Shown here one piece after another: positions 1-64,000 of a stretch of DNA of 64,000 nucleotides. The notes under the pieces are model-generated. The model saw nothing but the letters and a program-made list of their open reading frames with translations. It ran no database searches and was not told where the DNA came from. Where the stretch lies: NCBI GenBank assembly GCA_009692555.1, contig SHYY01000005.1, positions 3,860-67,859 on the forward strand, in the 5' to 3' direction. How positions within the stretch are numbered: the stretch's first letter is position 1; the number at the start of each line of letters is the position of its first letter. Made by a program: the position numbers and the translations under genes. The stretch comes from Myxococcales bacterium (lineage in GTDB: Bacteria > Myxococcota_A > Polyangia > Palsa-1104 > SHYY01).

Positions 1-208
1 GAACCCGGATCGTGCTGTTCCTTGGATCGGAGGCGGACGCCTTGCGATAGCACTTCACCGCCTCGTCGCAGCGGCCCGCAAGCGCCCACACGTTGCCCTG
101 GATGAGCTGCTCGCCGCCCGCAGGACGGCCCTTGCCTCGGATGCGCGGCGGTGCGGCCAGCGACGGGCCAGCGAGGGCCAGCAGCACGGTGATGGGAAAC
201 AGGCGCAT
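1..208 (-). CDS. Secreted TPR-like protein, N-terminal part (runs off window start)
   Basis: Manual translation from ATG at 208: MRLFPITVLLALAGPSLAAPP...QGNVWALAGRCDEAVKCYRKASASDPRNSTIRV. Signal peptide followed by a TPR-like helix pair; no stop before position 1. Confidence 0.6.
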   Translation of the reverse strand, partial: MRLFPITVLLALAGPSLAAPPRIRGKGRPAGGEQLIQGNVWALAGRCDEAVKCYRKASASDPRNSTIRV

Positions 209-324
209 GGGTGGAGCCTCCAGAGGGGCGAGCATACTACCGACCGGGGCGCCGGGCGGGCGCCACCGACGGCAGGCACGTCGCGGCGATTGACCTCACG
301 GCCCGACTTCGCCAGGATCCGGCC

Positions 325-663
325 ATGAGCGATGCGGAGCGCGCCCGGTTCGAGGTCCTGCTCGAGCGGATCGAGACCCGGATCGAGATCCTCGTCGAGG
401 GTCAATCCACGCTCGTCGCAAACTTCGGTGGGCTGGCGCGAAACGTCGGCATCTTGAGCGCCACCGTTGACCGGCTGGTCGATGGGCAGGCAGCCCTGAC
501 GGCGCGGGTCGGCACTATCGACACGCGGGTCGGCAATATCGAGACGCGGGTCGGAAATATCGAGACGGACATGCACGCGGTCAAGGACCACCTCGGCTTG
601 AACGGCACCGCGAGGACCGCCCGGCGCATCGCGGCGAAGCGTCCAGCGAAGCCACGCAAGTAG
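325..663 (+). CDS. Small coiled-coil protein with heptad repeats
   Basis: MSDAERARFEVLLERIE...; (T/A)RVG(T/N)I(D/E) heptads; basic C-terminal tail. Confidence 0.7.
   Translation: MSDAERARFEVLLERIETRIEILVEGQSTLVANFGGLARNVGILSATVDRLVDGQAALTARVGTIDTRVGNIETRVGNIETDMHAVKDHLGLNGTARTARRIAAKRPAKPRK
502..564 (+). repeat. 3 x 21-bp tandem repeat encoding coiled-coil heptads
   Basis: gcgcgggtcggcactatcgac / acgcgggtcggcaatatcgag / acgcgggtcggaaatatcgag. Confidence 0.85.
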
Positions 664-852
664 GCTCTCGCCCTGTCCGCTCCGGTGCATCGCAGCGGAG
701 TTCGTGGTCCGGCGGCATCCTGGCCGCTTTCACCGAGGGCGTTCCGTGAACCGGCGGCCACAGGTCTCGCCGATCGCAGCCCCCGAGGCCATCGTCGCGC
801 CGGAACAGAGGTTGCCTTGGCCCCGCCGACCACCCACTCCTCCCGAGGTCCC

Positions 853-1791
853 ATGAACCATCGCCTGCGTACCGCCCTCGCGGCGATCGCCCTGCGCGTC
901 CTCCACGGCTGCACCGACACCAGCCCCGCGCCCACCGACGCCGCCACCGACGGGGCGGCCGACGCCGGGGCCGGCCCCGACAGCGGAGCCGCTGACCTCA
1001 CCCTGACCCCCGACGCGGCGAGCCCCGACATCGCGCTCCCCGACGGCGCTCTCCCCGACACTGCGCCCGCGAAGCTCACGATCCACATCCGCGCCAACAC
1101 CGCCCTCTTCGCCCACACCGACGGCGCCTCCGGCCAGACCCCGCTCTCGGCCCGCGGCGGCATCCGCAGCCTGCGCCTCTATCGCCAGTCCAATGACCCG
1201 AACCCCGTCGAGCTGTTCCAACACGGCAAGAATCCGATCGAGGTCGGTTTCAACCAGGGCGACGACACCGTGGTCGCGACGATCGACCCGAAGGCGATCC
1301 CGGCCGCCAGCTACACCCTCGCCCGGATGGTGCAGACCCACTCTCGCTTTCGCATCGCCGGGACCATGCACGAGCTCGCCAAGGCCAGCCCCGGCAGCTT
1401 CGACGATGTGCTGGTGGTCAGCAATGGAACCCTGCTCGACGGCCAGCTCCGCGACGCCGGCTACTACCTCTACCTCTTCGACGCGCAGGGCCAACCGCAG
1501 AAGAAGTTCACCGGCAACAACGCCCCGATCGCCGGCTATTCGACCACCGCCGGGGCCACCGCGAAGGTCGAGCAGGGCGAGTGGGCGATCTACTTCCCGA
1601 TCAACCTCACCGTCGCTGCGAACGGCCCCGCCGGTTCGGAGCTGGCGATCGACGTGAACATGTACCAGTCGTTCCGCTGGACCGATTCGCCGCTCCCCGG
1701 CAACCAGGCCGGTGTCTTCGACGCCAGCCCGCTCGCCTATGAGGCGGTGGTCCGCTTCGGCGGCAACCGCTTCGACACGACGCTCAAGTAG
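853..1791 (+). CDS. Hypothetical lipoprotein
   Basis: MNHRLRTALAAIALRVLHGC lipobox-like signal, Asp/Ala/Pro linker, then a beta-rich domain. Confidence 0.75.
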   Translation: MNHRLRTALAAIALRVLHGCTDTSPAPTDAATDGAADAGAGPDSGAADLTLTPDAASPDIALPDGALPDTAPAKLTIHIRANTALFAHTDGASGQTPLSARGGIRSLRLYRQSNDPNPVELFQHGKNPIEVGFNQGDDTVVATIDPKAIPAASYTLARMVQTHSRFRIAGTMHELAKASPGSFDDVLVVSNGTLLDGQLRDAGYYLYLFDAQGQPQKKFTGNNAPIAGYSTTAGATAKVEQGEWAIYFPINLTVAANGPAGSELAIDVNMYQSFRWTDSPLPGNQAGVFDASPLAYEAVVRFGGNRFDTTLK

Positions 1792-2118
1792 CTACTTCGG
1801 CAGCCCGCGCACGTGGCGCACCACCGCGGCGATCTCGTCGTCGCTGAGCGCGCCCGAGAAGGCGGGCATCTTCAATCCACCGGTGAGGATCTGGTGCGCG
1901 ATCTGGACATCGGTCAGGCGCTGCACCTCGTCGCGCGTGAGGTCCTTCGCCCCGAGCAGTCGCCCCTGCGGCGCGTCGCCCTTGCCGCGCTCGCCATGGC
2001 ACTTGGCGCAGGTCTCGAGGAAGATCCGCGCTCCGTCGAAGCCACCGTCGGGGACCGCCGGACGGGGCCGCGCGCAGCCGGCCAGGAGCGCGAGCAGGAG
2101 GGTCAGGCCGCGGAGCAC
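1792..2118 (-). CDS. Monoheme class I cytochrome c lipoprotein
   Basis: LLALLAGC lipobox, CAKCH heme-binding motif, distal Met in KMPAF; GTG start chosen, start uncertain. Confidence 0.85.
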   Translation of the reverse strand: MLRGLTLLLALLAGCARPRPAVPDGGFDGARIFLETCAKCHGERGKGDAPQGRLLGAKDLTRDEVQRLTDVQIAHQILTGGLKMPAFSGALSDDEIAAVVRHVRGLPK

Positions 2119-2141
2119 GGGCGCTGGTGGGTGCGATCCAA

Positions 2142-2252
2142 AAAAGGGGTCACGATCCGCTTCTCCGTCGGTGAGCGGTGGCCGGTCAACGCCCCACCCT
2201 GAGATCGTGACTTCAGGAATTTCGATCACTTGGCATGCTCTTGACCCCTTTT
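2142..2252. repeat. Intergenic inverted repeats
   Basis: aaaaggggtca (2142-2152) / tgacccctttt (2242-2252); alternative pairing gtcacgatc (2149-2157) / gatcgtgac (2203-2211). Confidence 0.6.
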
Positions 2253-2306
2253 CAGGACCACACCCGGTCGCGCGCGCCGGTTACCACGCTCCCCGGCGAA
2301 TCGCAA

Positions 2307-3590
2307 TCAGCGCCCCGTCGCCGCTCCCGTCGGGGCCTTCCGGTAGCGCTCGAACAGCGCGCTCTGCCGGCTGCGGGTCGACACCTTCCGCCCCCGGATG
2401 ATCACCGCGCGGGCGTAGCTCCCGATCTCCAGCGGGTCGCCGCTCCACACCACGACGTTGGCCACCCTCCCCGGCGCGAGCGTGCCGTAGCGCGCCCCGA
2501 GCCCGTAGGCCTCGGCCGGGACGCGGGTGATCGCCGCCAGCGCCGCCGCGTACGGCAGCCCGGCGCGCACCGCGTTGCCGGCCTCCTGGCGAAGCTTGCG
2601 GGCGTTGTGTGTCTCGTTGGTGGAGATCGCCACCGCAACCCCCGCGGCGTGCAGCAGCGCCGCGTTGTCGTCGCGCGCGCCGAGCGAATCGAACGATTGC
2701 GGCCCGTTGACCAGCGGGAAGAGGATCACCGGCACCTTGGCCGAAGCCAGCTGGCTCGCCACCTTCCACGCCTCGGCCCCGCCCGCGATCACCGCCCGCA
2801 GCTTGAACTCCCGCGCCACCGCGAGCGCGGTGAGGATATCGGCCGCGCGGCTGACGTGAAACACCGTCACGATCGTGCGATCGAGCGCGAGGTTCAACGC
2901 CTCCAGATCGAGGCGGCTGGCGGCGAAGGCGCGCGTCTGGTTCCTCTCCCAGTCGGCGCGGCGACGGGCGAAGACGCGCGCATCGTCGAACGCCTCGCGC
3001 ACCCGCAGGATCGCCGTGCCGTGGCCGCCGCCGCCCTGACCCTCGACGGCATGCGCGCCCAGGCGGATGTGCAGCGCGAGCGGAGCTTCGGCCAGCGCCT
3101 CGGCTGCGGTCGCCCCGTCGAGGTCGGCCCACGCCGACTGCCCGGAGAAAAGGCCACCGGTGGGGACCACCCCGGCGGAGGTCACGCCCTCGGCGCGCGT
3201 CACCGCGATCACCGACGAGGCGGGGTTGTAGCCATCGGCCGCCCGGAAGCCGGCCCGGATCCGGTCGCCGCCCCCCTGCTCGTCGTCGCGCGAGGTGCTC
3301 TCGAGCTCCACCTCGATCAGCCCAAGCGACGTCAGCGGGTCGGTCAGACCGGGCGTCACCACCGCGCCCTGCGCCGCGATCACCTCGGCCCCGGGCGGCG
3401 GGGTGAGCCCCTTGCCGACCTTCACGATCTTCCCGTTCTGGATCACGACAACGCCGCCCTCGATCACCTCGCCCGTCCCGGTGTGCACCGTCGCACCGAC
3501 GATGGCGATCCATGGGGGCGAAGGGGGTGGAGCGGGCGCGGCCTCCGCAGCCCCGGCAACCAGGGCCAGGAGCGTGATCCAGCGGTTCAT
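2307..3590 (-). CDS. Secreted amidohydrolase-family protein (imidazolonepropionase-like), metal site degenerate
   Basis: Signal peptide; VTPGLTDPLTSLG in place of PGxIDxHxH; C-terminal GTLAPGRVANVVVWSGDPL. Confidence 0.85.
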   Translation of the reverse strand: MNRWITLLALVAGAAEAAPAPPPSPPWIAIVGATVHTGTGEVIEGGVVVIQNGKIVKVGKGLTPPPGAEVIAAQGAVVTPGLTDPLTSLGLIEVELESTSRDDEQGGGDRIRAGFRAADGYNPASSVIAVTRAEGVTSAGVVPTGGLFSGQSAWADLDGATAAEALAEAPLALHIRLGAHAVEGQGGGGHGTAILRVREAFDDARVFARRRADWERNQTRAFAASRLDLEALNLALDRTIVTVFHVSRAADILTALAVAREFKLRAVIAGGAEAWKVASQLASAKVPVILFPLVNGPQSFDSLGARDDNAALLHAAGVAVAISTNETHNARKLRQEAGNAVRAGLPYAAALAAITRVPAEAYGLGARYGTLAPGRVANVVVWSGDPLEIGSYARAVIIRGRKVSTRSRQSALFERYRKAPTGAATGR

Positions 3591-5152
3591 TTTTCACCTC
3601 CCGCTTCGAAGTCGCTCCACCTTGGGCCGCCGCGACTGTAGGTGAGCGCGCCGTCGATCCACACCTTCTCCGCCGCCGCGTAGACCGAGAACGGGCTCTT
3701 GTTCCACAGCACCACGTCGGCGTCCTTGCCCACCTCGAGCGAGCCCGTCCGCCCGTCGACGCCGAGCGCCCAGGCCGGATTGGCGGTGATCCAGCGGATC
3801 GCGTCCTCCTCGGTCAGCGCGATCCCTCCGCGCCGCCCGCTGGCGAGCGCCTTGCCCGCCTCCTGGTTCAGCCGCTGGATCCCCTCGTCGGAATCGGAGT
3901 GGATGATCGCCCGCATCCCCGCCTCGTGGATCAGCGCCGCGTTCTCCTGGATCCCGTCCCACGCCTCGAGCTTGAAGCCCCACCAGTCGGCCCACGTCGA
4001 GGCCGCGATCCCGCGCCGCGCCAGCTCGCCGCGGATCTTGTAGGCCTCGAGCGCGTGGTGGAACGAGCGGACCTTGAAGCCCACCTCGTCGGCGAGCGCG
4101 ACCATCGCCAGCATGTCATCGGCGCGGTAGCAGTGGACGTGGACCAGCACCCGGCCCTCCATCGCCGCCACCAGCGTCTCCGTTCCCGGGTCGCGATCGG
4201 GCGGGGCGATCGGCTCGCTCGGATCGGGCTCCTCGAGGGGGAGCGTCCACTCCGCACGCCACTTGCCGCACGGGCCGGCATCGTGATGCTCGTCGCACCA
4301 GGCCTGCCGCCGCGTTCGCTCGCCTTGCTTCGCCTCGAAGAGGGCGCGCTTGCGACCGCTCGCCGCCTGCCGGTGCGTCTCCGCGTCGCGCCAGCGGGCC
4401 CAGTCGCGACGGAGCTTCTGCGCCTTCAGGAACGCCGCGCGCTGCAGCGCAAGATTGCCCATCCGGGTCATCGGCGACCGCTTGTCCCGGCCGTAGACCC
4501 GCTTCGGGTTCTCGCCGCACGCCATCTTCAGACCGTCGGGAGCGCCCGCGAAGTGCATCTCGCGCGGCGAGAGGCCGCGGCGGAGCTTCAGCGTTGTGGC
4601 GCGCCCACCGACGAGGTTTCCCGATCCGGGCAGCACCTGGATGGCGGTCACGCCGCCCGCCACCGCGCGCTCGATTCCGGGATCCTGGGGCCAGAAGGCG
4701 TCCACGGTCTGGACGTGCGCGGTGACCGGCTCGGTCATCTCGTTGCCATCGAGGTGCGCCGCCGCGCCGATCATCGGATAGACGCCGAGGTGCGAGTGGG
4801 TGTCGATGATCCCGGGGGTGACGAACTTTCCGGAGCCATCGATCACCTGCGCCCCGTCAGGAGCGGGCAGATCGCCTTCGCCCACCGCGATGATCTTGCC
4901 GCGATCGAGGACGATCGTGCCGCGGGCGATCGTCTTCCCGGTCGCGAGCAGCAGCGTCGCGCCGCGGATCACCACCTTCGAGGCGGCGGCCGGCGCCTCG
5001 TAGCCCTCGGCCACCGAGAGGCGCGCCTCCCAGGGCGCGGCGGAGAGCGGCACCGGCAGCGCCGCTTTCGGGCCGTTGATCGAGGGAACCGGGCCGGTTC
5101 CGGAGCAGGCGGCGAGCAGTCCAGCGACGAGAACGAGCCGGTCGGTGCGCAT
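3587..5152 (-). CDS. Amidohydrolase-family lipoprotein
   Basis: LLAAC lipobox; PGIIDTHSHLG, KMACGENPK, HCYRADD, HHALEAY, HSDS, GSLEVGKDADVVLW. Confidence 0.9.
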   Translation of the reverse strand: MRTDRLVLVAGLLAACSGTGPVPSINGPKAALPVPLSAAPWEARLSVAEGYEAPAAASKVVIRGATLLLATGKTIARGTIVLDRGKIIAVGEGDLPAPDGAQVIDGSGKFVTPGIIDTHSHLGVYPMIGAAAHLDGNEMTEPVTAHVQTVDAFWPQDPGIERAVAGGVTAIQVLPGSGNLVGGRATTLKLRRGLSPREMHFAGAPDGLKMACGENPKRVYGRDKRSPMTRMGNLALQRAAFLKAQKLRRDWARWRDAETHRQAASGRKRALFEAKQGERTRRQAWCDEHHDAGPCGKWRAEWTLPLEEPDPSEPIAPPDRDPGTETLVAAMEGRVLVHVHCYRADDMLAMVALADEVGFKVRSFHHALEAYKIRGELARRGIAASTWADWWGFKLEAWDGIQENAALIHEAGMRAIIHSDSDEGIQRLNQEAGKALASGRRGGIALTEEDAIRWITANPAWALGVDGRTGSLEVGKDADVVLWNKSPFSVYAAAEKVWIDGALTYSRGGPRWSDFEAGGEK

Positions 5153-5219
5153 CAGCGCGCGAAGGTAGCACGGGCGCGCGGTGCCTCCCCAAAAGTCAAC
5201 TGGCAGATCGATCGGGAGC

Positions 5220-5906
5220 TCAGCCGCCGAAGTTCTGGGTCCAGTAGTGCTTGTACTGGGAGTTGTTGCCGAGGGCGTAGCCGACGCCGAGGAAGTGATA
5301 GCCGGGCTGCATGATGTTCTCGCAGTGGCCGGGGCTGTTCATCCACTGGGTCATGGTCTGCGCGGCGGTCGGATTGCCGGCGGCGATGTTCTCGCCCATC
5401 GTGCCGCCCATGAAGCCGGCGGCCTTCATGCGGGTGAAGGGGCTGCGCCCGTCGAGCGAGGTGTGGCTGAAGTAGTTCTGCGTCGCCATATCCTGGCTGT
5501 GCAGGCGGGCCGATTTTCGCAGCGCGGGGTGCATGGTGAGCGGGCCGACGGGGCCGAACTTCTTCCCGCCGCAGGTGGCGCCAGCCCCGCGGCGCAGGTT
5601 GGTCTCGACGAGGATCGCCTCTTCGAGCGCGCTCCAGGCAGGCGGCCAACCGTCGCTGGCGAGGTCGGGCGCAGCGGCCTTGAGGTCGACGGGGAGGGCG
5701 AGGTCGGGGCTCGTCGCGGCGGCGTCGGTGGTCGCGCCCGCGTCTTTGCCGCCGTCTTTACCCCCGCCTTTGCCCGCGTCGGTGCCCGCGTCGCTGCCAC
5801 CATCGGCCTCGCCGTCGTCAGGCCAGTAGTAGCCGCTCGATCCGCCGCCACACCCTGTGCCGAGCACGGTGGCGAGCAGGCCCCTGACGAGAAAGCGCCT
5901 GAACAT
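5220..5906 (-). CDS. CAP/SCP domain lipoprotein
   Basis: LGTGC lipobox; ARLHSQDMATQNYFSH, GENIAAG, WMNSPGHCENIM, YWTQNFG. Confidence 0.9.
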   Translation of the reverse strand: MFRRFLVRGLLATVLGTGCGGGSSGYYWPDDGEADGGSDAGTDAGKGGGKDGGKDAGATTDAAATSPDLALPVDLKAAAPDLASDGWPPAWSALEEAILVETNLRRGAGATCGGKKFGPVGPLTMHPALRKSARLHSQDMATQNYFSHTSLDGRSPFTRMKAAGFMGGTMGENIAAGNPTAAQTMTQWMNSPGHCENIMQPGYHFLGVGYALGNNSQYKHYWTQNFGG

Positions 5907-5985
5907 GGCTCCACCATTGCACCTCCGTTGGCGCGAGTCCACGGGAGTTGGCGGGGCCGGTGCGGGATTCGGTGCGCGGAGCGGG

Positions 5986-6321
5986 CTACTCGGGCTTCAA
6001 GGAATCGGGATCGCGGCGCGCTTCCCAGACCCGCAGGATCCAGAGCTTTTCGCCTTCCAGTCGGTAGATGATCCGGTGCATTCCGACGACGAGGTGCCGG
6101 TAGCGCGCCGTGGGTCGCAGATCGCGCGCGACGGGCCCGACCTGGGGATGCGCGGCGAGCCGATCGACCGCGTCCAGGACCGCGGTCGCCCATTCCTTGG
6201 CGGCTTCGGGATGGACCGCGCGGAGCAGGGCGTGGGCGGATTCGAGGTCGAGCTCGCCGAGCCGGGACCAGTGAATCTCGGCCGCCGCGCGCTCCCCTCG
6301 GACGCGCCGCCTACCTGCCAC
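5986..6321 (-). CDS. Type II toxin, RelE/ParE family
   Basis: AVDRLAAHPQVG...YRHLVVGMHRIIYRLEGEKLWILRVWEARRD; directly downstream of a Phd-like gene. Confidence 0.85.
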   Translation of the reverse strand: MAGRRRVRGERAAAEIHWSRLGELDLESAHALLRAVHPEAAKEWATAVLDAVDRLAAHPQVGPVARDLRPTARYRHLVVGMHRIIYRLEGEKLWILRVWEARRDPDSLKPE

Positions 6322-6607
6322 CGCGCGACCACCTGGCGAGTCGCTCCCGAACCGGGGCGTGGGGGAGATGACGACCCTCCGCCACGTACTGCTCCGCCGC
6401 GGCGACGGCGGTCTGCAGCTCCTGGCGTCGCGCGGCCCCCTCGAGCTCCTCGTACGCTTCGATGGACAGCAGCACCGCGATCCCGCGGCCGCGCTTGGTG
6501 AGGACCACGGGCCGGCCTGTGTCGGTGGCCTGCTTGAGGACCTCCGCGGTCCGGGTCTTCAGCTCCGACATCGGGCGCAGATCCTGACTCATTTTCATCT
6601 GGCTCAT
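6311..6607 (-). CDS. Type II antitoxin, Phd/YefM family
   Basis: PMSELKTRTAEVLKQATDTGRPVVLTKRGRGIAVLLSIEAYEEL. Confidence 0.9.
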   Translation of the reverse strand: MSQMKMSQDLRPMSELKTRTAEVLKQATDTGRPVVLTKRGRGIAVLLSIEAYEELEGAARRQELQTAVAAAEQYVAEGRHLPHAPVRERLARWSRGGR

Positions 6608-6739
6608 GGGACAACAGTGGCACGGTTTTCAGCACTGCTCAAGGTACATGAAGTGGCCCTGGAAGCGTGGGCCAGCCGCGGCGCGGCGCGGGCCAGGCTC
6701 GGCGGGCCCGTCCTCGGAACGGTGCTAGACTCCGCGCCG

Positions 6740-9700
6740 ATGAAGCCACTCCGGGTGTGGATCCTTCCTCTGGTCGCCCTCACGGCGGCGCCGGCCCTCG
6801 CCAACGGCCCCTACGACACGGAGATCGCGACGCGGCGGGCGGAGGCGAAGCGGCTGGCGGGGCGTCCCGATGCCATCGTCCCGCTGCTCGGGATCCTCGA
6901 TCTCTGGACGCTGGTGGATGATCGCGCCGGAATCTCGGCGATGCTCGATGAGGTCATCGCGGATCCGAGGCAGCGCGCCGATCTGCGGGGGCGCGCGGCC
7001 TACCTGCGCTCGGTGGTGGCGGACCGCGTGGGCGACACCGCGCTGGCGAAGAAACTCCGGGCGGGGCTCGGATTCGTCACCGCGTGGCAGGTGGTGGGAC
7101 CCTTCGACAACGAGGGCAAGACCGGCCACGCGCAGCCGTTTCCCGTCGAGAAGGAGCTCGCGGCGGCGATTGATCCCGCGCGCGAGTATCCGGGCAAGGG
7201 GCGCCCGGTGAAGTGGCGCCTGTTTCCGGACCAGGTGGTGACGCAGGGGATGCTGGCGCTCGACGCCGCGCTGCGGCCAGACACAAACGCGACCGCCTAC
7301 GCGACCTCCTTCGTGCGCAGCGATGTGGCGGCGGACATCGCGCTGCGGGTCGGATCGGCGGGAGCGGTGAAGGTGTGGGTCAATGGCCGGCTGGCGCTCG
7401 ATCGCGATGTCTACCGCCCGCTACGGATCGATCAGGACGTGGCGGGGGCGCGCCTGGAGGCGGGGTGGAACCGGATCACCGCGAAGGTGGGAGTGGCCGA
7501 CGGCGCGTGGGCGTTCTTCCTGCGCATCACCGCGCCCGACGGTGGCCCGGTCGGTTTCGCGGCCTCGGCGACGGTGCCGGCGAAGCTTGTGGCGGCGGCG
7601 AAAAAGACGGGGAAACCGGGAAAGGTGGCTGATCTGGATGCCGATCTCCGGCGCGCGGCGGCGCGGCCGAGCGACGCGGCGGCGGCCCGGGCGCTCGGGC
7701 TCTACCTCCACTACGTCGCCCCCGAGGACCCGGAGGCGAAGAGCGCGGCCCGGGCGCTGGCGCGCGCCGAGCGCCTCCTGCCGTCGAGCGAGACGGCGCG
7801 CCTGTGGGCGATGGCCTCGACCGATCACAACGATCGGCGGAAGCGCCTCGAGGAGGCGGTCTCCCTTGGCGCGAAGGCGTCGCCGGGCGAGCGGGCGCGG
7901 GTGCTCAGCGAGCTCGGCGAGGTCTATTCGCGGGCCCATCGCGAGCGCCGCGCGGAGGAGCTCTGGCGCGCCGCCCTGCAGGCCGATCCCGACTTCTTCC
8001 CCGCCACGCTCCATCTGGCCGATCTGGCGGCTGATCGCGGATTGCCGTCGCAGGCGATGGCCACGGTCGATGAGATGGCGAAGCGCCACGGCGCGATCGC
8101 GGTGCTGCATGCGGGGGCACGCCTCGCCGATCGGCGCGGGCTTCACACCGAGGCCGAGCGACGCTTTGTCCTCCTCCACGCCGCCACCGCCGACGACATC
8201 GGCGTGCTCCGCGAGCTGTTCGGGCTGGCGCGCGCCCGCGGCGACCAGCCGGCCGCCTTCAAGCGGCTCGACGAGATGGCGGCTGCGCGGCCCGATCTCT
8301 TCGCCACCGCGATCGATCGCGCCGAGCTGCTCGACGGAGCTGGGCGCGGCGGAGAGGCCCACGAGGTGCTGGCGCGCGCGCTCGCCACCTGCCCCGACGA
8401 GCCGCGGCTCCTCGAGCGCGACGGGCGGGTCCTGCACCGGATGGGACGCCAGCCGGAGGCGCTGGTGCGCTTTCGCCGGGCGCTGGAGCTGCGCCCGCAG
8501 AATCCGGATCTACGCGCCTACCTGCGCGAGATCGAGGCCCAGGGGAAGGGGAGGGGGACCGCCGAGCGCAGCTCCGCCGACGATCTGGCGCGCGCCTACA
8601 CCGAGGCGGTGCCGGCGATCATCGCTCGCGCGGGACCGGCGAAGCCAGGCGCGAAGGACTCGGCGCGGGTGCTGCTTGATCTGTCGGCGACCCGGGTCCA
8701 CTCGAATGGCCTCTCCGAGACCTTCACCCAGCGTGTGGTGCAGATCCTTGACGAGCGGGGGGCGCGCGACCAGGGCGACGTGGACATCCGCTACACGCCC
8801 GACACGCAGTCGGTCGAGGTGCGCGCGGCCAGGGTCTACAAGAAGAGCGGCGAGGTGATCGAGGCGCCCGCGCAGACCGATCGCGATCTGTCGGAGCCCT
8901 GGTACGGCCTCTACTACGACGTGCGCGCCCAGTCGATCGACTTTCCCCGCCTGGAGCCGGGAGACGTGATCAACGTGGAATACCTGGTCTCCGATGTCGG
9001 GAGGCGCAACCTGTTCGCCGACTACTTCGGCGAGCTGCACGTGCTGCAGGAGGGGCTGCCACGGGCCGAGGGGGCCTACGTGCTGATCGCGCCGAAGTCG
9101 CGCCCGCTCTACTTCAATCAGCCGAAGCTGCCCGAAGGGGCGCAGCTCACCGTCGAGAAGCAGGAGCGCGGCGACGACATGGTGTATTCGTTCCGCACGC
9201 GCGGCGTGCCGAAGGTGGAGCCCGAGCCGGGGATGCCTGGCTTCACCGACGTGGCGGCCTATGTCCACGTCTCGACCTACCGCACCTGGGAGGAGGTGGC
9301 GTCGTGGTACTGGGGGCTGGCGCGCGAGCAGCTGCAGCCGGACGAGGCGATCAAGCGGGCGGCGGCCGAGACGGTGAAGGGCATCCCGAAGGAGGACGAG
9401 CGGGCCCGCATTCGCGCCATCTACAACCACGTGGTCACCAAGACGCGCTACGTGGGGCTCGAGTTCGGGATCCACGGCTACAAGCCGTACAAGGTGTCGC
9501 AGATCTACGCGCGCAAGTTCGGCGACTGCAAGGACAAGGCTTCGCTGCTGGTGGCGATGCTGAAGGAGATCCACGTCGAGGCGTCGCTGGTGCTGGCGCG
9601 AACGCGGCGGGGGGGCGATCTCGATCCCTTCCCGGCGTCGCTGGCGCCGTTCGATCACGCCATCGCCTGGGTGCCGAAGTACGACCTGTTCCTCGACGGG

Positions 9701-10459
9701 ACGGCGGAGTTCTCGGGCTCCCTCGAGCTGCCGGCGCAGGACCAGGATATCCCGGTGCTGCTGGTGAGCGACCCGAAGACGGGCGGGAAGGGGCACCTCG
9801 CCCGCACGCCGGTGTTGCCGCCGGGAAGCAATCAGGTGACGCGCGACCTGCGCGTGGAGCTCGTGGCGACGGGTGCGGCGCGGGTCGAACTCAAGATGGC
9901 GGTGTCGGGCGAGGCCGCCCACGAGTGGCGCTCGCACTACCAGTCGTCGGGGGAACGGCGGGAGCGCTTCGAGAAGGCGGAGAACCACAGCCACCCGGGA
10001 GCGAAGGTGACGCGGGTGGAGTTCCCGACGATCGACGACCGCGAGCGGCCGGTGGAGGTGCGCTCGCAGCTGGAGGTGCCCGGCTGGGCGCGGGTCGAGG
10101 GGCGTGATCTGGCGATGCCCGCGCTGGGGCGCGAAGGGGAGCTGTTGCGCTCGTACGCGCGGCTCTCGGAGCGCACGCATGACCTGATCCTGGGCTATCC
10201 GTGGGAGCAGCACGAGCGGGTGGCGATCGCGCTGCCGGCCGGCTACGCGCCGAAGCGGTTGCCGGAAGCGCGGCGGATCGATACGCCGTTCGGGACCTTC
10301 GCCGTCACCGTCGAGGGGCACGGGCAGGAGGTGTTGCTGACGACGGCGCTGAAGGTGAACCGGCATCGCATTTCGCGGGCCGAGTACGCGGCGTTCCGTC
10401 GCTTCTGCCTGGACGTGGACGCGGCGGTGGGGCAGGAGCTGGTGATCACCCATGAATAG
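6740..10459 (+). CDS. Secreted TPR + DUF3857 + transglutaminase-like domain protein
   Basis: Signal peptide MKPLRVWILPLVALTAAPALA; TPRs; FPRLEPGDVI; TRYVGLEFGIHGYKPY, GDCKDKA, FDHAIAW, FLDGT catalytic triad. Confidence 0.9.
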   Translation: MKPLRVWILPLVALTAAPALANGPYDTEIATRRAEAKRLAGRPDAIVPLLGILDLWTLVDDRAGISAMLDEVIADPRQRADLRGRAAYLRSVVADRVGDTALAKKLRAGLGFVTAWQVVGPFDNEGKTGHAQPFPVEKELAAAIDPAREYPGKGRPVKWRLFPDQVVTQGMLALDAALRPDTNATAYATSFVRSDVAADIALRVGSAGAVKVWVNGRLALDRDVYRPLRIDQDVAGARLEAGWNRITAKVGVADGAWAFFLRITAPDGGPVGFAASATVPAKLVAAAKKTGKPGKVADLDADLRRAAARPSDAAAARALGLYLHYVAPEDPEAKSAARALARAERLLPSSETARLWAMASTDHNDRRKRLEEAVSLGAKASPGERARVLSELGEVYSRAHRERRAEELWRAALQADPDFFPATLHLADLAADRGLPSQAMATVDEMAKRHGAIAVLHAGARLADRRGLHTEAERRFVLLHAATADDIGVLRELFGLARARGDQPAAFKRLDEMAAARPDLFATAIDRAELLDGAGRGGEAHEVLARALATCPDEPRLLERDGRVLHRMGRQPEALVRFRRALELRPQNPDLRAYLREIEAQGKGRGTAERSSADDLARAYTEAVPAIIARAGPAKPGAKDSARVLLDLSATRVHSNGLSETFTQRVVQILDERGARDQGDVDIRYTPDTQSVEVRAARVYKKSGEVIEAPAQTDRDLSEPWYGLYYDVRAQSIDFPRLEPGDVINVEYLVSDVGRRNLFADYFGELHVLQEGLPRAEGAYVLIAPKSRPLYFNQPKLPEGAQLTVEKQERGDDMVYSFRTRGVPKVEPEPGMPGFTDVAAYVHVSTYRTWEEVASWYWGLAREQLQPDEAIKRAAAETVKGIPKEDERARIRAIYNHVVTKTRYVGLEFGIHGYKPYKVSQIYARKFGDCKDKASLLVAMLKEIHVEASLVLARTRRGGDLDPFPASLAPFDHAIAWVPKYDLFLDGTAEFSGSLELPAQDQDIPVLLVSDPKTGGKGHLARTPVLPPGSNQVTRDLRVELVATGAARVELKMAVSGEAAHEWRSHYQSSGERRERFEKAENHSHPGAKVTRVEFPTIDDRERPVEVRSQLEVPGWARVEGRDLAMPALGREGELLRSYARLSERTHDLILGYPWEQHERVAIALPAGYAPKRLPEARRIDTPFGTFAVTVEGHGQEVLLTTALKVNRHRISRAEYAAFRRFCLDVDAAVGQELVITHE

Positions 10460-13400
10460 ATTTCGCGGTGGATTTCGGGGGGGAATAGTCGCGCTCCTGG
10501 CGGTGGCGATTTCGGGCTGTGCAGCGACGGTGAAGGGGCCGGCCGGGCCGACCGATCGGGGGGCGATCGAGGCGCTCCTTTTGGGCTCTCCGCAGCGCGC
10601 GGATCTGTGGCGCGATCTCGGCTGGATCGACTATCTCGCGGGCGATTCGCAGAAGGCGCACCCGTCGCTGGAGCGCGCCGAGAAGCTCGCGGCGGGCGAT
10701 CCGCGCACGCTGCTCGGGCTGGCCCTTTTGGCGCACACCGCGGGGCGGACGGACGAGGCTCGCGGGCGCTGGGCGTCGATCCTCGAGCGCGCCGATCCGG
10801 AGGATCCCTGGTCGGCGCCGGTGATGGAGATGGCCACCTCGGTGCTGGAGTGGCTGATCGGCGAGGCGCCGGGCGAGCAGGCGTTCTCGCAGCGGCTCTC
10901 GGGAATCCTCGCGTCGCGGGCGAGCGCGTTCGGGGTGCCGATCGCGAACACGCTGCCGTTCGACGTGGGGAGCCGCCTGTTCGCGGTGCGCGCGGCCTAC
11001 CACCGCAAGCTCGGCGATGACGGGCTCGCGGCGACGTTGGACGCGGCGCGGGGGTGCCCGAAGGTGTGGCGGGCCGCAGGGCCGTATGGACACCTGGCGC
11101 GCCTCGATCTCGACCGGCCGCTGCCGCCGGCCACGTCTCACCCGGTCGCGGGGCGTGCGCTGCCGGTGCGCGCCTGTGGTTTCGCCGTCGAGGCGAACCG
11201 CGCCTCGGTGATGCACGCCACGACCTTTGTGCAGGTGCCGCGCGATCTGACTGCCACGGTGAGCGTCGAGACGGATCAGCCGTGGCATCTGGTGGTCGAC
11301 GGGCAGACGGTGTTCCGTCAGGACCCGCGCGATCGCTTTCCGACGCGCTCGACCGGGGTGGACCTCGATCTCGCGGCGGGATGGCACCGCGTGCTCCTGA
11401 AGATCGCCGTGCCGCATTCCCGCACCGAGGTGGTCGCCTCGATCGCCTCTCCCGGTGCGCCGCTGGAATTCGCCGACGCGGCACCCGCTGCCGGCGCTGC
11501 CGTGGCCCCCGGCCCGGCTCGCCTGCACCCTGCGATCGCGATGCCCGTCGCCGTGGGAACGGCCACGGGAGCGGGAACGTACCCGGCCGCGATTGGCGAT
11601 TTCCTGGTCGCCGCGCGGGCCCATCGCGAGCTCGATCTCGACGGTGGCAGCGCCGCGATCGCCCGCGTAAACGCTGCGGCTCCGCGCTTCGTCCCGGGGC
11701 TGCTCCTCGGCGCGCAGCTCGCGGCCGAGGATCCGTCGCGCCCCTCCCGCTTCTCCCGCGACGCCGCCCGCAAGCTCCTCGAGCGGACCCTCGAGCTCGA
11801 GCCCGGGGCGGGGCGCGCCCGCTACAACCTGGCGACGATGGACCTCCAGGACGACCACGCCGAAAAGGCGCTCGCGCGGCTCGGCGATCACCCGGGATGG
11901 CGGCTCGATTACGGGCGCTACCAGGCCCTGCGCGCCCGCGGGTGGCTGCTGGAGGCGGAGCGGGCCCTCGCCGAGGCGCGCAAGCAGAACCCGGAGGCCT
12001 GCGGGCCGATCGAGGCGGCGATGGCGGTGGCGCGCGATCATCACGATGTCGCCGCGGCCAGGCGCCTGGGCGAGGAGATGGTGCGCTGCCAGCCGACCTC
12101 GGATGACCTCGCGGAGCTCTACCGCGACACCCGCGATCCGCGCGCCGCCGCGGTCGAGTACCGTCGCCTGCTGGCCCTCGATCCGCTGCGGCAGGACTGG
12201 CGAAACGGACTCGCCGATGCGCTGACCGCTGCCGGGCAGCCAGGTGAGGCGGTGGCGGTGCTGGAGGCGCTGGTGGCGGAATACCCCCGCTCCGCCGGCC
12301 AGCGGGTGAAGCTGGCCGATGCGCTGATCGCCGGAGGCCGGCCCGGCGACGCGGCGCGCGCCCGCCAGGTGATCGCCGACGGACTGGCCGAGGCTCCCGA
12401 GGCACAGGAGCTTCACCGCGCGCTGCTGGCGCTCGGCCTGGGCAACGTGATCGACCCCTTCCGCGTCGACGGCAAGCAGGTGATCGCCGCCTTCAACCGC
12501 TCGGGGCGCCGCTACGACGCGCCCGCGGTGATCGTCCTCGACCGCACCGTGACGCGGGTGTTCGACACCGGCGCGCGCCTCACCCTCACCCACAACATCG
12601 TCCGGGTGCAGACCAAGGAGGGGATCGACAAGTGGGGCGAGGTGAACATCCCGGACGGCGCAGACGTGCTGCTCCTGCGCGCGGTGAAGGCCGACGGCTC
12701 GACCCGCGAGCCCGAGGAGATCGCCGAGAAGCAGTCGGTGTCGGTCCCCGACCTCGAGCCGGGGGACTTCGTGGAGTTCGAGTACGTCGATCCGTCGCCG
12801 TCGCCGGCCGCCTTCCCGAACGGCTTCCTCGGAGAGCGGTTTTACTTCCAGTCCTTCGACGCGCCGCTCGATCGGACAGAATACGTCCTGGCCGCACCGC
12901 CGGGAATGGCGCTCCAGATCGACCGCCGCGGCGACGCACTCAAGGAAAAGGTGGAGCTGCGGGGCGAGCTCGAGGTCCGGACCTGGGCCGACGAGCACAA
13001 GGCGCAGCTCCTTCCCGAGCCGCAGCAGGCGCCGTTCACGGAGAGCGTCCCATCGGTGCGCGTCGCCTCGGGGGTGACCTTTCCGGTGTGGCGCGACTTC
13101 CTCGACGACCAGCAGTTCGGGGCGCTGCGGGCGAACGGCGAGCTGCGGGCGCTGGCTGCGAAGCTGAAGACGCCCGAGGCGGTGGACGCCTTTGTGCGGC
13201 GCAACATCAAGGCGGGTGGCTCGCTCGACGAGGCGGCGACCTCGATCCTGGCGCGCGGCGAGGGCAACCGGATCACCCTCGAGCGGGCGCTCCTGCTGGC
13301 GCTGGGGGTGCCGGCGGAGCTGTGGCTCGGGCGCGCCAGGAACTCGGCCGCCCTCGACGGGCCGCTGCCCGATCTCGAAGGCTTCGATGAGCCGCTCCTG

Positions 13401-14216
13401 GCGGTGACGCTTCCGGGCGCGAAGGGGCCGGTGGCCACGACCATCCTGGACCCGCGCTTCCGCCACACCCCGATGGGCTTCGTGTCACCGCCGCTGCGCG
13501 ATCAGCCGGCGATCGCGCTCGGACGCCGGGGCGAGGCGCGCCCGGTGACGGTCACGACCAGGCTCGCCGACCGCCGCGAGATCACGCTCGAGGCCACGCT
13601 GGCCGAGGACGGCGGCGCCGAGGTGACGGTGCGCGAGGTGGTGGCCGGATGGCCGGCCCTCGAGTGGCGCGAGGGGATCGACCGGCTGGCCGAGGATCGG
13701 GTGCGGCCGGAGTTCGAGCAGCACACCCTCGGCTTCTACTTCCCGGGGGCGACGCTGAAGACGCTCACCTTCGGCCCGCGCGACGCGGACGACGAGCCGT
13801 TCGTCGTCGCGTACACCTTCCACGCGCCCCGCTTCGCGCGGGCCGAGGGAAAGCGGCTCCTCTTGCCTGCTCCCTACCCCGCGCTGCTCGGGAGGCGCTA
13901 TGTGGGCGTGGCGAAGCGGAGCACTCCTTTGCAGCTGCAGTACTGCGCACCGACGCACCTCGCGGCGACGATCCACCTGCCGGCCGGCGCAGGGGTGGCG
14001 CGCGCGGTGTCGGGGAAGGCGAGCGACCCGCTGTTCGGCGCGTTCTCCCTGCTGGCCAGCGGCGGCGCGTCCGGGGAGCCGCCTTTGCTCAAGCTCGATG
14101 CCACCTTCGGGATGCCGGCATCGCGCATTCCGCCCGAGCGGTACGGGGAGTTTGCGGCGTACGCCCACGCCGTGGATGTCGCCGAGTCGCAGGCCGCCGA
14201 GGTGGTGCTGAAGTAG
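10452..14216 (+). CDS. TPR + DUF3857-like lipoprotein, transglutaminase catalytic residues lost
   Basis: AISGC lipobox; TPRs; VPDLEPGDFVEFEY; GEGNRITL where GDC is expected; 8-bp overlap with the upstream paralog. Confidence 0.85.
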   Translation: MNRFRGGFRGGIVALLAVAISGCAATVKGPAGPTDRGAIEALLLGSPQRADLWRDLGWIDYLAGDSQKAHPSLERAEKLAAGDPRTLLGLALLAHTAGRTDEARGRWASILERADPEDPWSAPVMEMATSVLEWLIGEAPGEQAFSQRLSGILASRASAFGVPIANTLPFDVGSRLFAVRAAYHRKLGDDGLAATLDAARGCPKVWRAAGPYGHLARLDLDRPLPPATSHPVAGRALPVRACGFAVEANRASVMHATTFVQVPRDLTATVSVETDQPWHLVVDGQTVFRQDPRDRFPTRSTGVDLDLAAGWHRVLLKIAVPHSRTEVVASIASPGAPLEFADAAPAAGAAVAPGPARLHPAIAMPVAVGTATGAGTYPAAIGDFLVAARAHRELDLDGGSAAIARVNAAAPRFVPGLLLGAQLAAEDPSRPSRFSRDAARKLLERTLELEPGAGRARYNLATMDLQDDHAEKALARLGDHPGWRLDYGRYQALRARGWLLEAERALAEARKQNPEACGPIEAAMAVARDHHDVAAARRLGEEMVRCQPTSDDLAELYRDTRDPRAAAVEYRRLLALDPLRQDWRNGLADALTAAGQPGEAVAVLEALVAEYPRSAGQRVKLADALIAGGRPGDAARARQVIADGLAEAPEAQELHRALLALGLGNVIDPFRVDGKQVIAAFNRSGRRYDAPAVIVLDRTVTRVFDTGARLTLTHNIVRVQTKEGIDKWGEVNIPDGADVLLLRAVKADGSTREPEEIAEKQSVSVPDLEPGDFVEFEYVDPSPSPAAFPNGFLGERFYFQSFDAPLDRTEYVLAAPPGMALQIDRRGDALKEKVELRGELEVRTWADEHKAQLLPEPQQAPFTESVPSVRVASGVTFPVWRDFLDDQQFGALRANGELRALAAKLKTPEAVDAFVRRNIKAGGSLDEAATSILARGEGNRITLERALLLALGVPAELWLGRARNSAALDGPLPDLEGFDEPLLAVTLPGAKGPVATTILDPRFRHTPMGFVSPPLRDQPAIALGRRGEARPVTVTTRLADRREITLEATLAEDGGAEVTVREVVAGWPALEWREGIDRLAEDRVRPEFEQHTLGFYFPGATLKTLTFGPRDADDEPFVVAYTFHAPRFARAEGKRLLLPAPYPALLGRRYVGVAKRSTPLQLQYCAPTHLAATIHLPAGAGVARAVSGKASDPLFGAFSLLASGGASGEPPLLKLDATFGMPASRIPPERYGEFAAYAHAVDVAESQAAEVVLK

Positions 14217-14230
14217 ACCTCCCCAGGCGC

Positions 14231-15226
14231 CTACGCCGGGGCGAACCGGCTCACGGCGAAGCGCCCGGCCTCGTCCATCCACTGATCCTCGACGGTGAAG
14301 CCGGCTGCCGCCGCGAGGTGGGCGAGCTCGCCTTGCGAATACTTGTACGAGTCCTCGGTGTGGATCCGCTCCCCCGCGGCGAACGTCAGGTCGATCCCGA
14401 GGCCGTCGATCCGGGCCGCCTGATCGCGCTCGCTCACCAGGTACATCTCGATCCGCCCCGCCGGTTCGTCGTAGCGCGCCAGGTGGCGAAACTGGTCGAC
14501 CGCGAAGTGGCCCCCGAGCTCCCGGTTGATCCGCGCGAGCAGGTTCAGGTTGAAGCGCGCGGTCACCCCCGCGGCGTCGTCGTAGGCGCGCTCCAGTACC
14601 GTGCGCTCCTTGCGCAGGTCGGCGCCGAGCAGCAGTCGGTCGCGGAGCGCCATCGTCGCCCGCACCTCGGCGAGGAAGCGCGCCGCGTCGGGGCGGTGGA
14701 AGTTGCCGACGTTCGAGCCGAGCCACAGGACGAGCCTCGCAGAGTCCTCCGCCCGGGGCTGGTCCTGGAGGATGCGCAGGCCCGACCGGTACTCGGCGGC
14801 GATGGCGGTGACCTGGAGCGACGGGTAGTCGGCCAGCAGCCCGCGGGCGCTCTCCTCGAGCATCGTCTCCGAGATGTCGATCGGCAGGTAGCGGAGCGAC
14901 GGGCGACGGGCGAGCAGCGCGTCGAGGAGCAGGCGGGTCTTCGTCGCGCTGCCGCTGCCGAGCTCGACCAGCTCCACCGACGGTGGAAGGGGTGCGACGA
15001 TCGCTCCCGCGTGCCGCCCGAGGATCTCCGCCTCGGCGCGCGTCAGGTAGTACTCCGGGAGGCCGCAGATGGCCTCGAACAGGCGCGAGCCCTCCTCGTC
15101 GTAGAAGTACGGGAAGGGGAGGCGCTTCGGCGTCGCCGTGAGCCCCGCGTGAACGTCACGCGCGAAGTCAACCGCGCCGCCGCTCGACGGGTGGCGAATC
15201 AGGGTGAAGCGCGCGGCGTCGGTCAT
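14231..15226 (-). CDS. egtD: L-histidine N-alpha-methyltransferase (EgtD family)
   Basis: KRLPFPYFYDEEGSRLFEAICGLPEYYLTRAE, ELGSGSATKT, AYDDAAGVTARFNLNLL, IHTEDSYKY. Confidence 0.9.
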   Translation of the reverse strand: MTDAARFTLIRHPSSGGAVDFARDVHAGLTATPKRLPFPYFYDEEGSRLFEAICGLPEYYLTRAEAEILGRHAGAIVAPLPPSVELVELGSGSATKTRLLLDALLARRPSLRYLPIDISETMLEESARGLLADYPSLQVTAIAAEYRSGLRILQDQPRAEDSARLVLWLGSNVGNFHRPDAARFLAEVRATMALRDRLLLGADLRKERTVLERAYDDAAGVTARFNLNLLARINRELGGHFAVDQFRHLARYDEPAGRIEMYLVSERDQAARIDGLGIDLTFAAGERIHTEDSYKYSQGELAHLAAAAGFTVEDQWMDEAGRFAVSRFAPA

Positions 15227-16713
15227 GCGCTCACCGGAAGCCGCAGACCCCGCGGCACCACCAGCCGCTCCAGGCGATCGAACAGCAGCTCGACGGCGAG
15301 CGCCAGCACCGCCGCCGGCACCGCACCCTGCAGGATCAGCCCGACGTCGTCGAGGCGGATCCCGGTGAGGATCGGCTGGCCATACCCGCCGGCGCCGACC
15401 AGCGCCCCGAGGGTGGCGGTGCCCACGTTGATCACCGCCGAGGTCTTCACTCCGGCGACGATCGCCCGCGAAGCGAGCGGCAGTTCGACCCGCCAGAGAC
15501 GCGCCAGCGGCGGGAGACCGAGCGCCTCGGCCGACTCGCGCATCGAGGGCGCGATGTCGGTGAGCCCGGTGCAGGTGTTGCGGACGATCGGGAGGAGGCT
15601 GTAGAGGAACAGCGCGACGATCGCCGGCGGCGCCCCGATCCCGAGCAGGGGGATCATGAACACCAGCAGCGCCAGCGACGGGATGGTCTGAACGATCCCG
15701 GTGCCAGCCAGGATCAGCCGGCCGAGCCGCGGGCGGCGCGAGGCGAGGATCCCGAGCGGGATGGCGAACAGGATCGCCGCGCCGAGGGAGACCGCCACCA
15801 GCGCGAGGTGCTGGCCGGTGTGGCGGAGGAGCGGCCTGAGGAACGACTCGCGGCGCGCATCGGCGTGGACCCCGAGGCGCTCGGCGAGGAAGTCGGCGGC
15901 CACCACCGACTCGGGGAGGCGATCGAGCTTGGCGCGCGCGTTCAAGGCGATCATCGCCGCCTCGTCGATCGATCCCTCCAGGCGCCGGATCGACGCGTGC
16001 GCGCGCCCGGCCCGGGTGGCGAGATCGGCCCGCGCGAGCAGCACCGCGTGGTAGTCGGGGAAGTGGTGGAGATCGTCGACCAGCACGCGCAGGTGGTAGT
16101 AGCGGATCTCCGCGTCGGTGGAGTAGAGGTCGGTGGCGTCGAGGGTACCGCTCTCGAGGCCGCGGTAGGCGAGGTCGTGATCGAGCCCGCGCGCCTCCTG
16201 CTGCGGCAGGTGGTAGCGCGCCTGGAGGCTCGGCCAGCCGTCGCTGCGGTCCATGAACTCGCTCGAGAAGCCGAAGCGCAGCTCGGGGTGGCGGGCGAGG
16301 TCGGAGAGGGTGCGGATCCCGAGGCGCGCGGCGGCCTCCTCCTTCATCCCGACGGCGTAGGTGTTGCTGAAGCCGAGCGGGCGGCTGATCACGACGCCGC
16401 GCTTCGCGAGCGCGACTCGCAGTGATTCCTCGTCGCTCCCGGCCCCGCCGAGGATCTCCCGGGCGATGGTCCCGGTGTAGTCCGGGTAGACGTCGATCTC
16501 GCCCGCGAGGAGCGCGTTCCACAGGACCTGCGTGCCGCCGAGCTGGCGACGGTGCTCGGCCCGTCCGCCCGCGTCTTGCGCCAGGAAGGTCACCAGTTCG
16601 CCCAGGATCACCGACTCGGTGAAGGCCTTCGAGCCCACCCGGACCGGCGCGTTGCCGCCTGTGCGCGTGCAGCCGGCGACGAGAAACAGGAGCGGGATCA
16701 ATGCGCGCCTCAC
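15223..16713 (-). CDS. Osmoprotectant/betaine-type ABC transporter, fused substrate-binding + permease
   Basis: LVAGC lipobox; VGSKAFTESVILGE, IDVYPDYTGT, DLYSTDAEI; C-terminal QTIPSLALL, ESAEALG (EAA motif), GAGGYG. Confidence 0.9.
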   Translation of the reverse strand: MRRALIPLLFLVAGCTRTGGNAPVRVGSKAFTESVILGELVTFLAQDAGGRAEHRRQLGGTQVLWNALLAGEIDVYPDYTGTIAREILGGAGSDEESLRVALAKRGVVISRPLGFSNTYAVGMKEEAAARLGIRTLSDLARHPELRFGFSSEFMDRSDGWPSLQARYHLPQQEARGLDHDLAYRGLESGTLDATDLYSTDAEIRYYHLRVLVDDLHHFPDYHAVLLARADLATRAGRAHASIRRLEGSIDEAAMIALNARAKLDRLPESVVAADFLAERLGVHADARRESFLRPLLRHTGQHLALVAVSLGAAILFAIPLGILASRRPRLGRLILAGTGIVQTIPSLALLVFMIPLLGIGAPPAIVALFLYSLLPIVRNTCTGLTDIAPSMRESAEALGLPPLARLWRVELPLASRAIVAGVKTSAVINVGTATLGALVGAGGYGQPILTGIRLDDVGLILQGAVPAAVLALAVELLFDRLERLVVPRGLRLPVSA

Positions 16714-17456
16714 CCGGCCTCCAGGGACTCGAGCGGGCTGCGCTGCGCGTTCACGAAGCGGGTGACGAACGCGTCTTCGGGTCGCCGGACGAGATCGGCC
16801 AGGGTGCCCTGCTGGACGATCGCGCCGTCGCGGAGGAGGACCAGGTGATCGCCGAGGAAGCCCGCCTCGCCGAGGTCGTGGGTGACCAGGATCACGGTCT
16901 TCCGGAGGCGCTGGAAGATCGCGCGAAGATCGGCCTGGAGGTCGGAGCGGATGATCGGGTCGAGGGCGCCGAGCGGCTCGTCGAGCAGGAGCAGCGACGG
17001 GTCGAGGAAGAGCGCGCGCATCAGGCTCACGCGCTGGCGCTGGCCGCCCGAGATCTGCGACGGAAAGCGGTCGAGGCTGGCGCGCGGGAAGCGGGTCAGC
17101 TCGCACAGCTCGTCCTGCCGCGCGGTGACCTGCGCCTCGGGCCAGCCCAGGTGGCGCGCCAGGAGGGCGATGTTGTCGGCCGCGGAAAGGTGGGGAAAGA
17201 GACCGCCGTCCTGGATCACGTAGCCCATGCGGAGGCGCAGCGCGGGGAGGTTCTCGAGGGTGAGCGGCGTCTCGTCGACCAGCACGGTGCCGCTGTCGGG
17301 GCGGAGGAGGCCGATCATCAGGCGCAGGCAGGTGGACTTCCCGCAGCCGCTCGGCCCGATCAGCACGGTGGTGCGCGCGGGCGCGATCGCGAGATCGATC
17401 GGCGGGAGGCCGGCGCCGCCAAAGCGCTTGGCGACGGCGCGGAACTCGATTCTCAC
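16710..17456 (-). CDS. ABC transporter ATP-binding subunit (OpuA/ProV-like)
   Basis: GPSGCGKST Walker A, YVIQDGGLFPH, ISGGQRQR, LLLDEP, VTHD. Confidence 0.92.
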   Translation of the reverse strand: MRIEFRAVAKRFGGAGLPPIDLAIAPARTTVLIGPSGCGKSTCLRLMIGLLRPDSGTVLVDETPLTLENLPALRLRMGYVIQDGGLFPHLSAADNIALLARHLGWPEAQVTARQDELCELTRFPRASLDRFPSQISGGQRQRVSLMRALFLDPSLLLLDEPLGALDPIIRSDLQADLRAIFQRLRKTVILVTHDLGEAGFLGDHLVLLRDGAIVQQGTLADLVRRPEDAFVTRFVNAQRSPLESLEAG

Positions 17457-17463
17457 GGGCGCC

Positions 17464-17952
17464 TCACGGAGCGCCGCCGATCGCCGCGCGCAGCGGCCTC
17501 TCGACGGTGACGAGCACATCGTGGACCCGCTCGAGCAGCAGGCCGAAGGCGAACCAGACGGGCGCGTTGTCGAGGCGGATCACGCCGCCGACGCTGGTGC
17601 GCGCGTAGGAGTAGTCCCACGGGCAGCGGCCGGTGGTCCACCGGAGGGCGAGCCCGGCGAGCGCTTCGACGGCGAAGATGCCGACCATGTAAAAAGCGCC
17701 GCGGGCGGCAAAGTGGAGGGCGCGGACGGTCTCGTGGACCGGCTCGAAGAGGAGCGCGGCCGACCCGTAGATCGGGAGCATCCATAGACACGTGTGGCCG
17801 GCGAGCCGGAGGCGCTGGGCGCGCGGGATGGTCACTTTTTTCGTCACGTCACCGTCGTCGGGACGGGTGCCGCACACCGCCTCGGTGGCGGCGGTCCAGA
17901 GGATCTCCGAGCACCAGCCCCAAAGGCCGTACAGGAGGAAGCGGAGGAGCAC
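17464..17952 (-). CDS. Small membrane protein (putative ABC permease, CmpB/DUF1113-like)
   Basis: RFLLYGLWGWCSEILWT, WMLPIYG, CPWDYS, GVIRLD..PVWF. Confidence 0.7.
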   Translation of the reverse strand: MLLRFLLYGLWGWCSEILWTAATEAVCGTRPDDGDVTKKVTIPRAQRLRLAGHTCLWMLPIYGSAALLFEPVHETVRALHFAARGAFYMVGIFAVEALAGLALRWTTGRCPWDYSYARTSVGGVIRLDNAPVWFAFGLLLERVHDVLVTVERPLRAAIGGAP

Positions 17953-18049
17953 GCGGCGATTCTCCGACGGGGGAGAAGCGAGCGCAAGTTGGTCGCTTGT
18001 TGCATGTCGATTGTTGCAAACTGGCGCCGACACCCCGAAACTCGCGCCC

Positions 18050-18550
18050 ATGAACGTCTTCGTGATCCGCCACGCCCGCGCGATCGATCCGGACCGGTCC
18101 CTCGACGACGGCCACCGCCCGCTCACCGCCCGGGGGCGACGCGACGCGCTGGCGGTGGGACGGGCGCTGCGGGAGGCGGGCGTCAAACTCGACGCGCTGG
18201 TCACCAGCCCGCTGGTGCGCGCCGTCGAGACCGCCGAGCTGATCGCGGTCGGCCTGGACTTCGATGGGGCGCTGGAGGTCGCCCCCGAGCTCGCCACCGG
18301 GCGCCACCCGCAGGTGGTGGTCGAGGAGATCCTTCTGCCGCGCGCGGACTTAGGCGCGGTGGCGGTGGTCGGTCACGAGCCGCAGCTCGGGGCCCTGATC
18401 GGGGCGCTCCTGCGCGGCCCGGTGCCGTCGCCGGCCAAGGGAGCGGCGGTACGCCTGGCGTGGGACGGGCCAGGCCAGCCGGCGCGCTTCAAGTGGGTGA
18501 TCCGCCCCGGCTTCGAGAAGCCGTCGAAGGAGATCGCCGACATCGGGTAG
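18050..18550 (+). CDS. sixA: Phosphohistidine phosphatase SixA family
   Basis: IRHARA, RPLTARG, TSPLVRAVETA, VGHEP. Confidence 0.85.
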   Translation: MNVFVIRHARAIDPDRSLDDGHRPLTARGRRDALAVGRALREAGVKLDALVTSPLVRAVETAELIAVGLDFDGALEVAPELATGRHPQVVVEEILLPRADLGAVAVVGHEPQLGALIGALLRGPVPSPAKGAAVRLAWDGPGQPARFKWVIRPGFEKPSKEIADIG

Positions 18551-18562
18551 CCGTAAGGTAGA

Positions 18563-19336
18563 TTGAGGCCGGTGGAGCCCTGGGCCCTCGCTCTGATGTG
18601 CGTCGTGGCGCTGCTGGCGGCGCTGGTCGGCGTGGTCACCGGCGGCAACTCGCTGTTCACCGTGCCGGTGATGCTCTCCCTCGGGATGGCGCCGCGCCAG
18701 GCGATCGCCACCAACATGTTCGCGGTCACCTTCCTGGCCCTCTCGGGGGGCGTTCGCTTCGCGCAGAAGCAGCCGGTGCGCTGGGACCTCACCCTCCCGC
18801 TCGGCGCCCTCACCCTCGTGACGTCGTGGTGGGGAGCGCACCTCGTCACGTCGCTGTCGGAGCGGACGGTGCGCGGGGTGGTGGCCGGCTCGATGGTGGC
18901 GATGGTGCTGTTTCTCCTCGCCAGGCCGGGCTTCGGCGAGGCGCCGGCGCACGCGGTGTCGAAGGCCCGCTTCGCCGTCGGGATGGCGGTGGGAGCGCTC
19001 CTCGGGATCTACGGCGGGCTGTTCTCCGGCGGCTACACCACGCTGCTCACCTTCGCCTGCGTGGCGCTGCTCGGGACCAGCCTGGTCGAGGCCGTGGGGA
19101 TGACCAAGCTGGTCAACTTCGCCTCCTCGGCGATCGCCTCGCTGGAGTTCGCGCGTCACGGATTGATCGACTACCGGGTGGCGGTGCCGATGGCGGCGGC
19201 GATGACCGTCGGTGCGTGGCTGGGGGCGCACCTCGCGATCACGCGCGGCCACCGCTACGTCCGGATCGTCTTCCTCGGCGGCGTCGGGCTGCTCGCGGCG
19301 AAGCTGGTGGTGTTCGACCTGCTTCTCGCGCGGTAG
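18563..19336 (+). CDS. Sulfite exporter TauE/SafE (TSUP) family membrane protein
   Basis: GVVTGGNSL, AIATN, GIYGGLFSGG, TKLVNFASS; about 8 hydrophobic helices. Confidence 0.88.
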   Translation: MRPVEPWALALMCVVALLAALVGVVTGGNSLFTVPVMLSLGMAPRQAIATNMFAVTFLALSGGVRFAQKQPVRWDLTLPLGALTLVTSWWGAHLVTSLSERTVRGVVAGSMVAMVLFLLARPGFGEAPAHAVSKARFAVGMAVGALLGIYGGLFSGGYTTLLTFACVALLGTSLVEAVGMTKLVNFASSAIASLEFARHGLIDYRVAVPMAAAMTVGAWLGAHLAITRGHRYVRIVFLGGVGLLAAKLVVFDLLLAR

Positions 19337-19368
19337 GCGTATACTCGGCGGCGATCGGAGCACCAGCC

Positions 19369-19998
19369 ATGCGGAGCCTGAACAGGGTGATTCTCGGGGG
19401 ATTTCTCGTCGCCCAGGTGGCGCGGGCGGGCGATGATCCGCTGGCCTCGGCGGACGAAGCCTACGGTGCCGCGCGCTACCAGCAGGCGCACGATCTCGCG
19501 CTCAAGGTGGCGCTCGCCAGCGACGAGCCGGGGCTTTCGAGCCCCGCGCGCTCGAAGGGGGCGCGGGCGTGGCGGCTGGCCGGCGCATCGAGCTGCTTCC
19601 TCAAGGACCGCCCGGGATCGCTGACCGCGCTGGCGCACCTCACCAAGGAGGACATCGAGTTCGTGCGCTTCGCGTGCAAGCGCCAGGCGATCGAGTTCAC
19701 CGACGACGAGATCCACATCGCCGCCTCGCCGGCGCGCCCCGAGATGCAGGAGGCGCAGGCCGCCTACGACGCCGCGAAGTACCCGCTGGCGAAGAAGCTC
19801 GCGCTCGCCGCCACGGTCGCCGATCCGAAGCTCTCGGTGGCGTGGCGCTTGCTCGGCGCGGCGTCGTGCTGGACCAAGGATAAGACCACCGCCCAGCGCG
19901 CCTGCGAGCACCTCCAGCCCGTCGACCAGGAGTTCATCCGCTCGACGTGCGCGCGCACCCTCGGGGTGAAGCTGCAAAACCCGCGGGTCCTCCGGTAG
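19369..19998 (+). CDS. Secreted helical protein with two internal repeats
   Basis: Signal peptide; repeated AY.AA.Y..A..LAL...AWRL.GA.SC..KD...EF.R..C units. Confidence 0.75.
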   Translation: MRSLNRVILGGFLVAQVARAGDDPLASADEAYGAARYQQAHDLALKVALASDEPGLSSPARSKGARAWRLAGASSCFLKDRPGSLTALAHLTKEDIEFVRFACKRQAIEFTDDEIHIAASPARPEMQEAQAAYDAAKYPLAKKLALAATVADPKLSVAWRLLGAASCWTKDKTTAQRACEHLQPVDQEFIRSTCARTLGVKLQNPRVLR

Positions 19999-20014
19999 CC
20001 CGCCGTCAGCTTCT

Positions 20015-20042
20015 TTGACCCCTGGTGCCAGTCGGCTATGCT
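20015..20042 (+). promoter_or_regulatory. Possible sigma70 promoter for the 20072 lipoprotein gene
   Basis: TTGACC (20015) - 16 nt - TATGCT (20037). Confidence 0.35.
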
Positions 20043-20071
20043 TCGCCCGGTCGACGAGGAGACGCCGCGCG

Positions 20072-20371
20072 ATGAGGAGCCTGCTGATCGGTTTGATTTC
20101 GGGTGCGGTGCTGATCGCCGGAGGCTGCGGCGATGACGACTACGGCCACGAACGGCCCCCCGGCGACATGGCCCGCGATCTGACCGCGGTGGTGGGGGAC
20201 GGGGGTCCGGGGGATCTCTCCGCAGCCGTCGACATGGCCCGTGACCTCACTGCTACAGGCGACCTACGCGGCAGCGATGGCGCGGCAGGCGATGCCCAGG
20301 TCGATGCCCAGGTCGACGCCCAGGTCGATGCCCAGCCGGCCGACCTGGCCGCCACCGACGCCAAGGGTTAG
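20072..20371 (+). CDS. Small low-complexity lipoprotein
   Basis: IAGGC lipobox; DMARDLTA twice; DAQV tandem repeat (12-bp DNA repeat at 20291-20335). Confidence 0.7.
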   Translation: MRSLLIGLISGAVLIAGGCGDDDYGHERPPGDMARDLTAVVGDGGPGDLSAAVDMARDLTATGDLRGSDGAAGDAQVDAQVDAQVDAQPADLAATDAKG

Positions 20372-21471
20372 TCCTCGCTCTTTTCCTCGGTCGCGGCGCT
20401 CGCCGCCGGTGCCTCCTCGGCCTCCTCCTCCTCGTCGTCCGATCCCTTGAACGGATTCATCAGCGTTCCGGTGACCGCGATGTAGATGCTCGAGGTCGCC
20501 ACGGGATCCGGATCGAACACCACCCACTGGGTTCGCACGCCCACCTCGAGCCCGATCAGGAAGTCCGGGTTGAGCGGCATGGTCGCGCCCGCACCGACGA
20601 GGAAACCGCCGGTGAGCGCGTTGCCATCCTTGCCGGGCTGGATGGTGAACAGCGCGCCGACGTTGCCGCCCGCGATGGCGTAGACGCGCAGCTTGCCGCG
20701 CAGGAGCGAGCCGACGAAGGGCGCGAAGTCGAGGCCGCCGGTGATGCCGCCGAAGGAGACCTCGGCCTTGGTGCTGGCGGTCGCCGAGTACTCGATGTCG
20801 GCGGCGACGAGGAAGGAGCGCGTCTGGTACCCGACCCGCAGGCCGGGACCGAACGAGGTGGAGGCGAGGATGGTGTAGCGCGAGTTCCAGTCGAGGGTGA
20901 GGACGCTGGTGGCGATCACCGGCTGGACCGCCAGGCCGGTCGGGAGATCGATCACCTGGGCCGCCGGTCTCGCCGTGCGCCGCTTCTTCGCCGGGCCCGC
21001 CGCCTGGGCCGCCGCGACCTCGACCTCCCACTCCTTCGCCTCGGGGTTCCAGCGCCGCTTCGTCACCTTGCGCCGCCCCCGCGGGTCGTATTCGGTGGTG
21101 GTCCAGCTCCCGCCGATCTGCGCGCCCTTCGGGTCGAAGCGCGCGGTCTCCTTGTCGACCTCGCGCCCGCCCTTGTAGTCCCAGCTGGTCTTGGTCTCGG
21201 TCGCGCCTTCGGCGTAGTAGACGCGCCGCTCCTTGTGCACCAGGCGCCCCTCGTCGTCGTACTTGTAGGTGGTCTGCTCGCGCAGCTTGCCCGCGGGATC
21301 GAACTCCTTCTCCGAGGTGGGACGCCCCTCCTCGTCGGTGACGTGCTCGGCCTTGCCGCCGTAGGTCCCGCGCTGGGCGGGCGCATCGGCAGCCCCCGCG
21401 GGGGAAATCCCCGGGCCGACGAGCAGCCACGCGGCGGCGAGCAGCGAAAGAGTCCCCTGGGTCAGCCTCAT
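20368..21471 (-). CDS. Secreted protein: YD/RHS-like repeats plus outer-membrane beta-strand domain
   Basis: Signal peptide MRLTQGTLSLLAAAWLL; TYKYDDEGRLV and TEYDPRGRR repeats; alternating beta-strands (GLRVGYQ, GAGATMPL, IGLEVGVR); GGAGG RBS upstream. Confidence 0.75.
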   Translation of the reverse strand: MRLTQGTLSLLAAAWLLVGPGISPAGAADAPAQRGTYGGKAEHVTDEEGRPTSEKEFDPAGKLREQTTYKYDDEGRLVHKERRVYYAEGATETKTSWDYKGGREVDKETARFDPKGAQIGGSWTTTEYDPRGRRKVTKRRWNPEAKEWEVEVAAAQAAGPAKKRRTARPAAQVIDLPTGLAVQPVIATSVLTLDWNSRYTILASTSFGPGLRVGYQTRSFLVAADIEYSATASTKAEVSFGGITGGLDFAPFVGSLLRGKLRVYAIAGGNVGALFTIQPGKDGNALTGGFLVGAGATMPLNPDFLIGLEVGVRTQWVVFDPDPVATSSIYIAVTGTLMNPFKGSDDEEEEAEEAPAASAATEEKSED

Positions 21472-21571
21472 CGTGAATCCTCCTGCCCACCAGAAACCCG
21501 GGGCCCGTCGAAAAGGCAACCTTTTTCTCGTCGGGCGAGCGGATGGAAGGGGCGAGTCCCAGAAGCCCACC

Positions 21572-21995
21572 GTGCGCCGTGAAGCGGCGCCTTGCACCAC
21601 CAACCCCGTGGGATGAAAAGGAACCCACCCTGGCAAGAGTCGAGCAACCAGGTAGCCCGGCCCCCTGCGTGACACCGCGAGGTGTCCAGCAGAAGCGGGG
21701 CCTGCATGTCGTCGGCGGCAATCCACGGCTGCGAAGTGACGGGCCGCAACGCACAGTCAACCCAGATGTAGCCTCGTTAGAGAATGGAGAGGCCGAGTCT
21801 CTGGAGATCGGGCGAAGGCAGCATGTGTGGGCGATGGGCTCGAAGAACGCGCCGACGCACTCTCCCGGGGTAGCAGGGGCGGCACGTCGCGACGGGAAGG
21901 CGCTGAACACGGGAGACCTCGTCCGGTGCGGGTGGCACCCGCAACCGCAGGCACAAGGCCGCGAGCCGATGCTCACGCGCTTGTGCCGGAGAGGT
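21572..21995 (+). mobile_element. Group II intron 5' fragment (domains I and II, no ORF)
   Basis: Starts GTGCG. DI closing stems ccgtg (21577) / cacgg (21908) and cggcgcctt (21585) / aaggcgctg (21897). Typical aacacgggagacc junction. DII stem acctcgtccgg / ccggagaggt. No recognisable DIII follows. Confidence 0.75.
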
Positions 21996-22024
21996 GATCC
22001 CCCGCGCGAGAGTGCCCCTGAATC

Positions 22025-22054
22025 GACTACGACTACGACTACGACTACGACTAC
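22025..22054. repeat. (GACTAC)5 microsatellite
   Basis: Five perfect hexamers, intergenic. Confidence 0.95.
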
Positions 22055-22150
22055 GTGAGCGGAGGGACCCCCTTCTTCGTTAAGCACCCACGCATGAGGG
22101 CGGGTTGGACGGATCGAGGCTGAGGCCCTACATTGGCCGCGAGGAGTCCC

Positions 22151-22477
22151 ATGACGCTGCGAGGGCTGGAGCCGGAGCTTGCGACCCTGAAGCCGAGTGA
22201 AAAAGCGGAGGTCGTTCGCCGGTTCGCTCTTGAGATCGCCCACTGTTGGCCGGGGATCGAGAGGACGTCAGGCGTGGTAGGCGGCGATGCGTGCATCGTG
22301 CCGACGAGGATCCCTGTGTGGGCGCTCGATAACTACCGCCGCCTCGCGTGGAGCCAAGCGCGAATCCTGGAGAACTACCCGGGTCTACGGGCGGCGGATC
22401 CCGTGAACGCCTGGGCCTACGCGGACGCCCACCGGGATGAGATCGACGTCGCCATCCGGGAGAACGAGACGGCGTAG
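22151..22477 (+). CDS. DUF433 family antitoxin
   Basis: GIERTSGVVGGDACIVPTRIPVW...ILENYPGL...AWAYADAHRDEIDVAIRENE; GAGGAG RBS. Confidence 0.85.
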   Translation: MTLRGLEPELATLKPSEKAEVVRRFALEIAHCWPGIERTSGVVGGDACIVPTRIPVWALDNYRRLAWSQARILENYPGLRAADPVNAWAYADAHRDEIDVAIRENETA

Positions 22478-22480
22478 GCG

Positions 22481-22821
22481 ATGGCGCGACTCTACGTGGA
22501 CGAAAACTTCCCGTTCGCCGTCGTCAAGGGATGGCGGGAACGCGGGCACGACGCGCTCACGGCGGCCGAAGCCGGTAACGCCAACCGCGCCCTCCCCGAT
22601 GAGGAGGTGCTGGCATTCGCCGCGCGCGAAGGGCGGGCGGTCCTCACGCTCAACCGACGCGACTTCGTTCGGCTCCACCGGGAGCGACCGCTGCACGGAG
22701 GGATCATCGTCTGCACGCAGGACGAAGATGCCCCCGGACAGGCGGAGCGGATCCACGGGACGATCACCGGTTGACCTCGCTGGACCGGCAGCTCGTGCGC
22801 GTGAACCGACCTGCGCGCTGA
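22481..22821 (+). pseudogene. DUF5615 family PIN-like toxin, frameshifted near the C-terminus
   Basis: LYVDENFP, GHDALT, DEEVLAFA, VLTLNRRDF, HGGII. Stops at 22774, but a family-like tail SLDRQLVRVNRPAR* continues in another frame to 22821. Confidence 0.7.
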
Positions 22822-22970
22822 TCCGGTCGAGGGAACCAGGCGAGCGGCGGCGTCGCCGAGGAGGACGAGATGGTGGCCGCGGGCGAGCCGAAGGGCGGGC
22901 CCGGACAGCACCCGGCGCTGCCCCGCCCCACGAAGCCGCCTCCGCGCGGATCGCGTCGGCCGACCCCTCT

Positions 22971-23180
22971 TCAGCGAGGGCGGGCGCACAGCGACGGTAG
23001 GGACGGCTGCGGGCCACCGGCGCTCGCCAGCGGTCGCGAGGCGAAGAGCTGGATCTGGGGCAGCTCATCGTCGCCCGCGGGCTCCTCCGGGTCGTCGAGG
23101 CGACCGCGACGGCCCAGCAGATCCAGGACGCTCTTGATGATCCGGCGGAGCAGGTCGGCGACCTCGTCGTCCGTCCGGGG
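22971..23180 (-). pseudogene. Probable IS91-family (Y2) transposase fragment
   Basis: Startless frame PRTDDEVADLLRRIIKSVLDLLGRRGRLDD...LPSLCARPR*. Resembles, from recall, the PTDEEV..LL..I...V..LL.RRG segment of IS91-like transposases. Confidence 0.45.
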
Positions 23181-23262
23181 GCACTCCCCCCGCAGATCTT
23201 ATTCAGTCCAGGGGAGCCTGGAGGCAGACGATGGAAGCGCGGACGCGCGGCTTCATCGTTGC

Positions 23263-23358
23263 GGGAACGGCAACGGCAACGGCAACGGCAACGGGAACGG
23301 CAACGGGAACGGCAACGGGAACGGCAACGGGAACGGCAACGGCAACGGCAACGGCAAC
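23263..23358. repeat. (GGSAAC)16 hexamer microsatellite
   Basis: 16 tandem GGCAAC/GGGAAC units just past the stop of the sigma54 regulator. Confidence 0.95.
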
Positions 23359-23366
23359 GGACCGCT

Positions 23367-24916
<1,550 letters not shown>

Positions 24917-24920
<4 letters not shown>

Positions 24921-26671
24921 CCGTTGCCATGGTCATCGGGTGGGGCCGTCTCGGGAGCTGGGAGGAAGACGCGGAACACCGTGCCACCCTCGGGGCGCCC
25001 TTCGATCTCGATCCATCCGTCGTGATCCTTGACGATTCCCTGCGAGACCGCAAGCCCGAGGCCGGTGCCCCCGCCGTCCTGCTTGGTGGAGTAGAAGGGC
25101 TCGAAGATCCGCTCGCGATCCTCGAGCGGGATACCGATGCCGTTATCGGCGATCTCGAGCACGAGGTAGGGGCCCTCCGGCGCGGTGTCGAGCCCCGGCT
25201 TGCGACGGCGGAGCGCGCGGATCGCGATCTCCATCGTGCCGCCCGCGCCCATCGCCTGGATCGCGTTGATGCACAGGTTCAAGCACACCTGCTGGAGCTG
25301 ATCGCCGTCACCGATCACCACCGAATTCTCGGGGATGCCCGCGCCGGGGTCGCGAGCGAGTGGCTGCGCGCGCACCGCGATGTTCGAGGCGGCGAGCTGG
25401 TGCTCGAGGAAGTCGATCGAGTCCTTGACGACGGTGGCGAGGTCGACCGGGCCGCGCACGGCGACCTTCTTGCGCGCGTAGTCGAGGAGCTGCTGGATGA
25501 TCTTGGTGATGCGTGCGGCCTGGGCGGCGATGATCCCGGCGTTCTTCGCCACCTCGACGGGATCGCCCGATTTCTTCTCCATGGTGCGGGCGCGGCCGCC
25601 GATCACGTTGAGCGGTGTGCCGACCTCGTGGGCGATGCCCGCGGCGAGCTGGCCGATGGTGGCGAGCTTCTCGGAGTGGCGGAGGCGCGCCTCGAGCGCC
25701 AGCTTGGCTTCGAGGCCGCGCTGGGTCTCGACCCGAGCCTCGCGGAGGCTGGCGGTCATCTGGTTGAAGCGGTCGGCGAGGTCGCCGATCTCGTCGCCGC
25801 GCTCGCGCAGGATGGCGCGGGTGAGGTCGCCGTGGGAGACCTCGTCGATGCCCTCGACCAGGCGCTTCAGCGGGCCTGCGATGCCGCTGCGCGTCGTCAG
25901 CCACACCAGCCCGGCGAGCACCAGCCCGACCAGGACGACGGTCGCCGCGACGTTGCGCTGGGTCGCGGCGAGGGTGCGCTCGGCGTCCGATGCGTCGCGC
26001 ACCAGCTCGACGGCGGCGACGACGTTCTGCTGCTCGTCGCGGATCGGCACGACGTAGGCGTAGAGGTGGCGATCGTCGCTCTCGAGGTGCTCGCCGAAGG
26101 GCTCGCCGGTGATCTGGACACGACGCAGACGCGCCTCGCGGGTGCCGTCGGCGGGCGGCGGCGTCAGCTCCTCGTCGTCCCCGGCGCCGCCGTCGTGGAG
26201 CAGCGCGCCGAGGCTGCCGGGCGTGCCGCTCGAAGGTGCTCCACCGTCGAGCCGGGGAGCGATCCCCGGGGTGGGCGTGGGGGCGGGTGCGGCGGGGCGG
26301 AGGTCGAGATACTCGATCCGCAAGGTCTCCTCGCGGGCCCGCACCCGCGCGATCAGGCGCCGTGGATCCTCGGCGTGGAGCGCCTCCTGGAGCGCTGCCG
26401 GAAGCGCGCTCCCGAGCGCCTCCGACTGGTAGATCACCGGGTAGAGGTTCCGGAGCTGGCGCTGCAGCTCCGCGGCTCCACGCACCTTGCGCGCCGCCGC
26501 GGCCGACGACTCCAGCGAGATCTGCAGCGCGCTGCCGAGGGAGTGGGTCTGGCGCTCGAGATCGTCGGCCAGCTCGGCGCGCCGGATCCGCACCGAGACG
26601 TACCCGTAGACGCCGAGGGCGATGATCACCAGCGTACCGACCGAGATCGTGATCCGGGTGCCGAGCTTCAC
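24917..26671 (-). CDS. HAMP-domain sensor histidine kinase
   Basis: Two TMs, [14 protein letters not shown]-box, [30 protein letters not shown]. Confidence 0.95.
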
Positions 26672-27312
26672 GAGAGTGGGTCAAGTAGAGCGGCGTAGAC
26701 CCGCGACGGCTTGACGTGGCGGTAGCGTTCGCAGCGTACCCGGAGGCGGAGGAGGCGGAACAGCAGCTCCTCGCGCGGGCGGCGATCGCGGCGCGCCTGG
26801 ATCACCTGGCTTCGTACGCCCTCTTCGGCCTCGCGCGGGTGGAAGCAGAAGGTGCGCGCGAACAGCAGCTCCGGCGGCGCGCTGACGTCGGCGATCAGGC
26901 GTCCGTCGAAGAGTTCGCCCGGGCCCAGGCCGGCGAGCTGCCGTCGCTCGTGCACCCGGAAGGTACCGCCGCCCCATAGATCGTCGAGCAGCACTCCGTC
27001 GGAGAAGGCGGTCCGGACCTGGAAGAGGCTGCGGTGCGAGCAGGCGAGGGCGGCGAGCTCGTCGCGCCGGGCCTGGTCCGCGGGCCCCGTCGCCTGGGCC
27101 CCCTGGATCTGCGCCTCGATCGGCGCGCGTCCGCCCGGGCGGAAGTCAATCAGGAACCACTCGAGGAAGGCCGAGGCGCGCTCCTCGAACAGCGGCTCGT
27201 CGTCGTGGACCACCCCGGCGAGGCGATCCCACTCCGCGCGCGCGGTCATCAGCGCCGGTTGATCGAGGACCGCCTGCGCGATCGCGCGGTCGAGCTCCTG
27301 GTGGACGATCAT
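26668..27312 (-). CDS. Conserved hypothetical protein
   Basis: [10 protein letters not shown]...FLEWFLID...HRSLFQV...FCFHP; overlaps both neighbours by 4 bp. Confidence 0.75.
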
Positions 27313-28473
27313 GCGCCGCGGCGTGCGATCGTCGGCCGCCGTCCCCAATCGTCCATCAGACCCACGAAGCCCTCGAAGAGGTAGCCGGCGTCGTGCGGTC
27401 CCGGCGACGCCTCAGGGTGGTATTGCACGCTGAAGACCGGGCGCCCGGCGAGGCGCATCCCCTCGACGGTGCCATCGTTCAGGTTCACATGCGAGAGCTC
27501 GGCGCGACCTGCGAGGCTCGCGACGTCGACCGCGAAGCCGTGGTTCTGGGAGGTGATCTCGACCTTGCGGGTGGCGAGGTCCATCACCGGCTGGTTGGCG
27601 CCGTGGTGGCCGAACTTGAGCTTGTAGGTGGTGCCGCCGAGGGCGAGGCCCAGGATCTGGTGGCCGAGGCAGATCCCGAAGAGGGGGCGGCCGGAGTCGA
27701 GCAGGCGGCGGCACGCCTCGGCGGCGTAGGGCACCGCGGCGGGATCGCCCGGACCGTTGGAGAGGAAGATCCCGTCGGGGGCGAGGGCGAGCGCCTCCTC
27801 GGCGGGCGTCGCGGCGGGGACCACCGTCACCCGGCAGCCGAAATCGACCAGACGGCGGAGGATGCTGCGCTTGATCCCGAAATCGTAGGCCACCACGTGA
27901 TGGCGGGCGGCGGGCAGGAGCGCGGCGTCCTGCGCGTGGCGCCACGAGGGCTCGCTCCACGGGTAGGGCTCCCGGGCGGTGACCTCGCGGACCAGGTCGC
28001 GCCCGGCGAGGCCGGGGGTGGCGCGCACCCGGTCGATGAGGTCGGCGTCGCTGGCGCTCTCGTCGGTGGAGAGGAGTCCGCGCAGCATGCCGAGGGTGCG
28101 GAGCTTGCGCGTCAGGGCGCGCGTGTCGATGCCGGCGAGGCCGGAGACCCCCGCCCGCGCGAGGTGATCGGAGAGCGATTCGCGGCCGCGCCACGACGAG
28201 AACCGCGGCGACAGCGCGCGAACCACCAGCCCCGCGAGCCACGCCCGGGGGGACTCGTCGTCCTCGGGGTTGCATCCCACGTTGCCCATCTCGGGGGCGG
28301 TCATCACCACGATCTGGCCGCGGTAGGAGGGATCGGAGAGCACCTCCTGGTAGCCGGTGATCGCGGTGTTGAAGACGACTTCTCCGTCGCTGTCGCCGCC
28401 GCGCGCCCCGAACGCCTCGCCGCGGAAGATCGTTCCGTCCTCGAGCGCCAGGCGGCCGCTGCGAAGCTCCAGC

Positions 28474-28481
<8 letters not shown>
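27309..28481 (-). CDS. carA: Carbamoyl-phosphate synthase small subunit
   Basis: [54 protein letters not shown]. Confidence 0.97.
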
Positions 28482-29796
<1,315 letters not shown>

Positions 29797-29808
29797 CGAG
29801 GCGCGGTT

Positions 29809-30909
29809 CTACTCGATCGCAACGGCGCGCTCAAGCGGAAGCGTCGGCGCCAGCCACGTGGTCTCGATCCATTCGAGCGTCTCCCGCATCTCGGGCTGGC
29901 CGCACAGCCAGGCGGCGTGCTGATCGAGGTTCCGGTACAGCTCGGCCGGATCGCCGTAGAACGCCTTTGCCACCTGCTTGAGCTCCGCCATCGGCGGGGA
30001 GTAGCGGTAGAACCTTCGCCCGAGCAGCTGATGGCACTGGAAGGTGACCTGCTCGATCGATCCCTGGAGGAGGAGGTCGGCGAGGAAGAGCGGGCGAAGG
30101 AGGATCCACTGCATCCAGCCCCAGTTGAGGTCGCCGGAGGCGCTGACCGCGCGCCACGGATCGAGCGTCTTCAGGGTGCCGAGGAGGCCGTCCCGGATCT
30201 TGCCTGTGACGCTTTTTCGCTCGGCCAGCGACTCGCGCCCGCCCATGGAGAAGAGGGTCATGTGGCGTAGCCGATCGCTCTCGGCCTCGCCCGGGAGCGG
30301 TGGGTCGGTGACCTTCATGTACTGGAGACCGCTGGCGAGCGCGCCCATCGCCGGGTTGTTGGCGACCACGCCGCCGTCGAGGTAGAAGTTGTCGTTGTTG
30401 CCGCTGTGGAGCGGCAGCAGCATCGGGAAGGCGCTGCTCGCCAGCGCCGCGTCGACGAGAGTGACCTCGGAGTGGCCTTCGGGGACGAAGTTGCGGAACA
30501 GGTGGGGGCGCCAGTGGAAGGCGTCGAAGGTGACGATGGTCGCCAGCCGATCGAGGTCGCCGAGGGTGAGGGTGCCGTAGATCTCGGGCTGCTGGAGAAA
30601 GGACCGGAGATCGCGCGAGAGGTTGAGGGGTCCGCCACCGAGCAGCAGGCGGACGGTGCGGCCGGAGGTGGCGTGGAGCACCTTGCAAAGCCCGTTGGAG
30701 AAGGCGATGCAGCCGTCGATGATCTCGAGCGGCTTCATCTTGCCCTCGGCGAGGCGGGCGGCGAGGTAGAGGGCGGTGAAGGCGCCGTCGGAGGTGCCGG
30801 CGAACATCTCGGTGGCGGCGAGGGTGCCGGGGCGCTTTTCCTCCATGTGGCGGAGGAGGCGGATCAGCAGGAGCGGGGAGGGCCCGCCGTCGATGGCCAG
30901 TACTCGCAT
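29809..30909 (-). CDS. Patatin-like phospholipase
   Basis: LAIDGG, GTSDG nucleophile, ASSAFP, YLDGGVVANNP. Confidence 0.85.
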   Translation of the reverse strand: MRVLAIDGGPSPLLLIRLLRHMEEKRPGTLAATEMFAGTSDGAFTALYLAARLAEGKMKPLEIIDGCIAFSNGLCKVLHATSGRTVRLLLGGGPLNLSRDLRSFLQQPEIYGTLTLGDLDRLATIVTFDAFHWRPHLFRNFVPEGHSEVTLVDAALASSAFPMLLPLHSGNNDNFYLDGGVVANNPAMGALASGLQYMKVTDPPLPGEAESDRLRHMTLFSMGGRESLAERKSVTGKIRDGLLGTLKTLDPWRAVSASGDLNWGWMQWILLRPLFLADLLLQGSIEQVTFQCHQLLGRRFYRYSPPMAELKQVAKAFYGDPAELYRNLDQHAAWLCGQPEMRETLEWIETTWLAPTLPLERAVAIE

Positions 30910-30975
30910 CGGTTTCCTCGCTTGGCGCGTATGCAGCGACGGGACGGTACCACGGCGGGGGAGCGCGTCGCGCGG

Positions 30976-32061
30976 CTACTTCGGCGCGCGGAAGACGCCG
31001 CCCTGGGGACCGTCGCTGGTGTAGTAGACGCAGGAGTCGTCGACGGCGAGGGTCCAGGGGAGGGCCTTGGCGGTGGCGAGCAGGGTCATCGCGCCGCCGG
31101 CCTTGGGCACCTTGCGGATCGTGCGGTCGAAGCGCTCCACCCAGTAGGCGTGCGTGTCGTCGAGCGCGACCGCGTACGGGTAGCTCTGCGCCGAAGCGAG
31201 CGTGCTCGGCGGTCCGCCCGCGAGCGGGATCCGCACCAGGCTGCTTCCCTTGTGGGAGATCAAATAGAGGTCGCTGCCGTCGACCGCGATGGCCGGTATG
31301 TACTGGTACCCCGCGGCGAGAACAACCGATGGACCACCCCCCTTGGGCGCGCGCAGCGCGGAGCCGGTGGTGCCGTTGCCCCAGTAGACGAAGTCGCCGT
31401 GCTCGACGAGGCTGAGCGCGTTGCCCTGCGCGGCGGCGAAGGGAGCCGGGCCTCCTCCGCCCTTCGCGGCGCGGGCGATCGACATCGAGCCCTCGTTGCT
31501 CCAGTAGACGTGGCTGTCGTCGACCGCGAGGCCGCGCGGGATGTCCTGCCCCTGCGCCAGCGTGGTCACGGGGCCGCCCGCCTTGGCGACCCGCGAGATG
31601 GTCCCGGCCGAGTTGTCGGTCCAGTAGACGTGGGTCTCGTCGACGGCGAGGCCGAACGCGGGGGCGCCGGTGGCGGCGAGGACCAGGGCCGGGCCGCCCT
31701 CCTTGGCCACCCGCGACACGCCGCCGTTGAATCCGATGCCAAAGTAGACGGTGGCCCCGTCGAGCGCGAGGCTCGAGGCGCCGCGCGCGTCGAGGACCAG
31801 CTGGACCACGGGGTCGCCTTGCCGGCACAGCGGCGGGGGAGCGGGGAGGTCGCGCGCGGCGAGGTCGGGAGGCGTCGCGTCCACCGTCGCTGCGAGGTCC
31901 GAGACCGCCGCCGCTGCATCGCGGGCGATCGTGCCGGCGAGGTCGATCGCGACGCCGCCCTCGCCCGGCGCCATGGGATCGAGCAGGCGGGTGCGGCAGC
32001 CGGCCGCGATCAGGCAGCAGAGGCCCGCGGCAGCGACGGCGAACCGGGTGGCGGCCCGCAT
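30976..32061 (-). CDS. Lipoprotein with beta-propeller (DUF5050/YWTD-like) repeats
   Basis: IAAGC lipobox; repeated LAVD..HVYW.....I.RV.K.GG....LA blades. Confidence 0.85.
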   Translation of the reverse strand: MRAATRFAVAAAGLCCLIAAGCRTRLLDPMAPGEGGVAIDLAGTIARDAAAAVSDLAATVDATPPDLAARDLPAPPPLCRQGDPVVQLVLDARGASSLALDGATVYFGIGFNGGVSRVAKEGGPALVLAATGAPAFGLAVDETHVYWTDNSAGTISRVAKAGGPVTTLAQGQDIPRGLAVDDSHVYWSNEGSMSIARAAKGGGGPAPFAAAQGNALSLVEHGDFVYWGNGTTGSALRAPKGGGPSVVLAAGYQYIPAIAVDGSDLYLISHKGSSLVRIPLAGGPPSTLASAQSYPYAVALDDTHAYWVERFDRTIRKVPKAGGAMTLLATAKALPWTLAVDDSCVYYTSDGPQGGVFRAPK

Positions 32062-34040
32062 CACGGCGCGTACCAGATCGGCGACGACCAGGCGCGCTCC
32101 TGGATCGCCTTCGGCACTCCGAGCGCGTCGCATTTGTACTGCTTCTGCTCCGGTTGGGTCAGCCCGTTGCACAACCAGGTGCTCCAGCGACAGGTCGGGT
32201 TCTCGGCGGCGCGCGCGTAGTAGAAGGCGCGCAGCGCTGGGTCGAACTCGGGATCGGTCCACACCGCGCACAGCGAGTCGTGGCCCGGGCCCTTGGTGAC
32301 GCAGGTGGCGGTGTCGACGGTGGCTCCGCCCTTTGCGTCCCCATCGACCTCGAACACCCGCTCCCGCGGCGCGCCGGCGGCGTCGATCCATCCCTTGATG
32401 ATCTGCACCCTCTGGAGCTGGGTGCCCGGCTTCCCGGGAACTCCCGGATCGCGCAGCACGGCGACGATAAACTTCGGCGCGCCCGCGCCCCCGGGACGGG
32501 CCGGGAGCTCGCCGCCCATCGGCACGCCGCCGGCGTAGCCGCGCTTCACCAGCTCGGGGTCGGCGCACAGCCCGTCGGGGTAGCTCCAGCCGCCGAACAG
32601 GCGCAGCGCGATCCGCGGGCCACTGGTGCCGAAGGCCTCCCGCCGCCGGAGGGCGTCGAAGATCGCGTCGCGCGAGTTCTCCTCGGCCCACACGCCGGCG
32701 AGGCCACCCGGGTTGCTCACCAGCGGGCGCGCGGCGAGGGTCTGGCCGGTGAGCACCGCCTTGGGGGTGTTGTCGGCGGTGCCGAGGTGGCCCTGGAAGC
32801 CCTGCTCGGCGACGGCGCCGGGCGTGCCGTTGTGGGTGTCGGTGCTGCCGATGATCCCGAGGCGATAGGGGTTCACGCCGAGGCGCGCCTGCTCCTGCAG
32901 CCCGGCCTTCAGCGCGTGGCGTACGAAGTCGAGCGGCGAAAGGCACCCGGTGCCGAGGAAGCCGCCGAAGCCGGTCTTGCCGGGCGCGCACTCGTTGATC
33001 GGGACATTGTGGGTCTTCTCGAAGTCGCACAGCTCGTCGGGGGCGCCGGGGGCGCTCGGGAGGCCGTTGACGCACTCCGAGTCGCCCTTGTGCTGCGCGA
33101 TCTCGACCAGCGGCTCCATGTCGCGCCGCAGCATCGCGATCCGTCGCTCGTCGTCGAGGCCGGTGGCGTCGGGGTAGTCGGGGACGAACATGCGGCCGTT
33201 GCTGATGTTGGCGTTGTGCGGAATGGCGAGCACGTCGCAGCCGGTCCCGGCGTTCTGGCAGCCGGCGCGGAGCTGGGTCCAGAGATCGATCGGCTGCGGC
33301 GCCTCGAAGAAGGTGATCGGCTGCGGGAGAGAGCGCGCGCTGCGGAAGATCACGTTGCGGTGGAGGTTGCTGCCGAGCGGCGAGAGCGTGTACTCGTAAG
33401 CGACGAAGGAGGTGAAGCGGCAGGCCGCGGTGCGATCGTAGGCGGCCTCGGCGGCGTCCTTTATGCTTCGCCACACCGGGGCGGCTGCGTCGAGGCAGAG
33501 CTTGCCGTCGTCGCCGCAGATCGCGGGGCGGATCGGGTTTGGGCCGCCGATGCCGAGCGCGGTCAAGCTGGCGGTCGGTGGGCGGTACTGCTTGCAGATC
33601 GTCGAGTCGTAGGCCGGGGAGCCCGGGGTGGTGCAGAGGCTGGTCTCGCCGAGGTACTCGGAGTGATCGGTGACCGCGGCGAAGTCGAGCGGGCGGTCGA
33701 GGTGCGCGGGCAGGGTGGGGCGGCCGTTGGCGTCGAGGGGCGGGAGGTAGACGGTGCCGCCGCGGGCGAAGTCGTAGGCCTCCTTCGGGCCGTTGCGGAC
33801 GTCGTAGGTCCAGGCGTCGAAGGAGAGCGCGGTGTGGGCGTGGAGATCGCCGAAGTAGGCCTTGCGCAGCGGATCGCGCTCGGCGCACGGCTCGCGAGGC
33901 TCGAGGTAGGGGCCGGCGTCGGGCGGGCTCGCAGGCGACCCGCAGCCAGCGACGAGGACCAGGAGCGGCATCGCTCGTCGGCCGCCGCGACGCGATCGGT
34001 ACGTCTCGGCAGTCAGTGGTCGGTGGGCGACTCTTTTCAT
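32061..34040 (-). CDS. DUF3604 domain protein (PHP-like metallo-fold), exported
   Basis: FGDLHAHTALSFDA, DFAAVTDHSE, NLHRNVIFR, IPHNAN, STDTHN, FYYARAAENPTCRWS, IQERAWSSPIWY; GAGGAGG RBS. Confidence 0.88.
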   Translation of the reverse strand: MKRVAHRPLTAETYRSRRGGRRAMPLLVLVAGCGSPASPPDAGPYLEPREPCAERDPLRKAYFGDLHAHTALSFDAWTYDVRNGPKEAYDFARGGTVYLPPLDANGRPTLPAHLDRPLDFAAVTDHSEYLGETSLCTTPGSPAYDSTICKQYRPPTASLTALGIGGPNPIRPAICGDDGKLCLDAAAPVWRSIKDAAEAAYDRTAACRFTSFVAYEYTLSPLGSNLHRNVIFRSARSLPQPITFFEAPQPIDLWTQLRAGCQNAGTGCDVLAIPHNANISNGRMFVPDYPDATGLDDERRIAMLRRDMEPLVEIAQHKGDSECVNGLPSAPGAPDELCDFEKTHNVPINECAPGKTGFGGFLGTGCLSPLDFVRHALKAGLQEQARLGVNPYRLGIIGSTDTHNGTPGAVAEQGFQGHLGTADNTPKAVLTGQTLAARPLVSNPGGLAGVWAEENSRDAIFDALRRREAFGTSGPRIALRLFGGWSYPDGLCADPELVKRGYAGGVPMGGELPARPGGAGAPKFIVAVLRDPGVPGKPGTQLQRVQIIKGWIDAAGAPRERVFEVDGDAKGGATVDTATCVTKGPGHDSLCAVWTDPEFDPALRAFYYARAAENPTCRWSTWLCNGLTQPEQKQYKCDALGVPKAIQERAWSSPIWYAP

Positions 34041-34048
34041 GGGCCTCC

Positions 34049-35050
34049 TCACGACCAGAACGCGGCGATGCGCTGGCAGGACCAGAAGACGGCGAGCGTC
34101 CCGATGGCGTAGGCGGGAGCGAGGCGCGGCAGCGACGGGAGCCGTGGGATCCGGCGGCGGACCGCGCGCACCAGCGCCCACCCGGCGAGGATCGCGGCGA
34201 CGAACGCGATCTGCCCGATCTCGACTCCGGCGTTGAAGGCGGCGAGGGCGACAGGGATCCGTCCCTCCGGCAGGCCGTACGCAGCGAGCGCGCCGGCGAA
34301 GCCGCAGCCGTGGAGCAGGCCGAAGGCGAACGCGATCGCAAAGGGGCGGCGCGCCCGGGAAGTGCGAGTGAGCTCGACGGCGAGGAGCACGAGGCTGAGC
34401 GCGATCGCCGCCTCGACCGGTGGGGGTGGAAGCCGCAGCGCGCCCAGGACGGTGAGTGCGAGGGTGATGCTGTGGGCGACGGTGAAGGCGGTGATGGCGC
34501 GGAGGAGGGGGCCGGCGCGTCGCGCGAGCAGGAGCAGCCCGACGATGAAGAGCAGGTGATCGAAGCCGCCGAGGATGTGGGCGAAGCCGAGGCGGAGGTA
34601 GCTCACGGCGAGGGGCGACGATCGCTGCGCGCCCGGCGCACCGCCTTGCACCGTGAACGACGGCTGATCGGCGCGCAGGACTCCGGTGATGGTCTCCCCG
34701 TCTTTGGGGGTGAAGCGCCAGACCACGTCGGTCCGCGCCGCGGCGAGTTCGTCGACGGTGATCTCCAGGGCGGCAAGGCCGTTTCCGTTTCCGTCACAGG
34801 CGACGATCCAGGATGCCGATCCCTCGCCGGTCAGCGTGGCGCCGGCCGATCCCTCGGCGATGCACCGATCCGGAAAACGGGGACGGAGGTCGTCCGCCGT
34901 CGGTGCGGCCTTCCAGAATACGGCGTAGCGACCGCCGCCGAGCGCGCGAAGGTCGAGCAGCGCGGGGTCGAAGCCGTGGCCGGCAGCGGGTGCCGCCCGG
35001 GCGATCGCAAGGGCCACGAGGGCTGCGCACACGACGCGCCGCCGGGTCAT
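34049..35050 (-). CDS. HupE/UreJ family membrane protein
   Basis: Signal ending AAGH; LGFAHILGGFDHLLF, AFTVAHSITL, FGLLHGCGFA, FNAGVEIGQ. Confidence 0.88.
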   Translation of the reverse strand: MTRRRVVCAALVALAIARAAPAAGHGFDPALLDLRALGGGRYAVFWKAAPTADDLRPRFPDRCIAEGSAGATLTGEGSASWIVACDGNGNGLAALEITVDELAAARTDVVWRFTPKDGETITGVLRADQPSFTVQGGAPGAQRSSPLAVSYLRLGFAHILGGFDHLLFIVGLLLLARRAGPLLRAITAFTVAHSITLALTVLGALRLPPPPVEAAIALSLVLLAVELTRTSRARRPFAIAFAFGLLHGCGFAGALAAYGLPEGRIPVALAAFNAGVEIGQIAFVAAILAGWALVRAVRRRIPRLPSLPRLAPAYAIGTLAVFWSCQRIAAFWS

Positions 35051-35925
35051 CGTTTCCCCGAGGGCGCGGAAGCAAGCCGCGCCGGCGCAGGCCACTCGAC
35101 GGAGATCGCGTAGCGGGAGCGCAGGGCGTCCAGGGCCGCGCGATTGGCCTCCCCGCGCCGGGCGGCCAGCAGCCCCTGTCGGACCCGCTCGCGAACGCTG
35201 GCCAGCGACGGGGTCGTCCCCTCGATGCGCTGCTCAACCGCCACCAGGTGCAGGCCGAAGCTCGACGGAAGCGGGTCGCTCCAGGCGCCCGCCGGCAAGG
35301 CCTCGACGAGGGCCGCGAACGGCGCGCCGAAGACCCTGGCGATCTCGCCCTCCGAGCGCAGCGCGAAGCGGCTCCCGACGAGGAACGGATCGCCCAGGCG
35401 GTCGGGATCGACTCCGCCCCGCAGCGACGAGAGCAGCTCCCTCGCGTCCGCGTCGATCGTGGGACCGCGCCGCTCCCGATTCAGGAAGACGTGGCGGAAG
35501 GAGAGGCGCGGGGGGGCGCGAAACTCGTCCGGGTGCTGGTCGAGCCAGCGCTGCAGCGCGGCGTCATCGGGGGCGGGGAGCGGCGCGGCGTCCTGGGTCA
35601 AGAACTCCATTTTTTGCACTAGCCGCCGGCGGACAATGAGGTCGCCGCGGTCGAGCCCCAGGGCGAGCGCCTCGCGATAGAGCACCTCCTCGTCGAGGAA
35701 GCGGGCGACGAGACCCCGCTCCTCTTCGGGGGTCGGTGCGCGCCCTGACCGCCTCTGCTCCTCGGCTCGGAGCCCCTCGACAAACACCGACGACACGGAG
35801 AGCCGATGGGGCTCGGAGGGCCGCGCCACGGTAGCGTGGAGGGCGAAGAGGAGACCGCCCGCGGCGGCGAAGTGGAGCGCGGGCTCACGCAGCCAGCGCC
35901 GGAGGTGATCGCGAGGTGGAGGCAC
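35047..35925 (-). CDS. PpiC-type peptidyl-prolyl isomerase
   Basis: LREPALHF, EEVLYREALALGLDRGDLIVRRRL, FRHVFL, SSFGLHLV. Confidence 0.85.
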   Translation of the reverse strand: MPPPRDHLRRWLREPALHFAAAGGLLFALHATVARPSEPHRLSVSSVFVEGLRAEEQRRSGRAPTPEEERGLVARFLDEEVLYREALALGLDRGDLIVRRRLVQKMEFLTQDAAPLPAPDDAALQRWLDQHPDEFRAPPRLSFRHVFLNRERRGPTIDADARELLSSLRGGVDPDRLGDPFLVGSRFALRSEGEIARVFGAPFAALVEALPAGAWSDPLPSSFGLHLVAVEQRIEGTTPSLASVRERVRQGLLAARRGEANRAALDALRSRYAISVEWPAPARLASAPSGKR

Positions 35926-36050
35926 GGGGCGACGGTAACGCCGGACGTGGCGGGTGGCCAGCGTCCCCGCCCGTTCCCGTTGACCCAGGGCGCCTCGCGG
36001 GGCCGGGCGGGTTCTTGCCGGTTGGCTTGGCCTTTTCGCTTGCCTTCCTG

Positions 36051-36887
36051 ATGCGGACCGGAAAAAATCGGGCGGTGCCGCTCCGCCGCTTTGCGTTTGT
36101 CTCCTTCCTGCTCCTCTTGTCGTGCTCGGCCGGCTGCGTGGCCCGCGCGATGTTCACCGACGGGAGCAGCGTCTCCATCGGCCGCGCCGATCGCGGCCTG
36201 CTGCGGGGTGGGCGCCAGCTCGCGGCGGCAGGCGATGGTTTCGTGGTGCCGCCGACCTGGGCTGCTCGCGGTACGCAATGGGGCACCGACGAGCTGGTCT
36301 CGGCGATCGAGCGCGCGGCGTTGCGCGTCGCCGGAGAGCACCCGGGCGCCCGCCTCGGAGTCGGTGATCTCTCGCGCCACGGCGGCGGCGACATGTCGTT
36401 TCATCGCTCACACGAGAACGGCCGCGACGCCGATCTCCTCTTCTACGCCGTCGACGAGGTGGGCGCGCCGCTCTCGCCTGCCGACGCGATGCCGCGCTTC
36501 CGTGGCCGCGACCTCCATTCGCGCCCGCCCTACGACGGTGGCCAGGCGGTCTCGTCGCGGCGCTTCGACCTCCCGCGCAACTGGGCCCTCGTCGCTGCGT
36601 TGCTCGAGGACCCGGCGATCACGGTCGAATACCTCTTCATCTCCGAACGCCTGCGCGACCGGCTGCTCGAGCACGCGGTCGCGGTCGGGGCTCCGGGCGA
36701 GGTCGTCCAGCGCGCTCGGCGTGCCCTCCGCCAGCCGGCCCGCTTTCCGCCCCACGACGATCACCTCCACCTCCGCATCCGCTGCCCCCCGGGCGATCGC
36801 TTCCAGGGCTGTGTCGACGAGGGCAAGGTGCGGCTCCGCAGCGAGGTGATCAAGCCCGAGGCACCGCGCCGGCGAAGGGTGAGCTAA
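36051..36887 (+). CDS. Penicillin-insensitive murein endopeptidase (MepA-like)
   Basis: GDLSRHGGG...HRSHENGRDAD, HDDHLHLRIRC zinc motifs; start uncertain. Confidence 0.8.
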   Translation: MRTGKNRAVPLRRFAFVSFLLLLSCSAGCVARAMFTDGSSVSIGRADRGLLRGGRQLAAAGDGFVVPPTWAARGTQWGTDELVSAIERAALRVAGEHPGARLGVGDLSRHGGGDMSFHRSHENGRDADLLFYAVDEVGAPLSPADAMPRFRGRDLHSRPPYDGGQAVSSRRFDLPRNWALVAALLEDPAITVEYLFISERLRDRLLEHAVAVGAPGEVVQRARRALRQPARFPPHDDHLHLRIRCPPGDRFQGCVDEGKVRLRSEVIKPEAPRRRRVS

Positions 36888-36889
36888 AA

Positions 36890-36914
36890 AATGTCGCATT
36901 GATGATGCGACATT
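36890..36914. repeat. Palindrome AATGTCGCA-N7-TGCGACATT, copy 1
   Basis: Second copy at 38290-38314. Confidence 0.85.
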
Positions 36915-36935
36915 GTTTAGCCAGTTTCTCACGGG

Positions 36936-37015
36936 GCGTGCCGCCCCGCCCCGCCGGCAAGCCGTCGGGGTCCCCACCCCTGCTCACGCGGCGACTCCGC
37001 CGCGACGCGGCCTTT
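36936..37015. repeat. Dispersed intergenic repeat, copy A
   Basis: Shares 18-bp gcgtgccgccccgccccg and 22-bp ccgtcggggtccccacccctgc exactly with 59752-59830. Confidence 0.8.
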
Positions 37016-37019
37016 GGCC

Positions 37020-37174
37020 GCTTGGATCGGCTACCCGGGGGCCGCGTAATGCGACGACCCGACCGACTCCCGGCAAAGCCGTGTGCGGGAAATCCGCACG
37101 CACGGTTTGAAAGGGGGTCCTACCTTTTCACCAACGACCAACCGTCCGACAGTGAAAGGGTAGGATCTACCAAT
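37020..37174 (+). mobile_element. Group II intron 3' fragment (maturase tail, domains V and VI)
   Basis: WIGYPGAA* (TAA 37047-37049). DV aagccgtgtgcgggaaatccgcacgcacggttt with AGC triad and GAAA loop. DVI stem cctaccttttcac / gtgaaagggtagg with bulged A at 37169. Ends AAT. Confidence 0.9.
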
Positions 37175-38273
37175 GAGCGCGACCCCCGCAGGCTGGATCG
37201 GCAGCCGTCGCTTCGACCTCGCCTTCTTCTTTGTCGGGACCCCGGTCGCCGCGGTGGCGGTCGGGGCACTCGTCCTCGCGCTTCCGTCGCTGCTGGTCCC
37301 CCTGTGGTGGCTATGGACGGTGCTGATCGAGGGGCCGCACCTGTGCGCCACCTGGGCCCGCACCTACCTCGATCCCGGCGAGCGCCGACGCCGGCGTGGA
37401 CTCCTGATCGCCAGCCTCGGCTTCATCCTCGCGGGCCCGGTGGTGTGGGCGGTCGCGCGCGTGACTGACTCGCCGTCGGTGTTCGAGGGCCTTGTCCTCT
37501 TCGCCGCGCTGTGGAGCTGGCACCACGGCGTGCGGCAGCAGTACGGGCTGCTGGCGATCTACCAGCGCCTCGCCGGCGTCGAGGAGCGGGTCCGCCGGAT
37601 CGACCGCTGGTTCCTCTACGGGGCGCTGTGGGGCCTTTTCCTGCTCGCCCTCGCGGCCCTGCCGGCCAATCGGTTGGTGCTCAAGCTGCCCGCTGCGATG
37701 CCCCGCGAAGCCGAACTCGTGATCCTCACGGGCGAGGGGCTGCTCGGCGCCTGGGTGCTCGCTTACGGGGGGCTGCTGGTCGCCCGCCATCGCCGCGGCG
37801 ATCCGACCCGCCCGGGGCTGTTCGCGCTCTTGCCCGTCGTCGGGGTCGCGCTGTTTGTTGCCTTCGTGGTAGGGCGCTTCGAGCCGCTCCTTCCGCGTCC
37901 GCAGAGCCCGGAGCAGTTCGTGCTCGCGGTGACCCTGGTCGGCGGCCTCTCGCACGGACTCCAGTATCTTGGAATCGTGTTCGCGGCGAATGAGCGCCGC
38001 TACCGGGTGGCCGCGCCGTCGCTGGCCGCCACCCTCGGCCGCTCGCCGCTCCGCGCCTTCCTCGCCTTTGCCGCTGCCTCGGGGCTCTACTTCGCCCTCA
38101 ACGCCGCGCGATCCGGCGTCCCTTCGCTGGCGCTATTCCAGAACGACAGCGAGGCGGCGCGCTTCGCCCTCGCGCTCTACTGGGGCGTCTTCTTCCACCA
38201 CTTCTACCTCGACCAGAAGATCTGGCGCGTCTCGCGCGATCACGCGCTGCGGGCGGAGCTGCAGATCGCCTGA
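37173..38273 (+). CDS. Polytopic membrane protein with His motifs, unknown function
   Basis: About 9 TMs; GPHLCATWARTYLD, WHHGVRQQYG, SHGLQY, FHHFYLDQKIWR. Confidence 0.8.
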   Translation: MSATPAGWIGSRRFDLAFFFVGTPVAAVAVGALVLALPSLLVPLWWLWTVLIEGPHLCATWARTYLDPGERRRRRGLLIASLGFILAGPVVWAVARVTDSPSVFEGLVLFAALWSWHHGVRQQYGLLAIYQRLAGVEERVRRIDRWFLYGALWGLFLLALAALPANRLVLKLPAAMPREAELVILTGEGLLGAWVLAYGGLLVARHRRGDPTRPGLFALLPVVGVALFVAFVVGRFEPLLPRPQSPEQFVLAVTLVGGLSHGLQYLGIVFAANERRYRVAAPSLAATLGRSPLRAFLAFAAASGLYFALNAARSGVPSLALFQNDSEAARFALALYWGVFFHHFYLDQKIWRVSRDHALRAELQIA

Positions 38274-38289
38274 GCCAGACTCTCCAGCC

Positions 38290-38314
38290 AATGTCGCATG
38301 GAGCCTGCGACATT
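38290..38314. repeat. Palindrome AATGTCGCA-N7-TGCGACATT, copy 2
   Basis: Extends to ccaatgtcgca...tgcgacattgg; followed by ggttagcc, like copy 1 (gtttagcc). Confidence 0.85.
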
Positions 38315-38432
38315 GGTTAGCCTCACAAAGGGGGACGTTCCCGTCCCCCCTCCGTCGAGCAAAGCTCGCCAGAGCCTCCCCCCACCGCGCGCGAACCGCG
38401 CGAGTTTTGGATCGCGTTCCGCGAGATCCTGG

Positions 38433-39548
38433 TTAGTCGAACGGGTCGAAGGTCTCGTCCTCGAGCTTCTGGCGTCGCGCCGCGTGGACCTGGCGGACGT
38501 AGCGCACCAGGGCGTCGACGTAGCGGTCGAGCGGTGGGCAGCGGACCCCGGTGCCGTCGAGGAGTTCGAGGGTGTTCCTGCAGTTGTAGATCGCGAGGTG
38601 GTTGAACGACTCGAGGAACGCAAGGGGGGCGCGCGCGAGGCGTGACAGGCCCGGCGCGCGCAGCACCGCCCGCGCCAGCGCCGTGGGGATCGCTCCGCGT
38701 GGCATCTTCTTGTCGGCGCTGCGGGCGATCAGCTCGTACGCCGTGCGCGCGGCGAAGGGCGCCGGATCGGTGAGGTGGAAGGTCTTTCCGACGGCGCGCG
38801 GGTCGCGGCCGAGCGCGTGGGCAGCGTCGACGACGAAGTCGATCGGGACGAGGTGGAGCGGCGCCGAGCCACGCCCCGGCAGCGGGAGGTGCACATCGAG
38901 CGGTGAGGCGACGATCAGCACCAGCAGGTAGTAGGGACCGTCGAACTTGTCGATCTCGCCGGTCTTCGAGTCGCCGACGATCACCCCGGGGCGAAAGATC
39001 GTCGTCGGCAGGCGGCGCGAGGCATCCTGCACCAGCCTCTCGGAGCGAAACTTCGTCTCCTCGTAGAAGTTGCGGAAGCGCTGTCCGGAGTCGAGCTCCT
39101 CCTCGAGGATCACCCCCGAGCGGGCCCCCGACACCAGGGCGGTCGAGTAGTGGCAGAGGCGCCGGAGCCTGCCGCACTCGAGGGCCAGCTCGATCACCGA
39201 GCGCGTGCCCTCGATGTTCACCCGCGTCGCCACCTCGCGCTTGACGCCGCGGTAGTAGATCGCCGCCAGGTGATGGATCGCGGTCACCTCGGCGGCGATC
39301 TCCTTGTACTCGCCGCCGCTCAGTCCGAGGTCCATGTCGCACACGTCGCCCTCGACGACCGTGACCCGCTGCCTCGCCGCGGGCCCGAGATCGCCGAGGA
39401 ATTCGTCGGCGCTGGCGCGGAACTTGGGCCGCACCAGGAGGAAGATGCGCTCCTTCGGGTCGGCCTCGAAGAGCTTGCGGGCCATCCGCTTGGCGGTGAA
39501 GGCGGGGAAGCCTGTGACGAGGGAGACGTCGGATTCGGTCTTCAACAT
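38433..39548 (-). CDS. Extended SDR / NAD-dependent epimerase (thioester reductase-like)
   Basis: LVTGFPAFTA, VEGDV, HLAA, VNIEGT, YEETKF, RPGVIVGDS. Confidence 0.85.
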   Translation of the reverse strand: MLKTESDVSLVTGFPAFTAKRMARKLFEADPKERIFLLVRPKFRASADEFLGDLGPAARQRVTVVEGDVCDMDLGLSGGEYKEIAAEVTAIHHLAAIYYRGVKREVATRVNIEGTRSVIELALECGRLRRLCHYSTALVSGARSGVILEEELDSGQRFRNFYEETKFRSERLVQDASRRLPTTIFRPGVIVGDSKTGEIDKFDGPYYLLVLIVASPLDVHLPLPGRGSAPLHLVPIDFVVDAAHALGRDPRAVGKTFHLTDPAPFAARTAYELIARSADKKMPRGAIPTALARAVLRAPGLSRLARAPLAFLESFNHLAIYNCRNTLELLDGTGVRCPPLDRYVDALVRYVRQVHAARRQKLEDETFDPFD

Positions 39549-39598
39549 TGCGTCGCTAGCCTACCGCCGACCGCTTGCAGCCGACAGTCCGGAACCGG

Positions 39599-40207
39599 TC
39601 AGGACGGGCCTCCGACGACGACGCGCCACACCGCGGCAACTGCCTTTCGGGTCTCCTCGATGGGTCCGCCGTTGTCGATCACCCAGCCGGCGGCGGCGAT
39701 CTTCTCCGCCAGCGGCGCCTGAGCATCGATCCGCTGCTGCACCTGCGCGGGATCGAGGCCGTCGCGTGCGATCAACCGCTGCCGCTGCACCTCGTCGGGG
39801 GCGGAGACGACGATCAGTCCACCGAGGGCCCGGTGGATCCCGTTCTCGACCAGCAGCGCGGCCTCGTACACCACCACCGCGATCCCGCGGGCGCTCGCCT
39901 CGCCGATCCGGCGCGCGGTCTCGGCGGCGATCCGCGGGTGGAGGATCGCGTTCAGCGCTCCCCGTCGCGCGGGATCGGCGAACACGATCGCGCCGAGCTT
40001 CTTGCGATCGAGCTGCCCCATCTCGTCGAGGATCTCCTGCCCGAAGGCGCCGACGATCTCGGCGAGCGCAGGCTGGCCGGGCGCCACCAGATCGCGCGCC
40101 ACCTGGTCGGCGTCGATCACCTCCGCCCCGAGCTCGCGCAACATCCCAGCGACGGTCGACTTCCCGCTGGCAATGCCCCCGGTCAGCCCGATGACGCGCG
40201 TGGCCAC
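39599..40207 (-). CDS. coaE: Dephospho-CoA kinase
   Basis: IGLTGGIASGKSTV, IDADQVAR, LDRKKLGAIVF, LNAILHPRI. Confidence 0.96.
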   Translation of the reverse strand: MATRVIGLTGGIASGKSTVAGMLRELGAEVIDADQVARDLVAPGQPALAEIVGAFGQEILDEMGQLDRKKLGAIVFADPARRGALNAILHPRIAAETARRIGEASARGIAVVVYEAALLVENGIHRALGGLIVVSAPDEVQRQRLIARDGLDPAQVQQRIDAQAPLAEKIAAAGWVIDNGGPIEETRKAVAAVWRVVVGGPS

Positions 40208-40297
40208 CTCCGTCGTCTACCATGGGCCGACGGCGGGGGCGCGGGAATCGACCGGGTGTGAACGGGAATCGTCCGTTGGGCTGCCGCCGCTCGGCGT

Positions 40298-40765
40298 CTA
40301 GCGCCGGAGAGCAGGATCGTCCACCTCGGTGCAGTGCCGCACGAGCTCGTCGAGCAGGTCCCTCCACTCCGGGCGGGGCCGTCCCCCACGGTCGAGCCCC
40401 TCCAGGCCGCAGTGGCCATCACCGCCCGGCTGGTCGCGGAGCTCTTCGAGAGGATCCTCGACGACTCGCAGCGGGGTGGCGTTGAATCGGACCCTCACCG
40501 CCAGCACACCTTTCACCGGCAGCAGGTAGGCTCGCAAGGGCCTTTGCGCCCGCCTGAACTCGACCGCCTGACCGGTCGTCGTGCGGGCCTGGTCCCAGAC
40601 CGAGACCCGCACCGGGCCACCTCTTCGCTCCGCGTCCTTCTTGTCGTCGGAGGTGGGCTCGATCGCGAGGCTGTTCGGGAATCGGGCGCCGTCGGGAACG
40701 AAGCGAGGTTCATTCAGGACCAGCCGTAGCGTGATCGCGGATGGAGTCAGTTCGAGGGCCGGCAT
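40298..40765 (-). CDS. Hypothetical protein, possible ADP-ribosyltransferase-fold toxin
   Basis: Third gene of a tight cassette; LRLV / VSVW / GHCGLEGL motif spacing. Function is an inference. Confidence 0.6.
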   Translation of the reverse strand: MPALELTPSAITLRLVLNEPRFVPDGARFPNSLAIEPTSDDKKDAERRGGPVRVSVWDQARTTTGQAVEFRRAQRPLRAYLLPVKGVLAVRVRFNATPLRVVEDPLEELRDQPGGDGHCGLEGLDRGGRPRPEWRDLLDELVRHCTEVDDPALRR

Positions 40766-40770
40766 TCGAC

Positions 40771-41214
40771 CTACGAGACCAGAGCGACCACATGATTGAG
40801 CAGGTGAACCGGAACGCCGCGCACCCGTTCGTCGTCGGTGCCGTCCCGGTCGCCGGAGAGTCGGTCCTTGTAGAACCAGTGCAGCGTGCCGTCCGAGTAC
40901 ACGTCCACCTCGAGGTACTTCCTCTCGGTGTCCCAGTAGAGCTGAACCGCACCCTCGGGGGTCGGCTGCGTGACAGGCAGGCCGAGGCGGGGCCCCACGT
41001 AGTCACGGATCTGCTTCCACACCTGTCGGACGCGGGAGAGGTGGTGGGGCTGAAACAGGCGTCGCTCGGCGAGATCATCGACGAAGCGGTGCCACGGCCG
41101 ATCTGGATCCAGGGAAACGGCTGCGCTCAAACGTCCCGCGTCGGCCTGCATCAGGACGATGTTCGGCTTTGTGTTCGTCACGGTCGAGCTGTAGTCGTGG
41201 ACGATTGGGAACAC
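40771..41214 (-). CDS. Hypothetical protein, middle gene of the cassette
   Basis: Starts 1 nt after the upstream stop; C-terminal PVTQPTPEGAVQLYW...LEVDVYSDG. Confidence 0.65.
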   Translation of the reverse strand: MFPIVHDYSSTVTNTKPNIVLMQADAGRLSAAVSLDPDRPWHRFVDDLAERRLFQPHHLSRVRQVWKQIRDYVGPRLGLPVTQPTPEGAVQLYWDTERKYLEVDVYSDGTLHWFYKDRLSGDRDGTDDERVRGVPVHLLNHVVALVS

Positions 41215-41215
41215 G

Positions 41216-41953
41216 CTACGCCTCCTCGCGCCCGATGAGATCGCGACACCTGTCGGTGATCGCTCCTTCGAACGCCGTGACTATGGCCTGGTGGGCGGCA
41301 TCCTGCCAGGCCCGCATCTCCTCCCATTCGAAGGCGATATCGGGGCTTTCCGGGGTGCGCACGTACAGGTCGAGAAGGTAGATCGGCCGCGTGCCCGCGT
41401 CCAATCCCTGGAAGACGAGGGCGAGGATCGTGGTGCCTCGCACGACCTCGCCCACCTGAAGCTGCATTGCGAACGGGCGATGCCGGTCGCTGAGCTTCGG
41501 GTAGACGTAAAAGTAATCGGCCGGATCGGCCGCGATGTCCGGCAGGAGCACCTGGTTGAGGTATCGCTGGCCCAGGAAGAGCACGCTCGATGGACGCGTC
41601 CGTTCGGCGTACTCCTCGACCAGCGGGCGCATCTCGGGAACGTAGCTGAGGTAGCTGGTGTAGGGCCTGAGGGCGTTGAAGGCGCACAGGTCTCGGCCGA
41701 ACTGGACCATGCGGCTCCTGTCCGCGCTCCACATCCGCGTTCGCGTGACACGTGGTTCAGGCGTCGCGCTGACCCCTCCTGGCCCGACCTGGAAGGTTGT
41801 TCTCGCGACGTTGATTTCATCTCGGACTGTGTAAGGGCCGCCGATCGTCCCCATGATCTGACCGGTCGTGGCCTCGTCCCACTTCGGGACGCTCGTCGGG
41901 GCAAACTCGTACACTGCCTCGGCGATCGGCGCGTTCTTGTAGCGCGTTGGCAC
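41216..41953 (-). CDS. TIGR04255-like family protein
   Basis: GTG start; YKNAPIAEAVYEF, QFG...FNALRPYTSY, LGQRYLNQV, LLDL, AHQAIVTAFEGAIT. Confidence 0.75.
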   Translation of the reverse strand: MPTRYKNAPIAEAVYEFAPTSVPKWDEATTGQIMGTIGGPYTVRDEINVARTTFQVGPGGVSATPEPRVTRTRMWSADRSRMVQFGRDLCAFNALRPYTSYLSYVPEMRPLVEEYAERTRPSSVLFLGQRYLNQVLLPDIAADPADYFYVYPKLSDRHRPFAMQLQVGEVVRGTTILALVFQGLDAGTRPIYLLDLYVRTPESPDIAFEWEEMRAWQDAAHQAIVTAFEGAITDRCRDLIGREEA

Positions 41954-42011
41954 ATCCGCTTGTATTCCGCTCGGGGTGGATGTGCAAGGGGCCTGCGAGG
42001 GCCGCGATGCC

Positions 42012-43412
42012 TCAGCCGCGGAGCGGGATCGTGAGCACGATCCGGCAGCCGATTTCGCGGTCTCCTTCGACGCGCGCGGCCTCCGCCCGGATCGTCCCGC
42101 CGTGGACCTCCGCCACGCGACGGGCAAGCGCCAGCCCGAGGCCGTAGCCTCGCGCAGCGCCGGCATCGCCGGAGGTGCGGACCGCACGGTAGAAGGGCTG
42201 GAAGACGCGCTCGCGATCGGCCGCGGCGATCCCCGCCCCCTCGTCGGTGACGGTGAGTTCGAGGGACTCCTCCCTCCGCGCCGCCGCCAGGACGATCGGC
42301 GGGGCCCCGTACTTGGCGGCGTTCTCGACCAGGTTCCACAGGGCGCGCCGGAGCAGCGCCGCGTCGGCCTCCAGCTCCAGCCGCGGGCCACCAACCGCCC
42401 GCACCGCGATCCCCGCCACCGCCGGATCGTGGCCGGCGCGCTCCGCCAGCTGGGCGCACAGCGCTTGCGTGTCGACGCGATCGAGGTGCAGCGGCAGGGC
42501 GGCGGCGTCGATCCGCGACATGGTGAGCACATCATCGATCAGCCGGTCGAGCTCGCCGATGTCGCCCTCGATGTCGCGCACCCGCGCCTCGGTCCCTTCG
42601 CCCTGCGGCAGAAGCTCGAGCGCCATCCGGAGGCGCGCCAGCGGTGAGCGGAGCTCGTGCGACACGTTGGCGAGCAATTCTTTTTGCGTTCGCACCAAAC
42701 CCTCCACCCGCTCTGCCATGTCGTTCCACGCTCGGGTGAGCTCCTCCAGCTCGTCGGGTCGATGATGCCGACGGTGGGGTCGCCGCGGCCCGCACGCCGG
42801 CCCGTCCGGTCCACCCGGGACCGGGATCCGCACCGCCAGATCGCCGCCCCCGAACCGCCGGCTAGCCTCGGTGAGCCGCATCACCGGCCGCGAGATCCGG
42901 CGCGCCAGCGGCGCGGTCGCCAGCGCCACGATGACCAGCAGCAGCACCAGCGCGCCCAGCGGCCGCCACTCGCTCCGCATCCGGAAGCGCTGCACCACCG
43001 ACACCTGAACGATCCCGCGCAGGGTGCCGCCCTCGTCGCGGATCGGCGCGGCAGCGTACCAGCCGCGCGGCCCCGGCAGGACGTCGCTCGGTCCGGCGCG
43101 GATCGCCTGCACCTGCTCCGGCGACGGCAGCGGCAGCGCTTGCCCGACGACGTCGAGCGGCTGTCCTGCCACGTCGCGCACCGTCAGGTCGATATCCAGA
43201 TCGACGGCGAGCCGCCGCACCAGCGCCTGCCGCGCCGCCTGGTCCCCAAAGCGTTCGCCGATCGCCGACGCCGCGTGCAGCGCCAGTCGCCGCGCCATCC
43301 CATGCACGAACGCCGAGCGCCAGCCGGTCGCGAACACCACGCCGCTGGCCATCCCCGCGACGAGCAGAACCCCGAGGAAGTGCAGGTAGATCCGGCTGTG
43401 GAGGCGGCGCAT
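42012..43412 (-). CDS. HAMP sensor histidine kinase (CpxA/BaeS-like)
   Basis: SHELRSPLARL, NLVENAAKYG, DEGAGI, FQPFYR, GYGLGL. Confidence 0.95.
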   Translation of the reverse strand: MRRLHSRIYLHFLGVLLVAGMASGVVFATGWRSAFVHGMARRLALHAASAIGERFGDQAARQALVRRLAVDLDIDLTVRDVAGQPLDVVGQALPLPSPEQVQAIRAGPSDVLPGPRGWYAAAPIRDEGGTLRGIVQVSVVQRFRMRSEWRPLGALVLLLVIVALATAPLARRISRPVMRLTEASRRFGGGDLAVRIPVPGGPDGPACGPRRPHRRHHRPDELEELTRAWNDMAERVEGLVRTQKELLANVSHELRSPLARLRMALELLPQGEGTEARVRDIEGDIGELDRLIDDVLTMSRIDAAALPLHLDRVDTQALCAQLAERAGHDPAVAGIAVRAVGGPRLELEADAALLRRALWNLVENAAKYGAPPIVLAAARREESLELTVTDEGAGIAAADRERVFQPFYRAVRTSGDAGAARGYGLGLALARRVAEVHGGTIRAEAARVEGDREIGCRIVLTIPLRG

Positions 43413-44110
43413 CACAGGCGCGCCAGGACGTACCCGACGCCGCGCACGGTCTTGATGAAGCGCGGATTCTTCGGATCGCTCTCCAGCTTCGCGCGCAGCT
43501 TCGAGACGTGGACATCAATCGAGCGATCGAAGGACTCGAACTCGGTGCCCTTGAGCGCGTTCTGGAGGTGCTCCCGGGAGAGCACGCGCCCCGCTGCGCG
43601 CGCGAGGCAGCCGAGCAGCTCGAACTCGAAGTGCGTCAGCACCTGCCGCTCCCCTGCGACGGTGACCTCGTGCGCCGCGTAATCGATCTCGAGATCGCCG
43701 GTGCGAAAACGCTCCCGCGGGGCGGGTTCTCCGTCGCTGCGGCGCAGCACCGCCCGGATTCGCGCCAGCAGCTCGCGCGGGTTGAAGGGCTTGGCGAGGT
43801 AGTCGTCGGCGCCCAGCTCGAGGCCGATGATCTTGTCGACGTCGTCGCCCTTGGCGGTGAGCATGAGGATCGGGAGGCGGGCGTGCCCTTGCAGCGCGCG
43901 GACGCGGCGGCAGACCTCCAGCCCGTCGACGCCGGGGAGCATCAGATCGAGCAGGAGCAGGTCGAAGCGACCGCGCCCGAGGGCGGCGAGGCCGCGCTCT
44001 CCGTCGGCAGCGACCGTGACGTCGCACTCGTTCTTGCCGAGGTACTCGGCGACCAGCGCGGCGAGGCGCGCATCGTCGTCGATGAGCAGCGCGGCCACAC
44101 GGCGGGCCAC
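43412..44110 (-). CDS. OmpR-family response regulator
   Basis: IDDD, LDLMLPGVDG, GADDYLAKPF, DRSIDVHVSKLR, TVRGVGY. Confidence 0.96.
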   Translation of the reverse strand: MARRVAALLIDDDARLAALVAEYLGKNECDVTVAADGERGLAALGRGRFDLLLLDLMLPGVDGLEVCRRVRALQGHARLPILMLTAKGDDVDKIIGLELGADDYLAKPFNPRELLARIRAVLRRSDGEPAPRERFRTGDLEIDYAAHEVTVAGERQVLTHFEFELLGCLARAAGRVLSREHLQNALKGTEFESFDRSIDVHVSKLRAKLESDPKNPRFIKTVRGVGYVLARL

Positions 44111-44116
44111 GCCGGG

Positions 44117-44947
44117 CTACCCGCCCTGGGGGTGGTGCGCGCGCACGAAGTCGCCGATCGCCCGCCTCTGGGCGGGGCCGAGCGCGTCGTGGGCCTCGGT
44201 GACCGCCTGGACGATCGCCTCGCCGGCGGCCCGGGCCTTCGCCTGGTGTTCCGCGCGCAGGGCCGCGATCTTGTCCGAGTCGAGCCGGTCGGCAGCGAAG
44301 AGATCGAGGGCCGCGTCGAGCGCCGCGCCGGGGTCGGGTCGTCCCGCCTCGAGGGCCGCGAAGGCGCGATCGCGCGCGCCGTGAATGGTCTCCCGCTGGG
44401 CCGCCGTGGCCTGGGCCGCATCGAGCGCATCCTCGATCCGCGCGGCCGCCATCCGCTTCATGAAGCCTGCGTGCCGGCCGCCCCGATGCTCCGGCCGGTG
44501 CGCGCGCGCCCACTCCACGAGCGCCTTGCGCTGCTGCGCGTCGAGGGTGGCGTGGACCTCGGTGATCGCATGGGCGATCGCTTCGCCCGTGCGCGCCGCC
44601 GCCTCATCGTGGGCCGCGCGGAGGGCCTCCACCTGGGCCGGGTCGACCCGGTCCGCCTCGAACAGGGCGACCGCCCGCTCGATCCGTGGTCCGCGCTCGC
44701 CGTGCGCCTCCTCCACCGTCGCGAAGGCGCGGTCGCGGGCGGCGTGGATCGCGTCCCGTTGGGCCGGGGTCGCCGCCACCGCGCCCAGCGCCTCCTCGAT
44801 GCGCGAGGAGAGGTGCTGCTTGAACATCGCGTGGCCGCGACCGGGATGGTGCCCGCCGCGCGCGTGGGCGACGGCGGCGATCGCCCCCACCGACGCGAGA
44901 GCGACGGCCAGGATTCCGACCTTCAGGTTGGAATGCTTCATGGTCAT
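44117..44947 (-). CDS. Periplasmic Spy/CpxP-like protein with duplicated domain
   Basis: Signal peptide; two copies of RIE.AL.A..AT.AQR..IH.ARDRAF...EAI..A.TE.H..L...QR; upstream of the RR-HK pair. Confidence 0.75.
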   Translation of the reverse strand: MTMKHSNLKVGILAVALASVGAIAAVAHARGGHHPGRGHAMFKQHLSSRIEEALGAVAATPAQRDAIHAARDRAFATVEEAHGERGPRIERAVALFEADRVDPAQVEALRAAHDEAAARTGEAIAHAITEVHATLDAQQRKALVEWARAHRPEHRGGRHAGFMKRMAAARIEDALDAAQATAAQRETIHGARDRAFAALEAGRPDPGAALDAALDLFAADRLDSDKIAALRAEHQAKARAAGEAIVQAVTEAHDALGPAQRRAIGDFVRAHHPQGG

Positions 44948-45114
44948 GGGCTGCCTCCGGGTCATCCTAGCAAGTTCGCCAGGTCGCGAACCAGTGTGGT
45001 GCGCGCGCATCAAGAATGCTTTGCGCCCGCGTAAAGTTTCGTGAAGGCCGGAAGGCCGATTGGCCTCACTCGGACCCCAACCCCCGGGGTGTGATCCAAA
45101 GTGCTCGGCGCGAC

Positions 45115-45178
45115 CGTAGGGCGGCCTCTTGCGGGCCGCCGGGTGCGCGTCCGGACGGGGGCGAGCCCCGGCCCTACG
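45115..45178. repeat. GTAG-type REP doublet
   Basis: cgtagggcggcc...ggccgcc and ggggcgagcccc...ccctacg in inverted orientation. Confidence 0.55.
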
Positions 45179-45278
45179 GGTCGAGCCACCGAGGGTGGCC
45201 GATCACACCCCAACCCCAGCGGTGCGAGGCGAGGACGAAGGCGGCGAGTAGCTCTGCCGAAATCAATTCCAGCGAGCG

Positions 45279-45503
45279 TCACGGCGCGCGCGCCGCGCTC
45301 CGCCACCGCCGCGTCCCTCCCTCGTTGTAGCCGAGGAGCAGCCCGAGCGCGGCGAGGCTGTCGAGCACCGCCTCGACCTCCTTCCGCTTCGCGCTCTTGA
45401 ACGCGCCCGCCACGTCGGCGATGGTGATGAGGAACGGGGGCCGTTCGCCGAAGCTGTGCGAGTAGCCGACCGCCTGCCCGTACGCCTGCTGCATCGCGAC
45501 GAT
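45279..45503 (-). pseudogene. Possible internally deleted remnant of an MmeI-like type IIL restriction-modification gene
   Basis: AMQQAYGQAVGY...PPFLI (N-terminal-like) joined to VAGAFKSAKRKEVEAVLDSLAALGLL (C-terminal-like). Resemblance from recall only. Confidence 0.4.
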
Positions 45504-45544
45504 CTCCCGTCGGTGAGAATGATCCGAGCCCTCTGGGTCTGTTT

Positions 45545-45695
45545 CCCTCTCCCGCTGGCGACGCTTGCGGGAGAGGGCTAGGGTCTCTCTGGCCGCGCCA
45601 TCATCAGCTTCGCGTTGCCTCCAGCGACGGAAGTAGCGAGCCGCTCCATGCGCGCTCAACGCTCACCCCGACCCTCTCCCGCAAGCGGGAGAGGG
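45545..45695. repeat. Pair of ccctctcccgc...gcgggagaggg hairpins (REP-like)
   Basis: Copies at 45545-45577 and 45672-45695. Confidence 0.75.
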
Positions 45696-45831
45696 AGACG
45701 ATCCCTGAGATGTGGCTGATGATCAGTTGCCGTCGCCGTGGCCGTTGCCGTCGCCGTCCGTCGCCGCCACCAGCAGAGGCAGCGAGGGCGGGGCAGTCCG
45801 TGGACTCCCCGAACGGTGCTATCTTCCCGCC

Positions 45832-46464
45832 GTGTCTCCGCTGCGCGTCCCGGTCGCCGACTTCGAGCGCAGCGCCGCCGCGCCCACCGACTGGCCGCCC
45901 GAGGAGGAGGGCCTGCCCGAGGTGGCCTTCTGCGGCCGCTCCAACGTCGGCAAGTCGTCGCTGATCAACTTCCTGGTCGACCGAAAAGGGCTGGTCCGGG
46001 TCAGCCGCACGCCCGGGCGCACCCGCCTGGTGAACTTCTTCCAGGTCGAGCTCCTCGACGGTGAAACACGCAGGCGGGTCCGCCTGGTCGACCTGCCCGG
46101 CTTCGGCTACGCCAAGGTCTCGAAGACCGAGCGGGCGACGTGGCGACCCGGGATCGAGGCCTACCTGGGCAAGCGGGGCGCCCTGCGCGCGGTGGCGCTG
46201 CTGGTCGACGCGCGGCGCGACGTCGAGATCGACGAGCGCGAGCTGGCCCCCTGGATCGCGGCCCGCGGCGTGCGCGTGATTCCCGTCATCACCAAGGCCG
46301 ACAAGCTCTCCAAGCACGAGCGCCCGCTCGCCGCCGACAAGCTGCGCCGCACCCTCGGGTCCGCGCCGGTGCTGGTGAGCGCCACCGAGGGCTTCGGGCG
46401 CGAAGAGCTGTGGCGGAGACTCCTCGCCGCCCTGCCGTTTGACGTCGCCCGGCATGCTCCCTAG
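45832..46464 (+). CDS. engB: Ribosome biogenesis GTPase YihA/EngB
   Basis: GRSNVGKSSLIN, SRTPGRT, DLPGFGYA, TKADK. Confidence 0.95.
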   Translation: MSPLRVPVADFERSAAAPTDWPPEEEGLPEVAFCGRSNVGKSSLINFLVDRKGLVRVSRTPGRTRLVNFFQVELLDGETRRRVRLVDLPGFGYAKVSKTERATWRPGIEAYLGKRGALRAVALLVDARRDVEIDERELAPWIAARGVRVIPVITKADKLSKHERPLAADKLRRTLGSAPVLVSATEGFGREELWRRLLAALPFDVARHAP

Positions 46465-46476
46465 ACTCCCCGGACC

Positions 46477-47466
46477 GTGACAGCCCCCGAGGCCGCGCCC
46501 AGAGCGACAGACTCCCCAGCCACGGCGGGCCACGGCGGGGCGCGGGTGGTGATCGTCGCACTGGCGGTGAACCTCCTGATCGCAATCGGCAAGTTCGTCG
46601 CAGCCGGGCTCTCGCGCTCGACCGCCATGCTCGCCGAGGCCTGCCATTCGCTCGCCGACAGCGCCAACCAGATCTTCCTCCTGCTCGGCCTCAGGCTCTC
46701 GGCGCGCCCGCCCGACGAGAAGCACCCCTTTGGCTACGGCCCCGAGACGTATTTCTGGGCCTTCATCGTTGCGCTGTGCATCTTTGCCGTTGGCGGCGCC
46801 TTCTCGATCTACGAAGGGATTCACAAGATCCTGCACGCCGCCACCGACGAGCACGCCATGGGCAGCGCCACATCGGCCTATGTCGTGCTGGGCACGTCGA
46901 TCGCGCTCGAGTGCTACTCGCTTGCCGTCGCGCTGCGCGAATTTCGGCACCTTCGCGGTGGGCGCGGGGTGCGGACCACGCTGCGCGAGACACGCGACCC
47001 GACGGTGCTCACTGTGTTGTTCGAGGATCTCGCGGCGCTCTTCGGGCTGGTGGTGGCGCTCGGCGGCGTCGTGCTGAGCCACCTGACCGACAACCCGGTG
47101 TGGGACGGCGCGGCGTCGGTGGTGGTCGGACTGGCGCTGGTGGCGGTGGCCTTCGTGCTCGGGCGCGACGCGAAGGGGCTCTTGATCGGGCGCGGTGTCC
47201 CGGAGCGCGAGCGCCTCCGCATGGAGGAGATCGTTCGCGCCGCGCCGGACGTCGTCCGGGTGGTCCACATCCGGACCATCCACCTCGGCCCGCGCGACGT
47301 GATGGCCGGCCTGAAGCTCACCTTCAACCCGTCGCTCGATGTCCACACGCTGGAGCAGCGGATCAACCAGCTGGAGGCGGCGTTGCGGGCCGCGCTGCCG
47401 CAGCTCACCCGGATCTACGTCGAGCCGGGCTTTGACGAGCACACCGTGCGCCGGGAGGCCGGGTGA
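46477..47466 (+). CDS. Cation diffusion facilitator (CDF) transporter
   Basis: AEACHSLADSANQ, HPFGYG, FEDLAA; C-terminal dimerisation domain. Confidence 0.93.
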   Translation: MTAPEAAPRATDSPATAGHGGARVVIVALAVNLLIAIGKFVAAGLSRSTAMLAEACHSLADSANQIFLLLGLRLSARPPDEKHPFGYGPETYFWAFIVALCIFAVGGAFSIYEGIHKILHAATDEHAMGSATSAYVVLGTSIALECYSLAVALREFRHLRGGRGVRTTLRETRDPTVLTVLFEDLAALFGLVVALGGVVLSHLTDNPVWDGAASVVVGLALVAVAFVLGRDAKGLLIGRGVPERERLRMEEIVRAAPDVVRVVHIRTIHLGPRDVMAGLKLTFNPSLDVHTLEQRINQLEAALRAALPQLTRIYVEPGFDEHTVRREAG

Positions 47467-47948
47467 TGGCGGTCGGGGCGCGCAGCCGGCGCGCCGAGAT
47501 CGCGCGGATGACGCTGCGCGACCTCGACGGCGTGATGGAGATCGAGAGGGCCGCCTTCAAGGCCCCCTGGTCGCGCCAGGTGTTCATCGAGGAGCTGGAG
47601 CGCGACTGGGCGCACATCGACGTGCTGCGCGAACGCGCGGGCAGCCCGGTGCGCGCGTTCGCGAACTACTGGCTGGTGCGCGACGAGGTGCACCTCCTGA
47701 ACGTGGCGACCCACCCCGACACGCGCCGGAGGGGCCTCGCGTCGGTCCTGCTCGGCCACGTGATCGACTTCGCGTGGGACGCCGGCTGCCGCTACATCAC
47801 CCTCGAGGCGCGCCGCTCCAACCAGGGCGCGATCCGCCTCTACCGCAAGTTCGGCTTTCGCCCCGTCGGCATCCGCCCGAACTACTACGTCGAGGATCAG
47901 GAGGACGCCATCGTCATGCTGCTCGACCGCCTGCGCGGGAAGGGCTGA
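47466..47948 (+). CDS. rimI: Ribosomal protein S18 alanine N-acetyltransferase
   Basis: IERAAFKAPWS, HLLNVATHP..RRRGLA, LEARRSNQGAIRLYRKFGF, RPNYY...EDAIVM. Confidence 0.92.
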   Translation: MAVGARSRRAEIARMTLRDLDGVMEIERAAFKAPWSRQVFIEELERDWAHIDVLRERAGSPVRAFANYWLVRDEVHLLNVATHPDTRRRGLASVLLGHVIDFAWDAGCRYITLEARRSNQGAIRLYRKFGFRPVGIRPNYYVEDQEDAIVMLLDRLRGKG

Positions 47949-47950
47949 CG

Positions 47951-48677
47951 ATGCTCGCCGGATCGCGCCCAGCGACGAGGATTTGGTGTTGGCCACTCCT
48001 GGCGCTCCTGGCTCCCGCCGGCTGCACCCGGGACCCGCTCGAGACACCCGAAATCTCCGATGCCGGCCACCAGCCCGAGGTCGCCGATCTCGCGTTCGTG
48101 CACGAACGAGGCGATTTCTGAATCCGAGCCCGACCTGTCTGAACCCGACGGAGACTGCACCTGGCCTGCCGGGACCGGCTGCGCGGGCAACCGGCCAAGC
48201 TGCGCTCAGCGGATCTTCGCTCCCCGGTGCGGGAAGCCCTTCCCCCTCGGCAGCGACCATCCCGCCGACCCGGCGGAGAGCGATCAGGGCATCGAGCGCG
48301 CACCCGACGGAACCCTCCGCCTGATCGGCACTGGACCTGGCACCTGGTCCTATCTGCTCGCCGGGTGTATTGGCTGCGAATCGAATAGCGCGGCCGGAGA
48401 CACGGATTGGGTTCGCCTCGACTGGAAGGCGGAAGTGCCTCCTGGCGCGGTCTTGACGCTGCGGGCGCGCGCAGGGAAGACGGCGTCGCCCGATCGCACA
48501 TGGGGCCCCTGGAGCCAATTCGCAACCTCGCCGGCCGACCTCGCGGCCCTGGCCGTACCGAAACAGTGGGAGGACGGATACCTTCAGGTCGAGGTTCTCC
48601 TTTCGGCCCCGGCGAGCACACCGCTCCGGCTGATCGCCATCCGGGTCGTGCACGATTGCCCTTATTGCCCGGGGTAG
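47951..48677 (+). pseudogene. Hypothetical Cys-containing lipoprotein split by a frameshift
   Basis: Lipobox ORF (LLAPAGC) stops at 48121; its apparent body (PDLSEPDGDC...YLQVEVLL) continues in another frame to 48677. Confidence 0.55.
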
Positions 48678-48693
48678 CCGACGCGTGAAGCGC

Positions 48694-49512
48694 CTAGCGC
48701 TGGATGAATCCCATCACATTCGTCGAATCCGGCTGGAGCGAGTAGACCGCCACCCCCACCGCCGCGCCCACCGCCACGCCGCCGACGATCGCCCAGAGAT
48801 ACCAGCGCTTGTACCAGGGCAGCAGCCCCGCCGCGCGGGTCATCTCCGCGCGCACCTCGACGGTGGCGTCGGGCGGGACGTCGATCCGCGCCGCGAAGGG
48901 CGAGTAGTCGGGCTTGGCCAGCTCCACCCGGTAGCTGCGCGGCGCGAGCACCTTCAGCTTGCCCTCGAGCGGGGTCTCGCCGCGTGGCTGGTTGTTGATC
49001 GTTACCGTCGCCCCGTCGACGTTGGCGGTGACGACGATGAAGCCGTAGCGCTTGAACACCTCGGGCGGGTAGAGCTGCCGCAGCCAGCCCAGGATCTTCT
49101 TGTCCTCCACCTCCTCGGCCGAGGGCAGCACCTCGGAGAGCTGCCCGGTCACTGCCTGCGTCTCGACATCGATCCGCTGCAGCGCGAGCACCACGTCGCC
49201 GACCTTCGAGACCCCGAGGAGCAGCACCTCGTCGACCTCCAGGCTGGTGCCCACCTTGGCGACGCATGGCGCATCACCCGCGCAGCGCGCCACGGCGGCG
49301 TCGATCGCCGCGCTTCGCCTGCGCGCCTCTTGCGGGTCAACCACCGTCAGCGCGGTGGTCTTCTTCAGCCGCTCGGCGATCCGCCCACCGAGGTTTTGCA
49401 CCTGCTCCACCCCGGCGCGAAACTCCAGCACCGCCACGCGCCGCCGCTCCTCCGCCAGCGACGGGCGGGCGACGGCAGAGAGCATCGCCAGCGCCACCAG
49501 CGCGCGCTTCAA
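48694..49512 (-). CDS. PEGA domain protein
   Basis: Signal peptide; ANVDGATVTINNQPRGETPL...YRVELAKPDY; PWYKRWYLW + TM; TTG start overlaps the upstream stop. Confidence 0.85.
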   Translation of the reverse strand: MKRALVALAMLSAVARPSLAEERRRVAVLEFRAGVEQVQNLGGRIAERLKKTTALTVVDPQEARRRSAAIDAAVARCAGDAPCVAKVGTSLEVDEVLLLGVSKVGDVVLALQRIDVETQAVTGQLSEVLPSAEEVEDKKILGWLRQLYPPEVFKRYGFIVVTANVDGATVTINNQPRGETPLEGKLKVLAPRSYRVELAKPDYSPFAARIDVPPDATVEVRAEMTRAAGLLPWYKRWYLWAIVGGVAVGAAVGVAVYSLQPDSTNVMGFIQR

Positions 49513-51161
49513 GAAGACCCCATGAGGATGCTGATCCCCGACGGCGCGAACCCCGACGAGAGGCGGCAGTCGCTGCGCGTGGCGCTCCCCACCGGCCGGC
49601 AGCCGAAGGTGCAGTCGTAGCACTGCGTCGAGCACTTCCCGTCCTCGATCCCCTTGATCGCCTGGTAGCCGAGCGCGCCCGACGAGATGTCCACCTCGAA
49701 CAGGCGGTAGACGTTCTCGATGAACTCGAGGTCGCAGTAGTAGTCGGTGATGTTGGACTGCTTGAGCTCGAAATAGCGCTGCGGCATCCCGGTCTTGGTC
49801 ACGTAGCTGTAGCGCAGCCGGCTGGCGATCAGGAGGTGCGTCCCGTCGGGGCTGAGCGCGACGTCGTAGGCATCGAAGCGATCGGGCGAGAGCGGTGGGA
49901 TCGCCACCGGGAATCCGTCGGCGCCAACGAAATCGAGCGGCTGCTTGGGCAGCGGGAGCGCCACCCGCGACACCCCGGTCGCCGTCGCCACGAACAGCTC
50001 GCCGAAGGGGCGTGTCGGGTCCTTGGTGCGCGGGCTGTCGGGATCGATCGGCACCGGCTGCTCCCGGATCGTACCGAGGACTCCGGCGATCCGATCGCCC
50101 ACCGAGATGATGTCGTACACCCCGGGCCCACCGACGGGTGGGCGTGCACCGTTCTCGAAGATCACTCCGGGCGCGTTGCACGGCGACGCCATCAGCACGT
50201 TGCCCTGGGCGTCGTAGGCCACGTCGGTGGTGCCCGGGGGGGCCATGCGCGCGGCCGGGGCCACCCCGTCGACGGGGAAGGTGTAGAGCGTCGCCGGCGG
50301 AGCCTTCGCGCAGTTGTCGGCCGCGTTCTCCCAGGGGGGTCCGGCGATCACCGCGATCTGGCTGCTGTCGGGGTGGAAGGCCGCCACCCGCGCCGCCGGG
50401 TCCTTCAGGACCAGCAGCAGCTCCCCGGGCGAGCGGCCGGCCAGCAGCGACGGGAGATCGGCGATCACCACCACCCCCTGATCGGTCACCACGGCCGCTG
50501 CGTGATCGTCGGGAGCCACCGCGATCGAACGGATCGCCGTCGCTCCCGGGAGCGTCACCCTCCCGGAGCGACGGATGGTGAGCGTATCGACCACGTCGAT
50601 GTCGCTCTTCGTCCCCACCAGCAGAAAGCGCCCATCGTGGGTCGAGGCGGTGGCCCGCGCTGGCCCCGGATCCCCGAGCTCGGCCATCGCCGGGAACTCC
50701 GTCAGCGCCGGCAGCGTCGTATCGAGAGCCATCAGCTGCGCCGCCGCCGGGAGCGCCTGCATCCCCGCTGGCGCGATCGCGCGCCCCGCCCCATAGAACG
50801 CGAGCGGCTTGCGGAGGTGGAGCGTCACCTCGTTCAGGATCCCCGATGTGATGGTCACGTCGCGGGTCCGTGCCAGGCCGAGCAGCAGGCCACCGCCGCG
50901 GACCGACATCCGCACGTCGTAGGTGCCGACGCGGATCGGGCCGATCGCCGTCTCGACTCCCGCCTCGCCCTTGGCGCTCACCGGAGGTCCAAGCTGGACC
51001 AGTGTCCGCTCGTCGGTGAGCACGATCGAATCGGCCCGTGGATCGGCGAGCGGAGAGAGCGACTGCTCGCTCGGGGCCTCGAGGGTGAAGTAGACCGTTC
51101 CCTGCCCGCACGCCGCCGCGAGCCCGGCTGCCGTCGCTACCGCGAGCCCGAGGAGCCGCAT
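49509..51161 (-). CDS. Lipoprotein with beta-propeller-like region and Cys-rich C-terminus
   Basis: LAAAC lipobox; THDGRFL, APDDH, HPDSS, SPDGTHL blades; CSTQCYDCTFGC. Confidence 0.75.
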   Translation of the reverse strand: MRLLGLAVATAAGLAAACGQGTVYFTLEAPSEQSLSPLADPRADSIVLTDERTLVQLGPPVSAKGEAGVETAIGPIRVGTYDVRMSVRGGGLLLGLARTRDVTITSGILNEVTLHLRKPLAFYGAGRAIAPAGMQALPAAAQLMALDTTLPALTEFPAMAELGDPGPARATASTHDGRFLLVGTKSDIDVVDTLTIRRSGRVTLPGATAIRSIAVAPDDHAAAVVTDQGVVVIADLPSLLAGRSPGELLLVLKDPAARVAAFHPDSSQIAVIAGPPWENAADNCAKAPPATLYTFPVDGVAPAARMAPPGTTDVAYDAQGNVLMASPCNAPGVIFENGARPPVGGPGVYDIISVGDRIAGVLGTIREQPVPIDPDSPRTKDPTRPFGELFVATATGVSRVALPLPKQPLDFVGADGFPVAIPPLSPDRFDAYDVALSPDGTHLLIASRLRYSYVTKTGMPQRYFELKQSNITDYYCDLEFIENVYRLFEVDISSGALGYQAIKGIEDGKCSTQCYDCTFGCRPVGSATRSDCRLSSGFAPSGISILMGSS

Positions 51162-51226
51162 CGAGCGCCACTGTACCCCGCCACACGGCCACCGCGCAAA
51201 CGCGCGCAGCCTGAACGGGGCGCAGG

Positions 51227-51255
51227 TTGAAAAACCCGAGGGAGGTCCGTATGAT
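51227..51255 (+). promoter_or_regulatory. Sigma70-type promoter of the Ser/Thr kinase gene
   Basis: TTGAAA (51227) - 17 nt - TATGAT (51250), 12 nt upstream of the ATG at 51268. Confidence 0.6.
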
Positions 51256-51267
51256 CGCTGTCCCACC

Positions 51268-52938
51268 ATGATCGCCCCCGCCACCCAGCGGCCGGACCAG
51301 GACCTGCCCCAGGTCTTCGGCCGCTACCTGCTGCTCAAGCGCCTCTCGCGCGGCGGGATGGGGGAGATCTTTCTCGGCAAGCTGGGCGAGATCCAGGGCT
51401 TCGAGAAGCCGGTGATCATCAAGAAGATCCTCCCCAACCTCTCGGCCGACGACGAGTTCATCAAGCGCTTCATCGACGAGGCGCAGGTGGCGATCAAGCT
51501 GAACCACGCCAACATCGCCCCGGTGTTCGAGGTGGGCAAGGTCGACGGCGACTACTTCCTGGCCCTCGAATACATCGAGGGGCGCGATCTCCGGCGCCTC
51601 ATCACCCGCTCGCGCGATCAGCGCGCCCGCCTCCCGCCCGACCTCTGTCTGTTCGTCGCCCGCGAGCTGGTCTCGGGCCTCGGCTACGCGCACCGCCGGA
51701 CGGACACCGAGGGGAGCCCGCTGGCGCTGGTCCACTGCGACATCTCGCCGCCCAACGTGATGGTCTCCTTCGAGGGCGAGGTGAAGGTGATCGACTTCGG
51801 GATCGCCAAGAGCGCGATCCGGATCGCCGGCTCGAACCCCAACATGGGCTTCGGCAAGTTCGGCTACATGGCCCCCGAGCAGCTGGTGCGCGGCGGGATC
51901 GTCGACCGGCGCACCGACATCTATGCTGCGGGCGTGGTGCTCTACGAGCTGCTCACCGGCGAGCGCCTGTTCATCTTCACCGAAGGTGCCGACTACAAGC
52001 AGATCGCGCGGATCGTCACGCGCGGCGAGTTCACCCCGGTGTCGCGTCGCGATCCACGGCTCGACCCGTCGCTGGACCCGATCGTCGGCAAAGCGCTCGC
52101 CCCGCGCGCCGAGGACCGCTACCAGACCGCGGAGGAGTTCCGCGACGCGCTCCAGCAGAAGCTCTACCAGATGAATCCGACCATCTCCGGCGACGCGCTG
52201 GCGGCCTACATGCGCCGCCTGTTTGCCGACGAGATCGAGGAGGAGCGGGCGCTGATCGCCTCCGCCCGCGCGGTCGACATCGAGGAGTTCCAGGATCAGC
52301 TCACCGGCTCGGCGACGCACACCGTCACCTTCGCCCGCGCGCGGCAGTTCGAGGGCGAGGAGCGGCCCGAGAGCGAGCGCAAGCCGGTGGTCGAGTCGTC
52401 GCTGTCGATCCACGCGCGCAAGAACGGAGTGGTCGCGCTCGCCGCCGCGGGCGCGATGATCGCAGGCGGCTACCTCGTCTTCCTGATCGCCACGCGCGGC
52501 TCGCCTCCTCCCCCACCTCCTGCGGTGCTGGTGGCCCGGTCTACGCCGGCGCCCGAGGTCGCGCCGCCGGTCGTCGCGCCTCCCCCGGTCGTCGCATCGC
52601 CGGTGGTGACCCCGCTGCCTCCGGCCGCCAAGGCGGGCGACGGGCCGAAGCTGAACAAGGTGAAAAAGATCGTCGCGGGGTTGAAGGTCGCCAAGGTGGA
52701 GGAGGTCGATCTCGGGCTGCCGACCAAGCGCAGCCACGAGTCGGTCGAGGCGAAGTTCCGCACCGTCAAGCACGAGTACGACGGCTTCAAGGGCGAGTAC
52801 GGCGCGCGCCTCGAATCGCAGTGGAACGCCATCACCAGCGAGATGGTGTTCGGGAAGGGCGACACGAAGTACGACAAGCTCGACGCGATGCTTGACACCC
52901 TGCGCCGCGAGATGGGCAAGGTCCGCAGCGGCGGCTAG
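51268..52938 (+). CDS. Membrane-anchored Hanks-type Ser/Thr protein kinase
   Basis: GGMGEIF, VIIKK, VHCDISPPN, IDFG, YMAPEQ, DIYAAG; one TM and a Pro-rich linker. Confidence 0.95.
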   Translation: MIAPATQRPDQDLPQVFGRYLLLKRLSRGGMGEIFLGKLGEIQGFEKPVIIKKILPNLSADDEFIKRFIDEAQVAIKLNHANIAPVFEVGKVDGDYFLALEYIEGRDLRRLITRSRDQRARLPPDLCLFVARELVSGLGYAHRRTDTEGSPLALVHCDISPPNVMVSFEGEVKVIDFGIAKSAIRIAGSNPNMGFGKFGYMAPEQLVRGGIVDRRTDIYAAGVVLYELLTGERLFIFTEGADYKQIARIVTRGEFTPVSRRDPRLDPSLDPIVGKALAPRAEDRYQTAEEFRDALQQKLYQMNPTISGDALAAYMRRLFADEIEEERALIASARAVDIEEFQDQLTGSATHTVTFARARQFEGEERPESERKPVVESSLSIHARKNGVVALAAAGAMIAGGYLVFLIATRGSPPPPPPAVLVARSTPAPEVAPPVVAPPPVVASPVVTPLPPAAKAGDGPKLNKVKKIVAGLKVAKVEEVDLGLPTKRSHESVEAKFRTVKHEYDGFKGEYGARLESQWNAITSEMVFGKGDTKYDKLDAMLDTLRREMGKVRSGG

Positions 52939-54005
52939 CTACCGTTTCCGTCTTTCGCGTCCAGGCCAATCGCCGCCGTCAGGTCGGGCAGCCCGTCGCG
53001 CGCGAGCAGCCTCAGCAGGCCGCGATTGATGCGGCGCACCATTCCCGGCCCCTCGTAGATCAGCCCGGTGTACACCTGCACCAGCGATGCGCCGGCGCGG
53101 ATCTTCTCGTAGGCGTCGGCGGCGGTGAAGATGCCGCCCACACCGAGGATCGGGACCCTCCCGCGCGTGGCGCGGTAGAGGCGGCGCACGGTTTCGGTGG
53201 CGAGCGCGCGCAGCGGGGCGCCGCTCAGCCCGCCTGCTTCGGCGGTGGCCGGCGACGGGGCGAGCCCCTCCCGGCCGATTGTGGTGTTGGCGGCAACGAA
53301 CCCCGCGGCACCCCCTTCGAGGGCGGCGGCGGCGGTCTCGGCGAGCGCGTCAGCCTCGAGATCGGGGGCCAGCTTGATCAGCACGGGCACCCCGCCCGCC
53401 GCCGCCACCGCAGCCGCCACCAGCGCGCCCACCGAAGAGGGATTTTGCAGTGCGCGCAGCCCGACGGTGTTCGGCGAGCTGACGTTGATCACGAAGTAGT
53501 CCGCCACCTGGCGGAGTGCGCCGATCGCCGCCCGGTAGTCCTCCTCCGCCGCCTCGTTTGGTGTGTCGCGATTCCTGCCGACGTTGACCCCGACAGGGAC
53601 CCGCCGCGTTCCCAGGGCCAAAAGCCGCTCCCGCACCGCCTCCGCCCCATCGCTGTTGAAGCCCATCCGGTTGATGATCGCAAGGTCCGCCACCAGCCGG
53701 AACAGGCGCGGCTTCGGGTTGCCCTCCTGCGGCCGCGGCGTCACCGTCCCGATCTCGACGTACCCGAACCCGAGGTCGGGCCACGCATCAACCGCCTCGG
53801 CGTGCTTGTCGAGCCCCGCGGCGAGCCCGACCGGATTCGCGAACTCGCGGCCGAACAGCCGCACCCGCAGGCGCGGATCCTCGACGGTGAGCAGCCAGCG
53901 CGCGAGCCCGCGCAAGGCCCTCCAGCGCCCCAGCCGTTCCATCACCAGCCGATGCGCCTCCTCGGCGTCCCGGCGGAACAGCCATGGCCGCGCCAGCCCG
54001 TACAT
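52935..54005 (-). CDS. pyrD: Quinone-dependent dihydroorotate dehydrogenase
   Basis: NPVGLAAGLDK, GNPKPRLFRL, NRMGFNS, NVSSPNT, GGLSG, VQVYTG. Confidence 0.96.
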   Translation of the reverse strand: MYGLARPWLFRRDAEEAHRLVMERLGRWRALRGLARWLLTVEDPRLRVRLFGREFANPVGLAAGLDKHAEAVDAWPDLGFGYVEIGTVTPRPQEGNPKPRLFRLVADLAIINRMGFNSDGAEAVRERLLALGTRRVPVGVNVGRNRDTPNEAAEEDYRAAIGALRQVADYFVINVSSPNTVGLRALQNPSSVGALVAAAVAAAGGVPVLIKLAPDLEADALAETAAAALEGGAAGFVAANTTIGREGLAPSPATAEAGGLSGAPLRALATETVRRLYRATRGRVPILGVGGIFTAADAYEKIRAGASLVQVYTGLIYEGPGMVRRINRGLLRLLARDGLPDLTAAIGLDAKDGNGS

Positions 54006-54077
54006 CACCCCGTCCTACCACATCGGCGCCACCGAAGCGTGCCGTCGCAGCCAACCGGCGGCGGCGGTTTTACGTGA

Positions 54078-54480
<403 letters not shown>

Positions 54481-54509
54481 AGACCCGCACCGACGAGACG
54501 CTCTGCAGC

Positions 54510-55043
54510 CTACGGGTTCAGCCGATCCCAGCAGGCGCCCGCCTCGAGCAGCTCGTAATGCACCGGACCGAAGCCCACCGTCTCGCCGACGCTCACTGAA
54601 CCCCCGCCACGCGTGCCCAGGCGGCGACCGGCGATCCACGTCCCGTTGCGCGATCCGGCGTCGAACAGATCCAGCTGATCACGCTGCGGGCCGAGGCGGA
54701 AGAAGGCGTGGAACTTCGAGACCGAGACGTCGCGCACCACGACGTCGTTGTTCATCGTGCGGCCGATGGTGATCATCGACGGGAACGGCTCCTGGACCTT
54801 CCTGACCGCGAGCACGTCGGGGTGCGAGGGCTCGGGTGGGGCCGTCGGGAGGATCACCAGCGCGGGCGTGGCGTGGGTGGGGGTCGCGCCGCCGGGACGC
54901 ATCAGCGGGCCGCGGCGGATGAGGAACAGGAACGGGCAGGCGGCGGCGAACTGCGTCGGTGAGAGGCGGCGCGCCATGCTCACGTAGTCGGTGAGCGGGC
55001 CGTTCGCGACCGGATCCGGCAGGCCGCCGCCGACCTCTCTCAC
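54510..55043 (-). CDS. FHA domain protein
   Basis: ITIGRTMNND, VSKFHA, DAGSRNGT; start may be ATG at 54977. Confidence 0.88.
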   Translation of the reverse strand: MREVGGGLPDPVANGPLTDYVSMARRLSPTQFAAACPFLFLIRRGPLMRPGGATPTHATPALVILPTAPPEPSHPDVLAVRKVQEPFPSMITIGRTMNNDVVVRDVSVSKFHAFFRLGPQRDQLDLFDAGSRNGTWIAGRRLGTRGGGSVSVGETVGFGPVHYELLEAGACWDRLNP

Positions 55044-55217
55044 GTACTGCAGCGTCCTGAACGATTGCCTTGGCCACCTCCACGCAGGGCGTGCCTGCCG
55101 GGCCCGTGAGCAGGGAGTGCGCCGAAGCTGGAACTCGTTGTCTGGTGCGGAGATCAGGCCGAGATGGGGACCTCCGCGATCGGTCGCGGTCAGTCAGTTG
55201 ACGTGCCGGGGAGGGGG

Positions 55218-56579
55218 CTAAAGCGGCGCGCTGCGCGAGCGGCGGCGGAGGGCGCGGGCGAGGCCGAACAGGGCGAGGAGTACCAGGGCGCAGCCGGCGA
55301 CGCTGTCGGGATCGACGCGGGTGGTGAGGGAGCAGCCGCCCTTGCCGCGGTCACTGGCCGAGCCGGAGCAGTTTCCACCGGCCTTGCAGGTGGTGCCGGG
55401 GGGGCATGTGACGATCTTGCACTGGTCGTCGACGCACTTGCCGGAGCCGTTCTCGCAGATGCTCGGCGGCACGCAGGTCTTGTCGCGGCAGTAGTCGGGA
55501 ACGCAGCTGCCGGCCGCGCAGCCGCTCACGCCGAGGGGGCAGCAGATCTCGCCGTCGGGGCACTCCTTGCCGGCGCAGGGGTCCTTCTGGCAGCCGCCGT
55601 CAATGCACTTCTCGTTGGCCTTGCAGCCGTCCTTGCACGCGCCGACGCACTTGCCGAGGCGGCAGAACTGGTCCTTGTTGCAGGTCATGCCCATGCACGG
55701 ATCGGGGACGCAGCGCGGCGCCGGGTCGAGCTCGCTCTTGCGGCACACCTGGCCGTCGGGGCAGCCGTTCGAGTAGCAGGAGTCGTCGCACAGGACGCTG
55801 CCGAACTCGCCGCCGGCGATCTGGTCGATCACCTTGCCGAGCGCGGTCTGGAGGGTCGCCGCGTCGGAGGCGCTGTAGTAGCAGTGGATGTTCTTGCCGT
55901 CGCAGTTCTTGGGCGATGCGCCGCCGGAGTAGGCCATCTCGTCCAGGTTTCTCTTGTTGACGCCCATCTCGCCGTCGAAGCCGACCACGAAGGTGAGGAT
56001 CTTCGCGTTGCGGGCGATGTTGATCTGGTCGATCGTCCACTCGGAGGAGCCGTCGGGGGCGGAGAGGGTCTCGAGATCCTTGCGGTTGCAGCTCGGCTCA
56101 CCGTCGGTGACGAGGATTAGGAAGTTGTTGCGGGCGGCGTCGTGGAGGATCATGTCCTCGGTGGCGCGCTTGATCGCCTCGCCGGTGTTGGTCCTCGAGC
56201 CGGGGACAGGCATCGCGGCCTTGAGGAGGGTGATGACGTCGTTTGAGCGCAGGGAGCGATCCTCCATCGGGCCGGCGGGCTCGACGTCGATCTTGGTGTC
56301 GTTGTAGCACTTCGCGTCGTCCTTGAAGGCGTCGGACTGGAACAGCTGGAGGCCGAAGGGGACCCGGTCGCCGTACTGGTTGACCAGGCCCAGCACCGCC
56401 TGCGTCAGCAGCTCGAACTTGCTCGGGTGGGTCTTGCCGCCGTTCGGATCGTCTGCCATCGAGCTCGACTGATCGAGGACGAACATGATGTTCGGGCAGG
56501 TCTTGGCGGCGGCGGGTCCGGCGAGGGCCGCGCCGGCGAAGGCGACGGCGAGGGACAGACTCAGGCGATTCGGCGACAT
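55218..56579 (-). CDS. vWA domain, Cys-rich, MYXO-CTERM surface protein
   Basis: Signal peptide; MIDAS DQSSSM, TNT, VTDG; Cys-rich repeats; GGCS + TM + RRRSR C-terminal sorting signal. Confidence 0.85.
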   Translation of the reverse strand: MSPNRLSLSLAVAFAGAALAGPAAAKTCPNIMFVLDQSSSMADDPNGGKTHPSKFELLTQAVLGLVNQYGDRVPFGLQLFQSDAFKDDAKCYNDTKIDVEPAGPMEDRSLRSNDVITLLKAAMPVPGSRTNTGEAIKRATEDMILHDAARNNFLILVTDGEPSCNRKDLETLSAPDGSSEWTIDQINIARNAKILTFVVGFDGEMGVNKRNLDEMAYSGGASPKNCDGKNIHCYYSASDAATLQTALGKVIDQIAGGEFGSVLCDDSCYSNGCPDGQVCRKSELDPAPRCVPDPCMGMTCNKDQFCRLGKCVGACKDGCKANEKCIDGGCQKDPCAGKECPDGEICCPLGVSGCAAGSCVPDYCRDKTCVPPSICENGSGKCVDDQCKIVTCPPGTTCKAGGNCSGSASDRGKGGCSLTTRVDPDSVAGCALVLLALFGLARALRRRSRSAPL

Positions 56580-56628
56580 CGTGAAACCTCCATGCGAGGG
56601 GACAGTATCCGCCAGGCGCGGCGATTTC

Positions 56629-57240
56629 TCAATCTCCCGCCGTTTCCGACGGAAGGCGGCGCAGCGCGTCGGCGACGAATTCGAGGCGGTCCTGGCCAAA
56701 GAACAGCTCCTCCCCGACGAGGAACGAGGGGACACCGAACACCCCGGAGCGGGCCGCCTCGTCGGTGAGGTCGCGCAGGCGCTGCTTGATGGCGGGTTCC
56801 TCCGAGGCGCGGAGGAGCGCCGGAGCGTCGAGGCCGAGCGAGGCGGCGATCTCGCCCAGCACCGTCCGGTCGGCGAGATCCCGATCGTCCGCCCAGGCGG
56901 CGCGGTAGAGCGCGTGGGAGAGCGGGACGAGCGCCTCGCCCGAAGCCAGCGCGAGGCGCAGCGCAAAGGCGGTGCGGATCGGGAAGCGCGAGGGCCAGCG
57001 GAACGGGACGCGCAGGTGGTCGGCCCAGTGGGCGAGGTCGCGCGCCTGGTAGCGGCGGCGCGGCTCGCTCATCGCGAACAGCGGGACGTCGGGCGTTCCG
57101 ATCGCGCGGAACAACCCGCCGAGGAGGAGCGGGCGCCACGAGACGGTGGCACCTGCGGCGGCGGCGACGCGCTCGATCTGCGTCGACCCGAGGTAGGCGA
57201 AGGGGCTCGAGAAGTCGAAGTAGAAGATCACCGAGCTCAC
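56629..57240 (-). CDS. HCCA isomerase / DsbA-like (GST kappa) protein, copy 2
   Basis: FYFDFSSPFAYL, WRPLLLGGLF, GVFGVPSF, FFGQDRL. Confidence 0.9.
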   Translation of the reverse strand: MSSVIFYFDFSSPFAYLGSTQIERVAAAAGATVSWRPLLLGGLFRAIGTPDVPLFAMSEPRRRYQARDLAHWADHLRVPFRWPSRFPIRTAFALRLALASGEALVPLSHALYRAAWADDRDLADRTVLGEIAASLGLDAPALLRASEEPAIKQRLRDLTDEAARSGVFGVPSFLVGEELFFGQDRLEFVADALRRLPSETAGD

Positions 57241-57842
57241 CCGGGCGCCTCCCACCCGGCGAGCGCGCGGGCGACGAAGTGGAGGCGGTCCTGGCCAAAG
57301 AACAGGTGGCGACGTCCGTCGGGGCCGTCCCGGAGCACGACGAAGGAGGGCGCGCCGAAGATCCCCTCGCCCACCGCCTCGTCGGTGACGGCGCGCAGGC
57401 GTGCCTTGATGTCCAGGCGATCGATCGCGGCGATTGCAAGGCCGTGATCGGTGGCGATCGCGGCGAGGACCGTGCGGTCGGCGACGTCGCGCCCGTCGAC
57501 CCAGTAGGCGCGGAAGAGGGCTTTCGCGAGGGCGGGGAGGGCGGTCGGCTCGGCGGCCGAGATCAGGCGCATCGCGTCGACGGTGCGGCGGGGGTGCTCG
57601 GCAGGGAAGTGAAAGGGAACCTTCCAGCGATCGGCCCAGCGGTGCATGTCGAGGAGGTTCATGCGCCCCTTCGCCGCGGTGCCGGGAGACCCCGGCGACC
57701 CGATCGCGCGGAACACGCCACCGAGGAGCATCGGCCGCCACGCGAGAACGGCACCGCCCTCCTCGGCCACTCGCTCGATCTGCGTCGACGCGAGGTAGGC
57801 GTAGGGGCAGACGACGTCGAAGAAGAAGCGCAGCTCCTTCAT
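57237..57842 (-). CDS. HCCA isomerase / DsbA-like (GST kappa) protein, copy 1
   Basis: FFFDVVCPYAYL, WRPMLLGGVF, GIFGAPSF, FFGQDRL. Confidence 0.9.
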   Translation of the reverse strand: MKELRFFFDVVCPYAYLASTQIERVAEEGGAVLAWRPMLLGGVFRAIGSPGSPGTAAKGRMNLLDMHRWADRWKVPFHFPAEHPRRTVDAMRLISAAEPTALPALAKALFRAYWVDGRDVADRTVLAAIATDHGLAIAAIDRLDIKARLRAVTDEAVGEGIFGAPSFVVLRDGPDGRRHLFFGQDRLHFVARALAGWEAPG

Positions 57843-57855
57843 GCGCGGCAGGCGA

Positions 57856-59274
57856 TCATGGCATCGCCTCCTCGGGGCCGTGGAGCGCCTCGTCGATCGC
57901 CATGCCTGCCTGGTCGCACGCCTCCGCCAGTCCGTGCTGGCGGAACAGCAGCTCCGCGGCTGCGATCGGGAGGAGCGCGGCGGGGAGGGCGACTTCGGCG
58001 CCGGCGCGAGCGAGGGCGAGGCGGAGGGCGAGCGCGCACAGGCCGACGGAGAGCGAGCGGGCGCGGAGGAGGTCGTGGGTGTGGAGCACCTGGGCGACGA
58101 GGAGGCGCTCTCCAGTCTGCGGCGTGGCGGCCGGTCCACCGTCACGGAGAGCCGCTTGCAGATGGGTCGCGGCCTCTGCGCCCCATGCGAGCGCGGCGAG
58201 TTGCTGATCCGAGGGCGCGTAGACGCGCGCGGCGTCCCGGGCGTCGATGGCGAGGCGGCGCTCGATGGCGGCTGCGAGCAGGGCGAAGGCGCGCCAGGGC
58301 GGCGGAGGCTTTCCCGACAGCCGCGCAGCCTCGGCGATCGCAAAGGCGAGCGGATCGGTGGTGGCGGCGGCGCGGGCGGAGGCGGCGGTGCGCCACGCGA
58401 GGTAGGTTTCGCGGGGCCAGCGACGGTCGTCGCAGGTGGCGGCGATGGTCTCCGCGACCTCCTCCACATCGCCGGAGATGAGGAGGCGCGCGCGCAGCTC
58501 CTCGGCCGGCGCGGTGATCGGATCTCCCGTCGCTGCGGAGTCGATCGCGCAGCGGCACTCGAGGCGCAGCCCGACGTGGAGGGTGCCGGCGGCGAGGACG
58601 GCGGTGAGCGGAAAGAGGCGGCAGCCGGCGGGTTTGGCGGCGCGGCCGAGTCGGGCGTGGATGCCGCAGCGCGAGTCGGGCTGGAGCGCCATGCAGTCGC
58701 CGTCGCGGACGGCGAGGAGGAAGAGCCCCGGGCGGTCGGAATCAGGGCGCAGGGCGCTCTCGGCGGTGAGGCCGCCGGGGGTCGGCTCGTCGTCGGGGTA
58801 TGCGGCGTGGAGGCCGGCCACGTCGTCGGCGTCGAGCGGGATGCGATCGCGGGTGCCGCAGCAGGCGCCGCGGCCATCGCACGCGAAGCGCGCACCCGGC
58901 GCAGGGTCGAGGGCGGGCGGCGCCCCGGGATCGAGCGGACGGGCGAGCAGGTTCGGGAGCCACGGCGAGTCGGGCGCGGAGAAACCGTCGCTGCCGTCGC
59001 GGAGCACGCCGTCGTCGACCAGACGCGCGACGCGCTCCTCGAACTCGCGCGCCGAGAAGGGGCGCCCGAGCATCCCTTCCACCTCGCGGCGATGCTCCAC
59101 GGCGCGGCGGCCGCCGTCGGCAAGGTCGCAAAGCACGCGATCGGCCAGGTCGAGGACCACGCGACCGCGGCCCTCGGCGCGCCCCTCCGGCACCGCCACC
59201 CACGCCCAGCCCGCCTCGCTCACGTAGGTGCGGATCAGCGCGTCGGGGACCACCTGCAGCCGCCGCTCGGGCAT
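57856..59274 (-). CDS. YkgJ-like cysteine-cluster protein
   Basis: FACDGRGACC, DCMAL...RCGIH...KPAGCRLFP, ECRC. Confidence 0.75.
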   Translation of the reverse strand: MPERRLQVVPDALIRTYVSEAGWAWVAVPEGRAEGRGRVVLDLADRVLCDLADGGRRAVEHRREVEGMLGRPFSAREFEERVARLVDDGVLRDGSDGFSAPDSPWLPNLLARPLDPGAPPALDPAPGARFACDGRGACCGTRDRIPLDADDVAGLHAAYPDDEPTPGGLTAESALRPDSDRPGLFLLAVRDGDCMALQPDSRCGIHARLGRAAKPAGCRLFPLTAVLAAGTLHVGLRLECRCAIDSAATGDPITAPAEELRARLLISGDVEEVAETIAATCDDRRWPRETYLAWRTAASARAAATTDPLAFAIAEAARLSGKPPPPWRAFALLAAAIERRLAIDARDAARVYAPSDQQLAALAWGAEAATHLQAALRDGGPAATPQTGERLLVAQVLHTHDLLRARSLSVGLCALALRLALARAGAEVALPAALLPIAAAELLFRQHGLAEACDQAGMAIDEALHGPEEAMP

Positions 59275-59457
59275 CGCGGAGGAGCCTATCACGTTGTTTC
59301 GCGGTTGCATGGCGCCGGCTCTACCCGATGTCCCCGAAGACCCTGGGGACGCTGTGGTGCGCCTGCGGAGCGCCTGCGGCGGTCGGTTAGGCTCGGTCGG
59401 CCGAAGTCGTGTATCATCCGCCCCCGCTTCGAACCTGCCAATTTCAAGGAGATCCAG

Positions 59458-59688
59458 ATGGCGAAGACCCAGTGCCCGTTGACGAAGACCGAGTTCATGG
59501 AGAAGGCGACCGCGGTCAAGATCGACATCGGCGGCGTGCCGATGGTCGCCGAGGCCCGCGAATTCTCGACCGGCTCGTTTGGCTGGTACCTCACCGGCAA
59601 GGCGACCCTCACCGTCGACGGCAAGCCGATCCAGGTCCAGGTCGGCTGCAACCTCGCGGTGGTCGGCAGCAAGGAAGCCGCGCGCTAG
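59458..59688 (+). CDS. Small (76 aa) beta-rich hypothetical protein
   Basis: AAGGAG RBS; strong GC3 bias; REFSTGSFGWY motif. Confidence 0.8.
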   Translation: MAKTQCPLTKTEFMEKATAVKIDIGGVPMVAEAREFSTGSFGWYLTGKATLTVDGKPIQVQVGCNLAVVGSKEAAR

Positions 59689-59906
59689 TGTCCTGTCCGC
59701 GAAATTCTTTGCAGAATTTCCCGGCCAGCACACTAGCCACGATCCCAGGGTGCGTGCCGCCCCGCCCCGTCGGCCCTCCCCCACTCGATCCTGGGGGCAA
59801 GCCCCCGTCCGTCGGGGTCCCCACCCCTGCCGACGGCGGCACTTGCCGCCGGGCCGCGGCAGTGCGCGGCCTTTTTCTACTGCGAACTTCTGTGTCGGGA
59901 CACTAG
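59685..59906. mobile_element. MITE-like non-coding element bounded by CTAGTGTCC / GGACACTAG
   Basis: Terminal inverted repeats, a nested 52-bp hairpin (59685-59736) and internal copy B of the 36936-37015 repeat. Confidence 0.55.
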
Positions 59907-59979
59907 CAGCGACAGCGACGGGGGGCGGGGCTGTTGGAGTGGGTCCTGTGATAAGCTGCGGCGCGGAGGTGATGAGGCC

Positions 59980-60726
59980 ATGAAGACCGTAAGCGAGCGC
60001 GTGACGATCGACGTCGGGGGGCGGGCAATGGGAGGCTACCTCGCTCACCCGGTCACCGACGGGCCGCGGCGCTTCCCGGCCGTCCTGGTGTTCCAGGAGA
60101 TATTCGGGGTCAACGCCCACATCCGATCGATCGTCGACCGGGTCGCGGCGGAGGGGTACGTCGCCCTCGCGCCCGACTATTTCCATCGTACCGCGCCCGG
60201 GATCGAGCTCGGGTACGACGAGGAGGGGATGCAGAAGGGGATGACCCTCATCCCGCAGCTCCAGGCCGCCGAGGTGATCGCCGACGCGAACGCCGCGATC
60301 GCCGCGTTCGGCCACCGCGACGACGTGCGCGCGGACCGCATCGGCGCGATCGGCTTCTGCATCGGCGGCCACGTCGCCTACCTCGTGGCGTCGACCGGCT
60401 GCCTCCGCGCCACCGCCTCGTTCTATGGCGGCGGGATCGCCACGGGAGGCCTCGGGGAGAAGGCGGCCACCGTCGACCGCAGCGAGGGGATAAAGGGCAA
60501 GATCCTGCTCTTCTTCGGCGGCGACGATCACTTCATCGACGAGCGGCAGGTCGACACCATCCGCCAGACGCTCTACAAGCACAGCACCCGCAACGAGATC
60601 TTCACCTACCCGAACGCCGGCCACGGCTTCTTCTGCGACGCCCGCGGCTCCTACAACAAGCTCGCCCACGATGACGCCTGGCGGCGCGTGAAGAAGCTGT
60701 TCCTCGACGAGCTCCACGGGGGCTGA
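59980..60726 (+). CDS. Dienelactone hydrolase family protein
   Basis: QEIFGVNAHI, GFCIGG nucleophile, GGDD, AGHGF. Confidence 0.93.
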   Translation: MKTVSERVTIDVGGRAMGGYLAHPVTDGPRRFPAVLVFQEIFGVNAHIRSIVDRVAAEGYVALAPDYFHRTAPGIELGYDEEGMQKGMTLIPQLQAAEVIADANAAIAAFGHRDDVRADRIGAIGFCIGGHVAYLVASTGCLRATASFYGGGIATGGLGEKAATVDRSEGIKGKILLFFGGDDHFIDERQVDTIRQTLYKHSTRNEIFTYPNAGHGFFCDARGSYNKLAHDDAWRRVKKLFLDELHGG

Positions 60727-60729
60727 CGG

Positions 60730-61836
60730 GTGCAGGGCGCGAAGGGGGGCGAAGGAAGCACCCGGCAGCTCCTTCAACTCTGCGCCTGCTACTTCTCGTT
60801 CTACGTGGTCACCGGCGTCACGGTGAAGTACTTCCTCGGCAAGCCCGCGGACGGCTTCCCGGGGATGGACGGGGTCGAGTTCCTCGTCTACAGCACCGCC
60901 GGGGGCACCTCGATCTGCCTCGCCATCGTCCTCGCCCTGCGCTGGTACCGCCTCCAGTCGAACGGGCCGATCACCTGGGGCGGGCTGCGCTTCCCCCGCG
61001 AGTACCTCTACATCATTCCCTCGGGGATCTGCACCGCGGTGGTGATCCCGACGACGACGCTGATGTACACGCTCGGGATCTCGGTGATGGTGGCGATGGT
61101 GATGATGCGCGGGAGCGTGATCGTGATCAGCCGCGCCGTCGACGCGCTGCAGATCCGGCAGGGGATCCTCAAGCGCAAGGTGTACCGGGAGGAGGACGTG
61201 GCGGTGGCCTTCGCGCTGGGCGCGGTGGCGGTGGGCCTCGGCGGCGTGAAGGCGGGTGACTTCGACTTCGTGCACTCGCCGGCGGCGGTCACCATCCTCG
61301 GCAGCTACATCGTCGCCTACGCGATCCGGATCTACCTGATGAACTACTTCAAGAACACCCGCGCGGCGGGGGTGAAGCTCGACAACAAGGGCTTCTTCGC
61401 CGTCGAGCAGATCGCCGCCGCGGTGGTGATGCTGGGGGTCGGGATCGCCTGCTTCTTCTCGGCCTCCAGGCTGGTCCAGATCAGCGTCTTCCACCAGGCG
61501 ATCGTCGCGCCGCGCCCGCTGTGGGGCTGGGCGCTCCTCGCCGGCGGCGCCTACGGCATGGTGGCGTTCTTCTCGGTGTTCATCTTCATGTTCAAGGGCA
61601 AGACGGCCACCTTCGCCGGCCTGGTCAACCGGCTCACGTCGCTGGTGGCGGGCACCACCGCGACGCTGATCCTCGCGTTCGCGTTCGGCGGGGCCTTTCC
61701 GAGCGTGAAGGACTGGGTCTCGCTGCTCTTCATCCTCGTCGCCGTCGGGTTCCTCTCGCTGGCCGAGCGCAAGCGCGCCAGCCAGGCCGCCACCGCGCGG
61801 CGCGAAGCCGCGGTGGGGATCGCCCCCGCGATCTAG
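60730..61836 (+). CDS. Polytopic membrane protein (DMT/EamA-like transporter?)
   Basis: About 10 hydrophobic helices; starts 3 nt after the hydrolase stop. Confidence 0.75.
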   Translation: MQGAKGGEGSTRQLLQLCACYFSFYVVTGVTVKYFLGKPADGFPGMDGVEFLVYSTAGGTSICLAIVLALRWYRLQSNGPITWGGLRFPREYLYIIPSGICTAVVIPTTTLMYTLGISVMVAMVMMRGSVIVISRAVDALQIRQGILKRKVYREEDVAVAFALGAVAVGLGGVKAGDFDFVHSPAAVTILGSYIVAYAIRIYLMNYFKNTRAAGVKLDNKGFFAVEQIAAAVVMLGVGIACFFSASRLVQISVFHQAIVAPRPLWGWALLAGGAYGMVAFFSVFIFMFKGKTATFAGLVNRLTSLVAGTTATLILAFAFGGAFPSVKDWVSLLFILVAVGFLSLAERKRASQAATARREAAVGIAPAI

Positions 61837-61992
61837 CTCCCGTCCGGGCTGTCAAGTTTTCTTTCCCCCATCCGCAATTTCTTCTGTTACCGTCCGCTTC
61901 CTTTCCAGGAGGTTTGTGCTCCAACCAATTTTCGGGCCCCTTGCGGGCCCCGCTGCCGCCCTTCCGCCCGATAACCCAAGCCCGGAGGACCC

Positions 61993-62409
61993 ATGGTTAA
62001 ATTGATACTTCTGCTGTCGCTGATGGCGACCGGAAAGACCGGGATCGGGACGGTTTTCGGCTCCTCGACCTGGGACGCCCACAACCCCCACTCGAACCTC
62101 GCCTGCATGCACCGCGAGATCGACGACCGCGAGCTGGTGGTCGCCCACAACACGCTCCCCTGCCACTCGCTGGTCTGGATCTACAACCTTCGCACCGGGC
62201 GGTCGGTGGTGGCGACGGTGGGGGATCGCGGCCCCCGGCGCGCGATGATCGACATGTCGCCGGCCGTGGCGCGGCGGATCGGGCACAACGGAATGGAGCG
62301 GGTGCTGATGGTGCCGCTGCCGTCGGGCTCAACCGTGCGCGAGGTAGATGATCGCAAGCACCGCCGCCACCCACACCGCAAGGTTCGCAAGAAACAGCGG
62401 GTCGCGTAG
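61993..62409 (+). CDS. RlpA-like double-psi beta-barrel protein
   Basis: AHNTLP...NLRTGRSVVATVGDRGP...IDMSPAVARRIG; GGAGG RBS. Confidence 0.8.
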   Translation: MVKLILLLSLMATGKTGIGTVFGSSTWDAHNPHSNLACMHREIDDRELVVAHNTLPCHSLVWIYNLRTGRSVVATVGDRGPRRAMIDMSPAVARRIGHNGMERVLMVPLPSGSTVREVDDRKHRRHPHRKVRKKQRVA

Positions 62410-63207
62410 CATCTCCTCCGTCGGTGACTCGGCCTTGGGGCGCCCCGCGACCAGCATCAGGTAGCGGGTGACGCCGATGGCGATCGCCGGGACGGTCCAG
62501 ACCATGCGGGTGGTGTGGAAGAAGGTCCGGGTGTGCTCGTCGAGGGTGTAGGCGAGGTAGGCCAAGGTAGTTGCGGCGCCGGTGGCGTAGAGCGCAATGC
62601 GGAGCAGGGTGGGGTGGTAGGCGGTGAGCACCGCGCGCTGCTCGACGCCGCGAGCCCCGGCGGTGGAGAGCTCGTGGGCGCGCTTGCCGAAGCCGAGGAA
62701 GCAGGCGAGCAAGCCGGTGCAGAGGAGCAGCCACGGCGAGGCGTGGACGCCGACCGCCAAGGCCCCGGCGTAGACTCGCAAGAGGAAGCCGGAAGCGATC
62801 ACCATCACGTCGACGTAGGGGATCCGCTTGAGCACCAGCGAATAGGCGAAGCTTTGCGCGAGGTAGAGGGCGCACACGGCAGCGAAGCGCCAGTCGAGGG
62901 CGAAGCCGAGGGCGAGGCCGACGGTGGCGAAGGCGGCGGCGAAGCCCTTGGCAGCGTCCATCGAGAGCGCGCCGGAGGCGATCGGGCGGTTCTTCTTGCG
63001 CGGGTGGGCGCGGTCCTTCTCGACGTCGACGAGGTCGTTCCAGAGATAGACCGCGCTCGCGATCAGGCAGAAGATGGCCACCGCCGCGGCTGCGCGCGTG
63101 GCGGCTCGCCCGTCGGTGAGGGCCTTGGCGAACAGCACCGGCGCGCCGACGAAGAGGTTCTTGACCCACTGGCGCGGGCGGACCGCCTGGAGGAGCGCGA
63201 GCAGCAT
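62329..63207 (-). CDS. UbiA prenyltransferase (decaprenyl-phosphate phosphoribosyltransferase-like)
   Basis: RPRQWVKNLFV, YLWNDLVDVEKDRAHPRKKNRPIASG, GKRAHEL. Confidence 0.92.
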   Translation of the reverse strand: MLLALLQAVRPRQWVKNLFVGAPVLFAKALTDGRAATRAAAAVAIFCLIASAVYLWNDLVDVEKDRAHPRKKNRPIASGALSMDAAKGFAAAFATVGLALGFALDWRFAAVCALYLAQSFAYSLVLKRIPYVDVMVIASGFLLRVYAGALAVGVHASPWLLLCTGLLACFLGFGKRAHELSTAGARGVEQRAVLTAYHPTLLRIALYATGAATTLAYLAYTLDEHTRTFFHTTRMVWTVPAIAIGVTRYLMLVAGRPKAESPTEEMLRDPLFLANLAVWVAAVLAIIYLAHG

Positions 63208-63402
63208 TCAGCCCAGGACCTGTCGATCAATCCTGGACCAAGCCAGGCGAGCTAGCTGCAAGCAGGGCGAGGAGCGAGGAGGGAGCATGGCGGGACCATG
63301 TGACCGACGAGCGACGACCCCCTGCGCCGCAGATCGCTCGCCTGGCGACGGGGGGGATTGTTCGGCAGGTCTTCATGATCGTGGGGTCGGGACGGCGCTC
63401 GG

Positions 63403-64000
63403 TCAAGGAATACTGGGTGGCGGCGCCTCTTCGGGCGCGGCGGGGGCGGCGACGGCGGGGACGTTGATGTGCTTCGGCAGGTCGGGCACGACGGTGAGCT
63501 TCGGGATGAACGTGACCAGCGCGAGGGCTACGAACATCACCAGGATGAAGGGCAGCACCGCGCGGTAGAGCTCGGTGATCGGACGGTTGAAGCGGAAGGC
63601 GGCGATGAACAGGTTCAGGCCCGCGGGTGGCAGCAGGTAGCCGATCTCGAGGTTGAGCAGGAAGATCACGCCGAGGTGGTAGGGGTCGAGGTGGTAGATG
63701 CCGACGGCGGGGACGATCAGCGGCACGACGACGACGATGGCCGAGAAGATGTCCATCAGGCAGCCGACGAGCAGCAGGACGATGTTGAGGACGATCAGGA
63801 ACGTCCAGGTGGAGTGGACGTATTGCCCCATCCACTCGAACAGCGCCTGCGGGATGCCGGCGTCGACGAACCAGGCGGTGAGGATGGTGGCGCCGGCGAT
63901 CTTGACGAAGATCGCACCGACGAGGGTCATCGATTCGCGGGTGATCTTGAGGAGGTCCTTCCGGATGTTGATCTCGCGGTAGATGAAGACCTCGACCACG
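63403..64000 (-). CDS. TRAP transporter large permease (DctM), C-terminal part
   Basis: GCLMDIFSAIVVVVP, DPYHLGVIFLLNLEIGYLLPPAGLNLF; open at window end. Confidence 0.92.
   Translation of the reverse strand, partial: VVEVFIYREINIRKDLLKITRESMTLVGAIFVKIAGATILTAWFVDAGIPQALFEWMGQYVHSTWTFLIVLNIVLLLVGCLMDIFSAIVVVVPLIVPAVGIYHLDPYHLGVIFLLNLEIGYLLPPAGLNLFIAAFRFNRPITELYRAVLPFILVMFVALALVTFIPKLTVVPDLPKHINVPAVAAPAAPEEAPPPSIP

What the first reader, a model, noticed from the sequence alone, without database searches (positions are those of the whole stretch)
40298..41953. Candidate undescribed three-gene defence / toxin-antitoxin-chaperone-like cassette (TIGR04255-like + unknown + ART-like)
Seen: three co-oriented genes (245, 147 and 155 aa) separated by only 1 and 5 nt, visibly less GC-rich than their neighbours, wedged between a two-component operon and coaE. 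Gene 1 has TIGR04255-type motifs, a sporadically distributed family of unknown function. Gene 2 has a low-structure N-terminus and a small P..EGAVQLYW...LEVDV domain. Gene 3 shows an R...SVW...GHCGL pattern reminiscent of ADP-ribosyltransferase-fold toxins. Established: tripartite toxin-antitoxin-chaperone systems with ART toxins (CmdTAC) act in anti-phage defence. Inference: an analogous system in which the TIGR04255 protein is the sensor or chaperone instead of SecB.
Basis: partly seen in the sequence, partly recalled or inferred. Interest (0 to 1): 0.78.

Follow-up and report, generated by a model that had tools for sequence, protein, structure and literature searches.

The report
TIGR04255-led ART-fold toxin–antitoxin-like cassette
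Three tightly packed genes inserted between a sensor-kinase operon and coaE look like a horizontally acquired toxin–antidote pair, whose likely toxin has the fold of NAD-using ADP-ribosyltransferases, preceded by a helper gene that also leads other effector gene pairs in other bacteria.

Summary
In detail: three minus-strand genes (245, 147 and 155 aa; gaps of 1 and 5 nt) with GC 0.64-0.67 against 0.70-0.76 in the flanks.

- **Gene 1** is a TIGR04255 protein (62 bits, cut-off 30).
- **Gene 3** matches no Pfam, NCBIfam, PADLOC or PHROGs family. It belongs to a family of 471 clusters. Its pLDDT-97 model has an ADP-ribosyltransferase fold, nearest the NAD-binding lobe of KptA/Tpt1 (Z 8.3). R14, S55 and H118 are near-invariant.
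- **Gene 2** is disordered over residues 1-33, followed by a small alpha/beta domain. It sits directly upstream of a gene-3 homolog in 49 of 51 loci, so genes 2 and 3 form the core module.
- **TIGR04255** leads the pair in at least 13 examined loci, three of them beside type I restriction-modification genes. In 25 of 30 other TIGR04255 loci it leads unrelated two-gene sets, including PIN and PtuB-like HNH effectors.

Best reading (0.55): a toxin–antitoxin-like or defence module with a new ART-fold effector and a modular third component. Toxicity, binding and phage defence are untested. The SecB/CmdTAC analogy is architectural only.

The parts
41216..41953 (-). Gene 1: TIGR04255-family protein, 245 aa, GTG start. 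It is the leader gene of the cassette.
   Evidence: NCBIfam TIGR04255 gives 62.1 bits (cut-off 30), E 6.7e-17, over the full model length. There is no Pfam, PADLOC or PHROGs hit. Close homologs (62-73% identity) appear to lie on the same contigs as gene-2 and gene-3 homologs, judged by shared contig lengths and consecutive locus tags.
40771..41214 (-). Gene 2: 147-aa protein with a disordered N-terminal tail (residues 1-33) and an alpha/beta domain (residues 39-147). Candidate antitoxin or immunity partner of gene 3.
   Evidence: A homolog sits directly upstream of a gene-3 homolog in 49 of 51 loci. The AF2 model has pLDDT 82.7, with residues 39-147 confident. Fold matches are only middling: Med17C Z 8.1, TriTu immunity protein Z 6.0, frataxins Z 5.6-5.8, type III secretion chaperones Z 4.0-4.3. 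There is a weak PADLOC match to the C-terminus of PDC-M32A (E 1.3e-4).
40298..40765 (-). Gene 3: 155-aa ART-fold protein of an unclassified family. Candidate NAD+-using toxin or effector.
   Evidence: The AF2 model has pLDDT 97.4 and pTM 0.91. VIA-align gives 11 KptA/Tpt1 entries at Z 6.8-8.3, rmsd 2.2-3.0, 92-98 residues, always the C-terminal lobe. About 44 of the 50 best representative chains are ART-superfamily proteins. The family has 471 clusters at E<=1e-3, with conserved R14, S55, D104 and H118. No Pfam hit was found in any of 128 members.
41954..42011 (-). 58-nt spacer between the histidine-kinase stop and the gene-1 start. A possible promoter region for the cassette, not shown.
   Evidence: The sigma-70 consensus scan found 0 promoter-like sites in 39400-42400, which is uninformative for this organism.

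Best explanation
The cassette is a horizontally acquired conflict module built around a two-gene toxin–antitoxin-like pair.

- **Gene 3** is the effector. It is a stand-alone ADP-ribosyltransferase-fold domain, nearest to the NAD+-binding lobe of KptA/Tpt1, with a conserved R14 / S55 / D104 / H118 set. It most likely binds NAD+ and either ADP-ribosylates a cellular target or consumes NAD+, which would stop growth. A nucleic acid end or RNA is my first guess for the target, given its nearest structural neighbours.
- **Gene 2**, always encoded just upstream, is the cognate protein inhibitor that holds gene 3 inactive.
- **Gene 1** (TIGR04255) is a third, modular component. Across bacteria it precedes different two-gene effector sets. 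I infer that it senses or gates the system, possibly through the N-terminal tail of gene 2. On a trigger such as phage infection the effector would then be released, giving an abortive-infection type of defence or an addiction function.

Shown here: gene structure, family membership of gene 1, predicted fold of gene 3, strict gene 2-gene 3 linkage, recurrent TIGR04255 leadership, and sporadic distribution.

Inferred: NAD+ use, toxicity, neutralisation by binding, the role of gene 1, and defence.
For: **Fold of gene 3**
- pLDDT 97.4.
- KptA/Tpt1 C-lobe at Z up to 8.3, rmsd 2.2, 93 residues.
- The next hits are Tse2 Z 6.2, VPA0770 toxin 5.8, AvrPphF ORF2 5.6, DarT 5.2, Scabin 5.0, TreX 4.9, Xre-RES toxin 4.8, MbcT 4.2 and ParT 4.0.
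- About 44 of 50 rows are ART-superfamily proteins, judged by entry title plus my own knowledge.

**Conserved candidate active-site residues**
- R14 in 127/128, S55 in 124/128, D104 in 118/128, H118 in 128/128.
- All are present in the window copy.

**Pair linkage**
- A gene-2 homolog lies directly upstream in 49 of 51 loci from two collections, not de-duplicated. The spacing is from a few bases of overlap to about 18 nt where ORF calls are clean.
- The linkage also holds in the phylum sample.

**Triad recurrence**
- L004, L013, L015, L016, L020, L021, L022 and L029 carry it. NCBIfam confirmed TIGR04255 in 6 of 6 full-length copies tested.
- L094, L096 and L097 are intact and L098/L099 is decayed.
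- In addition, five contig lengths are shared by the three homolog lists, and locus tags JWM53_5999/6000/6001 are consecutive.

**Defence-type context**
- Type I RM genes lie beside the triad in L015, L021 and L029.

**TIGR04255 as a modular leader**
- In 25 of 30 other TIGR04255 loci it is followed by tightly packed co-directional genes.
- 18 loci have an HTH-containing family B and 17 also have family C.
- L079 has an 80-aa protein plus PIN. L091 has a 167-aa protein plus a PtuB-like HNH (E 3e-22).
- These downstream genes are unrelated to genes 2 and 3.

**Sporadic distribution and low GC**
- Gene-3 family found in 2 of 41 relatives and 7 of 401 genomes of the phylum.
- TIGR04255 found in 59 of 401.
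- The cassette was not found with gene 3 in the same-genus genome G001 (95% complete), where another gene lies upstream of coaE.
- GC drop across the cassette.

**N-terminal tail of gene 2**
- Gene-2 tails in triad loci share a Ser/Thr-rich stretch, a Pro and a hydrophobic run that pair-only copies lack. This was noticed after looking, so it is a post hoc observation.
Against: - No experiment or computation here shows toxicity, NAD+ binding or binding between the proteins.
- Foldseek found no PDB match at E<=1e-3. The tool itself rates Z of 7-8 as middling. The case rests on how consistently the hit list is ART-superfamily.
- The residue set is not a canonical ART triad. I could not superpose residues on a solved active site.
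- Gene 2 has no recognisable DNA-binding domain, unlike most type II antitoxins. Its fold matches are unspecific.
- In Thermoanaerobaculia/Acidobacteriota the pair sits in a conserved lolC-lolD-pair-clpC setting in several MAGs and contigs (L005, L025 and L026 by Pfam; L007, L008 and L009 by ORF reading). This looks more like a stable chromosomal gene pair than a mobile defence island.
- No relatives were found in viral contigs or plasmids with the queries used.
- There is no integrase or transposase beside the window copy.
- The fold and role of TIGR04255 remain unknown.
Confidence: 0.55

Rival explanations
1. This is the reader's specific version: a toxin–antitoxin–chaperone system analogous to CmdTAC. 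TIGR04255 would replace SecB as a chaperone that stabilises the antitoxin through an addiction tail. Phage products would titrate it and so free an mRNA-modifying ART toxin.
For: - The three-gene architecture recurs.
- Gene 3 has an ART fold.
- Gene 2 has a disordered tail (residues 1-33). Its sequence pattern tracks the presence of TIGR04255.
- TIGR04255 accompanies several unrelated effector pairs, much as SecB-like chaperones accompany several TA families.
- CmdTAC is described as an mRNA ADP-ribosyltransferase defence system; I saw only the abstract, PMC11618068.
Against: - Gene 1 has no SecB-like or any other Pfam hit.
- The gene order is helper-first, and the tail is N-terminal rather than a C-terminal ChAD.
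- Most of the gene 2 + gene 3 family works without TIGR04255. A 23-row pair-only clade is seen, and 0 of 19 ORFs flanking pair-only copies (most of them upstream) are TIGR04255.
- No relation to CmdT was detected by sequence. PADLOC gave no hit, but its 2023 release may not hold CmdTAC.
Confidence: 0.25
2. Same pair logic, but gene 3 is an NAD+ glycohydrolase or phosphorylase that kills by NAD+ depletion, like RES/MbcT or Tne2-type toxins, rather than a transferase acting on a macromolecule.
For: RES-family and NADase toxins are among the structural neighbours: Xre-RES Z 4.8, MbcT 4.2, Tne2 4.0, SPN 3.8. The protein is small with a single domain and no extra target-binding lobe. The conserved Arg/Ser pair fits NAD+ holding.
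Against: The nearest neighbours by a clear margin are KptA/Tpt1 C-lobes (Z 6.8-8.3), which transfer ADP-ribose to nucleic-acid phosphates. Pfam RES did not hit gene 3 or any of 128 relatives.
Confidence: 0.2
3. Genes 2 and 3 are a non-toxic housekeeping or regulatory pair. For example, a NAD+/ADP-ribose-linked modification or repair enzyme with its regulator. TIGR04255 would be merely a neighbouring gene of mobile origin.
For: The pair has a conserved chromosomal position between lolD and clpC in several Acidobacteriota MAGs and contigs. No toxin family signature was found by sequence. KptA/Tpt1 itself is an RNA-processing enzyme.
Against: - Distribution is very patchy: 7 of 401 genomes in the phylum.
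- Copies decay in place. Gene 3 is split in L012, L042-L044 and G127, and truncated in L049/L050.
- Copies lie beside RM genes, ParA+RelE, a transposase and a TIR-Roc-COR protein.
- Gene 3 aligns only to the C-lobe of KptA/Tpt1 (chain residues about 85-180) and has no room for the N-terminal lobe.
- The 1-8 nt spacing or overlaps between TIGR04255 and gene 2 recur across divergent loci.
Confidence: 0.12
4. An interbacterial effector–immunity pair of the Tse2–Tsi2 type, delivered by a secretion system.
For: Tse2 is the second-best representative hit (Z 6.2, 114 aligned residues, 20% identity, similar size). Several other neighbours are Rhs or T6SS ART toxins with immunity proteins: TreX, TreTu, RhsP2. 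Gene 2 resembles the TriTu immunity protein weakly (Z 6.0).
Against: Gene 3 has no PAAR, Rhs, VgrG or other delivery domain and is only 155 aa. The candidate immunity gene precedes rather than follows the toxin. No secretion genes were seen beside any of the loci whose neighbours I scanned.
Confidence: 0.05

Closest known systems
KptA/Tpt1 RNA 2'-phosphotransferase (ART superfamily), C-terminal NAD+-binding lobe
   Same: It is the best structural match for gene 3: 11 entries at Z 6.8-8.3, rmsd 2.2-3.0 over 92-98 residues. KptA/Tpt1-like enzymes can ADP-ribosylate 5'-phosphate ends of RNA and DNA, and 'KptA/Tpt1-like toxins' have been hypothesised (passages of PMC11833690).
   Different: Gene 3 aligns only to the C-lobe (chain residues about 85-180) and has no N-terminal RNA-binding lobe. 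There is no Pfam hit to the family, and identity is 8-16%. The conserved residues are R/S/D/H rather than the family's own catalytic set; the latter is recalled, not tested.
ART-fold toxins with protein antidotes: DarT–DarG, ParT–ParS, MbcT–MbcA, Xre–RES, Tse2–Tsi2, TreTu–TriTu
   Same: All combine a small ART-fold toxin with an adjacent neutralising gene. All of these toxins appear among the structural neighbours of gene 3 (Z 4.0-6.2). The gene-2 domain weakly resembles TriTu (Z 6.0, rmsd 2.8, 77 of 87 residues).
   Different: No sequence relation to any of them was found. Gene 2 is not a macrodomain, Xre-HTH, DUF2384 or Tsi2-like helical protein by any search here. A third gene (TIGR04255) is attached in the window's lineage.
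Toxin–antitoxin–chaperone (TAC) systems, including CmdTAC
   Same: Both have a three-gene layout in which one component recurs with different toxin–antitoxin pairs. CmdTAC has an ART toxin used in phage defence (abstracts of PMC11618068 and bioRxiv 10.1101/2024.02.24.581848 in the listing).
   Different: The recurrent component here is TIGR04255, not SecB-like. It is encoded first. The disordered tail of gene 2 is N-terminal. Chaperone action is pure inference.
Modular upstream regulators of immune operons (CapK/CapS)
   Same: [quoted passage not shown] This mirrors TIGR04255 preceding PIN, HNH, ART-fold and other modules.
   Different: There is no sequence or domain relation. TIGR04255 has no kinase, STAS or HTH signature in Pfam.

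Membership tests
TIGR04255 (NCBIfam), gene 1 | Whole-protein score above the curated cut-off, over the full model | tested here: met
   62.1 bits against a cut-off of 30. Residues 4-240 match model positions 1-251 of 252. The genome-level search gave the same result.
ADP-ribosyltransferase (ART) superfamily, gene 3 | The ART fold (split beta-sheet NAD+-binding core) | tested here: met
   Tested on a predicted model only (pLDDT 97.4). The KptA/Tpt1 C-lobe matches at Z up to 8.3. About 44 of the 50 best representatives are ART-superfamily proteins. Foldseek alone gave no hit at E<=1e-3.
ADP-ribosyltransferase (ART) superfamily, gene 3 | One of the canonical catalytic patterns (H-Y-E, R-S-E or H-H-h; patterns recalled from the literature) | tested here: inconclusive
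   An Arg on the first strand (R14, 127/128) and a Ser on the next core strand (S55, 124/128) fit R-S-x by order. The third position is unclear: H118 is invariant, while E122 is kept in only 87/128. No residue-level superposition was possible.
ADP-ribosyltransferase (ART) superfamily, gene 3 | NAD+ binding and ADP-ribose transfer or NAD+ hydrolysis | not testable with these tools
   Needs a biochemical assay.
KptA/Tpt1 (PF01885), gene 3 | Two-lobe enzyme with an N-terminal RNA-binding lobe, plus a sequence match to the family model | tested here: not met
   Gene 3 is 155 aa and aligns only to chain residues about 85-180 of KptA/Tpt1. No Pfam hit was found for it or for 128 relatives.
RES, DarT and ParT toxin families, gene 3 | Sequence match to the family models | tested here: not met
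   No Pfam hit at E<=1 for gene 3, and none at E<=0.01 in 128 relatives. Structural Z is only 4.0-5.2.
Type II-like toxin–antitoxin pair, genes 2 and 3 | Two small adjacent co-directional genes inherited as a unit | tested here: met
   Gene 2 lies directly upstream of gene 3 in 49 of 51 loci. The two exceptions hold truncated gene-3 remnants.
Type II-like toxin–antitoxin pair, genes 2 and 3 | A toxic product neutralised by direct binding of the partner | not testable with these tools
   Needs expression and rescue tests and a pull-down. The one complex job gave no verdict (see Tried and rejected).
Type II-like toxin–antitoxin pair, genes 2 and 3 | Antitoxin with a DNA-binding domain for autoregulation (usual, not universal) | tested here: not met
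   Gene 2 has no HTH, RHH or AbrB hit. The model shows two helices, a five-strand sheet and a C-terminal helix.
TAC / CmdTAC | SecB-like chaperone as the third component | tested here: not met
   Gene 1 is TIGR04255 and has no Pfam hit, SecB included.
TAC / CmdTAC | Chaperone-addiction extension on the antitoxin | tested here: inconclusive
   Gene 2 has a disordered N-terminal 33 residues. Its pattern is shared among triad copies. Position and sequence differ from a C-terminal ChAD, and binding was not shown.
Known or candidate defence systems in PADLOC-DB v2.0 | Match of the components to a system's models | tested here: not met
   Genes 1 and 3 gave 0 hits at E<=1. Gene 2 gave only a partial match (residues 70-117) to the C-terminus of PDC-M32A, E 1.3e-4. 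Newer DefenseFinder or PADLOC releases could not be consulted.

The most novel reading that the evidence does not exclude
TIGR04255 proteins define an unrecognised, widespread class of three-gene conflict systems. In this class a common leader protein docks onto the Ser/Thr-rich, strand-forming N-terminal tail of a variable middle protein and so controls interchangeable effectors. The effectors seen here are a new R-S-H type ART-fold toxin (this window), PIN, PtuB-like HNH, and an unknown 'WRQG...CD' family. The window's cassette would be the ART-armed member, and gene 3 would found a new ART clade that modifies nucleic acid ends.
Probability: 0.25. Interest if true: 0.82.

Novelty: new variant of a known kind. 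Interest (0 to 1): 0.64.

Why it matters
- **A new ART-fold family.** It would add a sizeable family (471 clusters at 50% identity) to the ART toxins. No family library used here recognises it. Its conserved residue set is unusual, and it has its own dedicated partner protein.
- **A role for TIGR04255.** It would give the first functional context for this 'sporadically distributed' family of unknown function. The family was found in 59 of 401 genomes of this phylum. The context would be as a modular leader of interchangeable effector pairs, a design principle so far known from SecB-type TAC systems and from CapK/CapS-type regulators.
- **Testability.** Both points can be tested directly with standard toxicity, rescue and phage-challenge assays in laboratory strains.

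Tried and rejected
- **Complex prediction.** The verdict was 'no answer (no support, and no evidence against)'. The score was not specific in the control that replaced chain 1.
- **Sequencing runs.** No RNA holder is listed. Four DNA runs from two studies hold the stretch, and one may be the source. This says nothing on expression.
- **Sequence searches that found nothing real:**
  - PDB by profile for gene 3 gave only collagen-like noise; for gene 1 two hits at E 0.18-0.27.
  - PHROGs.
  - Plasmids by tblastn with gene 3.
  - Viral contigs with gene-3 and gene-2 alignments.
  - The BFVD viral fold library had no hit at E<=1e-3; a 'putative RNA 2'-phosphotransferase' of phage PaBG was a weak row.
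  - ESM Atlas gave only unnamed clusters for gene 2 and TIGR04255 clusters for gene 1.
- **Metagenome scan.** The search for related loci with the 128-row alignment failed for lack of a conserved stretch. It was repeated with a 35-row alignment.
- **Synteny as an insertion test.** The flanks are rearranged or on separate contigs in G001-G003. No clean empty site could be shown. I can say only that the cassette was not found with the gene-3 query there and that coaE has a different upstream neighbour in G001.
- **Relation of the common TIGR04255 downstream families B and C to genes 2 and 3.** hhalign probabilities were 0.1-0.2%, so this is rejected.
- **Internal duplication in TIGR04255.** Not detected.
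- **Promoter and terminator scan.** 0 promoter-like sites and 1 terminator-like site inside gene 1, at chance level.
- **Literature.**
  - 'TIGR04255' is in 0 papers of the library.
  - 'PDC-M32' is in 1 paper, which I did not read.
  - Searches for KptA-like or Tpt1-like toxins and for ART-fold/three-gene/type I RM combinations turned up no description of this family.
  - I did not see supplements of any paper. bioRxiv supplements are closed, and lists of candidate defence systems there could mention these genes.
- **Fold of TIGR04255.** Not predicted.
Full report
**1. What is there**

The minus strand of 40298-41953 carries three genes read in the order gene 1 (41953-41216, 245 aa, GTG start), gene 2 (41214-40771, 147 aa, GTG start) and gene 3 (40765-40298, 155 aa, ATG start). 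They are separated by 1 and 5 nt.

Upstream on the same strand lie a response regulator and a HAMP/HisKA/HATPase histidine kinase, whose stop is 58 nt before gene 1. Downstream lies CoaE, 90 nt after gene 3. GC is 0.64-0.665 across the cassette and 0.70-0.76 on both sides.

**2. Gene 1**

Gene 1 is a full-length TIGR04255 protein: 62.1 bits against a cut-off of 30, covering model positions 1-251 of 252. It has no Pfam, PADLOC or PHROGs match. No solved relative was found by profile search, and I detected no internal repeat.

The term 'TIGR04255' occurs in none of the papers of the library searched. Its fold is therefore unknown here.

**3. Gene 3**

No family library recognises gene 3, and none of 128 relatives has a real Pfam hit. 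A word-based search found only 13 relatives. A profile search of 1.84 billion representatives found 471 clusters at E<=1e-3 and 267 at E<=1e-10, nearly all 140-170 aa long.

With a 128-row alignment, AlphaFold2 gives a model at pLDDT 97.4 and pTM 0.91. Foldseek against the PDB gives no hit at E<=1e-3, although its weak top rows are KptA/Tpt1, AvrPphF ORF2 and pertussis-like toxins.

VIA-align gave clearer results:
- Against 48,161 representative chains, the best hit is a KptA at Z 8.1.
- It is followed by Tse2 6.2, mouse Tpt1 6.0, VPA0770 toxin 5.8, AvrPphF ORF2 5.6, DarT 5.2 and 5.0, Scabin 5.0, TreX 4.9, Xre-RES toxin 4.8, MbcT 4.2 and ParT 4.0.
- A long tail of cholera-, pertussis- and diphtheria-type toxins and PARP domains follows.
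- By entry title and my own knowledge of these proteins, about 44 of the 50 rows are ART-superfamily members. I could not place six rows (VPA0770, CC0527, BC2332, SAIP, protein 6b, Rhs1-CT).
- A second look at Foldseek's candidates gives 11 KptA/Tpt1 entries at Z 6.8-8.3, rmsd 2.2-3.0 and 92-98 aligned residues. In every case the match is to the C-terminal lobe, chain residues about 85-180.

The tool warns that Z of 7-8 is middling. What persuades me is the uniformity of the list, not the top score.

I conclude that gene 3 is a stand-alone ART-fold domain nearest to the NAD+-binding lobe of KptA/Tpt1. It is not a member of that family, because it lacks the other lobe and any sequence match.

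Conserved residues are R14 (127/128), S55 (124, plus 4 Thr), an aromatic residue at 57 (128), D58 (111), T62 (116), D104 (118), G114, G117, H118 (128/128) and G123. E122 is kept in only 87 and C119 in 75.

By position in the strand order, R14 and S55 fit the first two positions of an R-S-x pattern. The third position is unresolved.

**4. Gene 2**

Gene 2 also has no family. The one exception is a partial, weak match of residues 70-117 to the C-terminus of the 375-aa PADLOC candidate protein PDC-M32A (E 1.3e-4).

Its model, from 48 sequences, has pLDDT 82.7. Residues 1-33 are below 50. Residues 39-147 are confident and form two helices, a five-strand antiparallel sheet and a C-terminal helix.

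Fold matches are unspecific: Med17 C-terminal domain Z 8.1, the TriTu immunity protein of the ART toxin TreTu Z 6.0 (rmsd 2.8, 77 of 87 residues), frataxins 5.6-5.8, and type III secretion chaperones including AvrPphF ORF1 at 4.0-4.3. Foldseek found nothing. I take from this only that it is a small protein-binding type of domain. The immunity and chaperone look-alikes are leads, not evidence.

**5. Linkage of genes 2 and 3**

Scans of one genome per species found 9 loci, and scans of metagenome contigs found 43 loci. Of these 52 loci, 51 have a gene-3 ORF by my HMM.

In 49 of those 51 a gene-2 homolog lies directly upstream on the same strand. The two exceptions, L049 and L050, hold a truncated gene-3 remnant.

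The rows are not de-duplicated. At least eight are repeats of another row (for example L007/L032, L011/L051, L040/L041, L042-L044, L047/L048, L027/L028). The tree held 41 distinct gene-3 sequences besides the window's own copy.

In two loci the gene-2 domain is the C-terminal end of a much longer ORF upstream of gene 3. L093 is 482 aa with weak TPR hits. L054 is 837 aa with a weak AAA_22 hit, and its ORF boundary is uncertain in GC-rich DNA.

Genes 2 and 3 are therefore the conserved core module.

**6. Where TIGR04255 joins**

- A TIGR04255 gene lies immediately upstream of gene 2 in L004, L013, L015, L016, L020, L021, L022 and L029. NCBIfam confirmed it in 6 of 6 full-length copies tested, at 60-88 bits.
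- None of 19 ORFs flanking the pair in pair-only loci (most of them upstream) is TIGR04255.
- In a 401-genome sample of the phylum, the gene-3 family occurs in 7 genomes:
  - Four, the window's genome included, have intact triads (L094, L096, L097).
  - One has a decayed triad, with gene 3 split and gene 1 partial (L098/L099).
  - One has the pair only (L095).
  - One has the long gene-2 fusion (L093).
- The closest database homologs of the three window proteins share five contig lengths (2761, 9755, 12333, 22411, 989783). One set carries consecutive locus tags JWM53_5999/6000/6001. This implies further triads, although sharing a contig length is only an inference.
- In L096, a lower-GC genome, the three genes overlap by 4 and 8 nt.

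On the gene-3 tree the triad label is clustered: 0 of 500 shuffles reach as few changes. A 23-row clade, mostly Acidobacteriota, is pair-only. At least two gains or losses are required, and the root is unknown. L017 and L023 are scored 'pair' only because their contigs end 56 and 132 nt upstream of gene 2.

**7. Context**

Triads lie beside type I restriction-modification genes in three loci:
- L015, with HsdM, a Bro-N protein and HsdR downstream.
- L021, with HsdS and HsdM upstream on the other strand.
- L029, with HsdM and HsdS upstream on the same strand.

Elsewhere triads lie next to ychF or an amino-acid permease.

Pair-only copies lie next to ParA plus RelE (L014), a DDE transposase (L010) and an LRR-Roc-COR-TIR protein (L034). 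In Thermoanaerobaculia-type loci they sit in a repeated lolC-lolD-pair-clpC setting. L005, L025 and L026 show this by Pfam. L007, L008 and L009 show it by my reading of the ORF starts.

In relatives of the window's genome, gene 3 was found in 2 of 41. The other is a Polyangiaceae MAG of the same order, and it carries the triad on a short contig.

In the same-genus genome G001 (95% complete) the epimerase-coaE block is present, but a different gene lies upstream of coaE. The kinase and regulator are on other contigs. In G003 the regulator-kinase pair is followed by a membrane protein. The cassette is thus not part of conserved core synteny, though I could not show a clean empty site.

No relatives were found in viral contigs or plasmids with the queries used.

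**8. TIGR04255 as a general leader gene**

TIGR04255 occurs in 59 of 401 genomes of the phylum (57 above cut-off) and in 0 of 14 control genomes. None of the 30 best loci has gene-2 or gene-3 relatives.

In 25 of those 30 loci, TIGR04255 is followed by tightly packed co-directional genes, with spacing from an 8-nt overlap to a 3-nt gap where starts are clear:
- 18 loci have a family 'B' of about 230-250 aa, two members of which have an HTH_3 hit. 17 of these also have a family 'C' of about 260 aa, which has a conserved WRQG...CD motif.
- Two loci share another pair.
- Five loci have unique pairs. These include an 80-aa protein plus a PIN-domain protein (L079) and a 167-aa protein plus a PtuB-like HNH nuclease at E 3e-22 (L091).
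- Neighbours include HsdR (L066), an ABC-3C component (L081) and a HEPN protein (L091).

Families B and C are unrelated to genes 2 and 3 by profile comparison.

Many of the middle proteins, like gene 2 in triads, start with a Ser/Thr-rich stretch followed by a hydrophobic run. I noticed this after looking and did not test it statistically.

**9. Mechanism**

The best-supported reading has four parts:
- Gene 3 is an NAD+-using effector.
- Gene 2 is its cognate inhibitor.
- In the window's lineage, gene 1 is an added modular component that couples the pair to some signal.
- The whole cassette is a mobile conflict module: a toxin–antitoxin, probably with abortive-infection-type defence.

Shown here are the fold prediction, residue conservation, gene linkage, modularity of TIGR04255, patchy distribution, decayed copies, low GC, and RM or TA neighbours.

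Inferred are NAD+ chemistry, toxicity, neutralisation by binding, any role for gene 1, and defence.

For the target, I lean towards nucleic acid for two reasons. The nearest neighbours (KptA/Tpt1, DarT) act on nucleic acids. KptA/Tpt1-like enzymes ADP-ribosylate phosphate ends (passages of PMC11833690). NAD+ depletion is the main alternative.

The CmdTAC analogy (abstract only) is architectural. No SecB-like protein or C-terminal addiction tail is present.

**10. What weakens this**

- There are no functional data.
- The residue set is non-canonical.
- Z-scores are middling, and the model was not checked against a solved active site.
- Gene 2 has no DNA-binding domain.
- The Acidobacteriota clade has a stable chromosomal position.
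- The fold of TIGR04255 is unknown.
- The single complex-prediction job returned no verdict, so I do not use it either way.

**11. Novelty**

ART-fold toxins with protein antidotes and three-component TA systems are both known kinds. Three things appear to be new:
- The gene-3 family, unrecognised by Pfam-A (2025 copy), NCBIfam r20, PADLOC-DB 2.0 and PHROGs v4.
- Its dedicated partner family.
- The observation that TIGR04255 proteins lead interchangeable effector pairs.

I found no paper describing any of these. I could not consult the newest defence-system catalogues or any supplements.

I rate the finding a new variant of a known kind, with interest 0.64.

Noticed in passing
L062-L073, L075, L076, L081, L082, L084, L087 (loci): There is a widespread three-gene operon: TIGR04255, then family B (about 230-250 aa, HTH_3 in L081 and L087), then family C (about 260 aa, conserved WRQG...CD motif). 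It is present in 17-18 of the 30 best TIGR04255 loci of the phylum. Representative B and C proteins have no Pfam or PADLOC system match.
   Followed up: partly
L079:803-1491 (-) and L091:378-1468 (-): Here TIGR04255 is followed by an 80-aa protein plus a PIN-domain protein (L079), and by a 167-aa protein plus a PtuB-like HNH nuclease (L091, PADLOC E 3e-22). A HEPN-domain gene lies on the other side in L091.
   Followed up: partly
L093:1953-3401 (-) and L054:1013-3526 (+): The gene-2 domain occurs at the C-terminal end of long ORFs directly upstream of gene-3 homologs. One is 482 aa with weak TPR hits, the other 837 aa with a weak AAA_22 hit. These may be sensor fusions. The ORF limits are unsure in GC-rich DNA.
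   Followed up: partly
L012:5971-6436; L042-L044; L098/L099 (G127:C58); L049/L050: These are decayed copies. Gene-3 homologs are split into two frames or truncated, and in G127 the TIGR04255 gene is also partial. This suggests repeated loss of the module.
   Followed up: no
L005, L007, L008, L009, L025, L026, L032: In Thermoanaerobaculia-type MAGs and contigs, the gene 2 + gene 3 pair sits in a repeated lysS-lolC-lolD-pair-clpC arrangement. This position is unusually stable for a putative toxin–antitoxin pair.
   Followed up: partly
L034:4113-6866 (-): A 917-aa LRR-Roc-COR-TIR protein lies about 1 kb downstream of a gene 2 + gene 3 pair.
   Followed up: no
window 44117-45013 (-): A 298-aa protein with a Metal_resist (CpxP/Spy-like) domain and an internal duplication lies directly upstream of the response regulator and kinase. 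Its two halves hit the same regions of relatives in tblastn. It is conserved with them in G001 and G003.
   Followed up: no
window 37173-38273 (+): A 366-aa multi-pass membrane protein has no Pfam family. To my eye, a similar protein follows the kinase in G003 (L057:3660-4748, minus strand). This was not aligned.
   Followed up: no
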